Assembly (NCBI RefSeq): GCF_044324785.1
Contig: NZ_CP172127.1
From: Escherichia coli
GTDB lineage: Bacteria > Pseudomonadota > Gammaproteobacteria > Enterobacterales > Enterobacteriaceae
DNA: 64,000 nt
Direction: 5' to 3' (one strand)
Under the pieces are notes generated by a model. It did no database searches and was not told the origin of the DNA. It was given only the letters and a program-made list of their open reading frames with translations. Positions 1-64,000 of the stretch are shown here, piece after piece. A program made the translations under genes and the position numbers. The number at the start of each line of letters is the position of its first letter. Positions within the stretch are counted from its first letter, which is position 1.

Positions 1-357
1 CGCAAAGGCTTTTTGCGCCCGCTCATAAAACGCAAAACGATTGATGCGGATGATGTCAGGACAGGGGGCTTGTAGTGAAAGCGCATTACGATAACGTCGT
101 TCTACTTCAGGATCGAGAGTGTCACCTTCTACCGCCGCCATCATCACCAGCGGCGGTGCATAACTGTCCAGTTCAAATAACGGGATTATCGCCTGGAGCA
201 AGTCGCTCACCAACAGGCCATCAGCGCGGATCACCTGCGGTCCCATCGAATGGGCGGGAAAGTGAGCATCGGAAAAAATAATTTCATCTCCATGTCCCAT
301 CTCTGCCAGCACTTTCAATAGTTCGGGAGAAATTAACGGCGAAATTGTTTTCAGCAT
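1..357 (-). CDS. fucU: L-fucose mutarotase FucU, partial (C-terminal end runs off the window)
   Basis: Reverse complement of 301-357 translates [19 protein letters not shown]..., the FucU N-terminus; ATG (rc) at 355-357 just downstream of the fucK stop; absent from the ORF track because it is truncated by the window edge. Confidence 0.8.
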
Positions 358-358
358 T

Positions 359-1807
359 TCACACTTCCTCTATAAATTCAGGTTCAGTTTGCGGGTAGAA
401 ATAACGGTACTGATAATGAATCTGTGCACGGGCTTCTTCCGGGCTGTTAAATTCCCCTACGCCATACCAACCGAACAGCGCAGCTCCTGCGACGGTCGTT
501 TCGGCATCGTCGAGAACTTTTACCGGAATATCAAGCATATTGGCTTTAATCTGATTCCACAATGTGTTGCGACTTCCTCCGCCGACTAACAATAATTCAG
601 AGGCTTTAAAGTGCCCGATTTTTTCCAGCATCTGTAGATTGCGCTGTAATTGCGCAGTTAACCCTTCCAGCGCCGCGCGATAGAAATGCCCCCGCGTGGT
701 ATTAAGCGTCACTCCTTGCCAGCCAGCGTTCTGACACGACAATAAATCACACTGCATTTTCACACCATCCGCGCCAGGTGCGATCAGACGAGCCTCTTCA
801 ATCAACATTTGCCAGGGAGTTTCAGCCGTCCAGAACAGCTTTCTCACCCATTCCAGCACGCCGGATGCCAGCCATTGCATACCTGGGTTATACAACCCTG
901 CCTGACTATCCAGTTCGCAGGTCGAACCGGCGTACTGACTTAACAGCGAAGTATCAACCTGGGCGCTACGGACCATTAAAATTTCCCATGTACCGGAAGA
1001 GAGCACGGGTTCATTTTGTTCGGCACCAGCGCCAAAAAGGGCGAACTGGGTATCGTGACCTGCGGAAATCACCGGTATGCCAACGGGTAAGCCGAGCATT
1101 CCTGCGGCGCTGTTCTGTAACGTACCAATCTGTTCACCCGCTTCCACCAGACGAGGGAAGAGTCGGCGTGGAATACCGGTGGCTTGTAAAATTTGCGGAC
1201 TGAAATCGCGTTGCTGGATATCCAGCATCTGGCTGGTTCCGGCCATCGTGATATCAGTAGTGAATTCGCCGGTTAAACGGTGGTTAATCAGCGACGAAAT
1301 AAACAGCCAGGCGTGCGCGCGTTCCAGCAGTTGTGGATGATTTTCTTTCAACCACACCAACTTATATAACGTATTGAAACTAAAGGCTCCGACGCCAGAA
1401 ATAGCCTGCAACTGCTGTGCGGAGATCAACCGTTCAATATTGTCCATTACCGCTGCTGTTCGCGGACATTTCCAGCTAATGATCGGATAGAGCAGATTGC
1501 CTTGCTTATCTACCAGAGCGCCATCCACACCAAAGGTGGTGACGGCGATACCGCGGATGTGGCATTCAGTCAGCTTACTATTGATTTGCCGACAGCAATC
1601 AGCAAAGCGTTGCAAAATGGCGTCTAAAGACCACTGGTGCCAGGTGTTGTTTTCCATCGCGATATCGCTGGCATTAGGCGTTGAGGCGCGGGCAACAATT
1701 TTTCCCTGCCGATTAACCGCGATGGCCCTGACATTGGTCGCGCCACAGTCGAGTACCAGGATAACTTCTTGTTTCATAATCGCTCCTGCAATATAGCCGG
1801 ATAACAT
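359..1807 (-). CDS. fucK: L-fuculokinase
   Basis: 482-aa ORF; FGGY kinase sequence with the FucK N-terminus [21 protein letters not shown]; position in fucPIKU operon. Confidence 0.93.
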
Positions 1808-1885
1808 TGCTTATCCGGCTAACCACTCTTGCTTGTTCAGGCCCGGTAGCCGGAGCGACCGGGCATCACATCAGGGAGTAATGTA

Positions 1886-3661
1886 TTAACGCTTGTACAA
1901 CGGGCCGTAGTTCTGGCAAGCGCGGTAATCCTGGCCTTCAATATCCATGCCGTGCGCGGCCCAGGCAGAAGGACGATACACTTTGGTCTCTTCAACGTTG
2001 TGCATACATACCGGGATACGCAGCATGGAGGCAAGAGTGATAAAGTCTGCGCCAACGTGGCCGATGGTCAGAACCCCGTGGTTAGCGCCCCAGTTCGCCA
2101 TTACCGAGTACACATCCGTAAACGGCCCTTTACCGGTGAGGCGCGGTGCAAACCAGGTGGTTGGCCAGGTTGAGTTGGTGCGTTTGTTGAGGATGTCATG
2201 CACATCCTTCGGCAATTCCACGCTCCAGCCTTCCGCGATTTGCAGTACCGGTCCCAGGCCTTTGATGATGTTGACACGAGTCATGGTGAACGGGACGCCG
2301 CCTTCGGTAAGGAAGCGGGAAGAGTAACCGCCGCCACGGAAGTATTCGTGGATCGCCGGGCACCATTCGGTAGCGGCGAGGCAAGCGTCAGCCTCTTGCT
2401 GAGAGATTTCCCAGTGCGGCTTCATCGTCGGGTTACCTTCGCTGTCGCGTTGTTTACAGGAACCGTCCAGCGCAGCAGAACCTGAGTTGATCAAATGGAT
2501 GATGCCGTGTTCTGCCAGTCCGTCCAGTTTATGCCCCGTTACACGCTCAATTGCTTCTGGTGACCAGTAGGTACGCACATCGGCAAATACCTGAGCGGTG
2601 CCGGTGAGCTGGTGACCCATTAGCATTGCCACGCCGTTAAGACTGTCGTTTTCGGTCGCCACGACAAAGGGTTCGCGCACGCCATTCCAGTCAAATGAAC
2701 TGTTGAGGATCGCTTCGGCGGTGTCACCATTGGGATATTGATCGGTCCAGTGACGTTGTCCCTGGAAGCCCGCAGCGATGGCGTTGTAGCCAAGTGATTC
2801 TTCCACGCGACCAATATCGGCCAGTTTGCTGTTGCCTTGCATCATGTCGCGGATACACATCGCCATCAGTAAACTTTCGCGCAGAACTGCGCGGCTTTGC
2901 TCGGCATTGCGTTGATACTGTTTGTTATTTTCATCTTCGCCATAGCGGAAGTTTTTATCAGCCCAGGCCAGCGCCATTTCCAGTTCGGCTTCGTCGTAAA
3001 TCTTCTGATCGATACGGCGACGCAGTTCGGTCATATCCACCGCCTGGACTTTCATTCCCAGCCAGGATTCAAAGAAGTTGTGATCAACAATGGAACCGGC
3101 GATACCCATCGAAACGCCGCCCAGCGACAGATAGCTTTTACCTTTCATGCTGGCGACTGCTAAACCGGCGCGGGCAAAGCGCAGCAGTTTTTCTTCAACA
3201 TCGGCAGGAATCGATGTGTCATCGGCATCCTGAACATCATGACCGTAAATGGAGAATGCCGGGATGCCTTTCTGGCTGTGAGCTGCCAGAGCCGCTGCCA
3301 GGTAAACAGCGCCGGGACGTTCAGTGCCGTTAAAGCCCCAAATGGCTTTCGGGCGGGTTGGATCCATGTCGATGGTTTCACTGCCATAGCACCAGCAAGG
3401 CGTTACCGTAATGGTGAGGCCTACATTCTGACTGCTGAATTTTTCTTCGCAAGCAGCGGCTTCAGCCATACCCGCGATACAGGTATCGGAAATGACACAC
3501 TCGACGGCAGCTCCGCAGGCATGGCGCAGTTTCTCGGTCAGCAGTGCAGCCGTGGCTTTCGCCATATTCATTGTTTGTTCTTCAAGCGACTCACGAACAC
3601 CCATGCGACGACCGTCAATAACCGGGCGGATACCAATTTTCGGTAAGCTGATTTTTTTCAT
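1886..3661 (-). CDS. fucI: L-fucose isomerase
   Basis: 591-aa [22 protein letters not shown]...; length and sequence match FucI; operon context. Confidence 0.95.
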
Positions 3662-3693
3662 TACTGATTCCTCACTTTATTCGGAAAATATGT

Positions 3694-5010
3694 TCAGTTA
3701 GTTGCCGTTTGAGAACGGAAACGGGCAAAGATAAAGATGACTGCGAAGCAGAGTGCCGGGATCAGTTCGGCAGTGGGGATGTTGCCCGCTGCGTCACTGA
3801 CAAACCCCATGACCGGAGTGACAATACCGCCGCCAATAATGGTCATAACGATGAAGGACGAACCGTATTTGGTGTCCTGGCCGAGATTTTTAATGCCCAG
3901 CGAGAAGATTGTTGGGTACTGAATCGACATAAAGGCACTGCATAAAGTCAGGGCTATTAAGCCCACATGACCGCCAGCGAAGGCTGAGATCAGGCACAGT
4001 GCCATAGCGATTAATGCGTAGGCGGCCAGGACTTTGTGTGGTGCGAAGCGACTGATGAGCCAGGTACCGGTGAAACGACCAATAAAGAAGCACACCATGG
4101 TTCCGGTTAAATAGTTAGCGGCAAAGCCTGCAGTCATACCTGGAATTTCTTCTACAGCGTAGCGAATCAAATAGCTCCAGCAGGCCGTTTGTGCGCCGAC
4201 ATAGCAGAATTGCGCTAATACCGCCCAGCGCCAGTGACGAATACGCGCCAGACGAGAAAGCGATGCGGAGAACGATCCTTGTTTGGCGTCACTGTGATTA
4301 TCACTCTGCAATGCCGGGAATTTCGTCAGCATGATCAGCAGGGCGACCAGTAACACGATAGCCACGATGATCATATAAGGTGTCTGTACCGATAATACCA
4401 GGCTGTGTTTATACGCACTCAATTGCTCTGGAGACATTTTATCGAGAACGTCTTGCGATTGATGTGGCACGTTAGACAAAATAAGACTTTGCCCAAAGAC
4501 AACCGCGATAATTGCGCCAAATGAGTTAAATGTTTGCGCAAGATTTAAGCGGAAGTGACCACTGCTTTCCGGCCCTAATACCGTAACAAAAGGGTTTGCG
4601 GCAGTTTCCAGACAACCTAATCCAGCTGCAATAATAAATAGGCCAACTAAAAATAAGGTGTAGTTCATTATTTCTGCAGCGGGCCAGAATAATGCAGCGC
4701 CCAAGGCATATAAAAATAATCCGGTAATAATCCCTGCTTTATAACTGAGTTTTTTCATCAATATCCCAGCAGGGATTGGGATAATGAAATAACCAAAGTA
4801 AAAGGCCGATTGGATCAGGCCAGCCTGGAAATTTGTCAGCGTAAAAGCCTGCTGGAATTGAGGTAATAAAATGTCGTTAAGGTTATTGGCTACCGCCCAA
4901 AGAAAAAACAGTGAGCACAGCAGCGCGAATGGAATAATGTAACTTCTGCTTTGCCCTGCATCTTTATCTACCGCACGGTAACTCTGCGTTTGTATTGATG
5001 TGTTTCCCAT
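3694..5010 (-). CDS. fucP: L-fucose:H+ symporter (MFS)
   Basis: 438-aa multi-pass hydrophobic ORF; length and context match FucP. Confidence 0.93.
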   Translation of the reverse strand: MGNTSIQTQSYRAVDKDAGQSRSYIIPFALLCSLFFLWAVANNLNDILLPQFQQAFTLTNFQAGLIQSAFYFGYFIIPIPAGILMKKLSYKAGIITGLFLYALGAALFWPAAEIMNYTLFLVGLFIIAAGLGCLETAANPFVTVLGPESSGHFRLNLAQTFNSFGAIIAVVFGQSLILSNVPHQSQDVLDKMSPEQLSAYKHSLVLSVQTPYMIIVAIVLLVALLIMLTKFPALQSDNHSDAKQGSFSASLSRLARIRHWRWAVLAQFCYVGAQTACWSYLIRYAVEEIPGMTAGFAANYLTGTMVCFFIGRFTGTWLISRFAPHKVLAAYALIAMALCLISAFAGGHVGLIALTLCSAFMSIQYPTIFSLGIKNLGQDTKYGSSFIVMTIIGGGIVTPVMGFVSDAAGNIPTAELIPALCFAVIFIFARFRSQTATN

Positions 5011-5556
5011 AGCATCCTCTTAGGTTCAGAAGCTTAAGCACGTAATCGGTTATGTTTTCAAAAGTGCAAAACCAGCGAGTTCGGGCTTCATATCAGTGAA
5101 TATTTGCCTGTCAGAAATGAACTCATGGATTCATTTTCAAATAAAAAACGCTCTGTAATATGACGGCGGTCACACTTATTAGCTGGGAGGTGACTTTATG
5201 TGACTACCATCACTTTAATAATCGAAATTTCATGCCCGTTTCAGAAAATAAATCATAAAAAACACAAACCCGATGACCGTATTAATTGTTTGTGCCGAAA
5301 ACGGGCATTTCTGGCGAGGGGGAATGGAAAAATGACCGTTTTGATAAATATTTTTAAGAGCGGTCATTTTTAATAGGGTTATAAAAAGAGAACTTGCAGT
5401 TATTTACTGTGATTAGTTGAACCAGGTCACAAAATATAAGCTTGTGAATTTCTTTCTGGTTAATCAGGAAGAAGATGGTGGGTAATTAAACGGCTAATTC
5501 AATAGTGTGAAAGGAACAACATTATTGCCCTGTTTTGAATCAGAGAGAGGTAGCTA
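5011..5556. promoter_or_regulatory. Divergent fucPIKU / fucAO control region (expected FucR- and CRP-dependent promoters)
   Basis: 546-bp AT-rich non-coding gap between divergently oriented fucP and fucA; individual binding sites not mapped by me. Confidence 0.5.
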
Positions 5557-6204
5557 ATGGAACGAAATAAACTTGCTCGTCAGATTATTGACACTTGCCT
5601 GGAAATGACCCGCCTGGGACTGAACCAGGGGACAGCGGGTAACGTCAGTGTACGTTATCAGGATGGGATGCTGATTACGCCTACAGGTATTCCATATGAA
5701 AAACTGACGGAGTCGCATATTGTCTTTATTGATGGCAACGGTAAACATGAGGAAGGAAAGCTCCCCTCAAGCGAATGGCGTTTCCATATGGCGGCCTATC
5801 AAAGCAGACCGGATGCCAACGCGGTTGTTCACAATCATGCCGTTCATTGCACAGCAGTTTCCATTCTTAACCGACCGATCCCCGCTATTCACTACATGAT
5901 TGCGGCGGCTGGCGGTAATTCTATTCCTTGCGCGCCTTATGCGACCTTTGGAACACGCGAACTTTCTGAACATGTTGCGCTGGCTCTCAAAAATCGTAAG
6001 GCAACTTTGTTACAACATCATGGGCTTATCGCTTGTGAGGTGAATCTGGAAAAAGCGTTATGGCTGGCGCATGAAGTTGAAGTGCTGGCGCAACTTTACC
6101 TGACGACCCTGGCGATTACGGACCCGGTGCCAGTGCTGAGCGATGAAGAGATTGCCGTAGTGCTGGAGAAATTCAAAACCTACGGGTTACGGATTGAAGA
6201 GTAA
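5557..6204 (+). CDS. fucA: L-fuculose-1-phosphate aldolase
   Basis: 215-aa ORF MERNKLARQIIDTCLEMTRLGLNQGTAGNVS...; class II aldolase; correct length. Confidence 0.95.
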   Translation: MERNKLARQIIDTCLEMTRLGLNQGTAGNVSVRYQDGMLITPTGIPYEKLTESHIVFIDGNGKHEEGKLPSSEWRFHMAAYQSRPDANAVVHNHAVHCTAVSILNRPIPAIHYMIAAAGGNSIPCAPYATFGTRELSEHVALALKNRKATLLQHHGLIACEVNLEKALWLAHEVEVLAQLYLTTLAITDPVPVLSDEEIAVVLEKFKTYGLRIEE

Positions 6205-6228
6205 TTTCGTAAAGCAACAAGGAGAAGG

Positions 6229-7380
6229 ATGATGGCTAACAGAATGATTCTGAACGAAACGGCATGGTTTGGTCGGGGGGCTGTTGGAGCTTTAACCGAT
6301 GAGGTGAAACGCCGTGGTTATCAGAAGGCGCTGATCGTCACCGATAAAACGCTGGTGCAATGCGGCGTGGTGGCAAAAGTGACCGATAAGATGGATGCTG
6401 CAGGGCTGGCATGGGCGATTTACGACGGCGTAGTGCCCAACCCAACAATTACTGTCGTCAAAGAAGGGCTCGGTGTATTCCAGAATAGCGGCGCGGATTA
6501 CCTGATCGCTATTGGTGGTGGTTCTCCACAGGATACTTGTAAAGCGATTGGCATTATCAGCAACAACCCAGAGTTTGCCGATGTGCGTAGCCTGGAAGGG
6601 CTTTCCCCGACCAATAAACCCAGTGTACCGATTCTGGCAATCCCCACCACAGCAGGCACTGCGGCAGAAGTGACCATTAACTACGTGATTACTGACGAAG
6701 AGAAACGGCGCAAGTTTGTTTGCGTTGATCCGCATGATATCCCGCAGGTGGCGTTTATTGACGCTGACATGATGGATGGTATGCCTCCAGCGCTGAAAGC
6801 CGCGACGGGTGTCGATGCGCTCACTCATGCTATTGAGGGGTATATTACCCGTGGCGCGTGGGCGCTAACCGATGCGCTGCACATTAAAGCGATTGAAATC
6901 ATTGCTGGGGCGCTGCGAGGATCGGTTGCTGGTGATAAGGATGCCGGAGAAGAAATGGCGCTCGGGCAGTATGTTGCGGGTATGGGATTCTCGAATGTTG
7001 GGTTAGGGTTGGTGCATGGTATGGCGCATCCACTGGGCGCGTTTTACAACACGCCACACGGTGTTGCGAACGCCATCCTGTTACCGCATGTCATGCGCTA
7101 TAACGCTGACTTTACCGGTGAGAAGTACCGCGATATTGCGCGCGTTATGGGCGTGAAAGTGGAAGGTATGAGCCTGGAAGAGGCGCGTAATGCCGCTGTT
7201 GAAGCGGTGTTTGCTCTCAACCGTGATGTCGGTATTCCGCCACATTTACGTGATGTTGGTGTACGCAAGGAAGACATTCTGGCACTGGCGCAGGCGGCAC
7301 TGGATGATGTTTGTACCGGTGGCAACCCGCGTGAAGCAACGCTTGAGGATATTGTAGAGCTTTACCATACCGCCTGGTAA
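6229..7380 (+). CDS. fucO: L-1,2-propanediol oxidoreductase (lactaldehyde reductase), iron-containing ADH
   Basis: 383-aa ORF MMANRMILNETAWFGRGAVGAL...; start may be the second ATG (6232). Confidence 0.93.
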   Translation: MMANRMILNETAWFGRGAVGALTDEVKRRGYQKALIVTDKTLVQCGVVAKVTDKMDAAGLAWAIYDGVVPNPTITVVKEGLGVFQNSGADYLIAIGGGSPQDTCKAIGIISNNPEFADVRSLEGLSPTNKPSVPILAIPTTAGTAAEVTINYVITDEEKRRKFVCVDPHDIPQVAFIDADMMDGMPPALKAATGVDALTHAIEGYITRGAWALTDALHIKAIEIIAGALRGSVAGDKDAGEEMALGQYVAGMGFSNVGLGLVHGMAHPLGAFYNTPHGVANAILLPHVMRYNADFTGEKYRDIARVMGVKVEGMSLEEARNAAVEAVFALNRDVGIPPHLRDVGVRKEDILALAQAALDDVCTGGNPREATLEDIVELYHTAW

Positions 7381-7398
7381 ATGCGCTGATGTGATAAT

Positions 7399-7428
7399 GC
7401 CGGATGCGACGTTTGCGCCGTATCCGGC
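7399..7428. repeat. REP (repetitive extragenic palindrome) element
   Basis: gccggatgcgacgtttgcgccgtatccggc, the typical GCCGGATG...CATCCGGC-type palindrome, between convergent fucO and xni. Confidence 0.7.
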
Positions 7429-7434
7429 TCGCCG

Positions 7435-8301
<867 letters not shown>

Positions 8302-9669
8302 TTAATCGCAGGCAACGATCTTCATTGCCAGGCCACCGCGAGAGGTTTCGCGGTACTTGGCGTTCATATCTTTACCTGTTTCGTACATGGTTTCGATAAC
8401 TTTATCGAGGCAGACGCGCGGCTCGCTGGTACGGCGCAGCGCCATACGCGCGGCGTTCACCGCTTTTACTGCCGCAATGGCGTTACGCTCGATGCACGGT
8501 ACCTGTACCTGTCCAGCAACCGGGTCACACGTCAGACCGAGGTTATGCTCCATGGCGATTTCCGCCGCGATGCACACCTGCGCCGGGCTTGCGCCTAATA
8601 GTTCTGCCAGACCAGCAGCCGCCATTGAGCACGCCACGCCAACTTCACCCTGGCAACCCACTTCGGCACCAGAAATCGACGCGTTCATCTTATAAAGAGA
8701 ACCAATCGCGCTGGCTACCAGCAGGTAACGAGCCAGTGAGTTAGCGTTCACTTCGCGGATAAACTTGTCGTAGTACGCCAGCACTGCCGGGATAATCCCG
8801 CACGCACCGTTAGTCGGCGCAGTCACCACACGACCGCCCGCAGCGTTCTCTTCGTTCACTGCCAGTGCGAACATGTTGATCCAGTCAACAACCGCCATCG
8901 GGTCAGTGGTGGTTTTATCCTGGCTGACCAGCATCCGGCGTAGTGCCGCAGCACGGCGTGGAACGCGCAGTTTGCCAGGCAACACGCCTTCGGTGGAAAT
9001 ACCGCGCTCAATACCGCCACGCATGACTTCCCAGACGTTCGCCAGGTGCTGTTCCAGCTCTTCTTTGCTGTGCAGCGCCAGCTCGTTTTTCATCATCAGG
9101 CCAGAGAGTGACAGCCCGGTTTCCTGACAATGTTTTTGCAGATCGGCTGCTGAACTATACGGATAAGGAACTTCAACCGGTGCGCTATCCTGCTGGCCAA
9201 AATGTTCTTCATCAACGATAAAGCCACCGCCGATAGAGTAGTAAGTCTGGCTGTAAACGACTTTATCGCCCGCCAGCGCGGTAATGCGCATACCGTTTTC
9301 ATGCAGAGAAAGGTTGTCGGCATGGAAGTTCATGCACTGATCAACCGGGAACTCCACTTCATGCTGACCGTTTGCCAGCATCAGGCGACCATGAGTATTC
9401 ACATCCTGAATAAAACCAGGGATGGAATCGATATCCACGGTATCCGGCAGGTTACCCGCCAGGCCCATAATAATGGCGATATCAGTGTGGTGGCCTTTAC
9501 CAGTCAGAGAGAGCGAGCCGTACACGTCAACCACCACGCGGGTCACGTCTTTAAGCAGGTTACGGGCAATCAGATCGTCGGTAAATTGTTTACCCGCTTT
9601 CATTGGTCCAACGGTATGAGAACTGGAAGGGCCAATGCCGATTTTGAAAATATCGAATACGCTAATCAT
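8302..9669 (-). CDS. sdaB: L-serine deaminase II (L-serine dehydratase)
   Basis: 455-aa ORF MISVFDIFKIGIGPSSSHTVGPMKAG...; downstream of sdaC in the same orientation. Confidence 0.93.
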   Translation of the reverse strand: MISVFDIFKIGIGPSSSHTVGPMKAGKQFTDDLIARNLLKDVTRVVVDVYGSLSLTGKGHHTDIAIIMGLAGNLPDTVDIDSIPGFIQDVNTHGRLMLANGQHEVEFPVDQCMNFHADNLSLHENGMRITALAGDKVVYSQTYYSIGGGFIVDEEHFGQQDSAPVEVPYPYSSAADLQKHCQETGLSLSGLMMKNELALHSKEELEQHLANVWEVMRGGIERGISTEGVLPGKLRVPRRAAALRRMLVSQDKTTTDPMAVVDWINMFALAVNEENAAGGRVVTAPTNGACGIIPAVLAYYDKFIREVNANSLARYLLVASAIGSLYKMNASISGAEVGCQGEVGVACSMAAAGLAELLGASPAQVCIAAEIAMEHNLGLTCDPVAGQVQVPCIERNAIAAVKAVNAARMALRRTSEPRVCLDKVIETMYETGKDMNAKYRETSRGGLAMKIVACD

Positions 9670-9726
9670 AGGAAATACATCGCGTTAAAACGGAGGAAGC
9701 GCCGCCCGAAAGCGGCGCGAAAGGAC

Positions 9727-11016
9727 TTAGCTGAACAGAGAGTAGAAGATTGCGGAGATTGCAATCAGACCCATCACGACAACGAATACGTTGCTGATGT
9801 GACCGCTGTACTTACGCATTGCCGGTACTTTCTGAATTGCGTACATCGGCATCAGGAACAGGATCATCGCGATGATTGGGCCGCCCAGGGTTTCAATCAT
9901 ACCCAGGATGCTCGGGTTCAGGGTGGCAACAATCCAGGTCGTTACCAGCATGAACAGCGCAGTGATACGGTTCAGCTTATTGATTTCGATAGACTTACCT
10001 TTACCACGCAGAGATTTAATCACCATACCGTTGAAGCCTTCACGTGCGCCCAGGTAGTGGCCGAGGAAGGATTTGGTGATAGCGATAATCGCGATAATCG
10101 GAGCCATCCACGCGATAACCGGTGCGTTAAAGTGGTTAGCCAGGTAAGACAGAATTGAGATGTTCTGCTCTTTAGCCGCAGCCAGGTCTGCCGGAGTCAG
10201 GCTCAGTACGCAGCTGAATACGAAGAACATTACGGTCAGCACCATCATGATGTGTGCGAATGCCAGGATCTTCGAGCATTTCTGTTCTGCCATATCGCCG
10301 TACTCTTCACGCTTCGCAACAGCGAAAGAAGAGATGATCGGAGAGTGGTTGAACGAGAACACCATTACCGGAATTGCCAGCCACAGGGTCATCCACAGAC
10401 CGTTTCCGGTTGCCGATGCAGTGTCCAGAGACAGCGTTTCCAGTGCTGCGCCGTTCCACTGCGGGATCAGGTACAGAGCCAGCAGCATCAGTACGCCAAC
10501 AAACGGGAATACCAGAATACTCATCGCTTTAACGATCATCTGCTCACCGAAGCGAACGATGGTCATCATACCCACGATCAGGATCAGCGACAGAATCGCA
10601 CGCGGCGGTGGTGTCATACCCAGCTGGTGAGACATGAAGCTTTCAACTGTATTGGTGATTGCCACGCTATAAACCAGCAGGATCGGGTAGATAGCGAAGA
10701 AGTAGAGCAGGGTAATCAGTTTACCTGCGCCAATACCAAAGTGTTCTTCTACAACCTCGGTGATGTCTTCGCCCGGGTTTTTACCAGACAGTACGAAGCG
10801 AGTCAGACCGCGGTGAGCAAAAAATGTCATCGGGAACGCAAGGATAGCCATGATGATCAGCGGGATCATACCGCCAACACCGGCGTTGATTGGCAGGAAC
10901 AGCACGCCCGCGCCGATTGCCGTGCCGTAAAGGCCCAGCATCCACATGGTGTCTGTCTTGCGCCAGGCACTACGAGAGTCTTTCGACGCAATCGTGCTGG
11001 TTTGAGTCGTTTCCAT
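9727..11016 (-). CDS. sdaC: Serine:H+ transporter
   Basis: 429-aa polytopic membrane [34 protein letters not shown]...; sdaCB operon context. Confidence 0.93.
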
Positions 11017-11571
11017 CTATTTCTCCTGGAGGAATGCAAATAATTCAGCTTTTAGCCAGTTCAGCCCGGGAAGGTGCCTGACCGTAAAAATGAAATCTGT
11101 CTATCGGCGATGGCTTAATCATTTACCGCCGTAATAATTTGAGGGCGGAAAGATACACACAAGTTATGTATCTATCAGTGATCTTGATCCCAAATACAAT
11201 AATCTACTTGGAAGATAGATTATCCCAACGCTTTACTCTGTAAATCAAAAGTAAAAGAGAATTTAAGGGCAATATTTGCCCATTAAACGACATCTGACTT
11301 CTTCCGGGGCGCGCAATATATGTAGGTTGAACTGAAAAAATCAATACTTTTAGTTAATCATGGCGATAATTTCTTTTTCATAGCGATAAAATGTGGTTTA
11401 TGAAAATAGGGAAACGTTTGCGTTACAACATAAATTGTATGACATATTAACTGTAATGATATTTATCGCGTGAGGGTGGTAAGAAACATTCATATAACAA
11501 ATGAAATAAATTGATGGGTATGTGACCAAAAACGAGAAAACCCGGCAACAAACGTCACCGGGGGAGGGAGA

Positions 11572-12936
11572 TTACGTGCAGATTTCGTAGCAAGGGATGT
11601 AGGCTGAGCCTGGCAACTTCATACGATGCTGGGCAACAAAACCCTGTAGCAGGTCGTCCATACGACGCATAATCTCTTTATCGCCGTTGATTTTGTAAGG
11701 ACCAAACTCTTCAATGGCGCGAATACCGACTTCTTTTACGTTACCCGCCACAATACCGGAAAACGCACGGCGCAGGTCAGCAGCCAGCACTTCAACGGGT
11801 TGATCCGGGTAAAGCTTCAGATTTGCCATATTCTCGTGAGACGGCTCAAACGGCATTTGCAAATCTGGCGCAATGCGCATTGACCAGTTAAAGCTGTAGG
11901 CATCGCCTGTGTCGCGGCGATTTTCTTTCACCAGCGGCATCGATTTTTTCATCTGACGAGCGACTTCAGCGGCGTCATCAATGATGATGCGGTAATGGCG
12001 GCGCGCGTTTTCACCCAACGTATGCACGACAAACTCGTCCAGTACGTGGAAGTAGTCGGCGCTCTCTTTCGGGCCGGTGAGGATCAATGGTAAAACCTGA
12101 TCTTTGTTGGCCGGGTTCATTAAAATTCCCAGCAAATACAGCAACTCTTCTGCCGTACCCACACCGCCAGGGAAGATAATGATACCGTGAGCGATACGGA
12201 CAAACGCTTCCAGACGTTTTTCGATATCTGGCATGATGATCAATTCGTTGACCAGCGGGTTAGGCGGTTCAGCGGCGATAATCGACGGCTCTGTCATACC
12301 AATAAAACGACTGTCTTTGTAACGCTGCTGTGCGTGTCCGACCGCAGCACCTTTCATCGGCGCTTCCATCGCTCCCGGACCACAGCCGGTGCAGATATTC
12401 AGCTCACGCAGGCCCAGCTGATTCCCGACGCGACGGGCATACAAATATTCGTTTTCGTTAATTGAGTGACCACCCCAGCACACCACCATATTTGGCGCTT
12501 CACCCACATGCAGCGCGCGAGCGTTACGCAAGATGGAAAAGACCAGGTTAGTGATGTGGACGGAGTTGTCGAGATTCAGGTTGGGAAAACGAACGGTGTT
12601 ATGGATTTGCCCGTAAACGAAGAGAATGTCACGCAGAACCGCGAACAAGTTGGCCTGCAAAGCGCGAATAATTCGCCCATCGACAAAAGCCTCTTCCGGG
12701 GGATTAATCAGTTCCAGCTTTACGCCGCGTTCACGGCGCAGGACGTTAATATCGAAATTTTCAAAACGAGACAGCAATTCTTTGCTGTTATCGGTCAAAC
12801 TACCGGAGTTCAGTACGGCAAGTGAACAGTTGCGAAACAGTTGATAGAGGTCGCTGCTGGCGGTGCGTTTAAGCATATCCACTTCCAGCTGCGACAACAT
12901 ATCCATGGAGCCAAGCGGGCTAATATGTGTAATCAA
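11572..12936 (-). CDS. ppnN: Pyrimidine/purine nucleotide 5'-monophosphate nucleosidase (LOG-family)
   Basis: 454-aa [37 protein letters not shown]...; matches YgdH/PpnN. Confidence 0.9.
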
Positions 12937-13047
12937 GAAAAACTCCTTATGGGACGAATATCGTCATTCCCTTTGATTACAATAGCCCTGCCTGATGACC
13001 TTTCACAACCTTCTGCGTGAATCCAGCACGCAAAATTGAGAAAAAAT

Positions 13048-13896
13048 TTATTGCCGAACCAGTCTTGTGGTCGATGGGACAAAATCGCTATTACTGCGCC
13101 ACGGGTTAATGTCCAGACCGCCACGACGGGTATAACGTGCGTAAACGCTCAATTTCTCTGGCTGGCAGAAGCGTAACAGGTCATTAAAGATGCGTTCCAC
13201 GCACTGTTCGTGGAACTCGTTGTGATGGCGGAAAGAGACCAGGTAACGCAGCAGTTTTTCTCTGTCAATTTGGCGTCCACGATACTGAATTTGGATCGAA
13301 CCCCAATCTGGTTGATGGGTGATCAGGCAGTTTGATTTCAGCAGGTGGCTGACAAGCGTCTCTTCCACTACTTTTTCACCACTGGTGGCATTCTCCAGAT
13401 AGTCAGTAGTGAATTCATAGTTATCGATAGTGATATCCTGGTCATCAATGCAAGTGCCATTGAAATGACCTATCGGCTGGCCTTCCAGTTCATCAAGACG
13501 ATATAACGCCACGCTAACATTACCCTGAGCGCAAGTGCTTAAGTCGCGCTCCAGCGTCTGGCGCACCTCATCCCAGTTATTAAAACGCGTCTGGTTAAAA
13601 CTGTTGAGATAGAGCTTAAAACTCTTCGACTCAATCAGATTTGCGCTGGTGTAATCAAGTTCAACATGACCGACGGCGACCTGCGGCAAACCTTTCGCAT
13701 TCAGCCAGGAAAGTTCATACAGCGTCCAGATATCCGTACCGTGAAAAGGCAGGTTATCCGCTTTCAGATCCAGCGGATCGCGATTCAGACTACGCGGAAC
13801 GCCTTGTAGCAGGCTGGCGTCATAGGTATCCCGGTAATCGGTTGATTTTCCAAGAGTCAGGCCCGCAAGTGCCTGATGGTTTGCATAAGAAGACAT
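13048..13896 (-). CDS. queF: NADPH-dependent 7-cyano-7-deazaguanine (preQ0) reductase
   Basis: 282-aa [43 protein letters not shown]...; QueF/YqcD. Confidence 0.92.
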
Positions 13897-13963
13897 GTTT
13901 CACCGTCATAAACCAGATAAACTAAACGACAAGTGTATCTGGTTTAAGTGAAGAGAGAAATTA

Positions 13964-14509
13964 GTGGACGATTTGACCGCACAAGCCCTGAAAGATTTTA
14001 CTGCACGCTACTGCGATGCGTGGCATGAAGAGCATAAAAGCTGGCCGTTGAGTGAGGAACTGTACGGCGTTCCTTCACCGTGCATTATTTCAACCACCGA
14101 AGATGCCGTATACTGGCAACCCCAGCCGTTTACCGGGGAACAAAATGTAAACGCGGTTGAACGCGCTTTTGATCTTGTGATACAACCCACAATTCATACC
14201 TTTTATACGACTCAGTTTGCCGGGGATATGCACGCGCAGTTTGGCGATATCAAACTGACATTGCTGCAAACCTGGAGTGAAGACGACTTCCGTCGGGTGC
14301 AGGAAAATCTGATTGGTCATCTGGTGACTCAGAAAAGGCTAAAATTGCCGCCCACGCTATTTATCGCGACGCTGGAAGAAGAGTTAGAGGTCATCTCGGT
14401 GTGTAATCTCTCCGGTGAAGTGTGTAAAGAGACGCTGGGAACACGTAAACGGGCGCATTTAGCCTCAAATCTTGCGGAATTCCTTAATCAACTTAAGCCT
14501 CTTCTGTAA
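13964..14509 (+). CDS. syd: SecY-interacting protein Syd
   Basis: 181-aa [38 protein letters not shown]... Confidence 0.92.
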
Positions 14510-14727
14510 TCCAAATACCCCATCTGGTTGTGAGAGATCTCTTACAGACTCTGTAGGAGATCGCCAGGAAATAAGCGAATACTTAAAAAGATAAGAATCG
14601 TTATTTTCATTTAAAATCAATATATTGCTTGTTAATTCTTAACTTTCATATGAAATTTTCCTTAAGGCATTGTCTGTAAGCGCCTTGTAAGACTTCGCGA
14701 AAAAGACGATTCTATCTTCGTCGACAG

Positions 14728-15086
14728 GGAGTCAGACAACGAAGTGAACATCAGGATGATGACACTTCTGAAGGACACACCAAGATGGTGTTTCAGGGAA
14801 AGGCTTCTGGATGAAGCGAAGAGGATGACGCAGGACGCGTTAAAGGACACCTCCAGGATGGAGAATGAGAACCAGTCAGGATGATTCGGTGGGTCAGGAA
14901 GGCCAGGGACACTTCAGGATGAAGTATCACATCGGGGTGGTGTGAGCAGGAAGCAATAGTTCAGGATGAACGATTGGCCGCAAGGCCAGAGGAAAAGTTG
15001 TCAAGGATGAGCAGGGAGCAACAAAAGTAGCTGGAATGCTGCGAAACGAACCGGGAGCACTGTGAATACAGTGCTCCCTTTTTTTA
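14728..15086 (+). ncRNA. csrB: CsrB small RNA (CsrA-sequestering sRNA)
   Basis: About 360-nt non-coding stretch between syd and yqcC densely packed with CAGGA(U)G / AGGA motifs (caggatga, aaggacac, caggatgg, tcaggatg, caaggatg ...), ending in the GC hairpin gggagcactgtgaatacagtgctccc + T8; sequence matches K-12 CsrB as recalled. Confidence 0.9.
15053..15086 (+). terminator. Rho-independent terminator of csrB
   Basis: Perfect 10-bp stem gggagcactg/cagtgctccc with a 6-nt loop followed by TTTTTTTT. Confidence 0.9.
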
Positions 15087-15130
15087 TTCCTGCTATCCTT
15101 CGCGGCAGTTTTTCTTATTGAGGTTGCTTT

Positions 15131-15460
15131 ATGACCACTCATGACCGCGTTCGTCTCCAGTTGCAGGCGCTTGAAGCGTTACTGCGTGAACATCAGCACT
15201 GGCGAAACGATGAACCCCAGCCGCATCAATTTAATAGTACCCAACCGTTCTTTATGGACACCATGGAACCACTGGAGTGGTTGCAGTGGGTGCTGATCCC
15301 GCGAATGCACGATTTGTTAGATAACAACCAGCCATTACCGGGCGCTTTTGCCGTTGCTCCCTATTATGAAATGGCGCTGGCGACGGACCACCCGCAACGC
15401 GCGCTTATTCTGGCTGAGCTGGAAAAACTGGATGCTCTTTTTGCGGATGATGCGAGCTAA
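15131..15460 (+). CDS. yqcC: Conserved protein YqcC (DUF446)
   Basis: 109-aa ORF MTTHDRVRLQLQALEALLREHQHWRNDEPQ...; stop overlaps the truC start (TAATG). Confidence 0.85.
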   Translation: MTTHDRVRLQLQALEALLREHQHWRNDEPQPHQFNSTQPFFMDTMEPLEWLQWVLIPRMHDLLDNNQPLPGAFAVAPYYEMALATDHPQRALILAELEKLDALFADDAS

Positions 15461-16242
15461 TGCTGGAAATACTCTATCAGGATGAATGGCTGGTTGCGGT
15501 AAATAAACCCTCCGGCTGGCTGGTTCACCGCAGCTGGCTGGATCGCGACGAGAAAGTAGTGGTCATGCAAACCGTGCGTGACCAGATAGGCCAGCATGTG
15601 TTTACTGCTCATCGTCTGGACCGACCAACTTCTGGTGTGTTGTTGATGGGATTATCCAGCGAGGCCGGACGGCTGCTGGCACAACAGTTTGAACAGCACC
15701 AAATCCAGAAACGTTACCATGCGATCGTGCGCGGCTGGTTGATGGAAGAAGCAGTTCTGGATTATCCACTGGTGGAAGAACTGGACAAAATCGCTGATAA
15801 ATTTGCCCGCGAAGATAAAGGCCCACAGCCAGCAGTGACGCATTATCGCGGTCTGGCGACCGTAGAAATGCCGGTAGCGACCGGACGTTACCCGACCACG
15901 CGCTACGGCCTGGTGGAACTGGAGCCGAAAACCGGACGCAAGCACCAGCTCCGTCGCCATCTTGCCCATTTGCGGCACCCGATTATTGGCGACAGCAAAC
16001 ATGGTGATTTACGCCAGAATCGCAGCGGTGCTGAACATTTTGGCCTTCAGCGGTTAATGCTACATGCCAGTCAGTTGTCATTGACGCATCCTTTTACTGG
16101 CGAGCCGTTGACTATTCACGCGGGCCTGGACGGCACCTGGATGCAGGCGTTATCACAATTTGGCTGGCGGGGTCTGCTTCCTGAAAATGAAAGGGTTGAG
16201 TTCAGTGCTCCATCGGGTCAGGATGGAGAGATAAGTTCCTAA
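15460..16242 (+). CDS. truC: tRNA pseudouridine(65) synthase
   Basis: 260-aa [28 protein letters not shown]...; RluA-family pseudouridine synthase motifs. Confidence 0.92.
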
Positions 16243-16259
16243 TCCAGGGAGAAAACGGT

Positions 16260-16709
16260 ATGGCGGAAATTGGTATTTTTGTCGGCACTATGTACGGAAA
16301 TTCGCTGTTAGTGGCGGAAGAAGCGGAAGCAATTCTGACCGCGCAGGGCCACAAAGCAACGGTATTTGAAGATCCTGAATTAAGCGACTGGCTGCCCTAT
16401 CAGGATAAGTATGTTCTGGTGGTTACGTCCACGACCGGGCAGGGCGACCTTCCTGATAGCATTGTGCCGCTCTTTCAGGGAATTAAAGATACCCTGGGCT
16501 TCCAGCCGAATCTGCGTTATGGCGTGATTGCGCTCGGCGACAGCAGTTATGTGAATTTCTGCAATGGCGGCAAACAGTTCGATGCCTTGTTGCAGGAACA
16601 GAGCGCTCAGCGGGTTGGCGAAATGCTGTTGATTGACGCCAGTGAGAACCCGGAACCGGAAACGGAATCAAATCCGTGGGTCGAACATTGGGGCACGCTG
16701 TTGTCCTGA
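16260..16709 (+). CDS. yqcA: Flavodoxin-like protein
   Basis: 149-aa [41 protein letters not shown]... with flavodoxin fold signature (T-S-T-T-G-x-G-D). Confidence 0.88.
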
Positions 16710-17143
16710 TATGTTCAGCGAGCGGTAAATGCCGTTTTAGCGGTGCTGAATCGAATCTTTTCAGGCAAATGCCAGTAAAAACTGCTTCATAGCGCGGATT
16801 TTTACTGGCGTTTGCCTGGAGTCAAGCGATCCATTTCATACTCTTCTTTATTTCTTCGTTTTAACCCTTCCTTTCTTGTTTTTGTTTTCATTTCCGTGAA
16901 GTGGATTCCACCGTCCAGGGCTAATGCCAAAATCGGGCCTCATTGAACGCATTAATGTTGTGTTGTTGCACGGTGAGCCGCTATGGCGCGCTTTTTATAC
17001 TGCTATTGCCAGATATAAACACGCGCCGTATTCGGCGAACGACCTATAAAAACGGCAAAAAACACCCTACGTCACCTCTGATTTCCTGGCGATGTCGCAG
17101 TCCAGAGTGAGCGTGGCTAACGCGAATTTTCAGGAGTGCAACA

Positions 17144-18496
17144 ATGAGTTCTTTAAGTCAGGCTGCGAGCAGTGTGGAAAAACGCACAAATGCTCGTTAC
17201 TGGATAGTGGTGATGTTGTTTATCGTCACATCCTTCAACTACGGCGACCGCGCTACGCTTTCTATTGCCGGTTCGGAAATGGCCAAAGATATCGGCCTTG
17301 ATCCCGTGGGAATGGGCTATGTGTTCTCTGCTTTCTCATGGGCTTATGTTATCGGACAGATCCCTGGTGGTTGGTTGCTGGATCGTTTTGGTTCAAAACG
17401 CGTCTACTTCTGGTCGATCTTTATCTGGTCGATGTTTACCTTGCTGCAAGGCTTCGTCGATATTTTTAGTGGATTCGGCATTATCGTTGCCCTGTTTACG
17501 CTGCGCTTCCTGGTCGGGCTTGCTGAAGCGCCATCTTTCCCCGGCAACAGTCGCATTGTTGCGGCCTGGTTTCCGGCGCAGGAAAGGGGAACGGCGGTGT
17601 CGATTTTTAACTCCGCCCAATACTTCGCAACGGTGATCTTCGCGCCGATTATGGGCTGGCTGACGCATGAAGTGGGCTGGTCACACGTCTTCTTCTTTAT
17701 GGGCGGTCTGGGCATTGTCATCAGCTTTTTCTGGCTGAAAGTCATCCACGAGCCAAATCAACATCCGGGTGTAAATCAGAAAGAGCTGGAGTACATCGCC
17801 GCGGGTGGCGCGCTGATCAATATGGATCAGCAAAACACCAAAGTTAAAGTGCCGTTCAGCGTGAAGTGGGGGCAGATCAAACAGCTGCTCGGGTCACGGA
17901 TGATGATCGGCGTTTATATCGGTCAGTACTGTATCAACGCCCTGACTTACTTTTTCATTACCTGGTTTCCGGTTTATCTGGTGCAGGCGCGTGGGATGTC
18001 GATCCTGAAAGCGGGCTTTGTGGCTTCCGTTCCGGCGGTTTGCGGTTTTATCGGCGGTGTGCTGGGTGGGATTATTTCCGACTGGCTGATGCGCCGCACG
18101 GGATCGCTGAACATTGCGCGTAAAACACCGATCGTAATGGGCATGTTGCTGTCGATGGTGATGGTGTTCTGCAACTACGTCAACGTTGAGTGGATGATCA
18201 TCGGCTTTATGGCGCTGGCCTTCTTCGGTAAGGGCATCGGGGCGCTGGGTTGGGCAGTAATGGCAGATACCGCGCCAAAAGAGATCAGCGGTCTTTCCGG
18301 TGGCCTGTTCAACATGTTCGGTAACATTTCTGGCATCGTCACGCCAATCGCAATTGGTTATATCGTTGGCACGACTGGCTCGTTTAATGGGGCGCTGATT
18401 TATGTTGGTGTTCATGCCTTAATCGCGGTACTGAGCTACCTGGTGCTGGTGGGCGATATCAAGCGTATCGAGTTGAAACCTGTTGCGGGGCAATAA
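17144..18496 (+). CDS. gudP: Glucarate/galactarate MFS transporter
   Basis: 450-aa polytopic [43 protein letters not shown]...; first gene of gudPXD. Confidence 0.92.
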
Positions 18497-18497
18497 G

Positions 18498-19838
18498 ATG
18501 GCGACACAATCCAGTCCTGTTATTACTGATATGAAAGTCATTCCGGTGGCCGGGCATGACAGCATGTTGCTTAATATTGGTGGTGCACATAACGCATATT
18601 TCACCCGCAATATTGTGGTACTCACCGATAACGCCGGGCATACCGGTATTGGTGAAGCGCCGGGCGGAGAGGTGATTTATCAGACGCTTGTCGATGCTAT
18701 TCCGATGGTGCTGGGCCAGGAAGTTGCGCGCCTGAATAAAGTGGTTCAGCAGGTGCATAAAGGTAATCAGGCAGCCGATTTTGATACCTTCGGCAAAGGT
18801 GCCTGGACCTTTGAATTGCGCGTTAACGCCGTGGCGGCGCTGGAAGCCGCCTTGCTTGACCTGCTAGGTAAGGCGCTGAATGTTCCGGTCTGCGAACTGT
18901 TAGGGCCAGGCAAGCAACGCGATGCTATTACCGTCCTCGGTTATCTGTTTTATATCGGTGATCGGACCAAAACCGATCTTCCTTATCTGGAAAATACGCC
19001 GGGCAACCATGAGTGGTATCAGTTGCGCCATCAGAAAGCGATGAACAGCGAAGCCGTTGTGCGTCTGGCGGAAGCCTCACAGGATCGCTACGGCTTTAAA
19101 GATTTCAAACTTAAGGGCGGCGTGTTACCTGGCGAGCAAGAAATCGACACTGTTCGTGCATTGAAGAAACGCTTCCCGGATGCGCGGATTACCGTTGATC
19201 CCAACGGTGCATGGCTGCTTGATGAAGCCATTTCTCTGTGCAAAGGGCTGAATGATGTTCTTACCTATGCCGAAGATCCATGCGGAGCAGAACAGGGGTT
19301 CTCCGGACGTGAAGTGATGGCGGAGTTTCGGCGGGCGACCGGCTTGCCCGTCGCGACTAATATGATCGCCACCAACTGGCGCGAAATGGGCCATGCGGTA
19401 ATGCTCAATGTGGTGGATATTCCACTTGCCGATCCGCATTTCTGGACGCTTTCCGGTGCAGTCCGCGTGGCGCAGCTTTGCGACGATTGGGGGCTGACCT
19501 GGGGCTGCCATTCCAATAACCACTTTGATATCTCTCTGGCGATGTTTACCCATGTGGGTGCGGCGGCACCGGGTAATCCTACCGCTATCGATACCCACTG
19601 GATTTGGCAGGAGGGCGATTGTCGCCTGACCAAAAATCCGCTGGAGATTAAAAACGGAAAAATTGCCGTTCCTGATGCGCCCGGTCTGGGCGTGGAACTG
19701 GACTGGGAGCAGGTACAAAAGGCGCATGAGGCCTATAAACGTCTGCCTGGCGGTGCGCGTAACGACGCGGGCCCGATGCAGTACCTGATCCCCGGCTGGA
19801 CCTTTGACCGTAAACGTCCCGTTTTCGGCCGTCATTGA
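18498..19838 (+). CDS. gudX: Glucarate dehydratase-related protein (enolase superfamily)
   Basis: ORF 18483-19838; start placed at the ATG giving [32 protein letters not shown]... (446 aa); paralogue of the following gene. Confidence 0.9.
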
Positions 19839-19858
19839 TTTTGAAAAAGGACATAAAG

Positions 19859-21199
19859 ATGAGTTCTCAATTTACGACGCCTGTTGTTACTGAAATGCAT
19901 GTCATCCCGGTGGCGGGCCATGACAGTATGCTGATGAATCTGAGTGGTGCACACGCACCGTTCTTCACGCGTAATATTGTGATTATCAAAGATAATTCTG
20001 GTCACACCGGCGTAGGGGAAATTCCCGGCGGCGAGAAAATCCGTAAAACGCTGGAAGATGCGATTCCGCTGGTGGTGGGGAAAACGCTGGGTGAATACAA
20101 AAACGTTCTGACGCTGGTGCGTAATACATTTGCCGATCGTGATGCCGGCGGGCGCGGTTTGCAGACATTTGATTTGCGGACCACTATTCATGTGGTTACC
20201 GGGATAGAAGCGGCAATGCTGGATCTGCTGGGGCAGCATCTGGGGGTTAACGTGGCATCGCTGCTGGGCGATGGTCAACAGCGTAGCGAAGTCGAAATGC
20301 TCGGTTATCTGTTCTTCGTCGGTAATCGCAAAGCCACACCGCTGCCGTATCAAAGCCAGCCGGATGATAAATGTGACTGGTATCGCCTGCGTCACGAAGA
20401 AGCGATGACGCCGGATGCGGTGGTGCGCCTGGCGGAAGCGGCATATGAAAAATATGGCTTCAACGATTTCAAACTGAAGGGCGGTGTACTGGCCGGGGAA
20501 GAAGAAGCCGAATCTATTGTGGCACTGGCGCAACGCTTCCCACAGGCGCGTATTACCCTCGATCCTAACGGTGCCTGGTCGCTGAACGAAGCGATTAAAA
20601 TCGGTAAATACCTGAAAGGTTCGCTGGCTTATGCAGAAGATCCGTGTGGTGCGGAGCAAGGTTTCTCCGGGCGTGAAGTGATGGCGGAGTTCCGTCGCGC
20701 GACTGGCCTGCCGACCGCAACCAATATGATCGCCACCGACTGGCGGCAGATGGGCCATACGCTCTCGTTACAATCCGTTGATATCCCGCTGGCGGATCCG
20801 CATTTCTGGACGATGCAAGGTTCGGTACGTGTGGCGCAAATGTGCCATGAATTTGGCCTGACCTGGGGTTCACACTCTAACAACCACTTCGATATTTCCC
20901 TGGCGATGTTTACCCATGTAGCCGCTGCTGCACCGGGTAAAATTACTGCTATTGATACGCACTGGATCTGGCAGGAAGGCAATCAGCGTCTGACCAAAGA
21001 ACCGTTTGAGATCAAAGGCGGGCTGGTACAGGTGCCGCAAAAACCAGGATTGGGCGTAGAAATCGATATGGATCAGGTGATGAAAGCCCACGAGCTGTAT
21101 CAGAAACACGGGCTTGGCGCGCGTGACGATGCAATGGGAATGCAGTACCTGATTCCTGGCTGGACGTTCGATAACAAGCGTCCGTGCATGGTGCGTTAA
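19859..21199 (+). CDS. gudD: D-glucarate dehydratase
   Basis: ORF 19835-21199; start at the ATG giving [36 protein letters not shown]... (446 aa). Confidence 0.92.
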
Positions 21200-21210
21200 G
21201 ACAGAAAACC

Positions 21211-21238
21211 AAAACCGGCTCTGTCAGGAGCCGGTTTG
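21211..21238 (+). terminator. Probable terminator of the gud operon
   Basis: Hairpin ccggctc-tgtcagg-agccgg followed by TTT, 12 nt after the gudD stop. Confidence 0.5.
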
Positions 21239-21320
21239 AGACTGATGCCAAACGCAAAATTGCCTGTTGCGCTACGTATCAGGCCAACATACTTTTTAAT
21301 TCATTGAATTTAATTGATTT

Positions 21321-21355
21321 TGTAGGCCGGATAAGGCGTTAACGCCGCATCCGGC
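21321..21355. repeat. REP element
   Basis: gtaggccggataaggcgttaacgccgcatccggcat palindromic unit between convergent gudD and barA. Confidence 0.7.
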
Positions 21356-21429
21356 ATAAACACAGGCACCTTGTCACCAATCTGAAACCAGCGTCATAAA
21401 AAGCCGATTGCTACTCGACAAGACGTCCA

Positions 21430-24186
21430 TTACCCGAGAATTTTGCTGGCTTCGCGCGCTACATTATCCATCTCGTCCAACAGTTCCAGCAGCTCCGGCT
21501 CCAAATCTTCTTCTTTAGTACCGCTACGTAGCTGTTGTTCGATCAGTTGGCAGAGATTCTTCATACGCGGCACACCGCTATAGCCGCAACTGCCATGCAG
21601 TTTATGAATCAAATCAACCAGGCCTTCCGGGTTTTCTCCAACCAGCTGTTCCTCAACTTTGTTGCGAACTTCAGGCAGGAAATCGAGTAACATTTGCAGC
21701 ATATCGCGCGCTAAATCGGTTTTTCCTGCTGCCTGGCGTAGTGCCAGTTGCCAGTCGAGGGTCGCATTCGGGTTCACCACAATTTCGTTGACTTCGGGCG
21801 TCACGACGCGAGACGAAATACCGCTGCCAGGCTTGTAGCGCAACAACAAATTATGCAATCGCTCTTCTTCAATCGGTTTCGCCAGATAATCGCTCATCCC
21901 TGCGCCAAGCAGCTTCTCTTTTTGCCCGGCCATTGCATGCGCCGTTACCGCGATAACCGGCGTTTGTTGCTGATGGGGGAGCTGGTGGATGAGCTCGCAG
22001 GCCCGAATGCCATCCATGTCAGGCATTTGAATATCCATTAAGATCAAATCGAACGGCATCTGTTTCGCCCGTTCAACCGCCTGATGCCCGCTATCGCAAA
22101 GTTCCACATGTTGCACCATATCTTCCAGCAATGCGCCGATAAGTTTCAGGTTAGCGGGGTTGTCATCAACCGCCATGACTGTCATTGCCAGCTTACTTTC
22201 ATCGGTTACAGGCAAAAGCGTGTTTTGTTTGTGATGACAAAATTCCGTCAGGGCAGGCAGCAGGCGCGTAGGTGTTAATGGTTTCAGCAGACACGCGCCG
22301 ATACCATCTTGCTTGAGTTTTTCAGCATTGACTTGTGCATGGCAAGGAAGTGCCAGCATCAGGAAATCGGTCATCGATACCGCTTTCGCTAATCGCTCAT
22401 GTTGCATTGTTAGCGGCTCGCGGAAGGTCACCGCGATGCCTAACAACATCATGTCGTAATGCGCGGGAGGCAGCGCGGAGAACGTTGGGCTATAAACCAC
22501 TTCCAGCGGCGTTTCACTTAAAATATCCAGCGTGCATTGCGCTGCTGCGGAGTTTGGTTCGACATAGGCCAGGCGCTTACCTGCGAGGCACTGGGTGGAT
22601 GGCCCTTCGATAATAATGTTCGGGTTCAGATCGAGATTAATGTGGAACCAGAAAGTTGAACCGCGATTCGGCTGGCTATGGAACGAAATATCGCCGCCCA
22701 TTTCATTAACCAGTTTTTGTGTAATCACCAGCCCCAGCCCGGTGCCACCATGACGGCGGGAAATACTGGCATCAGCCTGTCGGAAGGCCTGGAATAAGCG
22801 CGATTGATCGCGTTCAGGAATACCAATGCCGGTATCCCGAATCTGCACTTCAATCTGCACTTTGGTATTACTCAGCGCACGTTTTTCTACCAGAATATCA
22901 ATGTTGCCATTCTCGGTGAATTTAATTGCATTCCCCACCAGGTTAGTGATGATTTGCTGTAATCGCAGTGGGTCGCCAATTACGTTATCGGGCACGTCGC
23001 TCTTAATATTGAGCGTCAGTTCCAGCCCTTTATCGTGAGAAGAATGTGCCAGCAGGGTAACGACTTCATCCAGCGTGCTGCGTAGTGGGAATGGAATACT
23101 TTCCAGAATCAGCTTACCTGCTTCCAGTTTCGAGAAGTCGAGAACATCATTAATAATTGCCAGCAAATTATTTGCCGAACGTTCAATCGTATTCAGGTGA
23201 TCGCGCTGCGTTGGTGTTAATTCTGTTTTCAGCGTCAGGCGGGTAAAGCCAATAACACCATTCAGTGGTGTACGCAGCTCGTGTGACATATTTGCCAAAA
23301 ACTCGGATTTAATACGCGCCGCTTCCTGGGCGCGCTTTTTCGCCAGATCCAACTCAACGTTCTGAATTTCCATCTGCTCCAGCGTTTCACGCAGATCGGA
23401 CGTCGCCTGGTCGATATTGTGCTGCATCTCTTCGTGATAAGCAGCCAGCGACATTGCCATCGAGTTGATACCGTTTTTCAGCATATCCAGCTCGCCGAGC
23501 ATAAATCCTTCCACCCGGCTGTCGAGTTGCCCGCGACGGATGCGGTCGACGGTATTCACCATATTGCGAATCGGACCGGTTACATCGCGCATTAAGCGCC
23601 AGCCAAAAATAAGCGCAATACCGATACAAAACAGCATCATCACGCTGGAAATAAAGATCTCTTTATATTGCTGCAAGCGAACCGATTTAAGATCCAGCTC
23701 AAGCGCAATATATCCCAACATATTTTGACTATTTTTGGCATCGCTACTGGGCGATTCGTCGGGGGAGTAACTCTCAGAAATAATCGGCGTGCGGAGGATC
23801 ATAATATCGCCGTCACGAGTGACAGTGAGCTGGCGAGGAAACGGCACGTTGCTGCCGAGCTGCATTGATGAGGGATCAAGATGAAAATTGGAGGTGACAA
23901 AGAGTCGGTTATTTTCATCATAAACCGAAATCGCGCGAACAATATCGGAATGGCGACGATGCAGTACGCTTATTAACTGACCGATAGATTCGCGATTTTG
24001 CAGGCTCATGCCATATTCAGTAGAAACTGCAAGCGGCTCAATAATGCTGGCTCCGGCATCTTCCAGTTGACGCTGCAAGTCGTTATAGCGATGCACAACG
24101 AAAAAGATACTCAGCAATAAACCAATAAGGACGGTCGGTGCCAGGATCAGAATCATCATGCGTGCGCGCAGGCTGTAGTTGGTCAT
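21430..24186 (-). CDS. barA: Hybrid sensor histidine kinase BarA (BarA/UvrY two-component system)
   Basis: 918-aa [29 protein letters not shown]... with HAMP, HisKA (SHELRTPLN), receiver ([11 protein letters not shown]) and HPt regions. Confidence 0.95.
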
Positions 24187-24242
24187 GGAGTTCCGTTATG
24201 GGACAATTAAGGTCACACTGTTAAATTGAGAAAGTCTCGCCA

Positions 24243-25544
24243 ATGGCGCAATTCTACTCTGCAAAACGACGCACGACGACGCGTCAGATCATAACTGTTT
24301 CAGTCAACGACCTCGACTCTTTTGGTCAGGGCGTGGCACGACATAACGGCAAAGCGTTATTTATTCCTGGATTACTGCCACAGGAAAACGCGGAAGTTAC
24401 TGTTACTGAAGATAAAAAACAATACGCCCGCGCTAAAGTCGTACGCCGGTTAAGCGATAGCCCGGCACGCGAAACGCCACGCTGCCCTCATTTTGGCGTA
24501 TGCGGCGGCTGTCAGCAACAACACGCCAGCGAGGATTTACAGCAGCGAAGCAAAAGTGCGGCACTCGCCCGATTAATGAAACACGAAGTCTCTGAAGTGA
24601 TCGCCGATGTTCCCTGGGGCTATCGCCGTCGTGCGCGTTTAAGTTTGAACTACTTACCGAAAACACAGCAACTTCAGATGGGGTTTCGCAAAGCGGGCTC
24701 CAGTGACATTGTCGACGTTAAACAATGCCCCATTTTAGTGCCCCAACTTGAAGCATTGCTGCCCAAAGTCAGGGCATGCCTGGGCAGCTTACAAGCTATG
24801 CGCCATCTTGGTCATGTTGAACTGGTACAGGCAACCAGCGGCAAGCTGATGATTTTGCGCCATACCGCACCGCTAAGTTCGGCAGATCGCGAAAAACTGG
24901 AACGCTTTTCGCATTCTGAAGGCCTGGATCTGTATCTCGCCCCCGATAGTGAGATACTCGAAACCGTCTCTGGTGAGATGCCCTGGTATGACTCAAACGG
25001 GTTGCGCTTAACTTTTAGCCCGCGCGATTTTATTCAGGTCAATGCGGGTGTGAACCAAAAAATGGTAGCGCGAGCGTTGGAATGGCTGGATGTGCAACCT
25101 GAAGATCGCGTACTGGATTTGTTCTGCGGTATGGGCAACTTTACACTGCCATTGGCGACACAAGCTGCCAGTGTGGTGGGTGTAGAAGGTGTTCCGGCGC
25201 TGGTGGAAAAAGGCCAGCAGAATGCGCGTCTTAATGGCTTACACAATGTGACGTTTTATCACGAAAATCTTGAAGAAGATGTCACAAAGCAGCCGTGGGC
25301 GAAAAACGGCTTCGATAAAGTGTTGCTGGACCCGGCGCGAGCAGGTGCCGCAGGTGTTATGCAGCAAATTATAAAACTGGAACCTATTCGTATAGTTTAT
25401 GTATCCTGTAATCCTGCAACGCTGGCTCGGGATAGCGAAGCGTTATTAAAAGCAGGATATACCATTGCGCGACTGGCGATGCTGGATATGTTCCCACACA
25501 CGGGACATCTGGAATCGATGGTACTTTTCTCGCGCGTTAAATAG
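24243..25544 (+). CDS. rlmD: 23S rRNA (uracil1939-C5)-methyltransferase
   Basis: 433-aa [37 protein letters not shown]... with Fe-S cysteine cluster ([11 protein letters not shown]); RumA. Confidence 0.93.
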
Positions 25545-25591
25545 TTACGATTTGCCGATTTCGGCAGGTCTGGTCCCTAAAGGAGAGGACG

Positions 25592-27826
25592 ATGGTTGCG
25601 GTAAGAAGTGCACATATCAATAAGGCTGGTGAATTTGATCCGGAAAAATGGATCGCAAGTCTGGGTATTACCAGCCAGAAGTCGTGTGAGTGCTTAGCCG
25701 AAACCTGGGCGTATTGTCTGCAACAGACGCAGGGGCATCCGGATGCCAGTCTGTTATTGTGGCGTGGTGTTGAGATGGTGGAGATCCTCTCGACATTAAG
25801 TATGGACATTGACACGCTGCGGGCGGCGCTGCTGTTCCCTCTGGCGGATGCCAACGTAGTCAGCGAAGATGTGCTGCGTGAGAGCGTCGGTAAGTCGGTC
25901 GTTAACCTTATTCACGGCGTGCGTGATATGGCGGCGATCCGCCAGCTGAAAGCGACGCATACCGATTCTGTTTCCTCCGAACAGGTCGATAACGTTCGCC
26001 GGATGTTATTGGCGATGGTCGATGATTTCCGCTGCGTGGTCATCAAACTGGCAGAGCGTATTGCTCATCTGCGCGAAGTAAAAGACGCGCCGGAAGATGA
26101 ACGCGTACTGGCGGCAAAAGAGTGCACCAATATCTACGCGCCGTTGGCGAACCGTCTTGGGATTGGACAACTGAAATGGGAGCTGGAAGATTACTGCTTC
26201 CGTTATCTCCACCCGACCGAATACAAACGCATCGCAAAACTGCTGCATGAACGCCGTCTCGACCGCGAACACTATATCGAAGAGTTTGTCGGCCATCTGC
26301 GCGCTGAGATGAAAGCTGAAGGCGTTAAAGCTGAAGTGTATGGTCGACCGAAACACATCTACAGCATCTGGCGCAAAATGCAGAAAAAGAACCTCGCCTT
26401 CGATGAGCTGTTTGATGTGCGTGCGGTACGTATTGTCGCCGAGCGTTTACAGGATTGTTATGCCGCACTGGGGATAGTGCACACTCACTATCGCCACCTG
26501 CCGGATGAGTTTGACGATTACGTCGCTAACCCGAAACCAAACGGTTATCAGTCTATTCATACCGTGGTTCTGGGGCCTGGTGGTAAAACTGTTGAAATCC
26601 AGATCCGCACCAAACAGATGCATGAAGATGCAGAGTTGGGTGTTGCTGCGCACTGGAAATATAAAGAGGGCGCGGCTGCTGGCGGCGCACGTTCGGGACA
26701 TGAAGACCGAATTGCCTGGCTGCGTAAACTGATTGCGTGGCAGGAAGAGATGGCTGATTCCGGCGAAATGCTCGACGAAGTACGCAGCCAGGTCTTTGAC
26801 GACCGGGTGTATGTCTTTACGCCGAAAGGTGATGTTGTTGATTTGCCTGCGGGATCAACGCCGCTGGACTTCGCTTACCACATCCACAGTGATGTCGGGC
26901 ACCGCTGCATCGGGGCAAAAATTGGCGGGCGCATTGTGCCGTTCACCTACCAGCTGCAGATGGGCGACCAGATTGAAATTATCACCCAGAAACAGCCGAA
27001 CCCCAGCCGTGACTGGTTAAACCCAAACCTCGGTTACGTCACAACCAGCCGTGGGCGTTCGAAAATTCACGCCTGGTTCCGTAAACAGGACCGTGACAAA
27101 AACATTCTGGCTGGGCGGCAAATCCTTGACGACGAGCTGGAACATCTGGGGATCAGCCTGAAAGAAGCAGAAAAACATCTGCTGCCGCGTTACAACTTCA
27201 ATGATGTCGACGAGTTGCTGGCGGCAATTGGTGGCGGGGATATCCGTCTCAATCAGATGGTGAACTTCCTGCAATCGCAATTTAATAAGCCGAGTGCCGA
27301 AGAGCAGGATGCCGCCGCACTGAAGCAACTTCAGCAAAAAAGCTATACGCCGCAAAACCGCAGTAAAGATAACGGTCGTGTGGTGGTTGAAGGGGTCGGT
27401 AACCTGATGCACCACATCGCGCGCTGCTGCCAGCCGATTCCTGGAGATGAGATTGTCGGCTTCATTACCCAGGGGCGCGGTATTTCAGTACATCGCGCCG
27501 ATTGTGAACAACTGGCGGAACTGCGCTCCCATGCGCCAGAACGTATTGTTGATGCGGTATGGGGCGAGAGCTACTCCGCCGGATATTCGCTGGTGGTCCG
27601 CGTGGTGGCTAATGATCGTAGTGGGTTGTTACGTGATATCACGACCATTCTCGCCAACGAGAAAGTGAACGTACTTGGCGTTGCCAGCCGTAGCGACACC
27701 AAACAGCAACTGGCGACCATCGACATGACCATTGAGATTTACAACCTGCAAGTGCTGGGGCGCGTGCTGGGTAAACTCAACCAGGTGCCGGATGTTATCG
27801 ACGCGCGTCGGTTGCACGGGAGTTAG
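25592..27826 (+). CDS. relA: GTP pyrophosphokinase ((p)ppGpp synthetase I)
   Basis: 744-aa ORF MVAVRSAHINKAGEFDPEKWIASLGITSQKSCE... ending ...VIDARRLHGS. Confidence 0.95.
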   Translation: MVAVRSAHINKAGEFDPEKWIASLGITSQKSCECLAETWAYCLQQTQGHPDASLLLWRGVEMVEILSTLSMDIDTLRAALLFPLADANVVSEDVLRESVGKSVVNLIHGVRDMAAIRQLKATHTDSVSSEQVDNVRRMLLAMVDDFRCVVIKLAERIAHLREVKDAPEDERVLAAKECTNIYAPLANRLGIGQLKWELEDYCFRYLHPTEYKRIAKLLHERRLDREHYIEEFVGHLRAEMKAEGVKAEVYGRPKHIYSIWRKMQKKNLAFDELFDVRAVRIVAERLQDCYAALGIVHTHYRHLPDEFDDYVANPKPNGYQSIHTVVLGPGGKTVEIQIRTKQMHEDAELGVAAHWKYKEGAAAGGARSGHEDRIAWLRKLIAWQEEMADSGEMLDEVRSQVFDDRVYVFTPKGDVVDLPAGSTPLDFAYHIHSDVGHRCIGAKIGGRIVPFTYQLQMGDQIEIITQKQPNPSRDWLNPNLGYVTTSRGRSKIHAWFRKQDRDKNILAGRQILDDELEHLGISLKEAEKHLLPRYNFNDVDELLAAIGGGDIRLNQMVNFLQSQFNKPSAEEQDAAALKQLQQKSYTPQNRSKDNGRVVVEGVGNLMHHIARCCQPIPGDEIVGFITQGRGISVHRADCEQLAELRSHAPERIVDAVWGESYSAGYSLVVRVVANDRSGLLRDITTILANEKVNVLGVASRSDTKQQLATIDMTIEIYNLQVLGRVLGKLNQVPDVIDARRLHGS

Positions 27827-27921
27827 TCTTACATAGCTGGATATGGCGTCAGCCGTATCCAGCGATATCTTTTACTCGAAGGTATTACACCTGACAGACC
27901 CGCAATTTTCAGGACAATTCA

Positions 27922-28713
27922 ATGAATCAAATCGACCGTTTGCTCACTATTATGCAGCGCCTGCGCGACCCGGAAAACGGCTGCCCGTGGGATAAAGAGC
28001 AGACATTTGCCACCATTGCGCCTTACACCCTTGAAGAAACCTACGAGGTGCTTGATGCCATCGCCCGCGAAGACTTTGACGATCTGCGCGGTGAACTGGG
28101 CGATCTGCTATTCCAGGTGGTGTTTTACGCGCAAATGGCTCAGGAAGAAGGGCGCTTTGACTTTAATGATATTTGCGCTGCTATTAGCGATAAATTAGAA
28201 CGTCGCCATCCGCATGTTTTTGCTGACAGTTCTGCCGAAAACAGTAGTGAAGTGCTTGCCCGTTGGGAGCAAATTAAAACCGAAGAGCGCGCGCAGAAAG
28301 CGCAGCATTCGGCGCTGGACGATATTCCTCGTAGTTTACCGGCTTTAATGCGTGCGCAAAAAATCCAGAAACGTTGCGCCAACGTTGGCTTCGACTGGAC
28401 GACGCTTGGTCCGGTAGTCGATAAAGTCTACGAAGAGATCGACGAGGTGATGTACGAGGCGCGGCAGGCTGTTGTCGACCAGGCTAAACTGGAGGAGGAA
28501 ATTGGTGACCTGCTGTTTGCCACGGTCAATCTGGCTCGTCATTTAGGGACAAAAGCGGAAATCGCATTGCAAAAAGCGAACGAAAAATTCGAGCGTCGTT
28601 TTCGCGAAGTGGAGCGTATTGTTGCCGCGCGTGGACTGGAAATGACAGGTGTTGACCTCGAAACAATGGAAGAAGTCTGGCAACAGGTAAAACGGCAGGA
28701 AATTGATCTCTAA
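27922..28713 (+). CDS. mazG: Nucleoside triphosphate pyrophosphohydrolase MazG
   Basis: 263-aa ORF MNQIDRLLTIMQRLRDPENGCPWDKEQTFATIAPYTLEETYEV... Confidence 0.93.
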   Translation: MNQIDRLLTIMQRLRDPENGCPWDKEQTFATIAPYTLEETYEVLDAIAREDFDDLRGELGDLLFQVVFYAQMAQEEGRFDFNDICAAISDKLERRHPHVFADSSAENSSEVLARWEQIKTEERAQKAQHSALDDIPRSLPALMRAQKIQKRCANVGFDWTTLGPVVDKVYEEIDEVMYEARQAVVDQAKLEEEIGDLLFATVNLARHLGTKAEIALQKANEKFERRFREVERIVAARGLEMTGVDLETMEEVWQQVKRQEIDL

Positions 28714-28925
28714 GGGAATTACGTGGTCAAGCGCGATTTGTGTCATTTTTTAAATGACAAGCGCTTGATTTGCGTCAAAAACATTTACCCCAAAGGGGCT
28801 ATTTTCTCACTCCTGATTTCAATAGTGCGCTGGCGAAGAGGAGGGATAATGAAAGTTTGTGGCACAGGTCATGTTCGGGTATACTGCTTTCCCGTCCTGG
28901 TTATTCCATCGTCTTTTCAACCTAA

Positions 28926-30578
<1,653 letters not shown>

Positions 30579-30650
30579 GTAAAAAAGTTAGAACGGCAAC
30601 GCGTACCCTGGGTACGCGTTGTTTGTCTGGAGTTTCAGTTTAACTAGTGA

Positions 30651-31964
<1,314 letters not shown>

Positions 31965-31984
31965 GTCTGACTTTATCTGATTTA

Positions 31985-32016
31985 AAAATGCCAGCCTTCG
32001 GGCTGGCATTTTTTAT
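31985..32016. terminator. Bidirectional intrinsic terminator between convergent eno and ygcG
   Basis: aaaaatgccagcc-ttcg-ggctggcatttttt: 9-bp GC-rich stem flanked by an A-run and a T-run. Confidence 0.85.
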
Positions 32017-32023
32017 GGTTGAG

Positions 32024-32896
32024 TTACCAGCGACCGGACGCGCCGCCACCGCCAGAAGAACCGCCCCCGCCGCTAAATCCGCCGCCACTTGAGCCGCCAC
32101 CGGAACCGCTGTTGTCTGAATGATAACTTCTACCAGATGCTTTTTTCTGAAGTACACATAAACAGGTAAAGACCATAATGGTGGTGAAAGTAAAAAAGAA
32201 GAAAAATACAGCAATGGAAAAAGTTTTATCGGAGAACAGGAATAAATCTAAAAGATAGATTGCTGAAATACAGACACTGCTTTTACATGCGCGACAAAAA
32301 TTACTGCCTTGATGAAAAAACCAGAAAGGGAAAAACATCACTGCAAATACCCAAAAAATAGCAAAGTAGTAATGATCGCTGGAAGACGCTGATTCACTTT
32401 CTGAAGGATTAGCCGAATATTGGTGTTGTGAAGTGAGTTGGTTATTCAAAGCGATTATAGCTAACTCTAATCCCTTAGCTAATTTTTGTTGTTTAAATGC
32501 GGGTATCATGTTGCTACGGATGATATCTCCAGCCAGAGCATCGGTTACCTTTTCTTCCAGCCCATAACCTACCTGGATGCGGACAGTACGATCCGACCAG
32601 GCAACAATGATCAGTATCCCATCATTGCGTTTGGCATCTCCTAAACGCCAATTGTTAAAAACCCTTGTAGCATATTGTTCAATTGTCTCGTCTTTGGTTG
32701 TGGGAATAATTAATACAGCAATTTGTACTTGGGTATTATTGAAAATAGATTCTAACTTCCGCGTCAGTTCTTTCTTTTCTTGTGAGTTTAAGCTACTCGT
32801 AAGATCCGTAACTTGTTGCTGTAATGATGGGACAATAGTTGGTTGGGCTGCAACAAAGGAACACACGAATGTGAACATTAGTATGAAATAGCGCAT
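32024..32896 (-). CDS. ygcG: TPM-domain membrane protein YgcG with Gly/Ser-rich C-terminal tail
   Basis: ORF 32024-32965; start placed at the ATG giving [20 protein letters not shown]... (290 aa, signal peptide-like); ends ...[28 protein letters not shown]. Confidence 0.8.
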
Positions 32897-33189
32897 TATA
32901 AATTTCTCATTAAATCTGGATAAATAAATTGACGGCGGCATCGGTAATTTGAGATTCGTTATCATTAAAAACGAACACAGAAAAAATAAATATAAATTTG
33001 GTGAATGTTTTTGACATGATTAAATCCATTTTCTTTATTTTCTTCTGACATAATACGTTACTCCCTTTAATTATTAACGATATGTTTCGCATTTTTCTTT
33101 AAACCTGCATGTAACAGAATGTTAATAAGACATGATTGTTGCGGCAGGATCTGCAATAATTAACAATTATCCACTTCACTGAGAATGCT

Positions 33190-33861
33190 ATGCAGTACCC
33201 GATTAACGAGATGTTCCAGACCCTGCAAGGTGAGGGTTACTTTACCGGCGTTCCCGCCATTTTTATTCGTTTACAGGGATGCCCGGTTGGCTGTGCCTGG
33301 TGCGACACCAAACACACCTGGGAAAAGCTTGAGGATCGGGAAGTCTCCCTTTTCAGCATTCTGGCGAAGACCAAAGAGAGTGATAAGTGGGGGGCGGCGA
33401 GCAGTGAAGACTTGCTGGCTGTCATTGGTCGCCAGGGATACACCGCGCGGCATGTGGTGATTACGGGTGGTGAGCCTTGCATTCATGATTTGCTGCCACT
33501 GACTGACCTGCTCGAAAAGAACGGTTTTAGCTGCCAGATCGAAACCAGTGGTACTCATGAGGTACGCTGCACACCGAATACCTGGGTTACCGTATCGCCA
33601 AAGCTGAACATGCGCGGCGGCTATGAAGTGTTGTCACAGGCACTGGAGCGAGCCAACGAAATCAAGCATCCAGTGGGACGCGTACGTGATATTGAAGCAC
33701 TGGATGAACTACTGGCAACACTGACCGATGATAAACCGCGAGTCATTGCGCTGCAGCCGATTAGCCAAAAGGATGATGCCACACGTTTGTGCATTGAAAC
33801 CTGCATTGCACGTAATTGGCGTTTGTCGATGCAAACACATAAATATTTAAATATTGCCTGA
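33190..33861 (+). CDS. queE: 7-carboxy-7-deazaguanine synthase (radical SAM)
   Basis: 223-aa ORF MQYPINEMFQTLQGEGYFTGVPAIFIRLQGCPVGCAWCDTKH... (CxxxCxxC-type radical SAM cluster); YgcF. Confidence 0.92.
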   Translation: MQYPINEMFQTLQGEGYFTGVPAIFIRLQGCPVGCAWCDTKHTWEKLEDREVSLFSILAKTKESDKWGAASSEDLLAVIGRQGYTARHVVITGGEPCIHDLLPLTDLLEKNGFSCQIETSGTHEVRCTPNTWVTVSPKLNMRGGYEVLSQALERANEIKHPVGRVRDIEALDELLATLTDDKPRVIALQPISQKDDATRLCIETCIARNWRLSMQTHKYLNIA

Positions 33862-34099
33862 TTAAACATTTATAAGCGTTATAAATGGGTGGGACCTGTA
33901 AAGACTTCTACTCATTTATATTCTTTGTCGCCTCTGAAAAACCTCCATTTTGCCCATCCTGGGCTAATCATTATCATTCTCTACAAATTCTATGGCGTTA
34001 ATTTTTCGTTGGAGTGAAAATTATTGCGGTGAAATTTGGTAGATTTTAGTTTGAATAGAGTTATTTTAAATATTTATCTTTTTAATCAATGGATTAAAT

Positions 34100-34199
34100 G
34101 CTCTTTAACATAATGGATGTGTTGTTTGTGTGATCCTGTAAAGTTGGTAGATTGTGACTGGCTTAAAAAATCATTAATTAATAATAGGTTATGTTTAGA
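34100..34199 (+). promoter_or_regulatory. CRISPR leader (array at 34200-34777)
   Basis: AT-rich sequence ...tggtagattgtgactggcttaaaaaatcattaattaataataggttatgtttagag directly abutting the first repeat; degenerate repeats are at the opposite end of the array. Confidence 0.75.
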
Positions 34200-34777
34200 G
34201 TGTTCCCCGCGCCAGCGGGGATAAACCGGGCGTTTCATGCTCATTGTTACCAACCCGCCAGTGTTCCCCGCGCCAGCGGGGATAAACCGCCGATGATCGG
34301 GCTCGGCATTTCGTCGAGGGGGTGTTCCCCGCGCCAGCGGGGATAAACCGGCTTGCAGCAGCTGCGCCAACGTCTGAATATGGTGTTCCCCGCGCCAGCG
34401 GGGATAAACCGATGGTGAGTGGTTGCATATGTGCCTGGCTATCGTGTTCCCCGCGCCAGCGGGGATAAACCGAGGCTATCTATCAGCCATTCTTCATCTA
34501 CTGAGTGTTCCCCGCGCCAGCGGGGATAAACCGGTCTGCTCGTGAGTCCGCGGCGCGAATTGCCGGTGTTCCCCGCGCCAGCGGGGATAAACCGCGAAGC
34601 TCCTTCCGTTGATTACCAAAATGTTGGTGTTCCCCGCGCCAGCGGGGATAAACCGACCGCCCGAACGGCAAAGGGGGCTTCTGGAAGGAGTTCCCCACGT
34701 CAGCGGGGATAAACCGGACACAGAGCGCCGCTATAGCGCCTATGCCAAGAGTTCCCCGCACCAGCGGGAATAAACCA
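34200..34777 (+). CRISPR. Type I-E CRISPR array, 10 repeats (29 bp, GTGTTCCCCGCGCCAGCGGGGATAAACCG), 9 spacers of 32 bp; last two repeats degenerate
   Basis: Repeats start at 34200, 34261, 34322, 34383, 34444, 34505, 34566, 34627, 34688 (gagttccccacgtcagc...), 34749 (gagttccccgcaccagcgggaataaacca); 61-bp periodicity read directly from the sequence. Confidence 0.97.
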
Positions 34778-35245
34778 CCATATAACCCGTTATCTCTTTC
34801 TCAAGTTTTTATATTAGCAGTACTCGTATTAAGCAACATATCCACGTAACACCTCATGTTCAAAATAGTTCTCCATGCCAGAGAAGTTCACAATTATCGA
34901 TACAAAAAATTAAATTTAATCAAAGTGTTATTTGTATGATTCTTAAATCGTTAAGAAATTTTAATCTATTGTTTTTTTAATATTGAATTAATGCCTGTTA
35001 ATTTTTTCTTTAGAATAACAGTGTATTTTTTAAGCTTGTTATTCATTGATTAAGTAATAAATCTGGAAGTTTGTCTTTGTTTTGAGGCTAATGAGTGGTT
35101 TTACATAACCGCCTCTATAGGCTGTTGATGAATAGTTCTTATGAATAAAGATATCCAGTTCATACTTTAAATGAAAATTGATAAAGTACGGTTTGCGTTG
35201 TCTTTTATTCTAAGGACATCGAGTGTAGTTAATATTCCTTGTAAC

Positions 35246-35370
35246 AACAGGGATAAACCGAACTAGTTAAAGTTTTTATTATGTTCCCTGCATCAGCGGG
35301 GATAAACCGGACTTGTTATCATTTTTTAAGTTGTCGAACTTATGTTCCCCGCGTCAGCGGGGATAACCAT
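35246..35370 (+). CRISPR. Degenerate CRISPR mini-array (one truncated and two mutated repeats, one 32-bp spacer)
   Basis: cagggataaaccg (35248-35260), tgttccctgcatcagcggggataaaccg (35282-35309), 32-bp spacer, atgttccccgcgtcagcggggataacca (35342-35369). Confidence 0.75.
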
Positions 35371-35415
35371 TCAGGTATGTTCAGGCCGGGCAGTTTCCCG
35401 CCCGGTCTTCCTCAC

Positions 35416-36894
35416 TTACGCATTCGACCAGCTCTGGATCGAATCCGCATTCCCCAATTCCCCATGCATCACTTCATACGATTTTTTCAGGATCACATCA
35501 GTGTGCTTGGTTAGGTCTTTGAAAATGCCTTTATTCATCGCGTCGTAGCGTTTGGCGTTGCTCTCAACAGGCATAAAGATATCTTTCACGCGAACCATTT
35601 TGTCGACAGCCGTTGCGTAATCCGGGTATAGCCCCAGACCTACCGCCGTATTAATCGCTGCCCCCAGGCTTGCACAACCATTAATGGCGTTACGGCGTGC
35701 CGGAAGGTTGAACACGTCGGCAAAAATCTGCATAAACAGATCGCTGTTCGAACCGCCGCCAGTAATGATCACATGCTTTGCAAAGTGATTCATTTCATTA
35801 CACATATTGTCGTAATTGTTCTTCAGCGTCAGCGCCACGCTTTCCAGTATCGAACGATATATCCATGCGTAATCCATGCTGGAATCAAAGCCGATCATAA
35901 TCCCGCGTTTGTACGGTTCCCACGGATTGGTCAGCCAGTCCAGCACCGTCATCAGACCATTACAGCCAGGCGGCACACAAGACGCTTTTTTGTTGAGCAA
36001 ATCTTCCGGTGAAAGATCCTGTGCTTTGGCATCCTGAATTAACGACTCGCCTAACATGTCGCGCAGCCAGCTCACTGTCCACATGCCTTTGCGGATACCG
36101 TAACCTTCATACAGCAATGTTTGCGGAATAGAAGACATAATCGGCCAGTACGCTACCGGATCTTTCGGCAGTGCTTTGCCGTTCATCATCAACGCGATGT
36201 AAGTGCCAAGAGAAATTACCGCAGTTTCATCATCCAGTAACCCGGCTCCCAGTGCTTCTACCGGTTTATCACTGGTGGTACAAACAACCGGCAGCCCAGC
36301 CGGGAAATGTGTCGCCAGCGCGGCTTGAGGAGTGATATGCCCAAGAACAGTGCCCGGCATTTGCACATCAAACAGCATATGACGGGGGATATTAAACTTA
36401 TCCATTACCGCAGCCTCTTCGCTCCATGCCCAGGTCTTATAATCCACCGGCCACTGACCAAAATAGTTGGCGATATTGTCTTTAAACTCGCCGGTTAAGC
36501 GATGCGTCAGATAACCCGAAAAAGAGGTGACATATGCCACGTCAGGATTCGTATGTTCGTAAGGGCGTGTAACGCGTGCATCCTGCCAGCTGATCAACGG
36601 TGCAGCTGGCGTGCCATCGGCTTTCAATAACGCACGGCAGCAACGGATGGATCCCAGACCAATACCGACAATATCGTCTTTATTCCCGGCAAACTGACTC
36701 ATCAAATCGTGACCGGCAAAACATAATGATGCCCATAAATCGTCGTCAGGATGTTCTGCAGTATCGGCATCTGGCGTGTGCATCGGCTGCAATAAACCTT
36801 TGCCTTCGCAAACCACGTTACCTTCCAGATCGTACATCACCACTTTTGTGCTCTGACTTCCACCATCAATCCCTATGATGTATTTCTTCGACAT
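35416..36894 (-). CDS. ygcE: FGGY-family carbohydrate kinase (substrate unknown)
   Basis: 492-aa ORF MSKKYIIGIDGGSQSTKVVMYDLEGNVVCEGKG...; FGGY kinase N-terminal motif. Confidence 0.85.
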   Translation of the reverse strand: MSKKYIIGIDGGSQSTKVVMYDLEGNVVCEGKGLLQPMHTPDADTAEHPDDDLWASLCFAGHDLMSQFAGNKDDIVGIGLGSIRCCRALLKADGTPAAPLISWQDARVTRPYEHTNPDVAYVTSFSGYLTHRLTGEFKDNIANYFGQWPVDYKTWAWSEEAAVMDKFNIPRHMLFDVQMPGTVLGHITPQAALATHFPAGLPVVCTTSDKPVEALGAGLLDDETAVISLGTYIALMMNGKALPKDPVAYWPIMSSIPQTLLYEGYGIRKGMWTVSWLRDMLGESLIQDAKAQDLSPEDLLNKKASCVPPGCNGLMTVLDWLTNPWEPYKRGIMIGFDSSMDYAWIYRSILESVALTLKNNYDNMCNEMNHFAKHVIITGGGSNSDLFMQIFADVFNLPARRNAINGCASLGAAINTAVGLGLYPDYATAVDKMVRVKDIFMPVESNAKRYDAMNKGIFKDLTKHTDVILKKSYEVMHGELGNADSIQSWSNA

Positions 36895-36920
36895 GATTTT
36901 TCTCCTGTAATTTTTCTGGC

Positions 36921-38198
36921 TTACTTGCTGTTAGCCGTTGCGGGGGTGCTATCAGCAGTACGAATTTTTTGGAACAGCAAAAAGGTAAAGACGATCACCA
37001 TGGCAAGCGCCGCCATGCCCATCAGCCACATATTGCGGTAGGCTTCTGCTGCGGGCAGGGTGTCTTGCCAGTGGCCGATAATTGGGTAAACGAAGACATC
37101 CGGCAGGAATCCAATCACCGAACAAATACCTACCGTGGTGCCCATAATGTAAGACGGTGTTCTTGCTTCGCCAGGGCAGGCCCAGTACAGCCCGCGTGAG
37201 GCGTAACAGGTGAATCCCAGCAGTAAAATCAGGCCAATCCCCATCGCGACCGATTGCGGGTTAGAGTTCGTGACGAGCAGGGCAGTTAACGCCAGCAGGC
37301 CGAGTACGGAAAGGATTTGGATCACGCGGGTAGGGGATTTCACTTTACTGTAGGTGGTAATAATGCCGCCAAGTGGGCCGCACAGCGCGCGGAAGATTTT
37401 GTTGATCACAATCCCCATGTAGCTCGCCGCCACCAGCGACATGCCGTACATTTCGGTCAGATAGTTGGTGGAGTAACTCAGAATGGCGTAGATGGTGAAG
37501 ACGCCAAAAATCACCATGCTGCAATACCAGGTGGTGCTGATACGCAAAACGGCCAGGATGTCGCTAAGCTGGAATGACTGTTTTTCTTCGTTATTGGCAC
37601 TGCGCAGGTTGTTGTTATCGCTAACAAAAAACCAGCACAGAATCCCCAACAAGATGTAAACCACACTGTAGATGATAATGACCGTTTTCAGGCTGGTGCT
37701 GTCATCCGGTGCAAAGCGAGAAAAGACCCACATGGTAAACACCGCCAGCGACATTACACCGACGCCGCGCAGCCCTTCCATCCAGCCCATAATTTTCCCT
37801 TGCTCACTATGATCGCCCAGCAATGAGGCGGCTTTAATCGACACCGACCACAGCATTAAAATCGTCGTTATCGCAAAGGCGATCTGAATACAGAGCATTA
37901 CCCACAGTGGTGGATATGTTGCCATTATCAGGCCCAGCAATCCGGTAATGATCATCGCGGAAGTAATCATTTTGCGGTGTGAAAATTTATCGGCAATAAC
38001 GCCGCTGGGGGCATAAAGAATAATAGCCGCAATACCAAAGGTACTCATTATTAAACCTATCTCGGTATTGCTGAATCCCATAAATTTCGCCATGGGAATT
38101 TGATAAATATAACGTAAATAAGCCAGGTCAAAACTAACGCCGCCGCTAAAACTAATTATCGCGAGGGTTATCCAACGGCGATATGAGTTGTGTTGCAT
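36921..38198 (-). CDS. yqcE: MFS transporter (substrate unknown)
   Basis: 425-aa polytopic ORF MQHNSYRRWITLAIISFSGGVSFDLAYLRYIYQIP... Confidence 0.85.
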   Translation of the reverse strand: MQHNSYRRWITLAIISFSGGVSFDLAYLRYIYQIPMAKFMGFSNTEIGLIMSTFGIAAIILYAPSGVIADKFSHRKMITSAMIITGLLGLIMATYPPLWVMLCIQIAFAITTILMLWSVSIKAASLLGDHSEQGKIMGWMEGLRGVGVMSLAVFTMWVFSRFAPDDSTSLKTVIIIYSVVYILLGILCWFFVSDNNNLRSANNEEKQSFQLSDILAVLRISTTWYCSMVIFGVFTIYAILSYSTNYLTEMYGMSLVAASYMGIVINKIFRALCGPLGGIITTYSKVKSPTRVIQILSVLGLLALTALLVTNSNPQSVAMGIGLILLLGFTCYASRGLYWACPGEARTPSYIMGTTVGICSVIGFLPDVFVYPIIGHWQDTLPAAEAYRNMWLMGMAALAMVIVFTFLLFQKIRTADSTPATANSK

Positions 38199-38516
38199 AT
38201 CGTATTCCCATTTGTAATAGACAAAAAAAAGAGAAAAGTAAGCCGCCCTTTCAGGTGGATTACTTTTCTCAGGTCTCTAGTAATTGCAATAAGAAATAAC
38301 ATGGAAAGCAGTGGTGTTGTGTGAGAGTAATCACGCTTCTGCTTTTTAAAATTATTTGACAATTCGAATATCACACTGTGATTACGATCACATTAGCGAT
38401 TATGCCCTTATGATAAAAATTATCTCCAGTTACCAGAGATAATGAGAAAGGTAACTTCCCTCTCGCGGGGGAAGTTACCTTTCTTTTTTTTTGCCTTACG
38501 GAAATTGGAGCTAACT

Positions 38517-39302
38517 ATGTCAATCGAATCTCTCAATGCGTTCTCAATGGATTTTTTCTCCCTGAAAGGTAAAACCGCTATTGTTACCGGCGGGAATAGC
38601 GGTTTAGGCCAGGCATTTGCCATGGCGCTGGCCAAAGCAGGCGCAAATATCTTTATTCCAAGCTTCGTTAAAGATAACGGCGAAACAAAGGAAATGATTG
38701 AAAAACAGGGTGTTGAAGTTGACTTTATGCAGGTGGATATCACCGCAAAAGGCGCGCCGCAGAAGATAATCGCCGCCTGTTGCGAACGTTTCGGTACCGT
38801 CGATATTCTGGTTAACAATGCCGGTATTTGTAAGCTGAATAAGGTGCTGGACTTCGGTCGTGCCGACTGGGATCCAATGATTGATGTGAACCTGACCGCC
38901 GCATTCGAGTTAAGCTATGAAGCTGCAAAAATTATGATCCCGCAGAAAAGCGGTAAAATCATTAATATCTGTTCATTATTCTCTTACTTAGGTGGACAAT
39001 GGTCACCTGCATATTCTGCCACTAAACATGCTCTTGCCGGATTCACCAAAGCTTATTGTGATGAACTAGGTCAATATAATATTCAGGTAAATGGTATTGC
39101 CCCTGGCTATTATGCAACAGATATTACGCTGGCGACACGCAGTAATCCAGAAACCAATCAGCGCGTTCTTGATCATATTCCGGCAAACCGTTGGGGCGAT
39201 ACTCAGGATTTAATGGGCGCAGCCGTATTCCTCGCAAGTCCGGCTTCAAATTATGTTAACGGGCATTTATTAGTGGTCGATGGCGGTTATTTAGTGCGCT
39301 AA
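38517..39302 (+). CDS. ygcW: Short-chain dehydrogenase/reductase (SDR)
   Basis: ORF 38442-39302; start placed at the ATG giving MSIESLNAFSMDFFSLKGKTAIVTGGNSGLGQAFA... (Rossmann TGGxSGxG motif), 261 aa. Confidence 0.85.
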   Translation: MSIESLNAFSMDFFSLKGKTAIVTGGNSGLGQAFAMALAKAGANIFIPSFVKDNGETKEMIEKQGVEVDFMQVDITAKGAPQKIIAACCERFGTVDILVNNAGICKLNKVLDFGRADWDPMIDVNLTAAFELSYEAAKIMIPQKSGKIINICSLFSYLGGQWSPAYSATKHALAGFTKAYCDELGQYNIQVNGIAPGYYATDITLATRSNPETNQRVLDHIPANRWGDTQDLMGAAVFLASPASNYVNGHLLVVDGGYLVR

Positions 39303-39371
39303 TCCATAACGGTGGTTTCTGTTTTCTCTTATTAATGATTATTCCATTTTTATTATCAGGAAGGAATTACT

Positions 39372-40826
39372 ATGTCTTTATCTCGCGCAGCGATAGTCGA
39401 CCAGCTAAAGGAAATTGTTGGTGCAGATCGCGTAATTACCGATGAAACAGTATTAAAGAAAAACAGTATTGACCGTTTTCGCAAATTTCCGGATATTCAT
39501 GGCATTTATACTTTGCCGATTCCGGCAGCGGTCGTAAAACTCGGTTCCACAGAACAAGTATCCCGTGTGCTGAATTTTATGAATGCGCACAAAATTAACG
39601 GTGTGCCGCGTACCGGTGCTTCCGCTACCGAAGGTGGGCTGGAAACCGTTGTGGAAAACTCGGTGGTGCTCGACGGCTCTGCCATGAATCAAATCATTAA
39701 TATTGATATTGAGAATATGCAGGCCACGGCGCAATGTGGTGTTCCGCTGGAAGTGCTGGAAAACGCGTTGCGTGAAAAAGGTTACACCACGGGGCATTCT
39801 CCGCAGTCAAAGCCGCTGGCGCAGATGGGCGGCCTGGTAGCAACCCGCAGTATTGGGCAGTTCTCCACACTCTACGGCGCAATCGAAGATATGGTCGTTG
39901 GTCTGGAAGCAGTATTGGCTGATGGCACCGTGACACGCATTAAAAACGTGCCACGTCGCGCGGCTGGCCCGGACATTCGTCACATCATCATCGGCAACGA
40001 AGGTGCATTGTGCTATATCACTGAAGTAACAGTGAAAATCTTTAAATTCACCCCAGAAAACAACCTCTTCTACGGCTATATCCTGGAAGACATGAAAACC
40101 GGCTTCAACATCCTGCGTGAAATCATGGTGGAAGGGTATCGTCCGTCGATCGCTCGTTTGTATGACGCCGAAGATGGCACCCAACACTTCACCCATTTTG
40201 CCGACGGAAAATGCGTGTTGATCTTTATGGCTGAAGGTAACCCTCGCATTGCGAAGGCGACGGGCGAAGGGATTGCGGAAATCGTAGCTCGCTACCCGCA
40301 ATGCCAGCGCGTGGACAGCAAGCTGATCGAAACCTGGTTTAACAACCTGAACTGGGGACCGGATAAAGTAGCTGCCGAACGTGTGCAGATCCTCAAAACC
40401 GGCAACATGGGCTTTACCACCGAAGTGTCCGGCTGCTGGAGCTGCATTCACGAAATCTACGAAAGCGTTATTAACCGTATTCGTACCGAGTTCCCGCACG
40501 CCGACGACATCACCATGCTGGGCGGTCACTCCTCTCATAGCTACCAGAACGGCACCAACATGTACTTCGTCTACGACTACAACGTCGTTGACTGTAAGCC
40601 GGAAGAGGAAATCGACAAGTACCACAATCCGCTCAACAAAATCATCTGCGAAGAAACCATTCGCCTCGGTGGTTCGATGGTGCACCACCACGGTATCGGT
40701 AAACATCGCGTTCACTGGAGCAAACTGGAACACGGCAGCGCGTGGGCGTTGCTGGAAGGGCTGAAAAAGCAGTTCGATCCTAACGGCATTATGAATACGG
40801 GTACTATCTATCCGATTGAAAAATAA
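39372..40826 (+). CDS. ygcU: FAD-linked oxidoreductase (FAD-binding PCMH type)
   Basis: 484-aa ORF MSLSRAAIVDQLKEIVGADRVITDETVLKKNSIDRFRKFP... Confidence 0.85.
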   Translation: MSLSRAAIVDQLKEIVGADRVITDETVLKKNSIDRFRKFPDIHGIYTLPIPAAVVKLGSTEQVSRVLNFMNAHKINGVPRTGASATEGGLETVVENSVVLDGSAMNQIINIDIENMQATAQCGVPLEVLENALREKGYTTGHSPQSKPLAQMGGLVATRSIGQFSTLYGAIEDMVVGLEAVLADGTVTRIKNVPRRAAGPDIRHIIIGNEGALCYITEVTVKIFKFTPENNLFYGYILEDMKTGFNILREIMVEGYRPSIARLYDAEDGTQHFTHFADGKCVLIFMAEGNPRIAKATGEGIAEIVARYPQCQRVDSKLIETWFNNLNWGPDKVAAERVQILKTGNMGFTTEVSGCWSCIHEIYESVINRIRTEFPHADDITMLGGHSSHSYQNGTNMYFVYDYNVVDCKPEEEIDKYHNPLNKIICEETIRLGGSMVHHHGIGKHRVHWSKLEHGSAWALLEGLKKQFDPNGIMNTGTIYPIEK

Positions 40827-40919
40827 TGTGTCAGGCAGCGTTCCACGATGACGGGGCGTTGCCATTTCGGCTTCTCAGGCGAGAAGCCGTTCTTATTACC
40901 GGACAATGAAGGGGTAAAG

Positions 40920-42257
40920 ATGAACACTTCACCGGTGCGAATGGATGATTTACCGCTTAACCGTTTTCACTGTCGAATTGCTGCGCTCACTTTCGGCGCG
41001 CACCTGACCGACGGTTATGTTCTCGGCGTCATTGGTTACGCCATTATTCAGCTTACACCCGCCATGCAACTGACGCCGTTTATGGCGGGAATGATTGGCG
41101 GCTCGGCGCTCCTTGGTTTGTTTCTTGGCAGCCTGGTTCTTGGATGGATCTCCGACCATATTGGTCGGCAAAAAATCTTCACCTTCAGCTTTTTGCTGAT
41201 TACGCTCGCTTCGTTCTTGCAATTTTTTGCCACCACGCCAGAGCATCTTATTGGGCTGCGCATTTTGATCGGCATTGGGCTGGGAGGCGATTACTCAGTC
41301 GGTCACACCTTGCTGGCTGAATTTTCCCCGCGCCGCCATCGCGGTGTTTTGCTGGGCGCATTCAGCGTGGTGTGGACCGTAGGCTATGTGTTGGCAAGTA
41401 TTGCCGGACATCACTTTATTAGCGAAAGCCCGGAGGCCTGGCGCTGGCTGCTGGCATCGGCAGCTCTGCCCGCGTTGTTGATTACGTTATTACGCTGGGG
41501 AACGCCAGAATCGCCACGCTGGCTACTGCGCCAGGGGCGTTTTGCAGAAGCTCACGCTATCGTGCATCGCTATTTTGGTCCCCATGTTTTACTGGGCGAT
41601 GAAGTGGCAACGGCGACCCATAAACACATCAAAACCTTGTTCTCTTCGCGCTACTGGCGGCGCACGGCGTTTAACAGCGTCTTCTTTGTCTGCCTCGTAA
41701 TCCCATGGTTTGTGATTTATACCTGGCTGCCAACTATCGCCCAAACTATTGGTCTGGAAGATGCGCTGACTGCCAGCCTGATGCTTAATGCGTTGTTAAT
41801 TGTGGGCGCGCTGCTGGGATTAGTTCTGACGCACCTGCTGGCACATCGCAAATTTTTGCTGGGAAGTTTTTTGCTGCTGGCGGCAACGCTGGTAGTAATG
41901 GCCTGTTTGCCTTCCGGCAGTTCATTAACGCTGCTGCTTTTTGTTCTCTTCAGCACCACCATTTCTGCAGTCAGTAATCTGGTGGGCATTTTGCCTGCGG
42001 AAAGTTTTCCTACTGACATTCGCTCGCTGGGCGTCGGTTTTGCCACCGCCATGAGTCGGTTGGGGGCGGCGGTAAGTACTGGCCTGCTGCCGTGGGTGCT
42101 GGCGCAGTGGGGAATGCAAGTCACCTTATTGCTCCTGGCGGCAGTGTTGTTGGTTGGTTTTGTCGTGACCTGGCTATGGGCACCAGAAACCAAAGCACTC
42201 CCGCTGGTGGCGGCGGGAAATGTAGGAGGTGCGAATGAACATTCTGTTAGCGTTTAA
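40920..42257 (+). CDS. ygcS: MFS transporter (substrate unknown)
   Basis: ORF 40848-42257; start placed at the ATG giving MNTSPVRMDDLPLNRFHCRIAALTFGAHLTDGY... (445 aa). Confidence 0.82.
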   Translation: MNTSPVRMDDLPLNRFHCRIAALTFGAHLTDGYVLGVIGYAIIQLTPAMQLTPFMAGMIGGSALLGLFLGSLVLGWISDHIGRQKIFTFSFLLITLASFLQFFATTPEHLIGLRILIGIGLGGDYSVGHTLLAEFSPRRHRGVLLGAFSVVWTVGYVLASIAGHHFISESPEAWRWLLASAALPALLITLLRWGTPESPRWLLRQGRFAEAHAIVHRYFGPHVLLGDEVATATHKHIKTLFSSRYWRRTAFNSVFFVCLVIPWFVIYTWLPTIAQTIGLEDALTASLMLNALLIVGALLGLVLTHLLAHRKFLLGSFLLLAATLVVMACLPSGSSLTLLLFVLFSTTISAVSNLVGILPAESFPTDIRSLGVGFATAMSRLGAAVSTGLLPWVLAQWGMQVTLLLLAAVLLVGFVVTWLWAPETKALPLVAAGNVGGANEHSVSV

Positions 42258-43014
42258 AGCCGAACCGGATGCCGGAATGCTGGCGGAAAAAGAGTGGCAG
42301 GCGGCGGTTCAGGGTAATAGCGGACCGGATGTTTCGCTTCTGCGAAGTTTACTCGGTGCTGATGAACAGGCTGCCGCCGCGCTGCTGTTGGCGCAGAGAA
42401 AAAACGGTACGTCGATGTCTTTAACCGCGTTGAGCATGGGGGATGAACGGGCGTTGCACTGGCTGCGCTATCTCATGGCTCTTGGGTTTGAGGAAGCTGT
42501 ATTGCTGGAGATGGCGGCAGATCTGCGCTTTGCGCCGGAATTTGTCGCTCGCCATATTGCCGAATGGCAGCGTCAGAATCCGCTGGATCTGATAATTACC
42601 GGCTGCCAAAGCAGCGAAGGGCAGAATGGGCAAACGCCATTTTTGCTGGCGGAAATGCTGGGCTGGCCCTGCTTCACCCAGGTGGAGCGTTTTACTCTCG
42701 ACGCGCCGTTTATCACCCTCGAACAGCGTACTGAAAACGGGCTGCGCTGTTGCCGGGTTCGCATGCCTGCGGTGATTGCCGTGCGTCAGTGCGGTGAAGT
42801 GGCCTTGCCAGTACCGGGAATGCGCCAGCGTATGGCGGCGGGGAAAGCAGAAATTATCCGTAAAACTGTTGCTGCCGAATCGCCAGCGATGCAGTGTCTG
42901 CAACTGGCAAGAGCAGAGCAACAACGCGGAGCGACGCTGATTGATGGGCAAACGGTAGCAGAAAAAGCGCAAAAGCTATGGCAGGACTATTTACGCCAAA
43001 GGATGCAGCCATGA
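42235..43014 (+). CDS. ygcR: Electron transfer flavoprotein beta-subunit-like protein (FixA-like)
   Basis: ORF 42229-43014, MNILLAFKAEPDAGMLAEKEWQAAVQ...; stop overlaps the ygcQ start (ATGA). Confidence 0.82.
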   Translation: MNILLAFKAEPDAGMLAEKEWQAAVQGNSGPDVSLLRSLLGADEQAAAALLLAQRKNGTSMSLTALSMGDERALHWLRYLMALGFEEAVLLEMAADLRFAPEFVARHIAEWQRQNPLDLIITGCQSSEGQNGQTPFLLAEMLGWPCFTQVERFTLDAPFITLEQRTENGLRCCRVRMPAVIAVRQCGEVALPVPGMRQRMAAGKAEIIRKTVAAESPAMQCLQLARAEQQRGATLIDGQTVAEKAQKLWQDYLRQRMQP

Positions 43015-43871
43015 ATATCGCAATTGTGACAATAAATCAGGAGAATGCCGCAATAGCGAGCTGGCTGGCAGAACAGGATTTCAGCGGTTGTACCCTGGCG
43101 CACTGGCAGATTGAACCTCAGCCCGTAGTGGCGGAACAGGTGCTGGATGCGCTGGTGGAACAGTGGCAGCGAACGCCTGCGGACGTTGTTCTCTTTCCGC
43201 CGGGAACGTTTGGTGATGAACTGTCGACACGGTTGGCCTGGCGATTACATGGTGCAAGCATCAGCCAGGTGACTTCGTTAGATATTTCAACCGGAAGCGT
43301 GCGCAAATACCACTGGGGAAATGCGCTAACGGCGACGCTGCAAACAGAAAAACGCCCGCTATGCCTTTCCCTTGCCCGCCAGACGGGAGCAGTGAAAAAC
43401 GCCACATTGCCCTCTGGTATGCAGCAACTGAACATTGTCCCCGGCGCGCTTCCCGACTGGCTGGTTAGCACAGAGGATCTGAAAAATGTTACCCGTGACC
43501 CATTAGCTGAGGCCAGACGGGTGCTGGTGGTGGGGCAGGGCGGAGAGGCAGATAACCAGGAAATCGCTATGCTGGCAGAAAAGCTGGGAGCCGAAGTGGG
43601 CTACAGTCGGGCACGAGTGATGAACGGTGGCGTTGATGCCGAAAAAGTGATTGGTATTTCCGGACATCTGCTGGCACCTGAGGTGTGTATTGTTGTTGGC
43701 GCTTCCGGCGCAGCAGCGTTAATGGCGGGCGTCCGCAATAGCAAGTTTGTGGTGGCGATTAATCATGACGCCAGCGCGGCGGTATTTTCACAGGCAGATG
43801 TTGGCGTGGTTGATGACTGGAAAGCGGTGCTGGAGGCACTGGTGACAACCATTCACGTAGATTGCCAATAA
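43011..43871 (+). CDS. ygcQ: Electron transfer flavoprotein alpha-subunit-like protein (FixB-like)
   Basis: ORF 42978-43871; start at the ATG giving MNIAIVTINQENAAIASWLAEQDFSG... (286 aa). Confidence 0.82.
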   Translation: MNIAIVTINQENAAIASWLAEQDFSGCTLAHWQIEPQPVVAEQVLDALVEQWQRTPADVVLFPPGTFGDELSTRLAWRLHGASISQVTSLDISTGSVRKYHWGNALTATLQTEKRPLCLSLARQTGAVKNATLPSGMQQLNIVPGALPDWLVSTEDLKNVTRDPLAEARRVLVVGQGGEADNQEIAMLAEKLGAEVGYSRARVMNGGVDAEKVIGISGHLLAPEVCIVVGASGAAALMAGVRNSKFVVAINHDASAAVFSQADVGVVDDWKAVLEALVTTIHVDCQ

Positions 43872-43915
43872 CGTGCTGCCGGATGATCCTGCCTACGGTT
43901 CTGGGCTGGGGACTT

Positions 43916-43954
43916 GTAAGCCTGATAAGACGCGTCAAGCGTCGTATCAGGCGC
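43916..43954. repeat. REP element
   Basis: gtaagcctgataagacgcgtcaagcgtcgtatcaggcgc palindromic unit between convergent ygcQ and ygcP. Confidence 0.7.
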
Positions 43955-44017
43955 TGAATGTCGGATGTGGCGTGCAGCCTACAAATCACACAAATTCAAC
44001 TCGTTACGAGTATCCCG

Positions 44018-44593
44018 TCAAAGCAATTTTTTCGCTAACGTCCAGACCCCGGTATTCGTGGTGGAAAGCGCCACGACACCCGCGTTAATCGCATTACGCG
44101 CATCTTCTTCATCGCACACCAGCCCGCCGGCAATCAGCGGTTGGCGGATTTTCTCCGTCACCCAGCCCAGAACTTTAGGCATACAGCCTGGCAGGATCTC
44201 AATACAATCCGGATTCGATTGCGCAACTTGCTTATCAATGTTGTGAAACGAAATCGAATCAACAATAAACAGGCGATGAATACAGAAAAAACCTTCCGCT
44301 CTTGCCGCTTTCAGCATCGATGCTTTCGTGCTGATAATGCCGTCCGCCTCGGTCACCAGTTTCAAAAACTGAATCACCACTTCTTTATTTGACGCGCCTT
44401 CCAGCAAATCAACATGAATAAAAGCATATTTTCCGGCATTTTTAATCTTTTTAACGATTTGACTAATGGTGCAGATATTGCCGTACAACACGGAAATAAA
44501 CTGGCATTCAGAGTCGATTGCCAGTTGCAGGCTGGCATTATCTTTAACGGCAGCAATCACCGGATTCTGGCGGAGCAGGTGTAAGAGGGGCAT
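44018..44593 (-). CDS. ygcP: GlpP-family putative antiterminator/regulatory protein
   Basis: 191-aa ORF MPLLHLLRQNPVIAAVKDNASLQLAIDSECQFISVLYGNIC... Confidence 0.8.
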   Translation of the reverse strand: MPLLHLLRQNPVIAAVKDNASLQLAIDSECQFISVLYGNICTISQIVKKIKNAGKYAFIHVDLLEGASNKEVVIQFLKLVTEADGIISTKASMLKAARAEGFFCIHRLFIVDSISFHNIDKQVAQSNPDCIEILPGCMPKVLGWVTEKIRQPLIAGGLVCDEEDARNAINAGVVALSTTNTGVWTLAKKLL

Positions 44594-44609
44594 AAATTAT
44601 CCTTATTAT

Positions 44610-44870
44610 TTATCCAAAACGGTAGGTGATGCCGAATCCGGAAGGCGGATAGCGCCACTGTTGTAGTGTTGATTCGTCGCACAGCAAACGGCAGGTGCCA
44701 CACTCCAGGCAGCCGTGATAATCAATGCGTAAGTCACCTTCCGGTGTGAGCGAAAAAAGACCTGCCGGACAGGCGTTAATTAATCGTTCTGCCATCTGAC
44801 GCTCAACGGAGTCAGCCGGAACAATGTGCGGCGCATCAGCAACGCGCCAGAGATTACGGGCTACAGACAT
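44610..44870 (-). CDS. ygcO: Ferredoxin-like protein (FixX-like)
   Basis: ORF 44610-44906; start at the ATG giving MSVARNLWRVADAPHIVPADSVERQ... (86 aa) with C-terminal CxxC...CxxxC cysteines. Confidence 0.78.
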   Translation of the reverse strand: MSVARNLWRVADAPHIVPADSVERQMAERLINACPAGLFSLTPEGDLRIDYHGCLECGTCRLLCDESTLQQWRYPPSGFGITYRFG

Positions 44871-46132
44871 CGCAGACTCCTGATAACATCGCCCGCCAGA
44901 TGCCACAGGCCGTGACGACGTAAATGACGCCAGAATAACTGGCGCAGCGGTGGAACAGGTTTATCACCCTGATCCCATAAATCGCGGGAAATATCCTGCA
45001 TTAACGCAGGCCACGCCCGATACCAGCCAGGGCGTTGCAAAAGCGCCGGAACATGCTGATAACGTTGTAGAACATCCCATAGCAGGCTGCGCTCGACGTT
45101 GTGATGATAAAGCGCAAACAGATTTTGCGGCTCGCGGTGCTGGCAGGCGCTTATCAGCGTTTGTGCCGCCGCCTGTGCGCCAGTCAGCGCCATATCCATG
45201 CCGCGCACGGAAATTCCGGTATTGACGCAACTGCGCAACGCATCGCCCAGCAGCAGCCAGCCGTTACCGGCGTATTGCACCGGCATACTGTGCAAGCCAC
45301 CTTCTGGCACCAGATGCGCACCATACTCCAGTGATTCCGTGTTTTTGATAAGCGGGCGCACTGCCGGATGCGTTTTAAAGCGAGCCAGCAGCTCGCTTGC
45401 CGGAACACGACTTTGCGTAAGGGAAGAGAGCGGGCAAACAATCCCTAACGAGAGCGTTTGTTGATTAGTATAAAGAAATGCGCCGCCGGGTAAGTCATCA
45501 CAGATTCCGCCGCTGAACAGCAACGCTGCGCCTTCGTTATTCTCCAGATGAAAACGTTCTTCAATAGCGGATGTTTCCAGCGCCAGCACTTCTTTGATCC
45601 CCAACGCCATCGCTTCGCCAGCAGGACGAGTCACTAACCCGTGACGCTCAGCCAGGACGCTGTTGGCACCTTCTGCCAGCACCACATAACGGGCGCGGAG
45701 AATATCGTCACCACAAATGACACCACACACCCTGCCGTTTTCTTCATACAGCGCATCCACCGTCGCACCAGGGATGCATTCGACACCTTCTTTTTCGGCT
45801 TCGGCAACCAGCCACGGATCGAACCGTGCACGTAATACACTCCAGGATTCACCGCCGGGCTGTAAGCTGGAAAACGTCGTTGCGCCATCCGGCGTTAACA
45901 GGGAAAGGCTTTCGTGAGTGATGCGTCGTTCAAGAGGCGCGGTCAGATGAAATTGTGGGAGGAGTTCCGCGAGCGCCTGGGTATATAAACGCCCGCCGGA
46001 AAGATTTTTGCTGCCGGGGATTTCAGCGCGTTCCAGTAACAAAACGGATAAACCCACTCGCGCGCAGCGTAACGCGCAAGCGGTGCCTGCAATACCGGCA
46101 CCAATAATAATAATGTCGCAGTCGTCTTCCAT
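44861..46132 (-). CDS. ygcN: FAD-dependent oxidoreductase (FixC-like ETF-quinone oxidoreductase type)
   Basis: ORF 44861-46162; start at the ATG giving MEDDCDIIIIGAGIAGTACALRCAR... (GxGxxG FAD motif), 423 aa. Confidence 0.82.
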   Translation of the reverse strand: MEDDCDIIIIGAGIAGTACALRCARVGLSVLLLERAEIPGSKNLSGGRLYTQALAELLPQFHLTAPLERRITHESLSLLTPDGATTFSSLQPGGESWSVLRARFDPWLVAEAEKEGVECIPGATVDALYEENGRVCGVICGDDILRARYVVLAEGANSVLAERHGLVTRPAGEAMALGIKEVLALETSAIEERFHLENNEGAALLFSGGICDDLPGGAFLYTNQQTLSLGIVCPLSSLTQSRVPASELLARFKTHPAVRPLIKNTESLEYGAHLVPEGGLHSMPVQYAGNGWLLLGDALRSCVNTGISVRGMDMALTGAQAAAQTLISACQHREPQNLFALYHHNVERSLLWDVLQRYQHVPALLQRPGWYRAWPALMQDISRDLWDQGDKPVPPLRQLFWRHLRRHGLWHLAGDVIRSLRCL

Positions 46133-46209
46133 GTCATGCCCCAGATATCCAGAACACAACACCCTAACATAGCGTTACTTAAGGGAAATTGACCGCCGAC
46201 ACACTCTTA

Positions 46210-46575
46210 TCATTCGCCGCGATAGATACACCCTGCGGTGCAGGTTTCTTTTACCATCACCGCACTTAACAGCGGCACAACGGGTTTAACCTGATCCCAA
46301 ATCCATTTTGCTAAAACTTCGCTGGTTGGGTTTTCCAGACCTGGAATATCATTGAGATAATGGTGATCGAGGCGCTCATAAGTTGGCTTAAACGCCGCTT
46401 TCAGTTCAGCGAAATCGATAATCCAGCCCGTATGCGGATCGACTTCCCCGGTAATTTCCAGTCGCACCATAAAGGAATGCCCGTGCAGGCGACCACATTT
46501 ATGTCCTTCCGGGACGTGTGGTAAGCGGTGAGCGGCTTCGAAGGTGAAATCTTTAAATAACGTGGTGGACATCAT
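46210..46575 (-). CDS. queD: 6-carboxy-5,6,7,8-tetrahydropterin synthase
   Basis: ORF 46210-46659; start at the ATG giving [35 protein letters not shown]... (121 aa). Confidence 0.88.
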
Positions 46576-46890
46576 AATTTCTCTACAGGACGATAAAACC
46601 GCCGTAGAGTACCGGAAAGGCTGTTTTTTCGCATTATCTAAAACGACTTTGTTGCGCAAAATCGCTGATTTATCTTAATGATTGGCTAAATTCATTTGTT
46701 TTTCATTGGGTTGGTTAATCTGTTTTGTTGTTAAAGACTATTGCTAAAACAGGTTAGTCGATTTGGTTATTAGTTATCGCTATCCCGTCTTTAATCCACA
46801 CCGTTCACCCCGTTAACCTTACCTTCTCTTCTGTTTTATGGGCGCTGACAGGGCGCAGAAACAGCTTTGCTTACTGGAACATAACGACGC

Positions 46891-48690
46891 ATGACGACAC
46901 AGGCCCCACCTTCCGCGTTGCTTCCGTTGAACCCGGAGCAACTGGCACGCCTTCAGGCGGCCACGACCGATTTAACTCCCACCCAGCTTGCCTGGGTTTC
47001 TGGCTATTTCTGGGGCGTGCTCAACCAGCAGCCTGCTGCGCTTGCAGCGACGCCAGCGCCCGCCGCAGAAATGCCGGGTATAACTATTATCTCCGCCTCG
47101 CAAACCGGCAATGCGCGCCGGGTTGCTGAAGCATTACGCGATGATTTATTGGCGGCAAAACTGAACGTTAAGCTGGTGAACGCGGGCGACTATAAATTCA
47201 AACAAATCGCCAGCGAAAAACTGCTCATCGTGGTGACGTCAACGCAAGGGGAAGGGGAACCGCCGGAAGAAGCCGTCGCGCTGCATAAGTTCCTGTTCTC
47301 CAAAAAAGCGCCAAAGCTGGAAAACACCGCGTTTGCCGTGTTTAGCCTCGGCGATAGCTCTTATGAATTTTTCTGCCAGTCCGGGAAAGATTTTGACAGC
47401 AAGCTGGCGGAACTGGGCGGTGAACGCCTGCTCGACCGTGTCGATGCCGACGTTGAATACCAGACCGCTGCCAGCGAGTGGCGCGCCCGCGTGGTTGATG
47501 TTCTGAAGTCCCGTGCGCCTGTCGCGGCACCTTCGCAATCCGTCGCTACTGGCGCGGTAAATGAAATCCACACCAGCCCGTACAGCAAAGACGCGCCGCT
47601 GGTGGCGAGCCTTTCGGTTAACCAGAAAATTACCGGGCGTAACTCTGAAAAAGACGTTCGCCATATCGAAATTGACTTAGGTGACTCTGGCCTGCGTTAT
47701 CAGCCGGGTGACGCGCTGGGCATCTGGTATCAGAACGATCCGGCACTGGTGAAAGAACTTGTCGAACTGCTGTGGCTGAAAGGCGATGAAACTGTCACCG
47801 TTGACGGCAAAACGCTGACCCTGAGCGAAGCGCTACAGTGGCACTTTGAACTCACCGTCAACACCGCGAATATTGTTGAGAACTACGCCACGCTTACCCG
47901 CAGCGAAACGCTGCTGCCGCTGGTGGGCGATAAAGCGAAGTTACAGCATTACGCCGCGACCACGCCGATTGTTGACATGGTGCGTTTCTCTCCGGCGCAA
48001 CTGGATGCCGAAGCGCTGATTAACCTGCTGCGCCCGCTGACCCCGCGTCTGTATTCCATCGCCTCCTCGCAGGCGGAAGTCGAGAACGAAGTACACGTTA
48101 CCGTTGGTGTGGTGCGTTACGACGTGGAAGGCCGCGCCCGTGCCGGTGGTGCCTCCAGTTTCCTCGCGGACCGTGTGGAAGAAGAGGGCGAAGTCCGCGT
48201 CTTTATCGAACATAACGATAACTTCCGCCTGCCAGCCAATCCGGAAACCCCGGTGATTATGATTGGCCCAGGCACCGGCATCGCGCCGTTCCGCGCCTTT
48301 ATGCAGCAACGCGCCGCCGACGAAGCGCTGGGGAAAAACTGGCTGTTCTTTGGCAACCCGCACTTTACGGAAGATTTCCTCTACCAGGTGGAATGGCAGC
48401 GCTACGTCAAAGAGGGCGTGCTGACGCGTATCGATCTTGCCTGGTCGCGCGATCAAAAAGAAAAAATTTACGTACAAGACAAACTGCGCGAACAGGGCGC
48501 GGAGCTATGGCGCTGGATCAATGACGGTGCCCACATTTATGTCTGCGGCGACGCTAATCGCATGGCGAAAGACGTTGAGCAGGCACTTCTGGAAGTGATT
48601 GCCGAATTTGGTGGCATGGACACCGAAGCGGCGGATGAATTTTTAAGTGAGCTGCGCGTAGAGCGCCGTTATCAGCGAGATGTCTACTAA
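46891..48690 (+). CDS. cysJ: Sulfite reductase [NADPH] flavoprotein alpha-component
   Basis: 599-aa [45 protein letters not shown]... ending ...ERRYQRDVY. Confidence 0.96.
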
Positions 48691-50402
48691 TGAGCGAAAA
48701 ACATCCAGGGCCTTTAGTGGTCGAAGGAAAACTGACAGACGCCGAGCGCATGAAGCTTGAAAGCAACTACCTGCGCGGCACCATTGCGGAAGATTTAAAC
48801 GACGGTCTGACCGGCGGCTTTAAGGGCGACAACTTCCTGCTGATCCGCTTCCACGGCATGTATCAGCAAGATGACCGCGACATCCGCGCCGAACGTGCTG
48901 AACAGAAGCTGGAGCCACGTCATGCAATGCTGTTGCGCTGTCGTCTGCCGGGTGGGGTGATTACCACCAAACAGTGGCAGGCGATCGATAAATTTGCCGG
49001 TGAAAACACCATCTATGGCAGCATTCGCCTGACCAACCGCCAGACGTTTCAGTTCCACGGCATTCTGAAAAAGAACGTCAAACCGGTGCACCAGATGCTG
49101 CACTCGGTCGGTCTTGATGCGCTGGCGACTGCTAACGACATGAACCGTAACGTACTCTGCACCTCGAACCCTTACGAGTCGCAGCTGCACGCGGAAGCCT
49201 ATGAATGGGCGAAGAAAATCTCTGAACATCTGCTGCCTCGTACCCGCGCGTATGCAGAGATCTGGCTCGATCAGGAAAAAGTCGCCACTACTGATGAAGA
49301 GCCGATCCTTGGTCAGACCTACCTGCCGCGTAAGTTCAAAACCACGGTAGTGATCCCGCCGCAGAACGATATCGATCTGCACGCCAACGACATGAACTTC
49401 GTGGCGATCGCCGAAAACGGCAAGCTGGTGGGCTTTAACCTGCTGGTGGGCGGTGGGCTTTCCATCGAGCACGGCAACAAGAAAACCTACGCCCGCACCG
49501 CGAGTGAGTTTGGCTATCTGCCGCTGGAGCATACACTGGCAGTGGCGGAAGCCGTCGTGACAACTCAGCGTGACTGGGGTAACCGAACCGATCGTAAAAA
49601 TGCCAAAACCAAATACACGCTGGAGCGCGTGGGGGTTGAGACGTTTAAAGCGGAAGTGGAGCGTCGCGCGGGGATCAAATTTGAACCGATCCGTCCGTAT
49701 GAGTTCACCGGACGCGGCGATCGTATTGGTTGGGTTAAGGGCATTGATGATAACTGGCACCTGACGCTGTTTATCGAAAATGGTCGCATCCTTGATTATC
49801 CGGGGCGTCCGCTGAAAACTGGCCTGCTGGAGATCGCGAAGATCCACAAAGGTGATTTCCGCATTACGGCGAACCAGAATCTGATCATCGCCGGTGTGCC
49901 GGAAAGCGAGAAAGCGAAGATCGAGAAGATCGCCAAAGAGAGCGGGTTAATGAATGCCGTCACGCCGCAGCGTGAAAACTCAATGGCCTGCGTGTCATTC
50001 CCGACTTGCCCGCTGGCGATGGCCGAAGCCGAGCGTTTCCTGCCGTCTTTTATCGACAACATCGATAATTTAATGGCGAAACATGGTGTCAGCGATGAGC
50101 ATATCGTGATGCGTGTAACAGGCTGCCCGAACGGTTGTGGTCGCGCGATGCTGGCGGAAGTGGGCCTGGTGGGTAAAGCGCCGGGTCGCTACAACCTACA
50201 TCTTGGCGGCAACCGCATTGGGACACGTATCCCACGGATGTATAAAGAAAACATCACCGAGCCGGAAATCCTGGCGTCGCTTGATGAACTGATAGGGCGC
50301 TGGGCGAAAGAGCGCGAAGCGGGTGAAGGCTTCGGCGACTTTACGGTGCGTGCGGGCATCATTCGCCCGGTGCTCGATCCGGCGCGCGATTTGTGGGATT
50401 AA
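48690..50402 (+). CDS. cysI: Sulfite reductase [NADPH] hemoprotein beta-component
   Basis: 570-aa [39 protein letters not shown]...; start overlaps the cysJ stop. Confidence 0.96.
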
Positions 50403-50418
50403 CCATCAGCCCGGTCTT

Positions 50419-50455
50419 GTAGGCCTGATAAGACGCGTGAGCGTCGCATCAGGCA
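50419..50455. repeat. REP element
   Basis: gtaggcctgataagacgcgtgagcgtcgcatcaggca palindromic unit in the cysI-cysH gap. Confidence 0.7.
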
Positions 50456-50475
50456 AGGCAAACAGTGAGGAATCT

Positions 50476-51210
50476 ATGTCCAAACTCGATCTAAACGCCC
50501 TGAACGAACTGCCGAAGGTAGATCGCATTCTGGCGCTTGCAGAAACTAACGCCGAACTGGAAAAACTGGATGCTGAAGGCCGCGTTGCCTGGGCGCTGGA
50601 TAATCTGCCCGGTGAATATGTACTTTCTTCCAGTTTCGGCATTCAGGCGGCGGTGAGCCTGCATCTGGTGAATCAGATTCACCCGGATATCCCGGTGATC
50701 CTGACCGATACGGGTTATCTGTTCCCGGAAACCTACCGCTTTATTGACGTGTTAACGGACAAACTCAAGCTCAACCTGAAAGTGTACCGAGCTACCGAAA
50801 GCGCCGCCTGGCAGGAAGCACGCTACGGCAAACTGTGGGAGCAGGGCGTTGAAGGCATTGAAAAGTACAATGACATCAACAAAGTCGAACCGATGAACCG
50901 GGCGCTGAAAGAACTGAATGCGCAAACGTGGTTTGCTGGCCTGCGCCGCGAACAATCCGGCAGTCGCGCCAATTTACCGGTGCTGGCAATTCAGCGTGGC
51001 GTATTTAAAGTGCTGCCGATTATCGACTGGGATAACCGAACGATATATCAGTATCTGCAAAAACATGGCCTGAAATATCATCCATTATGGGACGAAGGAT
51101 ATTTATCCGTCGGTGATACCCATACAACCCGTAAATGGGAACCCGGCATGGCGGAAGAAGAAACGCGTTTCTTTGGCTTAAAAAGGGAATGTGGGCTGCA
51201 CGAAGGGTAA
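50476..51210 (+). CDS. cysH: Phosphoadenosine phosphosulfate (PAPS) reductase
   Basis: ORF 50323-51210; start at the ATG giving [31 protein letters not shown]... (244 aa); upstream in-frame extension runs through the REP and is not credible. Confidence 0.94.
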
Positions 51211-51474
51211 ATATTGCCGGATAAATTAAACGCCTCTGTCAGAAATGATGGGGGCGTTTTTATTTTGCGAGCAGCATTCCGGCATTTAAAGGTGAACATC
51301 GCAGGGAGAATTAACAGGTATAGAATGGAGTTGGGTGCTTGAGGCTGTCTGGCGTTAAGCATTCGCGAGGTTCCAGATGGACAAAAGCCCCAGGCGATAT
51401 TTCTATCAACCTGAGGCCAGCGTTCGAACCTAAGCAATTCGAATGTTAGTCTCTTCTTTGCAGGGAGGCAAGAC

Positions 51475-51627
51475 ATGCTGACAAAATATGCCCTTGTGGC
51501 AATCATCGTACTGTGTTGTACAGTACTGGGATTCACGCTGATGGTAGGCGACTCGTTGTGTGAGTTGAGTATCAGAGAACGTGGTATGGAGTTTAAGGCA
51601 GTTCTCGCTTACGAATCGAAGAAGTAG
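51475..51627 (+). CDS. Hok/Gef-family type I toxin (small membrane peptide)
   Basis: 50-codon [53 protein letters not shown] preceded by SD gggagg; N-terminal TM helix, LCE motif and C-terminal AYES motif as in Hok/HokC(Gef) (MK...LCE...AYES); not in the supplied ORF track (below its length cut-off); corresponds to the position where K-12 carries a sok-like sRNA annotation (recalled). Confidence 0.75.
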
Positions 51628-51821
51628 CCACCACGCGGGGGTAAAACCCCGCGTACTGAATTGTGATGGTTTGGTCTCCTGCACCCTTTTTTAATTTATA
51701 TTGTTTATGTGAATATTATGCCTATGTTTATTATTCATATATATTACGGATGAAAATTATTTGATTATTCATAATGTAAATATTTTATTGAACGATATAT
51801 ATCACAGATAATTTTTAATAT

Positions 51822-54521
51822 ATGCGTAAATATCCTTTAAGTTTACTGAAGGATAAAAATATTGTGACTTTTTTTGATTTCTGGGGAAAAACCCGACGCG
51901 GCGAGAAAGACGGGGGCGACGACTATCACCTTCTTTGCTGGCATTCGCTGGATGTAGCCGCGATGGGCTATTTAATGGTTAAAAGCAATTGCTTCGGGCT
52001 GGCTGACTATTTTCGTCAACTAGGTTTCGCTGATACGGAGCAGGCAGCACAATTTTTCGCCTGGCTATTGTGCTGGCACGATACTGGAAAATTTGCCCGC
52101 TCTTTTCAGCAACTTTACCTGCACCCGCAACTCAAGGTTCCGGAAAGCTCTAGAAAAAATTACGAAAAAATCTCTCATTCAACGCTGGGTTACTGGTTGT
52201 GGCACCATTATTTAAGTGAATGCGAAGAATTGCTTCCTGCATCTTCACTCTCTCCGCGCAAGCTCAAACGGGTAATAGATATGTGGATGCCCATAACTAC
52301 CGGGCATCATGGTCGGCCTCCTGACCGTATGGATGAACTGGACAACTTTCTGCCTGAAGACAAAGCTGCCGCACGAGATTTTCTCCTTGCAATCAAGGCA
52401 CTGTTTCCGCTCATAGAGATCCCCACATTCTGGGATGATGACGAGGGCGTTGAACTCATAAAACAACTTTCCTGGTATATCTCTGCAACCGTCGTACTCG
52501 CAGACTGGACGGGATCGTCAGCGCGATTTTTTCCACGCGTCGCGCAGGCAATGGATATTGAAGATTACTGGCAGAAGGCTTTAGTTCAGGCTCAAAACGC
52601 ATTAACCGTCTTTCCTCCAAAAGCACAAACCGCGCCTTTCACCGGAATTAATACGCTGTTTCCTTTTATTGAGCACTCGACACCGTTACAGCAAAAGGTG
52701 CTGGATCTGGATATCAGCCAGCCTGGGCCACAGTTATTTATTCTGGAGGATGTGACTGGCGCAGGTAAAACAGAAGCGGCGCTTATCCTGGCCCACAGGT
52801 TGATGGCTGCGGGGAAAGCACAGGGTTTGTTTTTTGGCCTGCCAACAATGGCAACGGCCAATGCCATGTACGATCGGCTGGTCAAAACCTGGCTTGCTTT
52901 CTATTCGCCACAATCCCGCCCCAGCCTGGTGCTGGCACACAGTGCCCGCACATTAATGGATCGCTTTAATGAATCACTCTGGTCCGGTGATTTAGTCGGG
53001 TCAGAAGAACCGGATGAACAAACGTTCAGTCAGGGATGTGCGGCCTGGTTTGCCGACAGTAACAAGAAGGCGTTGCTGGCTGAAATTGGCGTCGGCACTT
53101 TGGATCAGGCGATGATGGCGGTGATGCCGTTCAAACATAATAATCTGCGGCTTCTGGGGCTGAGTAATAAAATCCTGCTGGCTGATGAGATCCACGCCTG
53201 TGACGCTTACATGTCATGCATTCTTGAAGGGCTGATCGAGCGGCAGGCGCGTGGCGGAAACAGCGTCATTTTGCTTTCTGCCACGTTATCTCAACAGCAG
53301 CGCGACAAACTCGTTGCTGCCTTTGCGCGTGGTACAGAGGGCCAGCAAGAAGCTCCGTTCCTGGAAAAGGATGATTACCCCTGGCTGACGCACGTTACGA
53401 AATCCGATGTGCATTCACACCGGGTAGCGACGCGCAAAGACGTTGAGCGTAGCGTGAGCGTGGGTTGGCTTCATAGCGAACAAGAATGTATTGCGCGTAT
53501 CGAATCGGCAGTAAGTCAGGGGAAATGCATCGCCTGGATCCGGAATTCTGTCGATGACGCTATTAAGGTTTATCGTCAGTTGCTTGCCCGCGGCGTCATT
53601 CCTGCTTCCAGCCTTTCTCTGTTTCATAGCCGCTTTGCTTTTAGCGATCGCCAGCGAATTGAAACGGAAACGCTGGCACGCTTCGGTAAAAGTTGTAGTT
53701 TACAGAGATCATCGCAAGTCATTGTTTGTACACAAGTAATTGAACAAAGTGTGGATATTGACCTGGACGAAATGATATCCGACCTGGCCCCTGTTGATTT
53801 GCTGATCCAACGGGCGGGGCGATTACAGCGGCATATCCGCGATATTAATGGTCAGTTAAAGCGTGACGGAAAAGACGAGCGTTCCCCTCCTGAATTGCTG
53901 ATTCTGGCCCCCGTCTGGGACGACGCTCCAGGTGACGAATGGTTCGGCAGTGCCATGCGTAACAGTGCATATGTCTATCCCGATCATGGACGAATCTGGC
54001 TGACGCAGCGTGTACTGCGTGAGCAAGGCGCTATTCAAATGCCACACGCAGCCCGCCTTCTTATTGAATCAGTCTACGGTGAGGACGTGGTAATGCCGGA
54101 AGGATTTGCCCGCAGCGAGCAGGAACAAGTGGGCAAATATTACTGCGATCGCGCAATGGCTAAAAAGTTTGTGCTGAACTTCAGGCCCGGCTATGCCGCC
54201 AATATCAACGATTACCTCCCGGAAAAACTGTCGACACGTCTGTCTGAGGAGTCTGTTTCCCTGTGGCTGTCTACCTGTATTGCCGGTGTGGTAAAGCCTT
54301 ATGCCAACGGTGCTCACGCATGGGAAATGAGCGTTGTCAGAGTGCGTCGAAGCTGGTGGAAAAAACATCGCGATGAGTTTTCTTTACTGGAAGGGGATGC
54401 GTTCAGACAGTGGTGCGTTGAACAGCGGCAAGATCCGGAGATGGCAAATGTGATTTTAGTTACCGATGACGAAAGTTGCGGGTATTCGGCTACGGAGGGA
54501 TTGATAGGTAAGGTTGATTGA
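51822..54521 (+). CDS. cas3: Cas3 helicase-nuclease (type I-E)
   Basis: 899-aa ORF with HD nuclease N-terminal region (HSLDVA...), DEAD-like helicase Walker A (EDVTGAGKTEAA) and DExH box (LLADEIHACD); an alternative GTG start at 51864 is possible. Confidence 0.93.
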   Translation: MRKYPLSLLKDKNIVTFFDFWGKTRRGEKDGGDDYHLLCWHSLDVAAMGYLMVKSNCFGLADYFRQLGFADTEQAAQFFAWLLCWHDTGKFARSFQQLYLHPQLKVPESSRKNYEKISHSTLGYWLWHHYLSECEELLPASSLSPRKLKRVIDMWMPITTGHHGRPPDRMDELDNFLPEDKAAARDFLLAIKALFPLIEIPTFWDDDEGVELIKQLSWYISATVVLADWTGSSARFFPRVAQAMDIEDYWQKALVQAQNALTVFPPKAQTAPFTGINTLFPFIEHSTPLQQKVLDLDISQPGPQLFILEDVTGAGKTEAALILAHRLMAAGKAQGLFFGLPTMATANAMYDRLVKTWLAFYSPQSRPSLVLAHSARTLMDRFNESLWSGDLVGSEEPDEQTFSQGCAAWFADSNKKALLAEIGVGTLDQAMMAVMPFKHNNLRLLGLSNKILLADEIHACDAYMSCILEGLIERQARGGNSVILLSATLSQQQRDKLVAAFARGTEGQQEAPFLEKDDYPWLTHVTKSDVHSHRVATRKDVERSVSVGWLHSEQECIARIESAVSQGKCIAWIRNSVDDAIKVYRQLLARGVIPASSLSLFHSRFAFSDRQRIETETLARFGKSCSLQRSSQVIVCTQVIEQSVDIDLDEMISDLAPVDLLIQRAGRLQRHIRDINGQLKRDGKDERSPPELLILAPVWDDAPGDEWFGSAMRNSAYVYPDHGRIWLTQRVLREQGAIQMPHAARLLIESVYGEDVVMPEGFARSEQEQVGKYYCDRAMAKKFVLNFRPGYAANINDYLPEKLSTRLSEESVSLWLSTCIAGVVKPYANGAHAWEMSVVRVRRSWWKKHRDEFSLLEGDAFRQWCVEQRQDPEMANVILVTDDESCGYSATEGLIGKVD

Positions 54522-54547
54522 GATGCCCTGGCGTCGGATGACGCCAG

Positions 54548-54576
54548 GGCTTATCCCCGCTGACGCGGGGAACAGG
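54548..54576 (-). repeat. Solitary CRISPR-repeat-like sequence in inverted orientation downstream of cas3
   Basis: Minus-strand reading cctgttccccgcgtcagcggggataagcc matches the array repeat at 25 of 27 aligned positions; immediately preceded by a second perfect hairpin gccctggcgtc-ggat-gacgccagggc (54525-54550). Confidence 0.8.
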
Positions 54577-54950
54577 AGCATAAAATGATATACGTGTATC
54601 ACTAACTTGGTTAATCCCTTAGACAGGGAACTGAAGACGTTTATATCAAAAATAAGGGTTATTCGAAATAAAGAAAATCTCTAAGAGTTATTGATATACG
54701 TAACAATGTCCGGAAGCAGAGTTGAAAAACCTTTTGATAAAGAATACTTTGGTTTTTATTAAGTGATAGAGCCTGAGCGAAAAGGATTATAGAAAATTAT
54801 CTTTATATATTCGTGTGATTTATTGATTATTTAATAATAATCTAATTTTCAATATATTCATTTAATATGATGTAATCTCTCTTTTCGATTGATTCTTGAA
54901 TATGGTGATGGACAACCTACCATGGATGGTCTTATTTGCGAGGAAAGCGT
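54577..54950 (+). promoter_or_regulatory. cas3-cse1 intergenic region, expected Cascade operon promoter (Pcas; H-NS/LeuO-controlled in K-12)
   Basis: About 370 bp of strongly AT-rich non-coding DNA upstream of cse1 with a good RBS (gagga) before the ATG at 54951; promoter elements not mapped. Confidence 0.5.
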
Positions 54951-56509
54951 ATGGAATTTTTTTCAATTATAACAACCCCGTGGTTGCCCGTTCGTTATAA
55001 AGACGGAACGACAGGCAAACTGGCGCCAGTCGATCTGGCGGATGAAAATGTTGTCGATATCGCTGCGCCGCGGGCAGATCTCCAGGGGGCGGCCTGGCAG
55101 TTTTTGCTGGGGCTACTACAAACCAGCTTCGCGCCAAAAGATCATCGTCGTTGGGATGATATCTGGGAAGACGGACTGGAAGCTGAAAAGCTACGGGAAG
55201 CATTGCTATCTTTAGAACATGCTTTCCAGTTTGGCCCAGATTCCCCTTCATTTATGCAGGATTTCGAGGCGCTCACGGGAGATAAAGTTCAGATCGCTTC
55301 GCTACTGCCTGAGATTCCCGGCGCTCAAACAACGAAGTTTAATAAAGACCACTTTATTAAACGTGGCGTGACTGAACACGTATGCCCTCATTGTTCTGCG
55401 TTAGCTCTGTTCTCCCTACAGTTAAATGCACCGTCAGGCGGCAAAGGCTATCGCACCGGTTTACGCGGCGGTGGGCCGATGACCACTCTGATTGAATTAC
55501 AGGAATATCAGGGCAATCAACAAACGCCATTGTGGCGCAAACTGTGGCTCAACGTGATGCCGCAGGATGAAGCCGACTTACCGCTACCCAAAAAATTTGA
55601 CGATCTGGTTTTCCCCTGGCTTGGCCCGACGCGTACCAGCGAACTGACCGGTGCGGTGGTAACCGATGATCAGGTTAATAAACTCCAGGCGTACTGGGGA
55701 ATGCCACGGCGTATTCGTATTGATTTTAATACCACGACAGTCGGCAACTGCGATATTTGCGGTGAGCAGAGCGACGCGCTGCTAAGCCTGATGACGACCA
55801 AAAATTACGGCGCTAACTATGCCATGTGGCTGCATCCCTTAACGCCTTACCGTGTACCCCTTAAAGAGGGTGGCGAGTTTTACTCGGTCAAACCACAACC
55901 GGGCGGTTTAATCTGGCGCGACTGGTTAGGCCTTATCGAAACGGGTAAGTCAGAAAACAATACGGAACTTCCTGCACTGGTGGTGAAACTCTTTAATGCC
56001 AGCAGTCTGAAACAGGCAAAAGTGGGCCTGTGGGGATTTGGTTATGATTTTGACAACATGAAAGCGCGCTGTTGGTACGAACACCATTTCCCGCTACTGC
56101 TCAATAAAAAAGAAGGCCAGATACCGAAGCTGCGGCTGGCTGCGCAAACGGCTTCACGGATTCTGAGTCTGTTACGGAGTGCATTGAAAGAAGCATGGTT
56201 CTCCGATCCAAAAGGTGCAAGGGGTGATTTCAGTTTTGTGGATATCGACTTCTGGAACAAAACTCAGCATCGCTTCCTGAGGTTAGTGCGCCAAATTGAA
56301 GAAGGTCAGGATGCGGATGAATTACTCGGCAAATGGCAAAAGGAAATTTGGTTATTCGCGCGTCAGGATTTTGACGAGCGTGTATTCACTAATCCTTATG
56401 AGCCCGTTGATTTGAAACGCGTCATGACCGCGCGCAAGAAATATTTTACAACATCGGCGGAGAAGCAAAGTGCTAAAGCCGCCAGGGAGAAAAAGCAGGA
56501 GGCTGCTGA

Positions 56510-56513
<4 letters not shown>
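54951..56513 (+). CDS. casA: Cse1 / CasA (Cas8e), Cascade large subunit
   Basis: ORF 54936-56513; start chosen at MEFFSIITTPWLPVRYKDG... after RBS; first gene after cas3, about 520 aa; highly divergent from the K-12 CasA sequence as I recall it. Confidence 0.85.
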
Positions 56514-58116
<1,603 letters not shown>

Positions 58117-58126
58117 GGGGCGGCTA

Positions 58127-58873
58127 ATGAGCCAATATTTGATTTTTCAGCTTCATGGGCCAATGGCATCCTGGGGCGTCGATGCCCCCGGCGAAGTGCG
58201 TCATACCCATGAACTGCCTTCGCGCTCAGCATTGCTGGGGCTGCTGGCTGCCGGGGTAGGGATTCGGCGTGATGATACCGAACGATTAAACGCGTTTAAC
58301 CGCCACTATTCACTGGTGGTTTGCGCCAGCCGTAACCCGCGCTGGGCACGGGATTATCACACGGTCCAGATGCCAAAAGAGGTGCGTAAAGCGCGTTATT
58401 TCAGCCGTCGCGAAGAGTTGAGCGCCCCTGATCTTCTGAGCGCGATTATCTCCCGGCGCGACTACTACACCGATGCCTGGTGGATGGTGGCGGTGGCAAC
58501 AACCCCCGATGCGCCTTACAGCCTTGAACAGTTGCAGGACGGTTTACGTCATCCGGTTTTTCCGCTTTATCTGGGGCGAAAAAGTCATCCGCTGGCGTTA
58601 CCACTTGCGCCGTTACTGCTCGAAGGCAACGCGTCTGATGTCTTACGTAACGCATACCAACAGTATCAGGATAGTTTCCGCGAACTGAAAGTCTCACTCC
58701 CGAAACTTCAGGATGAATGCTGGTGGGAAGGGGAACACGACGGCCTGGTCGCGAGCAAAATATTACGTCGCCGGGATGTTCCTTTAAATCGTCAGCAGTG
58801 GCTGTTTGGGGAACGCACCATCAATCAGGGGCCGTGGCTCAGCAAGGAGGAACCATGTACCTCTCAAGAATAA
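58127..58873 (+). CDS. casD: Cas5e / CasD
   Basis: 248-aa ORF MSQYLIFQLHGPMASWGVDAPGEVRHT...SRSALLGLLAAGVGIRRDDT..., alignable to K-12 CasD (MRSYLILRLAGPMQAWGQPT...). Confidence 0.88.
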   Translation: MSQYLIFQLHGPMASWGVDAPGEVRHTHELPSRSALLGLLAAGVGIRRDDTERLNAFNRHYSLVVCASRNPRWARDYHTVQMPKEVRKARYFSRREELSAPDLLSAIISRRDYYTDAWWMVAVATTPDAPYSLEQLQDGLRHPVFPLYLGRKSHPLALPLAPLLLEGNASDVLRNAYQQYQDSFRELKVSLPKLQDECWWEGEHDGLVASKILRRRDVPLNRQQWLFGERTINQGPWLSKEEPCTSQE

Positions 58874-59501
58874 CCTTACATACCGGCCAGCTTTCGCCTG
58901 CGCAGTTGCTGCATTTGGTGGATCGCGGTGAATATGTAATGCATCAGTGGCTGTGGGATCTTTTTCCTGGCGGCAAAGAAAGGCAATTTCTTTATCGTCG
59001 GGAAGAACTCCAGGGGGCGTTTCGCTTTTTTGTCCTGTCGCAGGAACGCCCGGCGGAAAGTGATATTTTCACCATCGAATGCCGACCATTTGCGCCAGAG
59101 TTGCGTACCGGACAATCCCTTTGTTTCAACCTCCGGGCGAATCCAACAATTTGTAAAGCGGGCAAACGCCACGACTTGCTGATGGAGGCGAAACGGCAGG
59201 TGAGGGGGCAGGTGGAAGGAAGTGATGTCTGGTTGCATCAACAACAGGCTGCGCTGGACTGGCTGGCAGCGCAGGGGGAGAGAAGCGGTTTTACACTGCT
59301 GGATACTTCGGTTGATGCCTACCGACAACAGCAACTGCGGCGGGAAAACTCCCGGCAACTGATCCAGTTCAGTAGCGTGGATTATACGGGGATGCTTACG
59401 GTCACCGATCCTGGGTTATTTCTGCAACGTCTCAGTCAGGGGTATGGCAAAAGCCGGGCGTTCGGTTGTGGTCTGATGCTGATCAAACCCGGAGCAGAGG
59501 C

Positions 59502-59505
<4 letters not shown>
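58855..59505 (+). CDS. casE: Cas6e / CasE crRNA endoribonuclease
   Basis: Start at ATG 58855 after RBS aaggagg; MYLSRITLHTGQLSPAQLLHLVD... (K-12 CasE begins MYLSKVII...); overlaps the cas5 3' end by 19 nt; 216 aa. Confidence 0.88.
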
Positions 59506-60715
<1,210 letters not shown>

Positions 60716-60811
60716 GTTATCCGTTCTTTAAAAATAAGGAAATGTTTTAATTTAGTTGGTAGATTGTTGATGCGGAATAAATTTGTTTAAAAACAGTTAT
60801 GTATGCTTAGT
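60716..60811 (+). promoter_or_regulatory. CRISPR leader (array at 60812-61512)
   Basis: AT-rich 96 bp between the cas2 stop and the first repeat (…ggaaatgttttaatttagttggtagattgttgatgcggaataaatttgtttaaaaacagttatgtatgcttagt). Confidence 0.75.
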
Positions 60812-61512
60812 GTGTTCCCCGCGCCAGCGGGGATAAACCGTTTCACCGTCGTTCCGTCCGCGCGCTTAGCCTGTGTTCCCCGCGCCAGCGGGGATAAACC
60901 GATTGCGCGGACCGGGCCAGCGCGTCGATTTCTGTGTTCCCCGCGCCAGCGGGGATAAACCGGTGACGACGATCCCAACGCTGCAAAAGGTTAAGTGTTC
61001 CCCGCGCCAGCGGGGATAAACCGCCGTGCTCAATTCAACACCCGACACTGCGCGAGTGTTCCCCGCGCCAGCGGGGATAAACCGTTGTAATTTTGTTCAG
61101 TCTGGCCCATAGCGCGCGTGTTCCCCGCGCCAGCGGGGATAAACCGTTTTGTGAGTATCTTATTTGTCTGGCTCGGTGGTGTTCCCCGCGCCAGCGGGGA
61201 TAAACCGATCTGTTTGCAGATCAACAGGCCCGTAAGGACGTGTTCCCCGCGCCAGCGGGGATAAACCGATAACGCCCGCGCGATCTGGATTATCAGTTAC
61301 GTGTTCCCCGCGCCAGCGGGGATAAACCGCCCGACGGCAGTCGGAGATTAACTATATATGTGTGTTCCCCGCGCCAGCGGGGATAAACCGGGTAAAAACA
61401 CGGTCTGAACCGACATTCATGTGTGTTCCCCGCGTCAGCGGGGATAAACCGGACGCACTGGATGCGATGATGGATATCACTTAGAATTCCCCGCCCCTGC
61501 GGTAGAACTCGC
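60812..61512 (+). CRISPR. Type I-E CRISPR array, 12 repeats (11 canonical 29-bp GTGTTCCCCGCGCCAGCGGGGATAAACCG plus 1 degenerate terminal), 11 spacers of 32-33 bp
   Basis: Repeats start at 60812, 60873, 60934, 60995, 61056, 61118, 61179, 61240, 61301, 61362, 61423 (gcgTcagc variant) and degenerate 61484 (gaattccccgcccctgcggtagaactcgc). Confidence 0.97.
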
Positions 61513-61532
61513 AGCTCTCATTTTCAAACCCA

Positions 61533-62570
61533 TCAAGACGCCTTCGCCAGCTCCTTCACCAGCGGTAGCATTATCCGCATAACATCACGGCAGCGACGTT
61601 CTATTCTTCCTGGAAGTGCCTTATCAATATGTTGTTGATTATCCAGTCTTACGTCATGCCAGCTATTTCCCGCAGGGAATGCGGCTGTTTTTGCGCGTTG
61701 CTGATAACCATCTTTATTCCCAAGATTCCAGTTTGTCGCTTCCACCGAAAGTACAGCAATGCCCGCTTTGTCGAATATTTCGGCGTCATTACAACACCCA
61801 GTGCCTTTCGGATAATTTTTATTCAAACCCGGATTGGTCGTTGCGGCAATTCCATGACTACGCGCAATTGCCAGCGCCCTGTCGCGCGTTAATTTCCTTA
61901 CTGCTTCAGGGGTTTTTACACCGCTGTTGAAATACAATTTATCGCCAACAATTAAGTTATCGAGATTAATCACCAGCAGCGTATTTTTCTTTTCGGTGTC
62001 ACTCATCCGCTTGAGTAAATTCTCAGCGCCTAATTTTCCTTCCTCTTCGCCGCTGGTCGCCACAAATCGAATACCATACTCGGTAGGCGTATTTTTCAGA
62101 CGTTCTGCCAATTCCAGCATGACACCTAAACCTGCGGCGTTATCATCCATTCCTTGTAACGTCAGCCCGCCGAGATTGGCATCGGCGTCAGCATCGCTCA
62201 GCGGGGCGTAAGTATCCAGATGCGCCATAATGATGATCTGCTGCGGCGCTTTGCCTTCATGAGCGGCAATCACCGTACTTCCCGTCACGTTATGCCAGCT
62301 CTTGCGATTATCGCGGGCGGTATAAATATACCGACTATTAAATGTCCGAATATCACTGCGATAACCCATTTGCTGAAACTGTTGGCGAATATAATCGGCA
62401 GATAACATTTCTGCAGGAGTTCCGGTCATGCGTCCCGGAAAGAAAGTAGCAATATGTCGTGCCTGGGTATTAGCAAAATCGCCAGGTTTAGGTGACGAGG
62501 CGTGTACGGGGAGAATAAAGCATACGCCGAGCGCCAGGGCAGCGGTACGGTGGCGCAATGCGGAAAACAT
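61533..62570 (-). CDS. iap: Alkaline phosphatase isozyme conversion aminopeptidase
   Basis: 345-aa ORF MFSALRHRTAALALGVCFILPVHASSPKPGDF... (signal peptide, M28-type peptidase). Confidence 0.92.
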   Translation of the reverse strand: MFSALRHRTAALALGVCFILPVHASSPKPGDFANTQARHIATFFPGRMTGTPAEMLSADYIRQQFQQMGYRSDIRTFNSRYIYTARDNRKSWHNVTGSTVIAAHEGKAPQQIIIMAHLDTYAPLSDADADANLGGLTLQGMDDNAAGLGVMLELAERLKNTPTEYGIRFVATSGEEEGKLGAENLLKRMSDTEKKNTLLVINLDNLIVGDKLYFNSGVKTPEAVRKLTRDRALAIARSHGIAATTNPGLNKNYPKGTGCCNDAEIFDKAGIAVLSVEATNWNLGNKDGYQQRAKTAAFPAGNSWHDVRLDNQQHIDKALPGRIERRCRDVMRIMLPLVKELAKAS

Positions 62571-62821
62571 AGTGAGTCCTTAAATACCATGCAAATTTTT
62601 TTACCGCCATAGTATGAAACTGCCGCTGCGCTAAAACAATTTCAAATCTTCCTAAACGCCCGAAATCCGGTGCCTTAAGCACTTTTTGATATTAGCTTTG
62701 CCAAATCGTTATTCCGTTAAGGAACTACTCATTCTAATTGGTAATTTCATTCGTTCTCTTACGCTCCCTATAGTCGAAACATCTGATGGCAAGAAAATAG
62801 CGGTATTGCAAAGGAACGGTT

Positions 62822-63730
62822 ATGGATCAAAAACGACTTACTCACCTGCGGCAACTGGAGGCGGAAAGCATCCACATTATTCGCGAGGTGGCGGCAGAAT
62901 TCTCAAATCCGGTGATGCTCTACTCTATCGGTAAAGATTCCAGCGTCATGTTGCATCTGGCGCGCAAGGCGTTTTATCCAGGTACGCTGCCTTTCCCGTT
63001 GCTGCATGTCGATACCGGCTGGAAATTCCGCGAGATGTATGAGTTCCGCGATCGTACGGCGAAAGCCTACGGCTGCGAGCTGCTGGTGCATAAAAACCCG
63101 GAAGGCGTGGCGATGGGGATTAATCCATTCGTACACGGCAGCGCGAAACATACCGATATTATGAAAACTGAAGGCCTGAAACAGGCGCTGAACAAATACG
63201 GTTTTGATGCCGCCTTCGGTGGTGCGCGCCGTGACGAAGAGAAATCCCGCGCTAAAGAGCGAATCTACTCTTTCCGTGACCGCTTCCATCGCTGGGATCC
63301 GAAAAATCAGCGCCCGGAGCTGTGGCACAACTACAACGGGCAAATTAACAAAGGCGAAAGCATCCGCGTCTTCCCGCTCTCTAACTGGACCGAGCAGGAT
63401 ATCTGGCAATACATCTGGCTGGAAAATATTGACATTGTTCCACTGTATCTCGCTGCGGAACGACCGGTTCTGGAACGCGACGGTATGTTGATGATGATTG
63501 ATGACAACCGTATCGACCTGCAACCGGGAGAAGTGATTAAAAAACGGATGGTGCGTTTCCGTACGCTGGGCTGCTGGCCGCTGACCGGTGCGGTGGAGTC
63601 AAATGCACAAACACTGCCGGAAATCATCGAAGAGATGCTGGTTTCCACCACCAGTGAACGCCAGGGTCGCGTGATTGACCGCGACCAGGCGGGATCCATG
63701 GAGTTGAAAAAACGTCAGGGGTATTTTTAA
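62822..63730 (+). CDS. cysD: Sulfate adenylyltransferase subunit 2
   Basis: 302-aa [50 protein letters not shown]... (PAPS-reductase-like fold). Confidence 0.96.
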
Positions 63731-63731
63731 G

Positions 63732-64000
63732 ATGAACACCGCACTTGCACAACAAATCGCCAATGAAGGCGGCGTCGAAGCCTGGATGATTGCGCAACAA
63801 CATAAAAGCCTGCTGCGTTTTCTGACCTGTGGTAGCGTCGATGACGGCAAAAGTACCCTGATTGGTCGCCTGCTGCACGATACCCGCCAAATCTACGAAG
63901 ATCAGCTCTCATCGCTGCATAACGACAGTAAACGTCACGGCACCCAGGGCGAAAAGCTGGATCTGGCACTGCTGGTGGACGGCCTGCAAGCTGAGCGCGA
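63732..64000 (+). CDS. cysN: Sulfate adenylyltransferase subunit 1 (GTPase), N-terminal part; continues beyond window
   Basis: ATG at 63732 two nt after the cysD stop; [48 protein letters not shown]... (P-loop GxxDDGKST). Confidence 0.93.

Follow-up and report, generated by a model that had tools for sequence, protein, structure and literature searches.

A chromosomal hokX/sokX type I toxin-antitoxin locus, probably complete, between cysH and cas3 in an Escherichia coli genome

Main finding

The intergenic region between cysH and cas3 in the stretch of Escherichia coli DNA analysed here (64,000 nt of contig NZ_CP172127.1, hereafter the window) very probably holds the chromosomal type I toxin-antitoxin locus hokX/sokX (HokG), complete and free of insertion sequences. 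This locus is already named, annotated and surveyed, it is the majority state in E. coli, and its intact reading frame is not notable. A type I toxin-antitoxin module of the textbook kind, it is of little importance apart from correct annotation, and the single mechanistic question around it is how hokX is translated without a canonical mok.

Layout of the region and its neighbours

According to the list of open reading frames (ORFs) in the window and an annotated relative, cysI occupies 48690-50402, cysH ends at 51210 and a cas3 gene of 899 amino acids starts at 51822, which leaves a gap of 611 nt. A terminator scan predicted an intrinsic terminator for cysH at 51228-51259 on the plus strand, with a 14-bp stem followed by a T-run, and the hok transcript downstream of it should therefore be a unit of its own, separate from cysJIH. 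The 3' end of this transcript would lie 130 nt from the start of cas3. Many short ORFs overlap the intergenic region on both strands. One of them, a GTG-initiated ORF of 152 amino acids on the minus strand (51078-51536), spans the end of cysH, the entire hok leader and the start of hok; its overlap with the cysH terminator and with a conserved structured RNA makes it most likely a spurious frame, which automatic gene callers could pick up.

Elsewhere in the window, a full-length CsrB sRNA gene is located at 14729-15088 on the plus strand (Rfam RF00018, 375 bits). A short type I-E CRISPR array with a period of 61 and about 6-7 repeats of GTGTTCCCCGCGCCAGCGGGGATAAACCG lies between cas2 and iap (60811-61268) and is split into two blocks by Tandem Repeats Finder. 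The cas7e gene (casC, 57061-58116) carries an in-frame TAA at 57307-57309 where strain N3 has GAA (E83*), the rest of the frame being intact, and owing to this nonsense codon Cascade is probably non-functional though all cas genes are present.

The hokX toxin gene and its product

The hokX toxin ORF (51475-51627, plus strand) encodes 50 amino acids, and a GGAGG Shine-Dalgarno sequence (51464-51468) can be read 6 nt 5' of its ATG. An earlier note on this DNA had described a 50-codon ORF with a strong Shine-Dalgarno sequence in the cysH-cas3 gap and had assigned it to the Hok family; the exact sequence was recovered and the assignment holds. The protein matches Pfam PF01848 (HOK_GEF) with an E-value of 6.3e-10 and 38.9 bits, far beyond chance, residues 5-46 covering model positions 1-42 of 42, and it is identical to an annotated Hok/Gef protein. 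The family traits named in that note are likewise present, namely the N-terminal transmembrane helix (one is predicted at residues 6-24, where the 19-residue Kyte-Doolittle value reaches its maximum of 2.76), the LCE motif and a C-terminal motif of the AYES type, AYE(S/P). In an alignment with the K-12 paralogues, LCE is common to HokE, HokC and HokA and AYE to HokE and HokC, while identity amounts to 39/50 residues for HokE, 24/50 for HokA, 19/51 for HokC and 16/50 for HokB. HokX scores under the curated cut-offs of both the NCBIfam HokA equivalog (NF007290; 53 bits versus 89) and the NCBIfam Hok subfamily (NF007279; 39.5 bits versus 73), so that it is a member of the Hok family but not HokA.

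The identical RefSeq protein, WP_000956458.1, is named only 'Hok/Gef family protein' and is present in strain N3, O157:H7, O111, 97-3250, MS8345 and others. An exact-sequence look-up found it on at least 1000 contigs, under names that include UniProt HOKG_ECO57 'Putative protein HokG'. The intergenic region of strain N3 is 100% identical over 620 nt and the ORF is annotated there between cysH and cas3; over 48211-54830 there are 129 differences between the window and N3, and more further downstream.

We scanned one genome per species with a 20-base leader motif, which returned 30 stretches, 19 of them with HokX-type genes. These belong to Escherichia spp., Pseudocitrobacter, Kluyvera, Pluralibacter, Atlantibacter, Pseudescherichia, Klebsiella and Enterobacter, and cysH lies directly upstream in 12 of the 19, a synteny seen in Escherichia spp., Pseudocitrobacter, Kluyvera, Pluralibacter and Atlantibacter. 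The earlier note had raised the point of whether the ORF is conserved at orthologous loci, and the ungapped 50-codon frame is indeed kept in 19/19 orthologues. Variable columns fall on codon positions 1, 2 and 3 in the numbers 22/7/40, pairwise dN/dS against the window ranges from 0.04 to 0.19 wherever a comparison contains a non-synonymous change, and the hokX of three close Escherichia relatives departs from that of the window by 3-4 synonymous and zero non-synonymous changes. Purifying selection on HokX in several genera argues that the protein is produced and has a function. In several Escherichia genomes, two loci of the hokE or hokB type stand in tandem at a distance of about 500 bp, with their ORFs intact.

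The literature that we searched yielded no experimental test of HokX toxicity or of the hokX transcript, and a search on 'hokG' returned almost only unrelated papers. An EHEC RNA-seq table gives low reads for 'sok_15/sokX', listed there as 152 nt.

The hok mRNA and its fold

A covariance-model search, which had been suggested together with the Hok assignment, gave a match to Rfam RF01794 at 51333-51490 on the plus strand, covering the full model (1-157) with 111.7 bits against a gathering score of 59 (E-value 1.4e-24). The model follows the hok-sense strand and stops at the hok AUG, and thus describes the leader of the hok mRNA and not the antisense RNA. RF01794 is named 'sok antitoxin', and annotation derived from Rfam can put 'sok' on the wrong strand at a length of about 150 nt; a plus-strand hit to this model must not be taken as the antitoxin gene. 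The match begins with the sequence ggtgcttgaggctgtctggcg (51334-51354), 141 nt before the ATG, and this is the hok-like 5' motif that the earlier note had placed about 140 nt upstream of the ORF.

The full-length hokX mRNA would extend over about 360 nt from 51333 to 51692 on the plus strand, including the leader, the ORF, the 3' UTR and a T-run. At its 5' end stands the tac element GGGUGC UU GAGG (51333-51344), which pairs with 51675-51686 of the fbi element GGUCUC CU GCACCC (51673-51686, GGTCTCCTGCACCC). The minimum free energy fold of 51333-51694 (z-score -2.97) joins 51333-51338 to 51681-51686 and 51341-51344 to 51675-51678. The same pairs recur, as helices 1 and 2 with 98% paired, in the RNAalifold consensus of an alignment of the window and 19 orthologues (20 sequences), and the long folded hok transcript that had been proposed for the locus is thus found in both kinds of prediction. 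The first 11 bases (51333-51343) do not vary among the 20 orthologues, of which at least 90% also have G51344. The tac/fbi helices are conserved but show no covariation, since their changes are only one-sided, from G-C to G-U, with no double changes.

Over the whole consensus structure of the 20 orthologues, 97.2% of cells are paired. Sixteen pairs have changes on both sides, compared with 9.0+-1.7 in 500 shuffles, none of which reaches 16, and no more than 6 with slid partners, in a test that used a structure derived from the same alignment. A long-range helix, consensus helix 6 with 97% of cells paired, joins an upstream arm GUCUCUUCUUUG (51449-51460), which resembles the complementary boxes of hok mRNA, to a downstream arm CGAAGAAGUAGC (51617-51628) at the end of the hok ORF. 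In the consensus fold, pairing of 51464-51470 with 51476-51482 forms a small hairpin that hides both the Shine-Dalgarno sequence and the start codon of hok. The consensus also keeps a 5' hairpin, a hairpin at 51420-51446 and a GC hairpin in the 3' UTR, and the Sok-target hairpin (51387-51417) is invariant among the 20 sequences.

The GC hairpin (51633-51654, GGGG-N6-CCCC) has an 8-bp stem (51633-51640 with 51647-51654) and the loop GTAAAA, and as helix 14 it is nearly invariant in the consensus fold. It is a conserved structural element of the hokX 3' UTR and a recurrent IS186/IS421 target. The earlier note had reported a GC hairpin followed by a T-run, of which the hairpin stands, while the T-run does not follow it: the run lies 32 nt further on (51687-51692), directly behind GGTCTCCTGCACCC, where it would form the 3' end of the transcript and may serve in termination. 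The hairpin was accordingly rejected as a hairpin-plus-T terminator.

The SokX antisense RNA and the promoters

By homology to K-12, the cis-encoded antisense RNA SokX is placed across the hok leader on the minus strand, with its 5' end near 51435 and its 3' end near 51377, as the earlier note had anticipated for a Sok RNA. The K-12 ncRNA sokX (b4701, 59 nt) matches the complement of 51377-51435 at 57/59 positions. The predicted fold of SokX has a free energy of -22.7 kcal/mol (z-score -3.57), with a hairpin and then UUUUG at the 3' end. Relative to K-12 sokX, which on the sense strand has C at 51431 and A at 51434, the window allele has T and G. These polymorphic positions lie in a hairpin loop and also in the 5' tail of SokX, and O157:H7-type alleles have a 1-nt deletion around 51431-51434.

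When 51150-51900 was scanned against the promoter consensus, no hit at the threshold of 9/12 corresponded to the hok or the sok promoter; the one 9/12 match, unrelated and inside the ORF, compares with 2.1 expected by chance. Reading by eye and comparison with paralogues were therefore used to place both promoters. For sokX, the probable -10 element is TAACAT (51443-51448, minus strand), 7 nt upstream of the mapped SokX 5' end, and the probable -35 element is TTGCCT (51466-51471, minus strand), which is separated from it by a 17-nt spacer and overlaps the hok Shine-Dalgarno sequence. This -35 element is retained in K-12, in which the homology runs to 51477, and is identical in hokE. For hok, the probable -10 element is TAGAAT (51321-51326, plus strand), 6 nt before the putative transcript start; no -35 element could be recognised upstream of it when the sequence was read, and the promoter is likely to be weak. 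At the same distance before GGGTGC, hokC of K-12 has TATAAT, hokE TAAGAT and hokB TAGGAT.

We infer the following mode of action, in which promoters, transcript ends, 3' processing, the trigger of hok translation and toxicity are all conditional. [quoted passage not shown] By analogy with R1 hok, slow trimming of the 3' end would open this fold (PMC9841398). The opened RNA would be bound by the short and unstable SokX (minus strand, about 51435 to 51377) and destroyed, or translated if SokX were absent. The product would be a 50-amino-acid single-pass peptide of the inner membrane that depolarises and kills or arrests the cell.

Translation of hokX and the absence of a canonical mok

Translation of hok in R1 depends on ribosomes reading the overlapping mok frame to the hok Shine-Dalgarno sequence or beyond (PMC9841398). 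The mokC and mokB frames of K-12 have their start codons beside GAGG in the hairpin's 5' arm, some 57 nt before hok. The context of the mok ATG is GTATGAAC in mokB, mokC and the Kluyvera and Klebsiella orthologues, compared with GTTCGAAC in the window, and the canonical start position itself reads GTTCGAACC in the window, as opposed to CGAATGAACC in hokB, with some Kluyvera and Klebsiella orthologues keeping GTATGAACC. Given this TCG where hokB and others have ATG, the window lacks a canonical mok start codon.

Two other frames were considered and rejected. An in-frame N-terminal extension of hok fails in the window, as there is no start codon in frame between the stop at 51412-51414 and the ATG at 51475. 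An ORF from ATG 51377, which has a Shine-Dalgarno sequence (GAGG, 51367-51370), was discarded as mok because this ATG is AAA or ATA in 11/19 orthologues; it is missing from all Kluyvera, Atlantibacter, Klebsiella, Pluralibacter, Pseudescherichia and Enterobacter loci and from Escherichia sp. ESNIH1. The length of this ORF is 18 codons in the window versus 34 in K-12-type alleles, owing to the T/C polymorphism at 51431, which makes a codon TAA in the window and CAA in the others.

There is a further leader ORF (51443-51481, plus strand) that we regard, tentatively, as a candidate substitute for mok. It has an ATG and 12 codons, and its TGA overlaps hok codons 2-3 (ATGCTGA), so that ribosomes translating it would pass over the hok Shine-Dalgarno sequence, in keeping with the requirement known from R1. 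In 19/20 loci (the window and 18/19 orthologues), a frame that extends to the hok start begins with an ATG at -32/-33, and it comes in three forms: a 12-codon ORF whose TGA or TAA lies over hok codons 2-3, an extension of hok at its N-terminus, in frame and with a spacer 1 nt longer, a form that hokE and mokC also have, and a 32-codon overlapping frame in Atlantibacter. The start codon at 51443 lies in a stem, lacks a Shine-Dalgarno sequence and falls on the complement of the sok -10 element (TAACAT); since the same bases make up this -10, its conservation is not independent evidence for translation. With such a start, and with the canonical mok missing, translation of hok could be weak or absent.

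It is conceivable, though we would rate it as somewhat improbable, that the hokX/hokE branch of Escherichia has lost the classical mok and replaced it with the 12-codon leader ORF, which starts in the sokX -10 element and stops over the hok start. Toxin translation would then depend on coupling through termination-reinitiation, and the action of SokX would not involve covering a mok ribosome-binding site. Were this reading true, it would amount to a variant of hok control and not to a new system.

A rival that we consider unlikely is that hokX is a silenced relic, untranslated in Escherichia since the canonical mok start was lost, and that it persists for the sake of SokX or by inertia. The replacement of the 5'-arm mok ATG in the window and the lack of a Shine-Dalgarno sequence at ATG 51443 would fit such a history, as would the tolerance of K-12 for SokX alone and the chromosomal hok loci of K-12, which an AIEC study reports to be inactivated and which are flanked by IS elements. 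Against it, comparisons of the window with eight Escherichia and Pseudocitrobacter loci that have lost this ATG too give about 33 synonymous versus 8 non-synonymous changes, these comparisons being non-independent, and the hok Shine-Dalgarno sequence, the start codon and all regulatory helices are conserved. An ORF that reaches the hok start is moreover kept in 18/19 orthologues, and the R1 data show that a mok this short suffices (PMC9841398).

Distribution of the locus and its relation to CRISPR-Cas

Matches to the transcript query occur in 5415 of 5426 complete E. coli genomes, and in 4146 of these 5415 (about 77%) the match covers 80% or more of the transcript. Among rows sampled at even spacing, all that reach this coverage are annotated 'Hok/Gef family protein', 8 of 40 are K-12-like and cover only the first 145 nt of the transcript, and a further class covers only transcript positions 1-317. 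The earlier note had held an intact toxin frame at this site to be notable, and this is not the case for a state so widespread, already named and annotated and published in 2014. In a survey of UPEC, 90% of strains had hok together with sokX beside cysH and the others, like MG1655, had sokX only; Almendros et al. (2014) described hok-sok at the CRISPR-I locus in all E. coli except strains with E2 (K-12-type) cas genes. Only K-12-type strains being without the toxin gene, the complete hokX/sokX of the window is ordinary. A sixth hok, located at the cysH-iap region and homologous to the hokX of E. coli B, is also described in the AIEC study.

At the cysH-cas3 site it is K-12 that forms the exception, with an orphan sokX. 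The statement that K-12 annotates only a sok-like RNA here was confirmed, as MG1655 has the ncRNA sokX alone (b4701, 2887353-2887411), transcribed in the opposite direction to cysH and cas3. The K-12 sequence follows the window collinearly from cysH as far as the hok ATG (51477) inclusive and then switches abruptly to its own cas3 upstream sequence. From the end of homology at 51477 it follows that K-12 keeps the hok promoter, the leader and sokX with its promoter and has lost the toxin ORF and the 3' UTR.

Insertions at the GC hairpin were seen in the class that covers only transcript positions 1-317. In E. coli B (T7 Express) and CB209, homology ends at 51649, in the 3' arm of the hairpin, and the gene of an IS4-family IS421 transposase comes next. 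The IS421/IS186-family insertions of the two strains have opposite orientations, which suggests that they are independent. IS186 is found just past the equivalent hairpin of both hokE and hokC in K-12. This element prefers GGGG(N6-7)CCCC targets, which fits the hokX hairpin, and as an IS186/IS421 target the 3'-UTR hairpin took part in remodelling the adjacent CRISPR-Cas locus.

A search of a plasmid collection found no close plasmid copy of HokX, true plasmid Hok-family genes being about 42-61% identical. The sole plasmid match of 100%, PLSDB NZ_CP141089.1, is 4.94 Mb long and evidently a chromosome filed as a plasmid, and a plasmid origin of hokX was rejected.

That hokX/sokX is tied to CRISPR-Cas, either as an addiction cassette that stabilises cas-E or as a regulator or insulator of the cas3 promoter, seems to us very improbable. 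The locus does stand immediately upstream of cas3, with its 3' end 130 nt from the cas3 start, and the presence of hok-sok correlates with the cas-E variant (Almendros et al., 2014). The identical protein and locus, however, also occur in strains that have no cas genes and in which iap follows directly, so that the locus does not depend on CRISPR-Cas. The synteny with cysH in other genera likewise speaks against such a tie, as do the scenario published in 2014, which treats hok-sok as a passive marker of module exchange, and the nonsense codon in cas7e, with which Cascade in the window is probably already defective. As for a chance ORF, the mere 50 codons and the many short ORFs that overlap the region on both strands could suggest one, but the idea has no standing beside the Pfam E-value of 6.3e-10, the exact match to annotated proteins, a dN/dS of about 0.1 and the Rfam match of the leader.

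Comparison with known hok/sok systems

Among known systems, the orphan sokX locus of K-12 is identical or nearly so to the window over 51211-51477, and differs in lacking the hok ORF, the GC hairpin and fbi, which are replaced by a K-12-type cas3 upstream region. The closest K-12 paralogue is hokE/sokE, which has a homologous leader and the sok promoter layout TTGCCT-17-TACCAT, and in hokE as in hokX the 5'-arm mok ATG is absent. It differs in its chromosomal site (ybdK-entD) and, in K-12, in an IS186 just downstream, and its upstream ATG is in frame with hok because its spacer is 4 nt longer than that of hokX.

The hok/sok (parB) system of R1 shares with hokX the PF01848 and RF01794 families, the tac/fbi fold-back and the logic of antisense control. 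At the protein level, the plasmid-borne Hok-family genes are only about 42-43% identical to HokX, and R1 has a 70-codon mok with its own Shine-Dalgarno sequence (PMC9841398) that is absent at hokX. Because the locus is chromosomal and syntenic across genera, post-segregational killing is not an obvious role of hokX.

The nearest relative is the hokX/sokX of E. coli as already described, with the same protein, the same position (cysH-cas3 or cysH-iap), the same leader and the same antisense sokX. The window copy is without an IS element, unlike hokX of E. coli B, and nothing substantial distinguishes it from the hokX/sokX known from this species.

Follow-up and report, generated by a model that had tools for sequence, protein, structure and literature searches.

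An AT-rich island upstream of cas3 in the Escherichia coli cas-E1 module, a plausible promoter, leader and H-NS target

The DNA considered here, hereafter the window (the whole stretch analysed, 64 kb long), is a segment of the E. coli chromosome in which cysJIH is followed by hok/sok, cas3, the cse1-cse2-cas7-cas5-cas6e-cas1-cas2 genes, a CRISPR and iap. The nearest complete genome is that of strain N3, with 100% identity over positions 51200-52000 and 98.45% over 20.8 kb. The protein encoded by cas3 displays the domains of a type I-E Cas3 (Pfam Cas3_HD, 7.4e-33; Cas3-like_C_2, 3.7e-34), together with a DEAD match (1.2e-05) whose 25.5 bits fall slightly below the 26-bit cutoff, and the order of the genes that follow is that of a type I-E system. 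Two variants of this module have been described: cas-E1 is the ancestral, majority variant, while K-12 and a minority of strains carry the replaced module cas-E2 (PMC3903273). All strains but the cas-E2 ones possess hok/sok, and E1 and E2 each have their own intergenic element, IG4 and IG5, respectively (PMC3903273). The reverse complement of primer cas3E1-R (Almendros 2014, PMC3903273) is found at 51903-51922, and the window is therefore assigned to the cas-E1 variant (cas-EO, O157-type). The variant-specific 5' sequence of cas3, the intact hok/sok beside it and an identity of 88.4% to O157 over 51660-51960 are likewise those of cas-E1. The features described below are collected in Table 1.

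Table 1. Features between hok and cse1 (window coordinates)
Feature	Position	Strand	Basis or remarks
hok-family toxin ORF, 50 aa	51475..51627	+	Pfam HOK_GEF E = 5.7e-10; RefSeq 'Hok/Gef family protein'
hok mRNA 3' untranslated end	51628..51694	+	48.6% G+C; RNA fold; megablast boundary
AT-rich island proper	51695..51863	+	169 bp, 18.3% G+C, TpA frequency 0.185
Variable 5' half of island	51695..51783	+	20-23/89 differences, window type vs O26/O157 type
Candidate -10 hexamer CATAAT	51770..51775	+	alignment; inference; no strong -35 element
Conserved 3' half of island	51784..51863	+	4/80 differences between haplotypes
Candidate -10 hexamer GATAAT	51807..51812	+	PWM score 9.0, 99.98th percentile; alignment
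ATG, RefSeq-annotated cas3 start	51822..51824	+	probably not the real start
Predicted leader hairpin	51831..51855	+	TATCCTTTA (51831-51839) pairs with TGAAGGATA (51847-51855), MFE -8.2 kcal/mol
cas3 (cas-E1 variant), 885 aa	51864..54521	+	start re-assigned to GTG 51864
Solitary CRISPR repeat GCTTATCCCCGCTGACGCGGGGAAC	54549..54573	+	2 mismatches to repeat
cas3-cse1 intergenic AT-rich region, presumed Cascade operon promoter	54577..54950	+	29.7% G+C

The left flank of the cas genes carries every hallmark of a hok/sok type I toxin-antitoxin system: an ORF of the Hok/Gef family, a Sok-family RNA (Rfam RF01794, 51333-51490, 111.7 bits) and a long-range pairing within the mRNA. From its proximal to its distal side, the 3' end of hok comprises a G+C-rich hairpin (51633-51654), a pairing segment (~51675-51688) and a run of six T (51688-51693). 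Folding of 51330-51700 predicts a long-range helix between the 5' end of the hok mRNA (~51333-51346) and this pairing segment (z = -3.0), and such pairing of the 5' and 3' ends is typical of hok mRNAs. In genomes that harbor another cas set or none, megablast similarity stops at window position 51693/51694. The island therefore starts at 51695 and belongs to the cas module and not to the conserved flank: it travels with the cas-E1 genes and not with cysH-hok. A scan for intrinsic terminators between hok and cas3 found none, the T6 run after the long-range hok helix standing alone, so that read-through from hok into cas3 is possible. A promoter-like match aimed at hok is present on the minus strand at 51782-51811 (TTATCT, an 18-nt spacer and TAAAAT; 99.99th percentile); if active, it would yield a transcript antisense to the hok 3' end. 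To note, an IS421 is inserted in the hok 3' region of strain MDR_56, directly upstream of the tract.

The interval 51628-51821 is the exact gap between the hok stop codon and the cas3 ATG annotated in RefSeq. The earlier note had presented it as an extremely AT-rich tract forming the cas3 upstream region, and the sequence that it quoted is located at 51689-51821. Both the position of the tract upstream of cas3 and its AT-richness are confirmed: the G+C content is 0.289 over 51628-51821 and 0.172 over 51700-51821, as compared to 0.506 for the whole window. The 122-bp segment starting at 51700 ranks at the 0.06th percentile of all 122-bp segments in the 64 kb, its value being the lowest, tied with that of one island beside the CRISPR-II array (~34.89 kb), and the lowest 194-bp segment starts at 51687 (0.180). 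The description needs amendment on three points. The AT-rich part of the interval stands, but its first 67 bp are the end of the hok mRNA; 51700-51821 is indeed dominated by A/T, but "almost pure A/T" is too strong a wording for a stretch with 17% G+C and a longest unbroken A/T run of 16 nt; and position 51821 is not the right end of the island, as low G+C continues to about 51863-51883. The island thus covers ~170-190 bp between flanks of 48-51% G+C, and its TpA frequency represents an about four-fold excess over that of the whole window (0.046). It is most likely the non-coding promoter and 5' UTR of cas3, at the left end of the cas-E1 module.

The cas3-cse1 gap, which had been put forward as a similarly AT-rich region, proves to be one, with a minimum 122-bp G+C of 0.180. 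All the very AT-rich islands of the window adjoin CRISPR-Cas elements, namely the CRISPR-II flanks, the cas3 upstream region, the cas3-cse1 gap and the CRISPR-I leader, and extreme AT-richness in the 64 kb marks CRISPR-Cas regulatory DNA generally. The islands other than those around cas3 are located at 32867-35285, flanking the CRISPR-II arrays (repeats at 34202-34775 and 35283-35368), and at 60666-60823, the CRISPR-I leader. A simple argument from foreign composition fails, since the cas-E1 genes themselves have 50-55% G+C and are not AT-rich. Several other candidate features were discarded. Repeats shared by the two islands, whether inverted (19 nt, 84%) or direct (14 nt), were considered as inversion or recombination sites and are at chance level (10/100 Markov resamples), and the small ORFs of the tract are chance ORFs of 33-37 amino acids running in from the flanks. 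An Rfam search in E-value mode detected no known RNA family in the tract, returning solely sok and a sub-threshold ctRNA match at the cysH terminator.

The right boundary of the island depends on where cas3 starts. The ATG at 51822 is the start used by PGAP, and its frame matches that of cas3 in 2624 complete E. coli genomes, this window among them; were it the true start, part of the tract would be coding and the regulatory region would end at 51821. Several pieces of evidence make this unlikely. In 132 other complete E. coli genomes, one T is inserted between this ATG and the GTG at 51864, so that a reading frame opened at the ATG is not that of cas3 and ends ahead of the GTG, cas3 being otherwise full length (e.g., 2701 bp in strain 042); the same configuration is found in Escherichia sp. 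MOD1-EC7003 and in the locus of a Pseudocitrobacter contig, and E. coli MDR_56 also carries the extra T. Homology of cas3 orthologues begins at residue 15-17 of the annotated protein, as judged by tblastn with E. albertii, Intestinirhabdus alba, Citrobacter youngae, Salmonella diarizonae, Klebsiella indica and Phytobacter. These orthologues have a GTG or a TTG at the position of window 51864, just upstream of which in-frame stops occur in four of them (E. albertii, Intestinirhabdus, C. youngae and Phytobacter); in S. diarizonae the GTG is present and the 60 nt examined upstream contain no in-frame stop. In K. grimontii, a stop occupies the position of the GTG and an ATG is found two codons downstream. 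The ATG at 51822 is not conserved in the E. albertii alignment. Inspection of the sequence before this ATG reveals no Shine-Dalgarno-like element, whereas a candidate, GAAGGA (51848-51853), lies 10 nt 5' of the GTG. The 42 nt separating the two codons have ~19% G+C, unlike the 51% of cas3. Finally, when translation is started at the GTG, the match to Pfam Cas3_HD opens at residue 7 of the product, and PGAP itself places the start at the GTG in strain GF4-3, as a partial Cas3''.

Together, these data make it very probable that cas3 starts at GTG 51864, and 51822-51863, annotated as the first 14 codons of the gene, is most likely 5' UTR. The annotation is affected beyond this window. The cas3 of enteroaggregative strain EAEC 042 is labelled "frameshifted" by PGAP because the extra T puts the ATG out of frame, and that of MDR_56 is flagged likewise; some of the "frameshifted" cas3 calls are artefacts of a misplaced start codon. 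If the GTG is right, the additional T of ~130 RefSeq genomes falls in the 5' UTR, and those that were checked annotate cas3 as frameshifted or partial.

Alignment of six E. coli haplotypes divides the island in two. The 5' half diverges by 22-26% and includes a 3-bp indel, and 32 bp of it are deleted in Escherichia sp. MOD1-EC7003; the 3' half is conserved, as is the hok 3' end (0-3/58 differences among haplotypes). The G+C content of the island nevertheless stays at 17.5-18.3% in all six haplotypes, and the changes between the window and O157 over 51695-51863 are balanced (8 S-to-W, 7 W-to-S, 8 W-to-W). Since G+C is steady despite divergence and the W/S changes are balanced, the 5' half looks constrained in composition rather than in sequence, and the 3' half in sequence; the latter is likely the core promoter and leader. 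The layout is identical in E. albertii, with the hok 3' end, an AT-rich tract and then the GTG, and the arrangement is therefore older than E. coli. More broadly, AT-rich DNA (24-35% G+C over 200 bp) precedes the gene at 8 of 10 orthologous loci, those of Escherichia, Citrobacter, Salmonella diarizonae, Klebsiella grimontii, Phytobacter and Pseudocitrobacter. The two exceptions are Intestinirhabdus and K. indica, whose cas3 comes straight after the cysH terminator.

Promoter prediction within the island is diffuse. A simple consensus scan of the tract found no sigma-70 promoter, and a PWM scan, with matrices that are our own approximation from published frequencies, gave 16 matches, spread over both strands, that exceeded the 99.94th percentile, none of them standing out. 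Many promoter-like matches on both strands are the usual picture for very AT-rich DNA, and the idea of a single clear sigma-70 promoter was dropped. Two candidate -10-like hexamers retain the critical A2 and T6 across E. coli, E. coli SCPM-O-B-8794 and E. albertii. The first reads CATAAT in the window, AATAAT in SCPM-O-B-8794 and TATTAT in E. albertii, and would place a transcription start near 51782. The second, preceded at 17 bp by TTTATT (51784-51789), reads GATAAT, CATAGT and GAATAT in E. coli, SCPM-O-B-8794 and E. albertii, respectively, and predicts a start near 51819; it is part of a TCACAGA(T)AAT block kept as far as E. albertii.

Downstream, the hairpin predicted in the leader buries the GAAGGA Shine-Dalgarno candidate. 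The extra T mentioned above falls in its loop, and one U.G pair becomes C-G in strain SCPM. The leaders of C. youngae, K. indica and E. albertii, which are not homologous, are also predicted to form hairpins hiding the Shine-Dalgarno sequence. As 3-21% of shuffled sequences fold equally well, each case is weak on its own, and a sequestering leader hairpin is to be taken as a lead from folding predictions.

The AT-rich DNA might conversely act positively and drive cas3, whether it is an UP-element, a flexible upstream segment or a landing site for CRP, LeuO or some other activator. UP-elements are AT-rich. A CRP-like site is found at 51791-51806, in the conserved half: it reads AACGA-TATATA-TCACA in the window, its left half is GCTGA in the O157 haplotype, and the haplotypes together conform to (A/G)(A/C)(C/T)GA-TATATA-TCACA. 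CRP also activates the non-homologous cas3 promoter of K-12 (PMC7019758). Yet only one half-site, TCACA, is perfect, the left one matching at 2-3 of 5 positions, and the site was set aside as a weak lead; no strong core promoter is evident, and the variable 5' half, the expected place of an UP-element for the CATAAT promoter, is poorly conserved. An activating role appears highly unlikely.

The earlier note had taken the tract as typical of H-NS-silenced promoters. Its composition is indeed of the kind that H-NS prefers, being TpA-rich with 18.3% G+C against 50.6% for the window, and H-NS represses the cas and CRISPR promoters of K-12 (PMC8616872, PMC4782391). The nucleation motifs (TCGATAAATT, i.e. 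tCGATAAATT, and TCGATATATT) have one match each at ≤2 mismatches, ACGATATATA at 51792 and TCAATAAAAT at 51782 on the minus strand, and these 10-mers are not enriched in the tract beyond its composition (P = 0.56 against shuffles of the tract). The island is also far shorter than the extended AT-rich tracts (over ~1 kb) along which H-NS filaments spread. According to K-12 ChIP-seq data, silencing goes with H-NS regions longer than 1 kb, shorter ones being "gentler modulators"; no more than 40% of the target genes of regions below 1 kb change expression in a delta-hns strain (PMC3064808). A literature search returned no published H-NS binding, reporter or transcript data for cas-E1 strains, O157 and 042 included. 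In favor of H-NS also stand the steady composition across haplotypes, the dense promoter-like matches, as in H-NS-type AT-rich DNA, and the fact that every very AT-rich island of the window adjoins a CRISPR-Cas element. The island is on balance a probable site of H-NS binding; that the cas3 locus is silent under standard conditions, as the earlier note suggested, has about even chances.

The reading that we favor, with moderate confidence, is that the island forms the promoter and 5' leader of the cas-E1 cas3 gene and is a plausible H-NS target that would keep cas3 expression low. The conserved 3' half would hold a weak sigma-70 promoter and a leader in which a small hairpin can mask the Shine-Dalgarno sequence. 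An island with 18% G+C and rich in TpA should be a good substrate for H-NS (and StpA), which would occlude or trap RNA polymerase and hold cas3 transcription low in standard growth. The island may act jointly with the second AT-rich island, 2.7 kb downstream, before cse1.

A rival explanation is a weak constitutive promoter and leader on which H-NS has little or no effect, as for cas3 in exponential-phase K-12. AT-richness would then be a by-product of the foreign origin of the module, of mutation bias in unconstrained intergenic DNA, and of promoters and 5' UTRs being generally AT-rich. The shortness of the island and the lack of enrichment in nucleation motifs would be expected in that case, as would a 5' half that evolves fast and is partly deletable (the 32 bp gone in Escherichia sp. 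MOD1), and the two orthologues devoid of AT-richness (K. indica and Intestinirhabdus) point the same way. Besides, cas3 is barely hns-dependent in K-12 (PMC7019758; mid-log, PMC4782391). On the other hand, 18% G+C is far under typical E. coli intergenic DNA, and the G+C content stays within 1 percentage point across haplotypes differing at a quarter of their positions, with balanced W/S changes. The same AT-rich pattern is moreover repeated at every CRISPR-Cas regulatory region of the window. A promoter indifferent to H-NS is thus a possible but somewhat doubtful alternative to the H-NS-targeted promoter and leader.

A more elaborate scheme can be drawn, in which cas3 is gated apart from Cascade at two levels, an H-NS loop and the hairpin hiding the Shine-Dalgarno sequence. 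The 18%-G+C islands 51695-51863 and ~54700-54950 bracket a cas3 gene of normal composition, and H-NS could bridge them into a 3-kb loop; the hairpin would make the synthesis of Cas3 dependent on temperature or on a trans-acting factor. As a corollary, the RefSeq ATG would be wrong for ~2750 genomes, and roughly 5% of them, EAEC 042 included, would have their cas3 falsely called a frameshifted pseudogene. We consider this scheme very unlikely as a whole.

The silent state of the locus had also been proposed to relax selection against a nonsense allele of cas7. The window cas7 carries a TAA at codon 83 (57307-57309, E83*), where strain N3 has GAA. This allele is found in none of the 2594 complete genomes that carry this cas7: the best match of the cas7 segment among them is 140/141 bases, and the 37-mer centred on the TAA has no exact 28-nt seed in any genome. 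The TAA is either a recent change private to this strain or a sequencing error; being confined to one strain, it is uninformative on long-term selection, and gives no support to a relaxation of selection. Decay of cas-E1 loci is seen independently elsewhere: cas3 has an internal stop in O26 strain RM8426 and is truncated in BA22372, and the IS421 insertion of MDR_56 is a further case.

Of 5426 complete E. coli genomes, 2768 (about half) carry the tract. It is probably the equivalent of IG4, the intergenic element of cas-E1 arrangement A: IG4 is specific to E1, invariably accompanies cas-E1 and is missing where a strain has no cas-E genes, and the tract behaves likewise (PMC3903273). The paper describing IG4 does not discuss its composition or regulation.

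A third, rare type I-E cas set occurs in 27 of the 5426 genomes, e.g., strain TL012 (positions 4492-7798 of its extracted locus, L003). Its cas3, which encodes 898 amino acids, is inverted, abuts hok by its 3' end and is divergent from casA; the junction of this cas set corresponds to window position 51694. With 44% identity to the window Cas3, it is a different gene, which rules out an inversion of the window cas3. The divergent gap of TL012 contains degenerate CRISPR repeats (L003:7327-7410). In the window, the solitary CRISPR repeat lies 28 nt after the cas3 stop, inverted with respect to both arrays and preceded by a hairpin (54520-54555), and forms the left edge of the second AT-rich region. 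The same element is present in the cas3-casA gap of TL012, and was not found in K-12 or in the E1-like loci of other genera. This solitary repeat may represent a recombination scar or serve as a terminator of cas3.

What is known of CRISPR-Cas regulation in E. coli comes nearly entirely from K-12, a strain with the minority cas-E2 module, while about half of the complete E. coli genomes, including O157:H7, O26, O111 and EAEC 042, carry cas-E1, whose cas3 control region is unrelated in sequence to that of K-12 and far more AT-rich. Should H-NS silencing be true, cas3 would be shut off more tightly in most natural E. coli than in K-12, which bears on why the arrays of cas-E1 strains appear inactive. 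The tract is ordinary in kind and uncharacterised, and is not homologous to anything characterised in K-12. Useful by-products of the analysis are the correction of the cas3 start codon and the recognition that K-12 regulation is not simply transferable to most E. coli; Almendros et al. 2014 had cautioned that K-12 findings may not hold in full for E1 (PMC3903273).

The comparison with K-12 illustrates this point. The cas3 promoter of K-12 serves the same gene function at the same chromosomal position, downstream of cysH and a hok/sok remnant. The tract is not a homologue of this region (cas-E2 / IG5): the blastn match to K-12 ends at window position 51477, inside hok, with no similarity downstream of the hok 5' remnant. 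Upstream of K-12 cas3, this sok/hok 5' remnant is followed by ~95 bp of E2-specific DNA, the hok ORF having been lost. The last 120 bp before K-12 cas3 have 38% G+C, with a lowest 122-bp segment at 30%, as compared to 169 bp at 18% here, and the reported CRP site of K-12 cas3, ATGAGCAG-N7-AAATAGCCCGCTG, is absent. Because the two cas3 upstream regions are non-homologous, the silence "as in K-12" invoked by the earlier note is an analogy and not a homology; the modules differ (cas-E1 here, cas-E2 in K-12) and their Cas3 proteins are 28% identical. The analogy is itself uneven. The K-12 cse1 promoter is strongly silenced by H-NS, rising ~20-fold in a delta-hns strain, while a reporter of the cas3 promoter, which CRP activates, is "slightly increased" (PMC7019758). 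Without hns, the cas3 transcript is unchanged in mid-log and about 8-fold up in stationary phase (PMC4782391). K-12 is a weak precedent for the silencing of cas3 specifically.

A further parallel is that of S. Typhi, whose cas3 transcription unit is silenced by H-NS according to the account of Medina-Aparicio 2017 given in PMC8039139. It belongs to an enterobacterial type I-E system in which cas3 forms a transcription unit of its own; this cas3 is divergent from the cas operon, whereas that of the window is co-directional. Within E. coli, the rare third variant alone displays a divergent cas3, and the TL012 arrangement resembles the one described for S. Typhi.

In terms of composition, the cas3-casA gap of K-12 is a better parallel to the tract than the K-12 cas3 upstream region. 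This gap (IGLB) harbors Pcas, the cse1/casA promoter, which is silenced by H-NS and relieved by LeuO (Pul 2010 and Westra 2010, as relayed in PMC4782391 and PMC8616872). Its minimum 122-bp G+C is 0.197, as compared to 0.172 for the tract. At the DNA level, it is homologous neither to the tract nor to the cas3-cse1 region of the window. Pcas belongs to a cas-E2 module and controls cse1, not cas3, and its H-NS and LeuO footprints are known. Both are AT-rich islands placed before a type I-E cas unit at the cysH-iap locus, with promoter-like hexamers dense on both strands.

Follow-up and report, generated by a model that had tools for sequence, protein, structure and literature searches.

A lone CRISPR repeat next to cas3 in Escherichia coli is probably part of a creR-type mini-array encoding a crRNA-like regulatory RNA

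The inverted CRISPR repeat located just behind cas3 in the 64-kb stretch of Escherichia coli DNA analysed here (hereafter the window) is most probably the second repeat, psiR2, of a two-repeat mini-CRISPR on the minus strand, i.e. a putative creR gene encoding a crRNA-like regulatory RNA. We give this reading a probability of about 0.78. By analogy with the tested Salmonella system, the window creR would probably repress the cas8e (cse1) operon. The mini-array is real and probably functional but not new, because this kind of RNA (CreR, crRNA-like RNA) was already described in 2023; the established picture of CreR and crRNA-like regulation is left unchanged. What looked like a stray repeat would be a complete small-RNA gene that comprises a guide between two hairpins for processing, a further hairpin at the 3' end, a predicted promoter and a target; through it, the type I-E system would most likely gauge its own level of Cascade. 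Neither the partner repeat nor the target site was noticed in the original prediction, which also made no connection with CreR and other crRNA-like RNAs. Of the roles that it proposed, that of an antisense-transcribed Cas6e substrate comes nearest to the evidence, in view of a predicted extended -10 promoter and a PAM-flanked partial target.

The genes of the window are ordered cysI-cysH-(hok/sok)-cas3-cse1-cse2-cas7-cas5-cas6e-cas1-cas2-CRISPR-iap. The coding sequence of cas3 (899 aa; 51822-54521, plus strand) was delimited from the list of open reading frames and from the cas3 annotation of the 99.4%-identical locus of E. coli N3, and its stop codon is the TGA at 54519-54521. The open reading frame of cse1 (cas8e/casA; 54951-56513, plus strand) has a start that agrees with the casA annotation of N3. 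As in CreR-type loci, the element lies between these two genes, in the interval bounded by the cas3 stop (54521) and the cse1 start (54951). The Rfam search of the window matched only CsrB and sok, with no family over the cas3-cse1 site. As a side observation, the cysI gene of the window shares 95-99% identity with 5378 of the 5426 complete E. coli genomes.

The repeat psiR2 (CTGTTCCCCGCGTCAGCGGGGATAAGCCC; 54547-54575, minus strand), found by repeat search and comparison with the window's repeat, is a near-perfect copy of the I-E repeat. Against the 29-nt repeat of the window itself (GTGTTCCCCGCGCCAGCGGGGATAAACCG), the 29-mer at 54547-54575 agrees at 25 of 29 positions, or at 25 of 27 when the two end positions are left aside (by eye), which reproduces the figure announced earlier. 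The reverse complement of 54550-54573, GTTCCCCGCGTCAGCGGGGATAAG, overlaps the last bases of the hairpin that follows the cas3 stop. It is the sole minus-strand match among the 23 repeat-like matches detected in the window, for an expectation of 0 in shuffled sequences. The orientation opposite to that of the arrays was thus correctly described, and the possibility of a chance similarity is countered both by the shuffles and by the conservation of the repeat across diverged loci. The T variant GCGTCAGC is common to psiR2 and to the last full repeat of the array starting at 60812 (position 61425), as had been noted, and also occurs at 34690, 35283 and 35344. While a terminal or orphan array repeat could share this variant with the arrays of the window, psiR2 differs from such a repeat by lying on the opposite strand, inside the cas region, and next to a spacer that targets its own locus. 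Its hairpin is that of the array repeats save one loop base, and psiR2 would supply the Cas6e hairpin, i.e. the 3' handle of the guide RNA. The psiR2 of Klebsiella spallanzanii is identical to that of the window.

The description of this repeat as an orphan did not hold. The comparison of cas3-cse1 spacers across E. coli genomes, which had been suggested as a check, exposed a degenerate second repeat, psiR1 (54608-54633, minus strand; GTTCCCTGTCTAAGGGATTAACCA in the creR sense, tggttaatcccttagacagggaac in the cas3 sense), located exactly 32 nt from psiR2, which is the canonical spacing. The spacer-like guide psiS (AGTTAGTGATACACGTATATCATTTTATGCTC in the crRNA sense; 54576-54607, minus strand) separates the two repeats and has the exact length of an I-E spacer (32 nt). 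Although psiR1 is 3 nt short, it retains a 5-bp hairpin and a 5'-handle-like ATTAACCA, which differs at two of eight positions from the canonical ATAAACCG. The AACC of this handle is invariant across all variants. Homologues of psiR1 were found in all the other classes described below, in K-12 and in Salmonella; their stem sequences differ while the pairing stays. On the minus strand, the order is therefore that of a CreR-type gene, with two repeats flanking a spacer at CRISPR spacing: psiR1, which brings the 5'-handle nucleotides, psiS, psiR2, which brings the 3' hairpin, then hairpin 1 and, in antisense, the cas3 stop. Folding of the RNA predicted for the minus strand gave three hairpins, those of psiR1 and psiR2 and hairpin 1 (-56.2 kcal/mol, z = -6.6). 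Beyond psiR1, no third repeat rises above the shuffle background. A functional CRISPR array with its leader was rejected, as there are only two units and the upstream region is dissimilar to the three leaders of the window. An inverted leader in the AT-rich spacer was rejected as well: blastn-short against the same three leaders returned short AT-rich words only.

We then searched the window with the guide. Positions 1-17 of psiS pair with 54686-54702, except positions 6 and 12, and this site is preceded by an AAG (54683-54685). The type I-E Cascade flips out and does not read guide positions 6 and 12, and AAG is the canonical I-E PAM. The predicted CreR target (PAM and protospacer; 54683-54717, plus strand) lies 79 nt from psiS and about 235-268 nt upstream of the cse1 ATG. 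Thus, as in CreR-type RNAs, the guide is partly complementary, by its PAM-proximal end, to a site carrying the cognate PAM. Besides psiS itself, it is the sole long seed-anchored match to the guide in the 64 kb, all remaining matches in the window ending at 8 and having no PAM. From 20000 shuffled guides compared with the spacer region, none reached a run of 17, the maximum being 14, in 5 shuffles.

The mini-array was also identified at eight further loci, i.e. in three other E. coli classes, K. spallanzanii, two metagenome contigs, K-12 and Salmonella Senftenberg. The guides are not the same from locus to locus, and each of them matches its own intergenic region best, beside an AAG or ATG PAM. 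When nine guides were compared with nine spacer regions (9 x 9 matrix), all 9 guides scored best with their cognate region, with runs of 17, 21, 19, 14, 11, 15, 8, 8 and 15, while most unrelated pairs reached at most 4 and a few 6-7. The run is 21 in the str135 class and 19 in the ECNB21 class, both with an ATG PAM. The target lies on the opposite strand in the TUM14771 class (PAM AAG, run of 14) and in K. spallanzanii (PAM ATG, run of 11). Among the metagenome contigs, L020 shows 15 consecutive nucleotides next to an ATG, and L022 has two tandem sites with an ATG and a run of 8; K-12 and L022 are the cases with just 8 uninterrupted seed positions. For the guide of another contig, L023, no target was found. 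Guide and target vary together: the guide of str135 departs from that of the window at positions 10, 15 and 16, each change being mirrored in the target, and between str135 and ECNB21, guide position 15 co-varies with the target. The guide length is 32-33 or 26-27 nt depending on the class, i.e. lengths one Cas7 step apart. Within E. coli, this site thus varies naturally: guide and target have co-evolved in several pairs, the target may lie on either strand, and the element was lost repeatedly.

Several observations favour an RNA made from the minus strand. The psiR1 stems of K. spallanzanii, L020 and L023 contain G.U pairs that would be C.A mismatches on the cas3-sense strand, and the folding energies in the creR sense versus the cas3 sense are -5.8 versus -1.3, -5.0 versus -1.5 and -6.7 versus -2.6 kcal/mol, respectively. 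In L020, a like asymmetry toward the creR sense is seen in psiR2 and in hairpin 1 (-18.2 versus -14.6 for the latter), two pairs of hairpin 1 being G.U in the creR sense only. Moreover, our own consensus scan gave a putative creR promoter (54640-54668, minus strand), composed of a -35 TTTCGA (54668-54663), a TG (54648-54647) and a -10 TATAAA (54645-54640). The predicted start, at about 54633, is the first base of psiR1. An extended -10 of the form TGn-TAxxxT is present 5-8 nt upstream of psiR1 in most aligned variants, as well as in the Salmonella copy (by eye). The exceptions are K-12, where the TG directly abuts TACATT, and L023, which has a poor match only. On the plus strand, reading of the sequence gave a candidate promoter for the cas8e operon (54722-54750), with a -35 TTGAAA (54722-54727), a 17-nt spacer and a -10 TACTTT (54745-54750). 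This match, at consensus level only, begins 4 nt past the end of the protospacer, and its counterpart in the str135 and ECNB21 alignment is TTGAGT-17-TATTTT. Both promoters are consensus-level predictions, and the tool scan of the region listed neither of them.

The hairpin reported just past the cas3 stop (hairpin 1; 54525-54550) was recovered as described. Its first base is the fourth nucleotide after the TGA, separated from it by GAT, and its G+C-rich stem of 11 bp closes a 4-nt loop without any mismatch (gccctggcgtc-ggat-gacgccagggc). Hairpin 1 lies directly 3' of psiR2 in the creR sense and folds with -25 kcal/mol in either sense. In a covariation alignment of 8 sequences, 7 of them distinct, the two helices together were 93.7% paired, versus 32-58% when the partners were slid, and none of 500 shuffles reached the observed covariation score. 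Four stem pairs of hairpin 1 are changed on both sides (C-G to A-U or G-C; U-A to C-G; G-C to A-U). The 7-bp stem of psiR2 is present in all aligned sequences, a C-G pair being replaced once by U-A and once by U.G. Only one copy of hairpin 1 exists in the window, and in E. coli it occurs only at this locus, in 16 of the 5426 complete genomes. A dispersed palindrome of the REP or BIME type, considered for this hairpin, was rejected on the basis of this single copy at one place per genome. A canonical Rho-independent terminator was rejected as well: the stem is present, the U-run is missing on both strands at hairpin 1 in the window, and no terminator was called there. In L020, a TTTT follows hairpin 1 in the creR sense, and four extra bases lie between hairpin 1 and the cas3 stop. 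The U-tract may have been constrained away by the cas3 coding sequence.

Hairpin 1 probably acts as a 3' terminator or end protector of creR and as a barrier between the convergent cas3 and creR transcripts. The transcriptional insulator considered in the original prediction is thus plausible for this hairpin, since cas3 and the mini-array converge there and Salmonella lacks it, and was not retained for psiR2. In Salmonella, where hairpin 1 is absent, cas3 is divergent and creR does not run into the cas3 3' end. Only tentatively would we go further and propose that hairpin 1 is an obligatory accessory of creR wherever creR converges on cas3, i.e. a barrier without a U-tract that sets the CreR 3' end. 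If this were true, hairpin 1, kept by compensatory evolution, would shield cas3 from antisense read-through and vice versa, and a single junction of 50 nt would tie the dosage of CreR to the expression of cas3. The deletion that removed the module from nearly all members of one E. coli cas lineage would then represent a switch from self-regulated to H-NS-only control. In the available portions of Liu 2023 (10.1101/2023.03.10.532045) and Shmakov 2023 (10.1101/2023.03.03.530964), no description of hairpin 1 was found. Within the literature examined, this conserved 3' hairpin is the sole part of the element for which no description was found.

The other parts have close counterparts in published systems. 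According to Liu 2023 (10.1101/2023.03.10.532045), the CreR of Salmonella enterica represses PcasA through the E. coli Cascade, and an excess of crRNA relieves this repression. It comprises a psiR1 with a 5' handle, a psiR2 with a 3' hairpin and a target about 140 bp from the casA start (10.1101/2023.03.10.532045). The likeness with the window lies in the degenerate two-repeat mini-CRISPR beside casA and in a psiS that pairs PAM-proximally with an AAG-flanked site. In S. Senftenberg, a fragment of the chromosome that is filed as a plasmid contains psiR2 (ggttatccccgctggcgcggggaac), psiS and psiR1 (cggtttatcccataattttagggaac) in its casA-cas3 spacer. Its psiS begins with TAG and has 15 consecutive nucleotides in common with an AAG-flanked site. 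The repeats of this copy are alignable with those of the window, in equal order and orientation relative to casA, and the element fits the description of the tested S. enterica CreR; a sequence relationship between the window element and an experimentally validated member was found through this copy. Some differences should be mentioned. Neither the guide nor the target is related in sequence to its counterpart; with about 22-24 nt (own count), the spacer is shorter in Salmonella than in the window (32 nt); and creR points at the cas3 start in Salmonella, whereas it converges on the cas3 stop here. The target is also farther from the casA/cse1 start in the window (about 250 nt, versus about 140 bp in Salmonella), and it is the Salmonella element that has been tested.

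Shmakov 2023 (10.1101/2023.03.03.530964) reports mini-arrays of type I-E loci, an E. coli locus among them, that lie between cas3 and cas8 and are transcribed in the direction opposite to cas3. These mini-arrays use an AAG PAM, tolerate mismatches at position 6 and target a site upstream of Pcas (10.1101/2023.03.03.530964). Their position, direction, AAG PAM, position-6 tolerance and target downstream of the mini-array are as in the window. In contrast, their seed-adjacent repeat is the better conserved one according to this report, whereas in the window the better-conserved repeat stands at the 3' end of the guide. Finally, Liu 2023 (10.1101/2023.03.10.532045) describes CreA, the RNA of the CreTA modules of the type I-B system of Haloarcula hispanica and others, which, by means of a guide with a partial match to a promoter, makes a repressor of Cascade. 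CreA is a degenerate two-repeat mini-CRISPR as in the window; it represses a toxin gene, and none is evident here.

The comparison also extends to K-12. Its cas3-casA spacer, of a type found in 1133 genomes, contains cggtttatccctacttaagtagggaagg, which is homologous to psiR1 and combines a 7-bp stem with a handle that is exactly ATAAACCG. The psiR2 of K-12 overlaps the cas3 stop and can hardly be recognised (own reading). A target search requiring a strict uninterrupted run gave nothing for K-12, while a relaxed search (own reading) gave an AAG-flanked partial target for its guide, with 14 of 16 positions paired and mismatches at 6 and 9. In K-12, an H-NS-repressed promoter, anti-Pcas, is directed toward cas3 and yields a structured RNA of 150-200 nt whose role is not known (Pul et al. 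2010, as summarised in PMC7074321 and PMC10011333); the same sources present the E. coli CRISPR-Cas system as largely silenced by H-NS. The window likewise has a predicted promoter in the cas3-casA spacer directed toward cas3, although K-12 carries the other cas variant. The creR element thus suggests a role for the long-unexplained anti-Pcas RNA of K-12.

Taken together, these features would fit the following mechanism. The predicted extended -10 promoter just upstream of psiR1 would start transcription toward cas3, and Cas6e, by comparison with the canonical processing of I-E repeats, would cut the psiR1 and psiR2 hairpins. The product, of about 61 nt, would begin with AUUAACCA, comprise the 8-nt handle, the 32-nt psiS and the psiR2 hairpin, and load into Cascade. 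Upstream of cse1, in the divergent promoter region, its guide would pair with the site at 54683-54702 that carries the AAG, over the PAM-proximal 17 nt only. If the published work on Salmonella CreR can be transposed, Cas3 would not be licensed by so short an R-loop, which would nonetheless keep Cascade on the DNA. So bound, Cascade would act as a repressor of the cas8e promoter, and this autorepression would be relieved when crRNAs or anti-CRISPRs compete for Cascade, as in Salmonella. Hairpin 1 would most likely end or stabilise the creR transcript and separate the convergent cas3 and creR units.

Three other explanations were weighed against the creR reading. The relic of an ancestral array, one of the interpretations initially offered, would be a decayed inverted repeat-spacer-repeat left by an old cas3/cse1 rearrangement and drifting, without function, toward loss. 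It draws on the loss of the element by about 99% of the E. coli genomes with this cas3 variant, on their 97-bp spacer whose remnants resemble a deletion product, on the degeneracy of psiR1, on the lack of a target in L023 and on the largely H-NS-silenced state of E. coli CRISPR-Cas. We nevertheless consider it improbable. Drift would not be expected to leave a PAM together with seed pairing in 8 of the 9 independent pairs of guide and target, where mismatches occur at position 6 and often at 12. The three hairpins are maintained by compensatory and strand-specific G.U changes, the extended -10 is held at a fixed distance from psiR1, and the Salmonella element fitting the tested CreR description has an equal layout. 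The relic claim was abandoned on this basis, since, in diverged loci, compensatory changes have preserved both repeat hairpins as well as the pairing of guide and target.

Alternatively, the hairpins could belong to the cas3 3' end, as a tandem stem-loop terminator or mRNA stabiliser on the plus strand, the likeness to a repeat being incidental. They begin 3 nt past the cas3 stop, hairpin 1 shows no folding preference for either sense at most loci and is absent from Salmonella, where the cas3 3' end lies elsewhere, and a short remnant hairpin (gcctgcgacagggc) follows the cas3 stop in genomes without the mini-array. However, no plus-strand T-run follows either hairpin and no terminator was called. 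The informative wobble pairs argue for the minus-strand RNA, and psiR2 is present in Salmonella, where it is not at a cas3 3' end. This reading would also leave psiR1, the exact 32-nt spacing, the PAM-flanked target and the guide-target co-variation unexplained, and we regard it as quite improbable as a whole; a role of hairpin 1 alone at the cas3 3' end can coexist with the creR reading. Just as improbable in our view is that the mini-array forms the antitoxin half of a CreTA-like module, with a toxin gene between the mini-array and cse1 as its main target, with or without the cas promoter. CreA RNAs are built alike, and the interval between mini-arrays and cas genes is enriched in toxin-antitoxin genes, according to the two 2023 reports (10.1101/2023.03.10.532045, 10.1101/2023.03.03.530964). 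In addition, between the target and cse1, the TUM14771 class and K. spallanzanii share a conserved ORF of 32 aa that has a Shine-Dalgarno sequence. This ORF is however missing in the window, str135 and ECNB21 classes, its peptide matches no NCBIfam family, nothing shows toxicity, and no conserved ORF is evident at 54718-54950. The 18-aa ORF that starts at the ATG at 54707 of the window encodes a protein that is not conserved in str135 or ECNB21 (alignment by eye).

The creR circuit is probably inactive in the strain of the window because its cas7 gene has a nonsense codon. In the translation of cas7 (casC; 57061-58116, plus strand), an in-frame TAA occupies 57307-57309, where N3 has GAA. The two cas loci differ at 134 of 8894 positions, and cas7e and the other cas genes are intact in N3. 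An intact cognate effector was thus not found in the same genome as the window's mini-array, and the Cascade with which the guide RNA presumably associates is probably defective there. This nonsense codon bears on present activity in the strain, not on the identity of the element. For annotation, the case implies that lone repeats beside cas3 need a check for a degenerate partner and a self-target before being labelled as relics.

Finally, we looked at the distribution of the element among relatives. The cas3 variant of the window is present in 1872 of the 5426 complete E. coli genomes, and only 16 of these 1872 genomes keep the hairpin and the repeat, in four classes (window/N3, str135, ECNB21 and TUM14771). 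Most genomes with this variant have a 97-bp spacer in which hairpin 1 and the target region survive only as remnants and which looks like the product of a deletion. A Cas3-based genome scan covered 13 loci and found the element in one of them, that of K. spallanzanii; it was absent from those of E. albertii, another Escherichia species, Citrobacter, S. diarizonae, K. grimontii and Phytobacter. The creR element is therefore dispensable, because most of the lineage, E. albertii and several other genera do without it. A pattern scan of viral contigs found no creR mimics of the Cracr-like kind. Matches in a plasmid collection were also rejected as creR mimics, the two inspected being ordinary array repeats on chromosomal fragments near iap, and those in a phage collection were taken as arrays because they occur at 4-27 places per record. 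The same type of pattern scan in metagenomes yielded four contigs, among which L020, L022 and L023 carry distinct variants and L021 is near-identical to the window.

The guides of the minus-strand mini-array between cas3 and cse1 (creR; repeats psiR1 and psiR2 around the guide psiS, 54576-54607 in the window) and of its homologues fall into two length groups, 32-33 nt versus 26-27 nt. The two groups are separated by about 6 nt, i.e. one Cas7 step of Cascade. By our own count, the guide of the Salmonella copy measures about 22-24 nt. This copy, in S. Senftenberg NCTC10384 (L026 7841-8197), lies on NZ_LN868944.1, a 728-kb record that is labelled "plasmid 2" but is a fragment of the chromosome. 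At this locus, creR is located upstream of cas3 and on the same strand, and it points to the start of cas3 because cas3 is divergent from casA.

Directly upstream of the cse1 start, we found a conserved block, GGACAACC..CCAGGGATGGTC, at 54905-54935 in the window and at 1655-1690 in the compared cas locus L002, as well as in L010 and in Klebsiella spallanzanii (L014). This block is kept across the E. coli variants of the cas3-cse1 spacer, including those from which the mini-array has been lost, and only its CCAGGGATGGT core remains in the Klebsiella loci. The block may fold into a structure in the 5' UTR or act as a binding site, or it may contain a short upstream ORF, which reads MDNRPGMVFFTRGCV in the common form.

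A conserved ORF of 32 amino acids, MEEKPNRYKRLFCRLMIRLGNKLSVSFQLSVR, preceded by a Shine-Dalgarno sequence, was identified between the mini-array target and cse1 in E. coli TUM14771 (L005 1818-1916) and K. spallanzanii (L014 2513-2611). By eye, these two full-length copies display many synonymous differences, and truncated copies are found in L010 and in a metagenome contig (L023). The ORF is not present in the window and its product has no match in NCBIfam. It could encode a cargo similar to CreT, the toxin of CreTA modules, or a leader peptide.

In K-12 (L006, about 2561-2600), the last codons of cas3 contain a perfect 8-bp hairpin (gggatgac-caga-gtcatccc), which begins right where a degenerate psiR2 would end. 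Its placement mirrors that of hairpin 1 of the window, the 11-bp stem-loop located between the cas3 stop and psiR2. This K-12 hairpin could have arisen by chance, or could be a module of the window type absorbed into the cas3 coding sequence.

Translation of cas7 (57061-58116) revealed an in-frame TAA at codon 83 (57307-57309), where the near-identical E. coli strain N3 has GAA and an intact gene. The Cascade of the source strain is probably non-functional.

The window also carries a match to the sok antitoxin RNA (Rfam RF01794, 111.7 bits) at 51333-51490, between cysH and cas3; a Hok/Gef family protein is annotated in the matching region of N3, and the K-12 counterpart is sokX. A full-length CsrB sRNA (RF00018, 375 bits) was detected at 14729-15088. 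A second type I-E array, with nine repeats, occupies 34202-34713 and is followed, about 570 bp further, by a degenerate two-repeat mini-array on the plus strand (35283-35367). Both repeats of the latter carry the T variant, the base variant common to psiR2 and the terminal array repeat at 61425.

Follow-up and report, generated by a model that had tools for sequence, protein, structure and literature searches.

CRISPR-I loci of Escherichia coli

The CRISPR-I array of Escherichia coli K-12, which is located between iap and cas2, is the locus of Ishino 1987 and represents the cas-EK variant with repeat-T and leader-T. In type I-E systems, Cas7e forms the six-subunit backbone of Cascade, and Cas1-Cas2 is sufficient for naive acquisition. 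Diez-Villasenor et al. 2013 (PMC3737337) distinguished cas-EK, characterized by leader-T, repeat-T and the motif CTT, from cas-EO, characterized by leader-A, repeat-A and the motif CWT (AWG on the other strand), among which CAT (ATG) is predominant. In the orientation used here, the CAT motif corresponds to 5'-ATG directly upstream of the spacer sequence.

The array described here is found in a 64-kb stretch of E. coli DNA (hereafter the window, to which all positions refer), and its spacers are numbered s1 to s11 from the leader. With high confidence, it is the E. coli CRISPR-I array (CRISPR2.1, cas2-iap), of type I-E and belonging to the cas-EO variant rather than to that of K-12. It is best interpreted as documenting past contacts with temperate phages of the P1/P7-like and P2-like kinds, in a lineage in which the effector has recently decayed, and not as a working defence or a regulator. 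The array shares with K-12 CRISPR-I the position between cas2 and iap, the 61-nt periodicity, a partly conserved leader, and a homologous oldest spacer (two mismatches). In contrast, all the other spacers differ, and the repeat deviates from that of K-12 by one base (GTG... instead of GAG...; on the opposite strand, ...AACAC here and ...AACTC in K-12). Cas3 and the Cascade proteins are only 20–34% identical to those of K-12, whereas Cas1 and Cas2 are ~85% identical, and casC, which is intact in K-12, carries the nonsense mutation E83* here. The divergence of Cascade and Cas3 from K-12, together with the ...AACAC repeat, fits the cas-EO variant; the locus combines leader-A and the type-A repeat with cas genes that are unlike those of K-12, the assignment following the description in PMC3737337 rather than an O157:H7 sequence. 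As in O157:H7-type cas-EO loci (PMC3737337), repeat A and K-12-divergent cas genes are accompanied by ATG at the targets of s3 and s9 and at that of phage P1, although the P7-type target of s10 has CTG, which deviates from the CWT (AWG) motif. The CRISPR-I locus of E. coli N3 (NZ_CP031609.1) resembles the present one in its leader, its flanks and the order of s1, s9, s10 and s11, but s2–s8 are missing there and its cas7e is intact.

The cas operon and its surroundings

The genes that accompany the array are as follows.

51822-54521, plus strand: cas3, intact
54951-56513, plus strand: casA (cse1), intact
56510-57046, plus strand: casB (cse2), intact
57061-58116, plus strand: cas7e (casC) pseudogene, GAA to TAA at codon 83 (57307-57309)
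58127-58873, plus strand: cas5e, intact
58855-59505, plus strand: cas6e, intact
59502-60425, plus strand: cas1e, intact, 307 aa (TIGR03638, 379.5 bits against a cut-off of 215.6)
60422-60715, plus strand: cas2e, intact, 97 aa (TIGR01873, 132.5 bits against a cut-off of 33)
61533-62570, minus strand: iap (aminopeptidase; NF007568, 705 bits), the classical flank of E. coli CRISPR-I

The whole set of type I-E cas genes (cas3, cse1, cse2, cas7e, cas5e, cas6e, cas1e and cas2e) is thus adjacent to the array. All eight Cas proteins matched the type I-E NCBIfam models, seven of them at full length and above the cut-off, and cas7e as a split match. The adaptation module is represented by full-length cas1e and cas2e, which align with N3 without a stop or gap; the intact cas1-cas2 pair that the preliminary description had placed beside the array is indeed uninterrupted, with both products (307 and 97 aa) above the NCBIfam cut-offs.

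The gene order cysJIH-hok-cas-array-iap-cysDNC is collinear with that of E. coli N3 and K-12, and the window is 98–99.3% identical to N3 over ~49 kb, which identifies its source as E. coli. The identity is uneven within the segment 48841-60715, where casB, cas5e, cas2e and hok are 100% identical to their N3 counterparts, cas7e is 99.8% and cas3 99.3% identical, and casA, cas6e, cas1e and cysH are only ~96% identical. The operon region is therefore mosaic, and the pattern suggests block-wise recombination inside the cas operon. A 50-aa ORF of the Hok/Gef toxin family (51475-51627) is located between cysH and cas3 and is 100% identical to that of N3; K-12 carries the sokX small RNA at this position.

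Architecture of the array

The elements of the array and the spacers for which individual results were obtained are listed below.

60716-60811, plus strand: CRISPR-I leader, 96 nt, 26% GC, between the cas2e stop codon and the first repeat
60812-61512, plus strand: CRISPR array with 11 repeats of 29 nt, a degenerate terminal repeat and 11 spacers
60841-60872, plus strand: s1, the leader-proximal, newest spacer; among complete genomes, an array copy elsewhere only in E. coli N3
60902-60933, plus strand: s2, 29/32 positions shared with a tape-measure gene in a prophage of E. coli STEC384 (also STEC379); flanking triplet GTG
60963-60994, plus strand: s3, identical at 32/32 positions to a tail-fibre gene in a prophage of E. 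coli N1420; PAM ATG
61330-61361, plus strand: s9, 32/32 match to a tail-sheath gene of the P2-like prophage IMG/VR UViG_2529293142_000021; PAM ATG
61391-61422, plus strand: s10, 32/32 match to upf94.2 of phage P7 (homologue of P1 lxr), Salmonella phage SJ46 and ~100 P1-like/IncY plasmids
61452-61483, plus strand: s11, the ancestral anchor spacer, differing at two positions from the terminal spacer of K-12 CRISPR-I
61484-61512, plus strand: degenerate terminal repeat GAATTCCCCGCCCCTGCGGTAGAACTCGC, the twelfth and decayed copy

The repeat GTGTTCCCCGCGCCAGCGGGGATAAACCG occurs in 11 copies, the first at 60812, with a period of 61 nt and a single interval of 62 nt; ten copies are exact and the eleventh has a single C-to-T mismatch. 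No repeat match was obtained in 100 shuffles of the window. The 11 spacers are all different and 32 nt long, except for s5 with 33 nt, so that the arrangement is that of a type I-E array, with at least three near-identical repeats of ~29 nt and unique spacers of 32–33 nt. For the repeat, a hairpin with a GC stem of 7 bp and a tetraloop is predicted (-15.2 kcal/mol, z = -3.2), and the repeat is identical to that of K-12 at 28/29 positions, placing it in the I-E repeat class with a Cas6e-type stem-loop. An Rfam scan of 60600-61700 yielded no family at the gathering score, and the repeat identity therefore rests on the direct comparison with K-12.

The leader aligns with the CRISPR-I leader of K-12 and with the leader of the second array of the window (CRISPR-II), and its conserved blocks include GTTGGT.G.TTGT and the TTTAG adjoining the repeat. 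An AT-rich leader and a decayed repeat thus mark the two ends of the array, similar decayed terminal repeats being present in K-12 and N3. A scan of the leader for the sigma-70 consensus gave no promoter; the scan was strict, and this result is not counted as evidence against transcription. The distal end (61497-61524) is terminator-like, in that a 6-bp hairpin within the degenerate terminal repeat precedes the T-run CTCTCATTTT. This terminator-like site faces the 3' end of iap.

The preliminary description had placed an array at 60812-61512, which extends exactly from the first repeat to the terminal repeat, and the 11 spacers that it had given in leader-to-distal order are identical, in the same order, to those extracted here. 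Its statement that most spacers are GC-rich does not hold, because the mean GC content of the spacers is 0.513 compared with 0.506 for the window and exceeds 55% in only three of the 11 (s1, s2 and s4); the spacers look GC-rich only against the 26%-GC leader.

Nonsense mutation in cas7e and the state of Cascade

Every cas gene of the window aligns with its N3 counterpart without gaps. Compared with the intact N3 allele, cas7e has two nucleotide differences, one of which converts codon 83 from GAA to TAA (E83*). The stop is placed at codon 83 of 351 and leaves a product of 82 aa, and the two halves of the gene match positions 1-79 and 83-325 of the TIGR01869 profile. The intact Cascade of a functional interference module, including the Cas7e backbone, is accordingly missing. 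As Cas7e is the backbone of the complex and its product is reduced to 82 aa, no surveillance complex would be assembled, and interference and primed adaptation would be lost. Judged from the gene sequence, Cascade is almost certainly dead, in agreement with the earlier suggestion that it might be inactive.

The E83* allele is absent from the complete RefSeq E. coli genomes, but the identical 82-aa truncated product occurs in 187 blocks of public assemblies. One of these, CATQYT010000004.1 (GCA_958306885.1), is 100% identical to 51061-63309 of the window and contains all 11 spacers, implying that the stop is real and fixed in the lineage. A sequencing error as the source of the stop was rejected, since the same product was called in many independent assemblies. 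The same array is also present in GCA_053151395.1, in which cysH and hok have given way to a transposase gene on the cas3 side of the operon. A 370-aa DDE_Tnp_1 transposase lies directly upstream of cas3 in GCA_053151395.1 and in SRR11094212 (contigs L015, 1-407, and L016, 1-523), and this replacement is a further remodelling of the cas promoter region in some members of the same lineage. A literature search on nonsense mutations of cas7 in E. coli turned up nothing more specific than cas3/cse1 frameshifts, mentioned in general terms for O26:H11.

By analogy with established type I-E systems, array transcripts would originate from the leader, and cleavage inside every repeat hairpin by Cas6e would release 61-nt crRNAs. 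With the 82-aa Cas7e product, the assembly of Cascade would fail, along with interference and primed adaptation, whereas the intact Cas1-Cas2 may in principle still support naive acquisition. A system that is still functional, with the TAA codon suppressed, bypassed by re-initiation or compensated, would explain why both arrays and the remaining cas genes have been preserved without defects and why CRISPR-II carries three leader-proximal spacers that are not in its nearest relative N3. This explanation is nevertheless highly improbable. The only in-frame downstream ORF restarts 150 codons into cas7e, which makes a near-full-length Cas7e impossible, and no second cas7 is present within the 64-kb window. 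Furthermore, a second lineage with the same stop, which is discussed below, has a split cas3, a feature that fits ongoing decay.

Origin of the spacers and flanking motifs

The 20 spacers of both arrays were compared with INPHARED phages and PLSDB plasmids (E<=1), and the 11 spacers of CRISPR-I were compared with 5426 complete E. coli genomes. For orphan spacers, exact 24-mer cores were searched against IMG/VR, and some were also searched against JGI metagenomes and GTDB representatives; these scans require exact matches, so that diverged protospacers would be missed. Four of the 11 spacers could be assigned to a source, in each case a temperate phage or prophage. The preliminary description had regarded all 11 as being of unknown origin, which stands for seven of them but not for s10, s9 and s3, which have exact protospacers, or for s2 (29/32).

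Among the 20 spacers, only s10 matched entries of INPHARED and PLSDB, and the nine spacers of CRISPR-II had no match among the phages or plasmids of these collections. Two PLSDB records that matched s11 in addition were set aside, being 4.9-Mb chromosomes filed among plasmids. The target gene of s2 was assigned to the PHROG tail length tape measure (1.8e-47), and the mismatches are PAM-distal, at positions 20, 26 and 29. The gene targeted by s3 belongs to the PHROG tail fiber (1.7e-152). The gene targeted by s9 encodes a tail sheath (1.3e-98), and its neighbours match Tail_P2_I, Phage_tube and Phage_P2_GpU. In the exact 24-mer scans of IMG/VR, s9 alone matched, and nothing was found for s1, s4, s5, s6, s7, s8 and s11. 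Scans of metagenomes for s1 and s7 and of GTDB representatives for s4 and s1 likewise gave nothing. Thus, s1 has no target in the phages, plasmids, IMG/VR, metagenomes or GTDB genomes, and s4–s8 and s11 have none in any collection searched. According to PMC10910852, E. coli spacers mostly target prophages; the four traced spacers agree with this, and their temperate-phage origin also agrees with Dion et al.

Regarding the flanking motifs, ATG adjoins the two exact prophage targets (s3, s9) as well as the 28/32 target in P1, whereas CTG is found at the exact s10 targets and GTG at the 29/32 target of s2. The evidence for an AWG (AAG/ATG) PAM is therefore limited to the two exact prophage matches and P1. 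In the exact P7-type targets of s10, CTG occupies the PAM position in five of five examined; the positions noted for the s10 targets are 1498-1500 in L002 and L003 and 298-300 in L006-L009. The interference class of a CTG PAM is not listed in the text of PMC6568314, in which group membership is given only in a figure. The lxr gene of phage P1 matches s10 at 28/32 positions and is preceded by ATG, with mismatches at 4, 16, 17 and 19, one of which (position 4) lies in the seed. As the P7-type target has a CTG PAM and the P1 target, in spite of its ATG, has four mismatches including one in the seed, both look like potential escape forms.

The preliminary description had raised the possibility that self-matching spacers are tolerated when Cascade is inactive. 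In such a case, one or more spacers would match a resident prophage or plasmid, and the cas7e mutation may even have been selected because it relieves autoimmunity. The inactivated cas7e is consistent with this explanation, as is the fact that s2, s3, s9 and s10 target prophages or P1-like plasmids, which are elements that E. coli strains carry. In addition, PMC10910852 puts the share of complete E. coli genomes with a self-targeting event at ~10%, and about 11 complete genomes seem, from summary counts, to hold both s10 and a plasmid with the exact protospacer. The same summary counts give an expectation of ~16 such genomes by chance. No spacer has a second match within the 64-kb window, where the best chance matches are 14–18 nt. 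Among the 5426 complete genomes, s1–s9 match non-CRISPR DNA in only three, always in accessory prophages, and have no match in the core chromosome; moreover, assemblies with this array are absent among the listed carriers of the s9 or s3 target proteins. Tolerated self-targeting is thus considered unlikely in this strain, at a level close to the background rate for the species reported in PMC10910852.

Relationship to other arrays

The whole array is found in none of the complete E. coli genomes, the best full-length identity being 82.5%. At least one spacer is shared with 3942 of the 5426 complete genomes, mostly s11 or the pair s10 and s11, and s10 alone is present in 1090. The spacers s1 and s9 are shared only by N3 among complete genomes. 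The N3 array consists of s1-s9-s10-s11, and the absence of s2–s8 from it would be explained most simply by a deletion through repeat-to-repeat recombination. The second repeat of the N3 array (L001, 12033-12060) is 28 nt long, one C short in a CCCC run, which may reflect true variation or a mistake in assembling the homopolymer.

The spacers s2–s8 are absent from all other arrays of the 5426 complete genomes, part of s3 being the nearest to an exception, and the practical value of the locus is therefore limited to strain typing. The central part of s3 (60963-60994) is matched at 27/28 bases within CRISPR arrays of five complete E. coli genomes, which suggests either that the same region of the tail-fibre gene was sampled independently from a variant phage or that the spacer itself has diverged between the arrays.

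The second array of the window is the following.

34200-34777, plus strand: CRISPR-II (CRISPR2.3), with the same repeat, nine spacers and its own leader, between queE and ygcE

Six of its nine spacers are common to N3 in the same order, the remainder being the three leader-proximal ones noted above, which are found in this lineage only, and the N3 CRISPR-II has two internal spacers that are missing from the array of the window.

Second occurrence of the stop codon and meaning of the decay

In GCA_958328965.1 (contig L014, 6247-6249), codon 83 of cas7e likewise reads TAA in place of GAA. This contig has a different array with five spacers and a cas3 that is also split, and its cas7e differs from that of the window at 37 of 1056 sites. 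Among complete genomes, the alleles closest to that of L014 are 99.9% identical to it, one nucleotide away, and are annotated as cas7e with no pseudogene mark; each of the two E83* alleles is separated by one or two substitutions from the alleles of intact relatives. The occurrence of the same stop on diverged alleles, each near-identical to an intact one, points to independent recurrence, and in terms of allele comparison E83* looks like a mutation that arose separately in the two lineages. Gene conversion as the origin of the shared stop in L014 was considered unlikely, since a site 4 nt upstream of the stop differs between the alleles.

The type I-E system of E. coli is silenced by H-NS under laboratory conditions, a point that is restated in the abstract of PMC10910852. 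If the array and operon were already silent in this way, as in K-12, the nonsense mutation in cas7e may be inconsequential drift in a neutral fossil. The spacer content also gives some support to this explanation. The newest spacer is s1 in both this strain and N3, indicating that CRISPR-I has not grown since s1 was shared, and the near-chance co-occurrence of s10 with its exact plasmid target, as counted above, points in the same direction. The same GAA-to-TAA change on two alleles 37 sites apart is, however, unexpected for pure drift, and the prophage bias of the spacers suggests that the system worked in nature. Inconsequential drift is a tentative explanation, a real possibility that falls short of an even chance, beside the reading preferred here, namely a record of past phage encounters with a recently decayed effector.

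A further interpretation of the recurrence is that selection has repeatedly disarmed Cascade in natural E. coli lineages but left cas1-cas2 and the arrays in place, perhaps so that a prophage or P1-like plasmid targeted by an old spacer is tolerated. This interpretation appears improbable at present, and selection to disarm Cascade as the cause of the recurrence of E83* is speculative.

Overall, the locus is of a canonical, already well-described kind and is a routine E. coli array. Its type-A repeat, the ATG at two exact prophage targets, the temperate-phage spacers and the anchor spacer reproduce the features of large surveys, and it adds one more case of effector decay in a natural isolate. 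The only unusual aspect is the occurrence of the same E83* on a second, diverged cas7e allele, and such a recurrent nonsense codon would matter only if it was selected.
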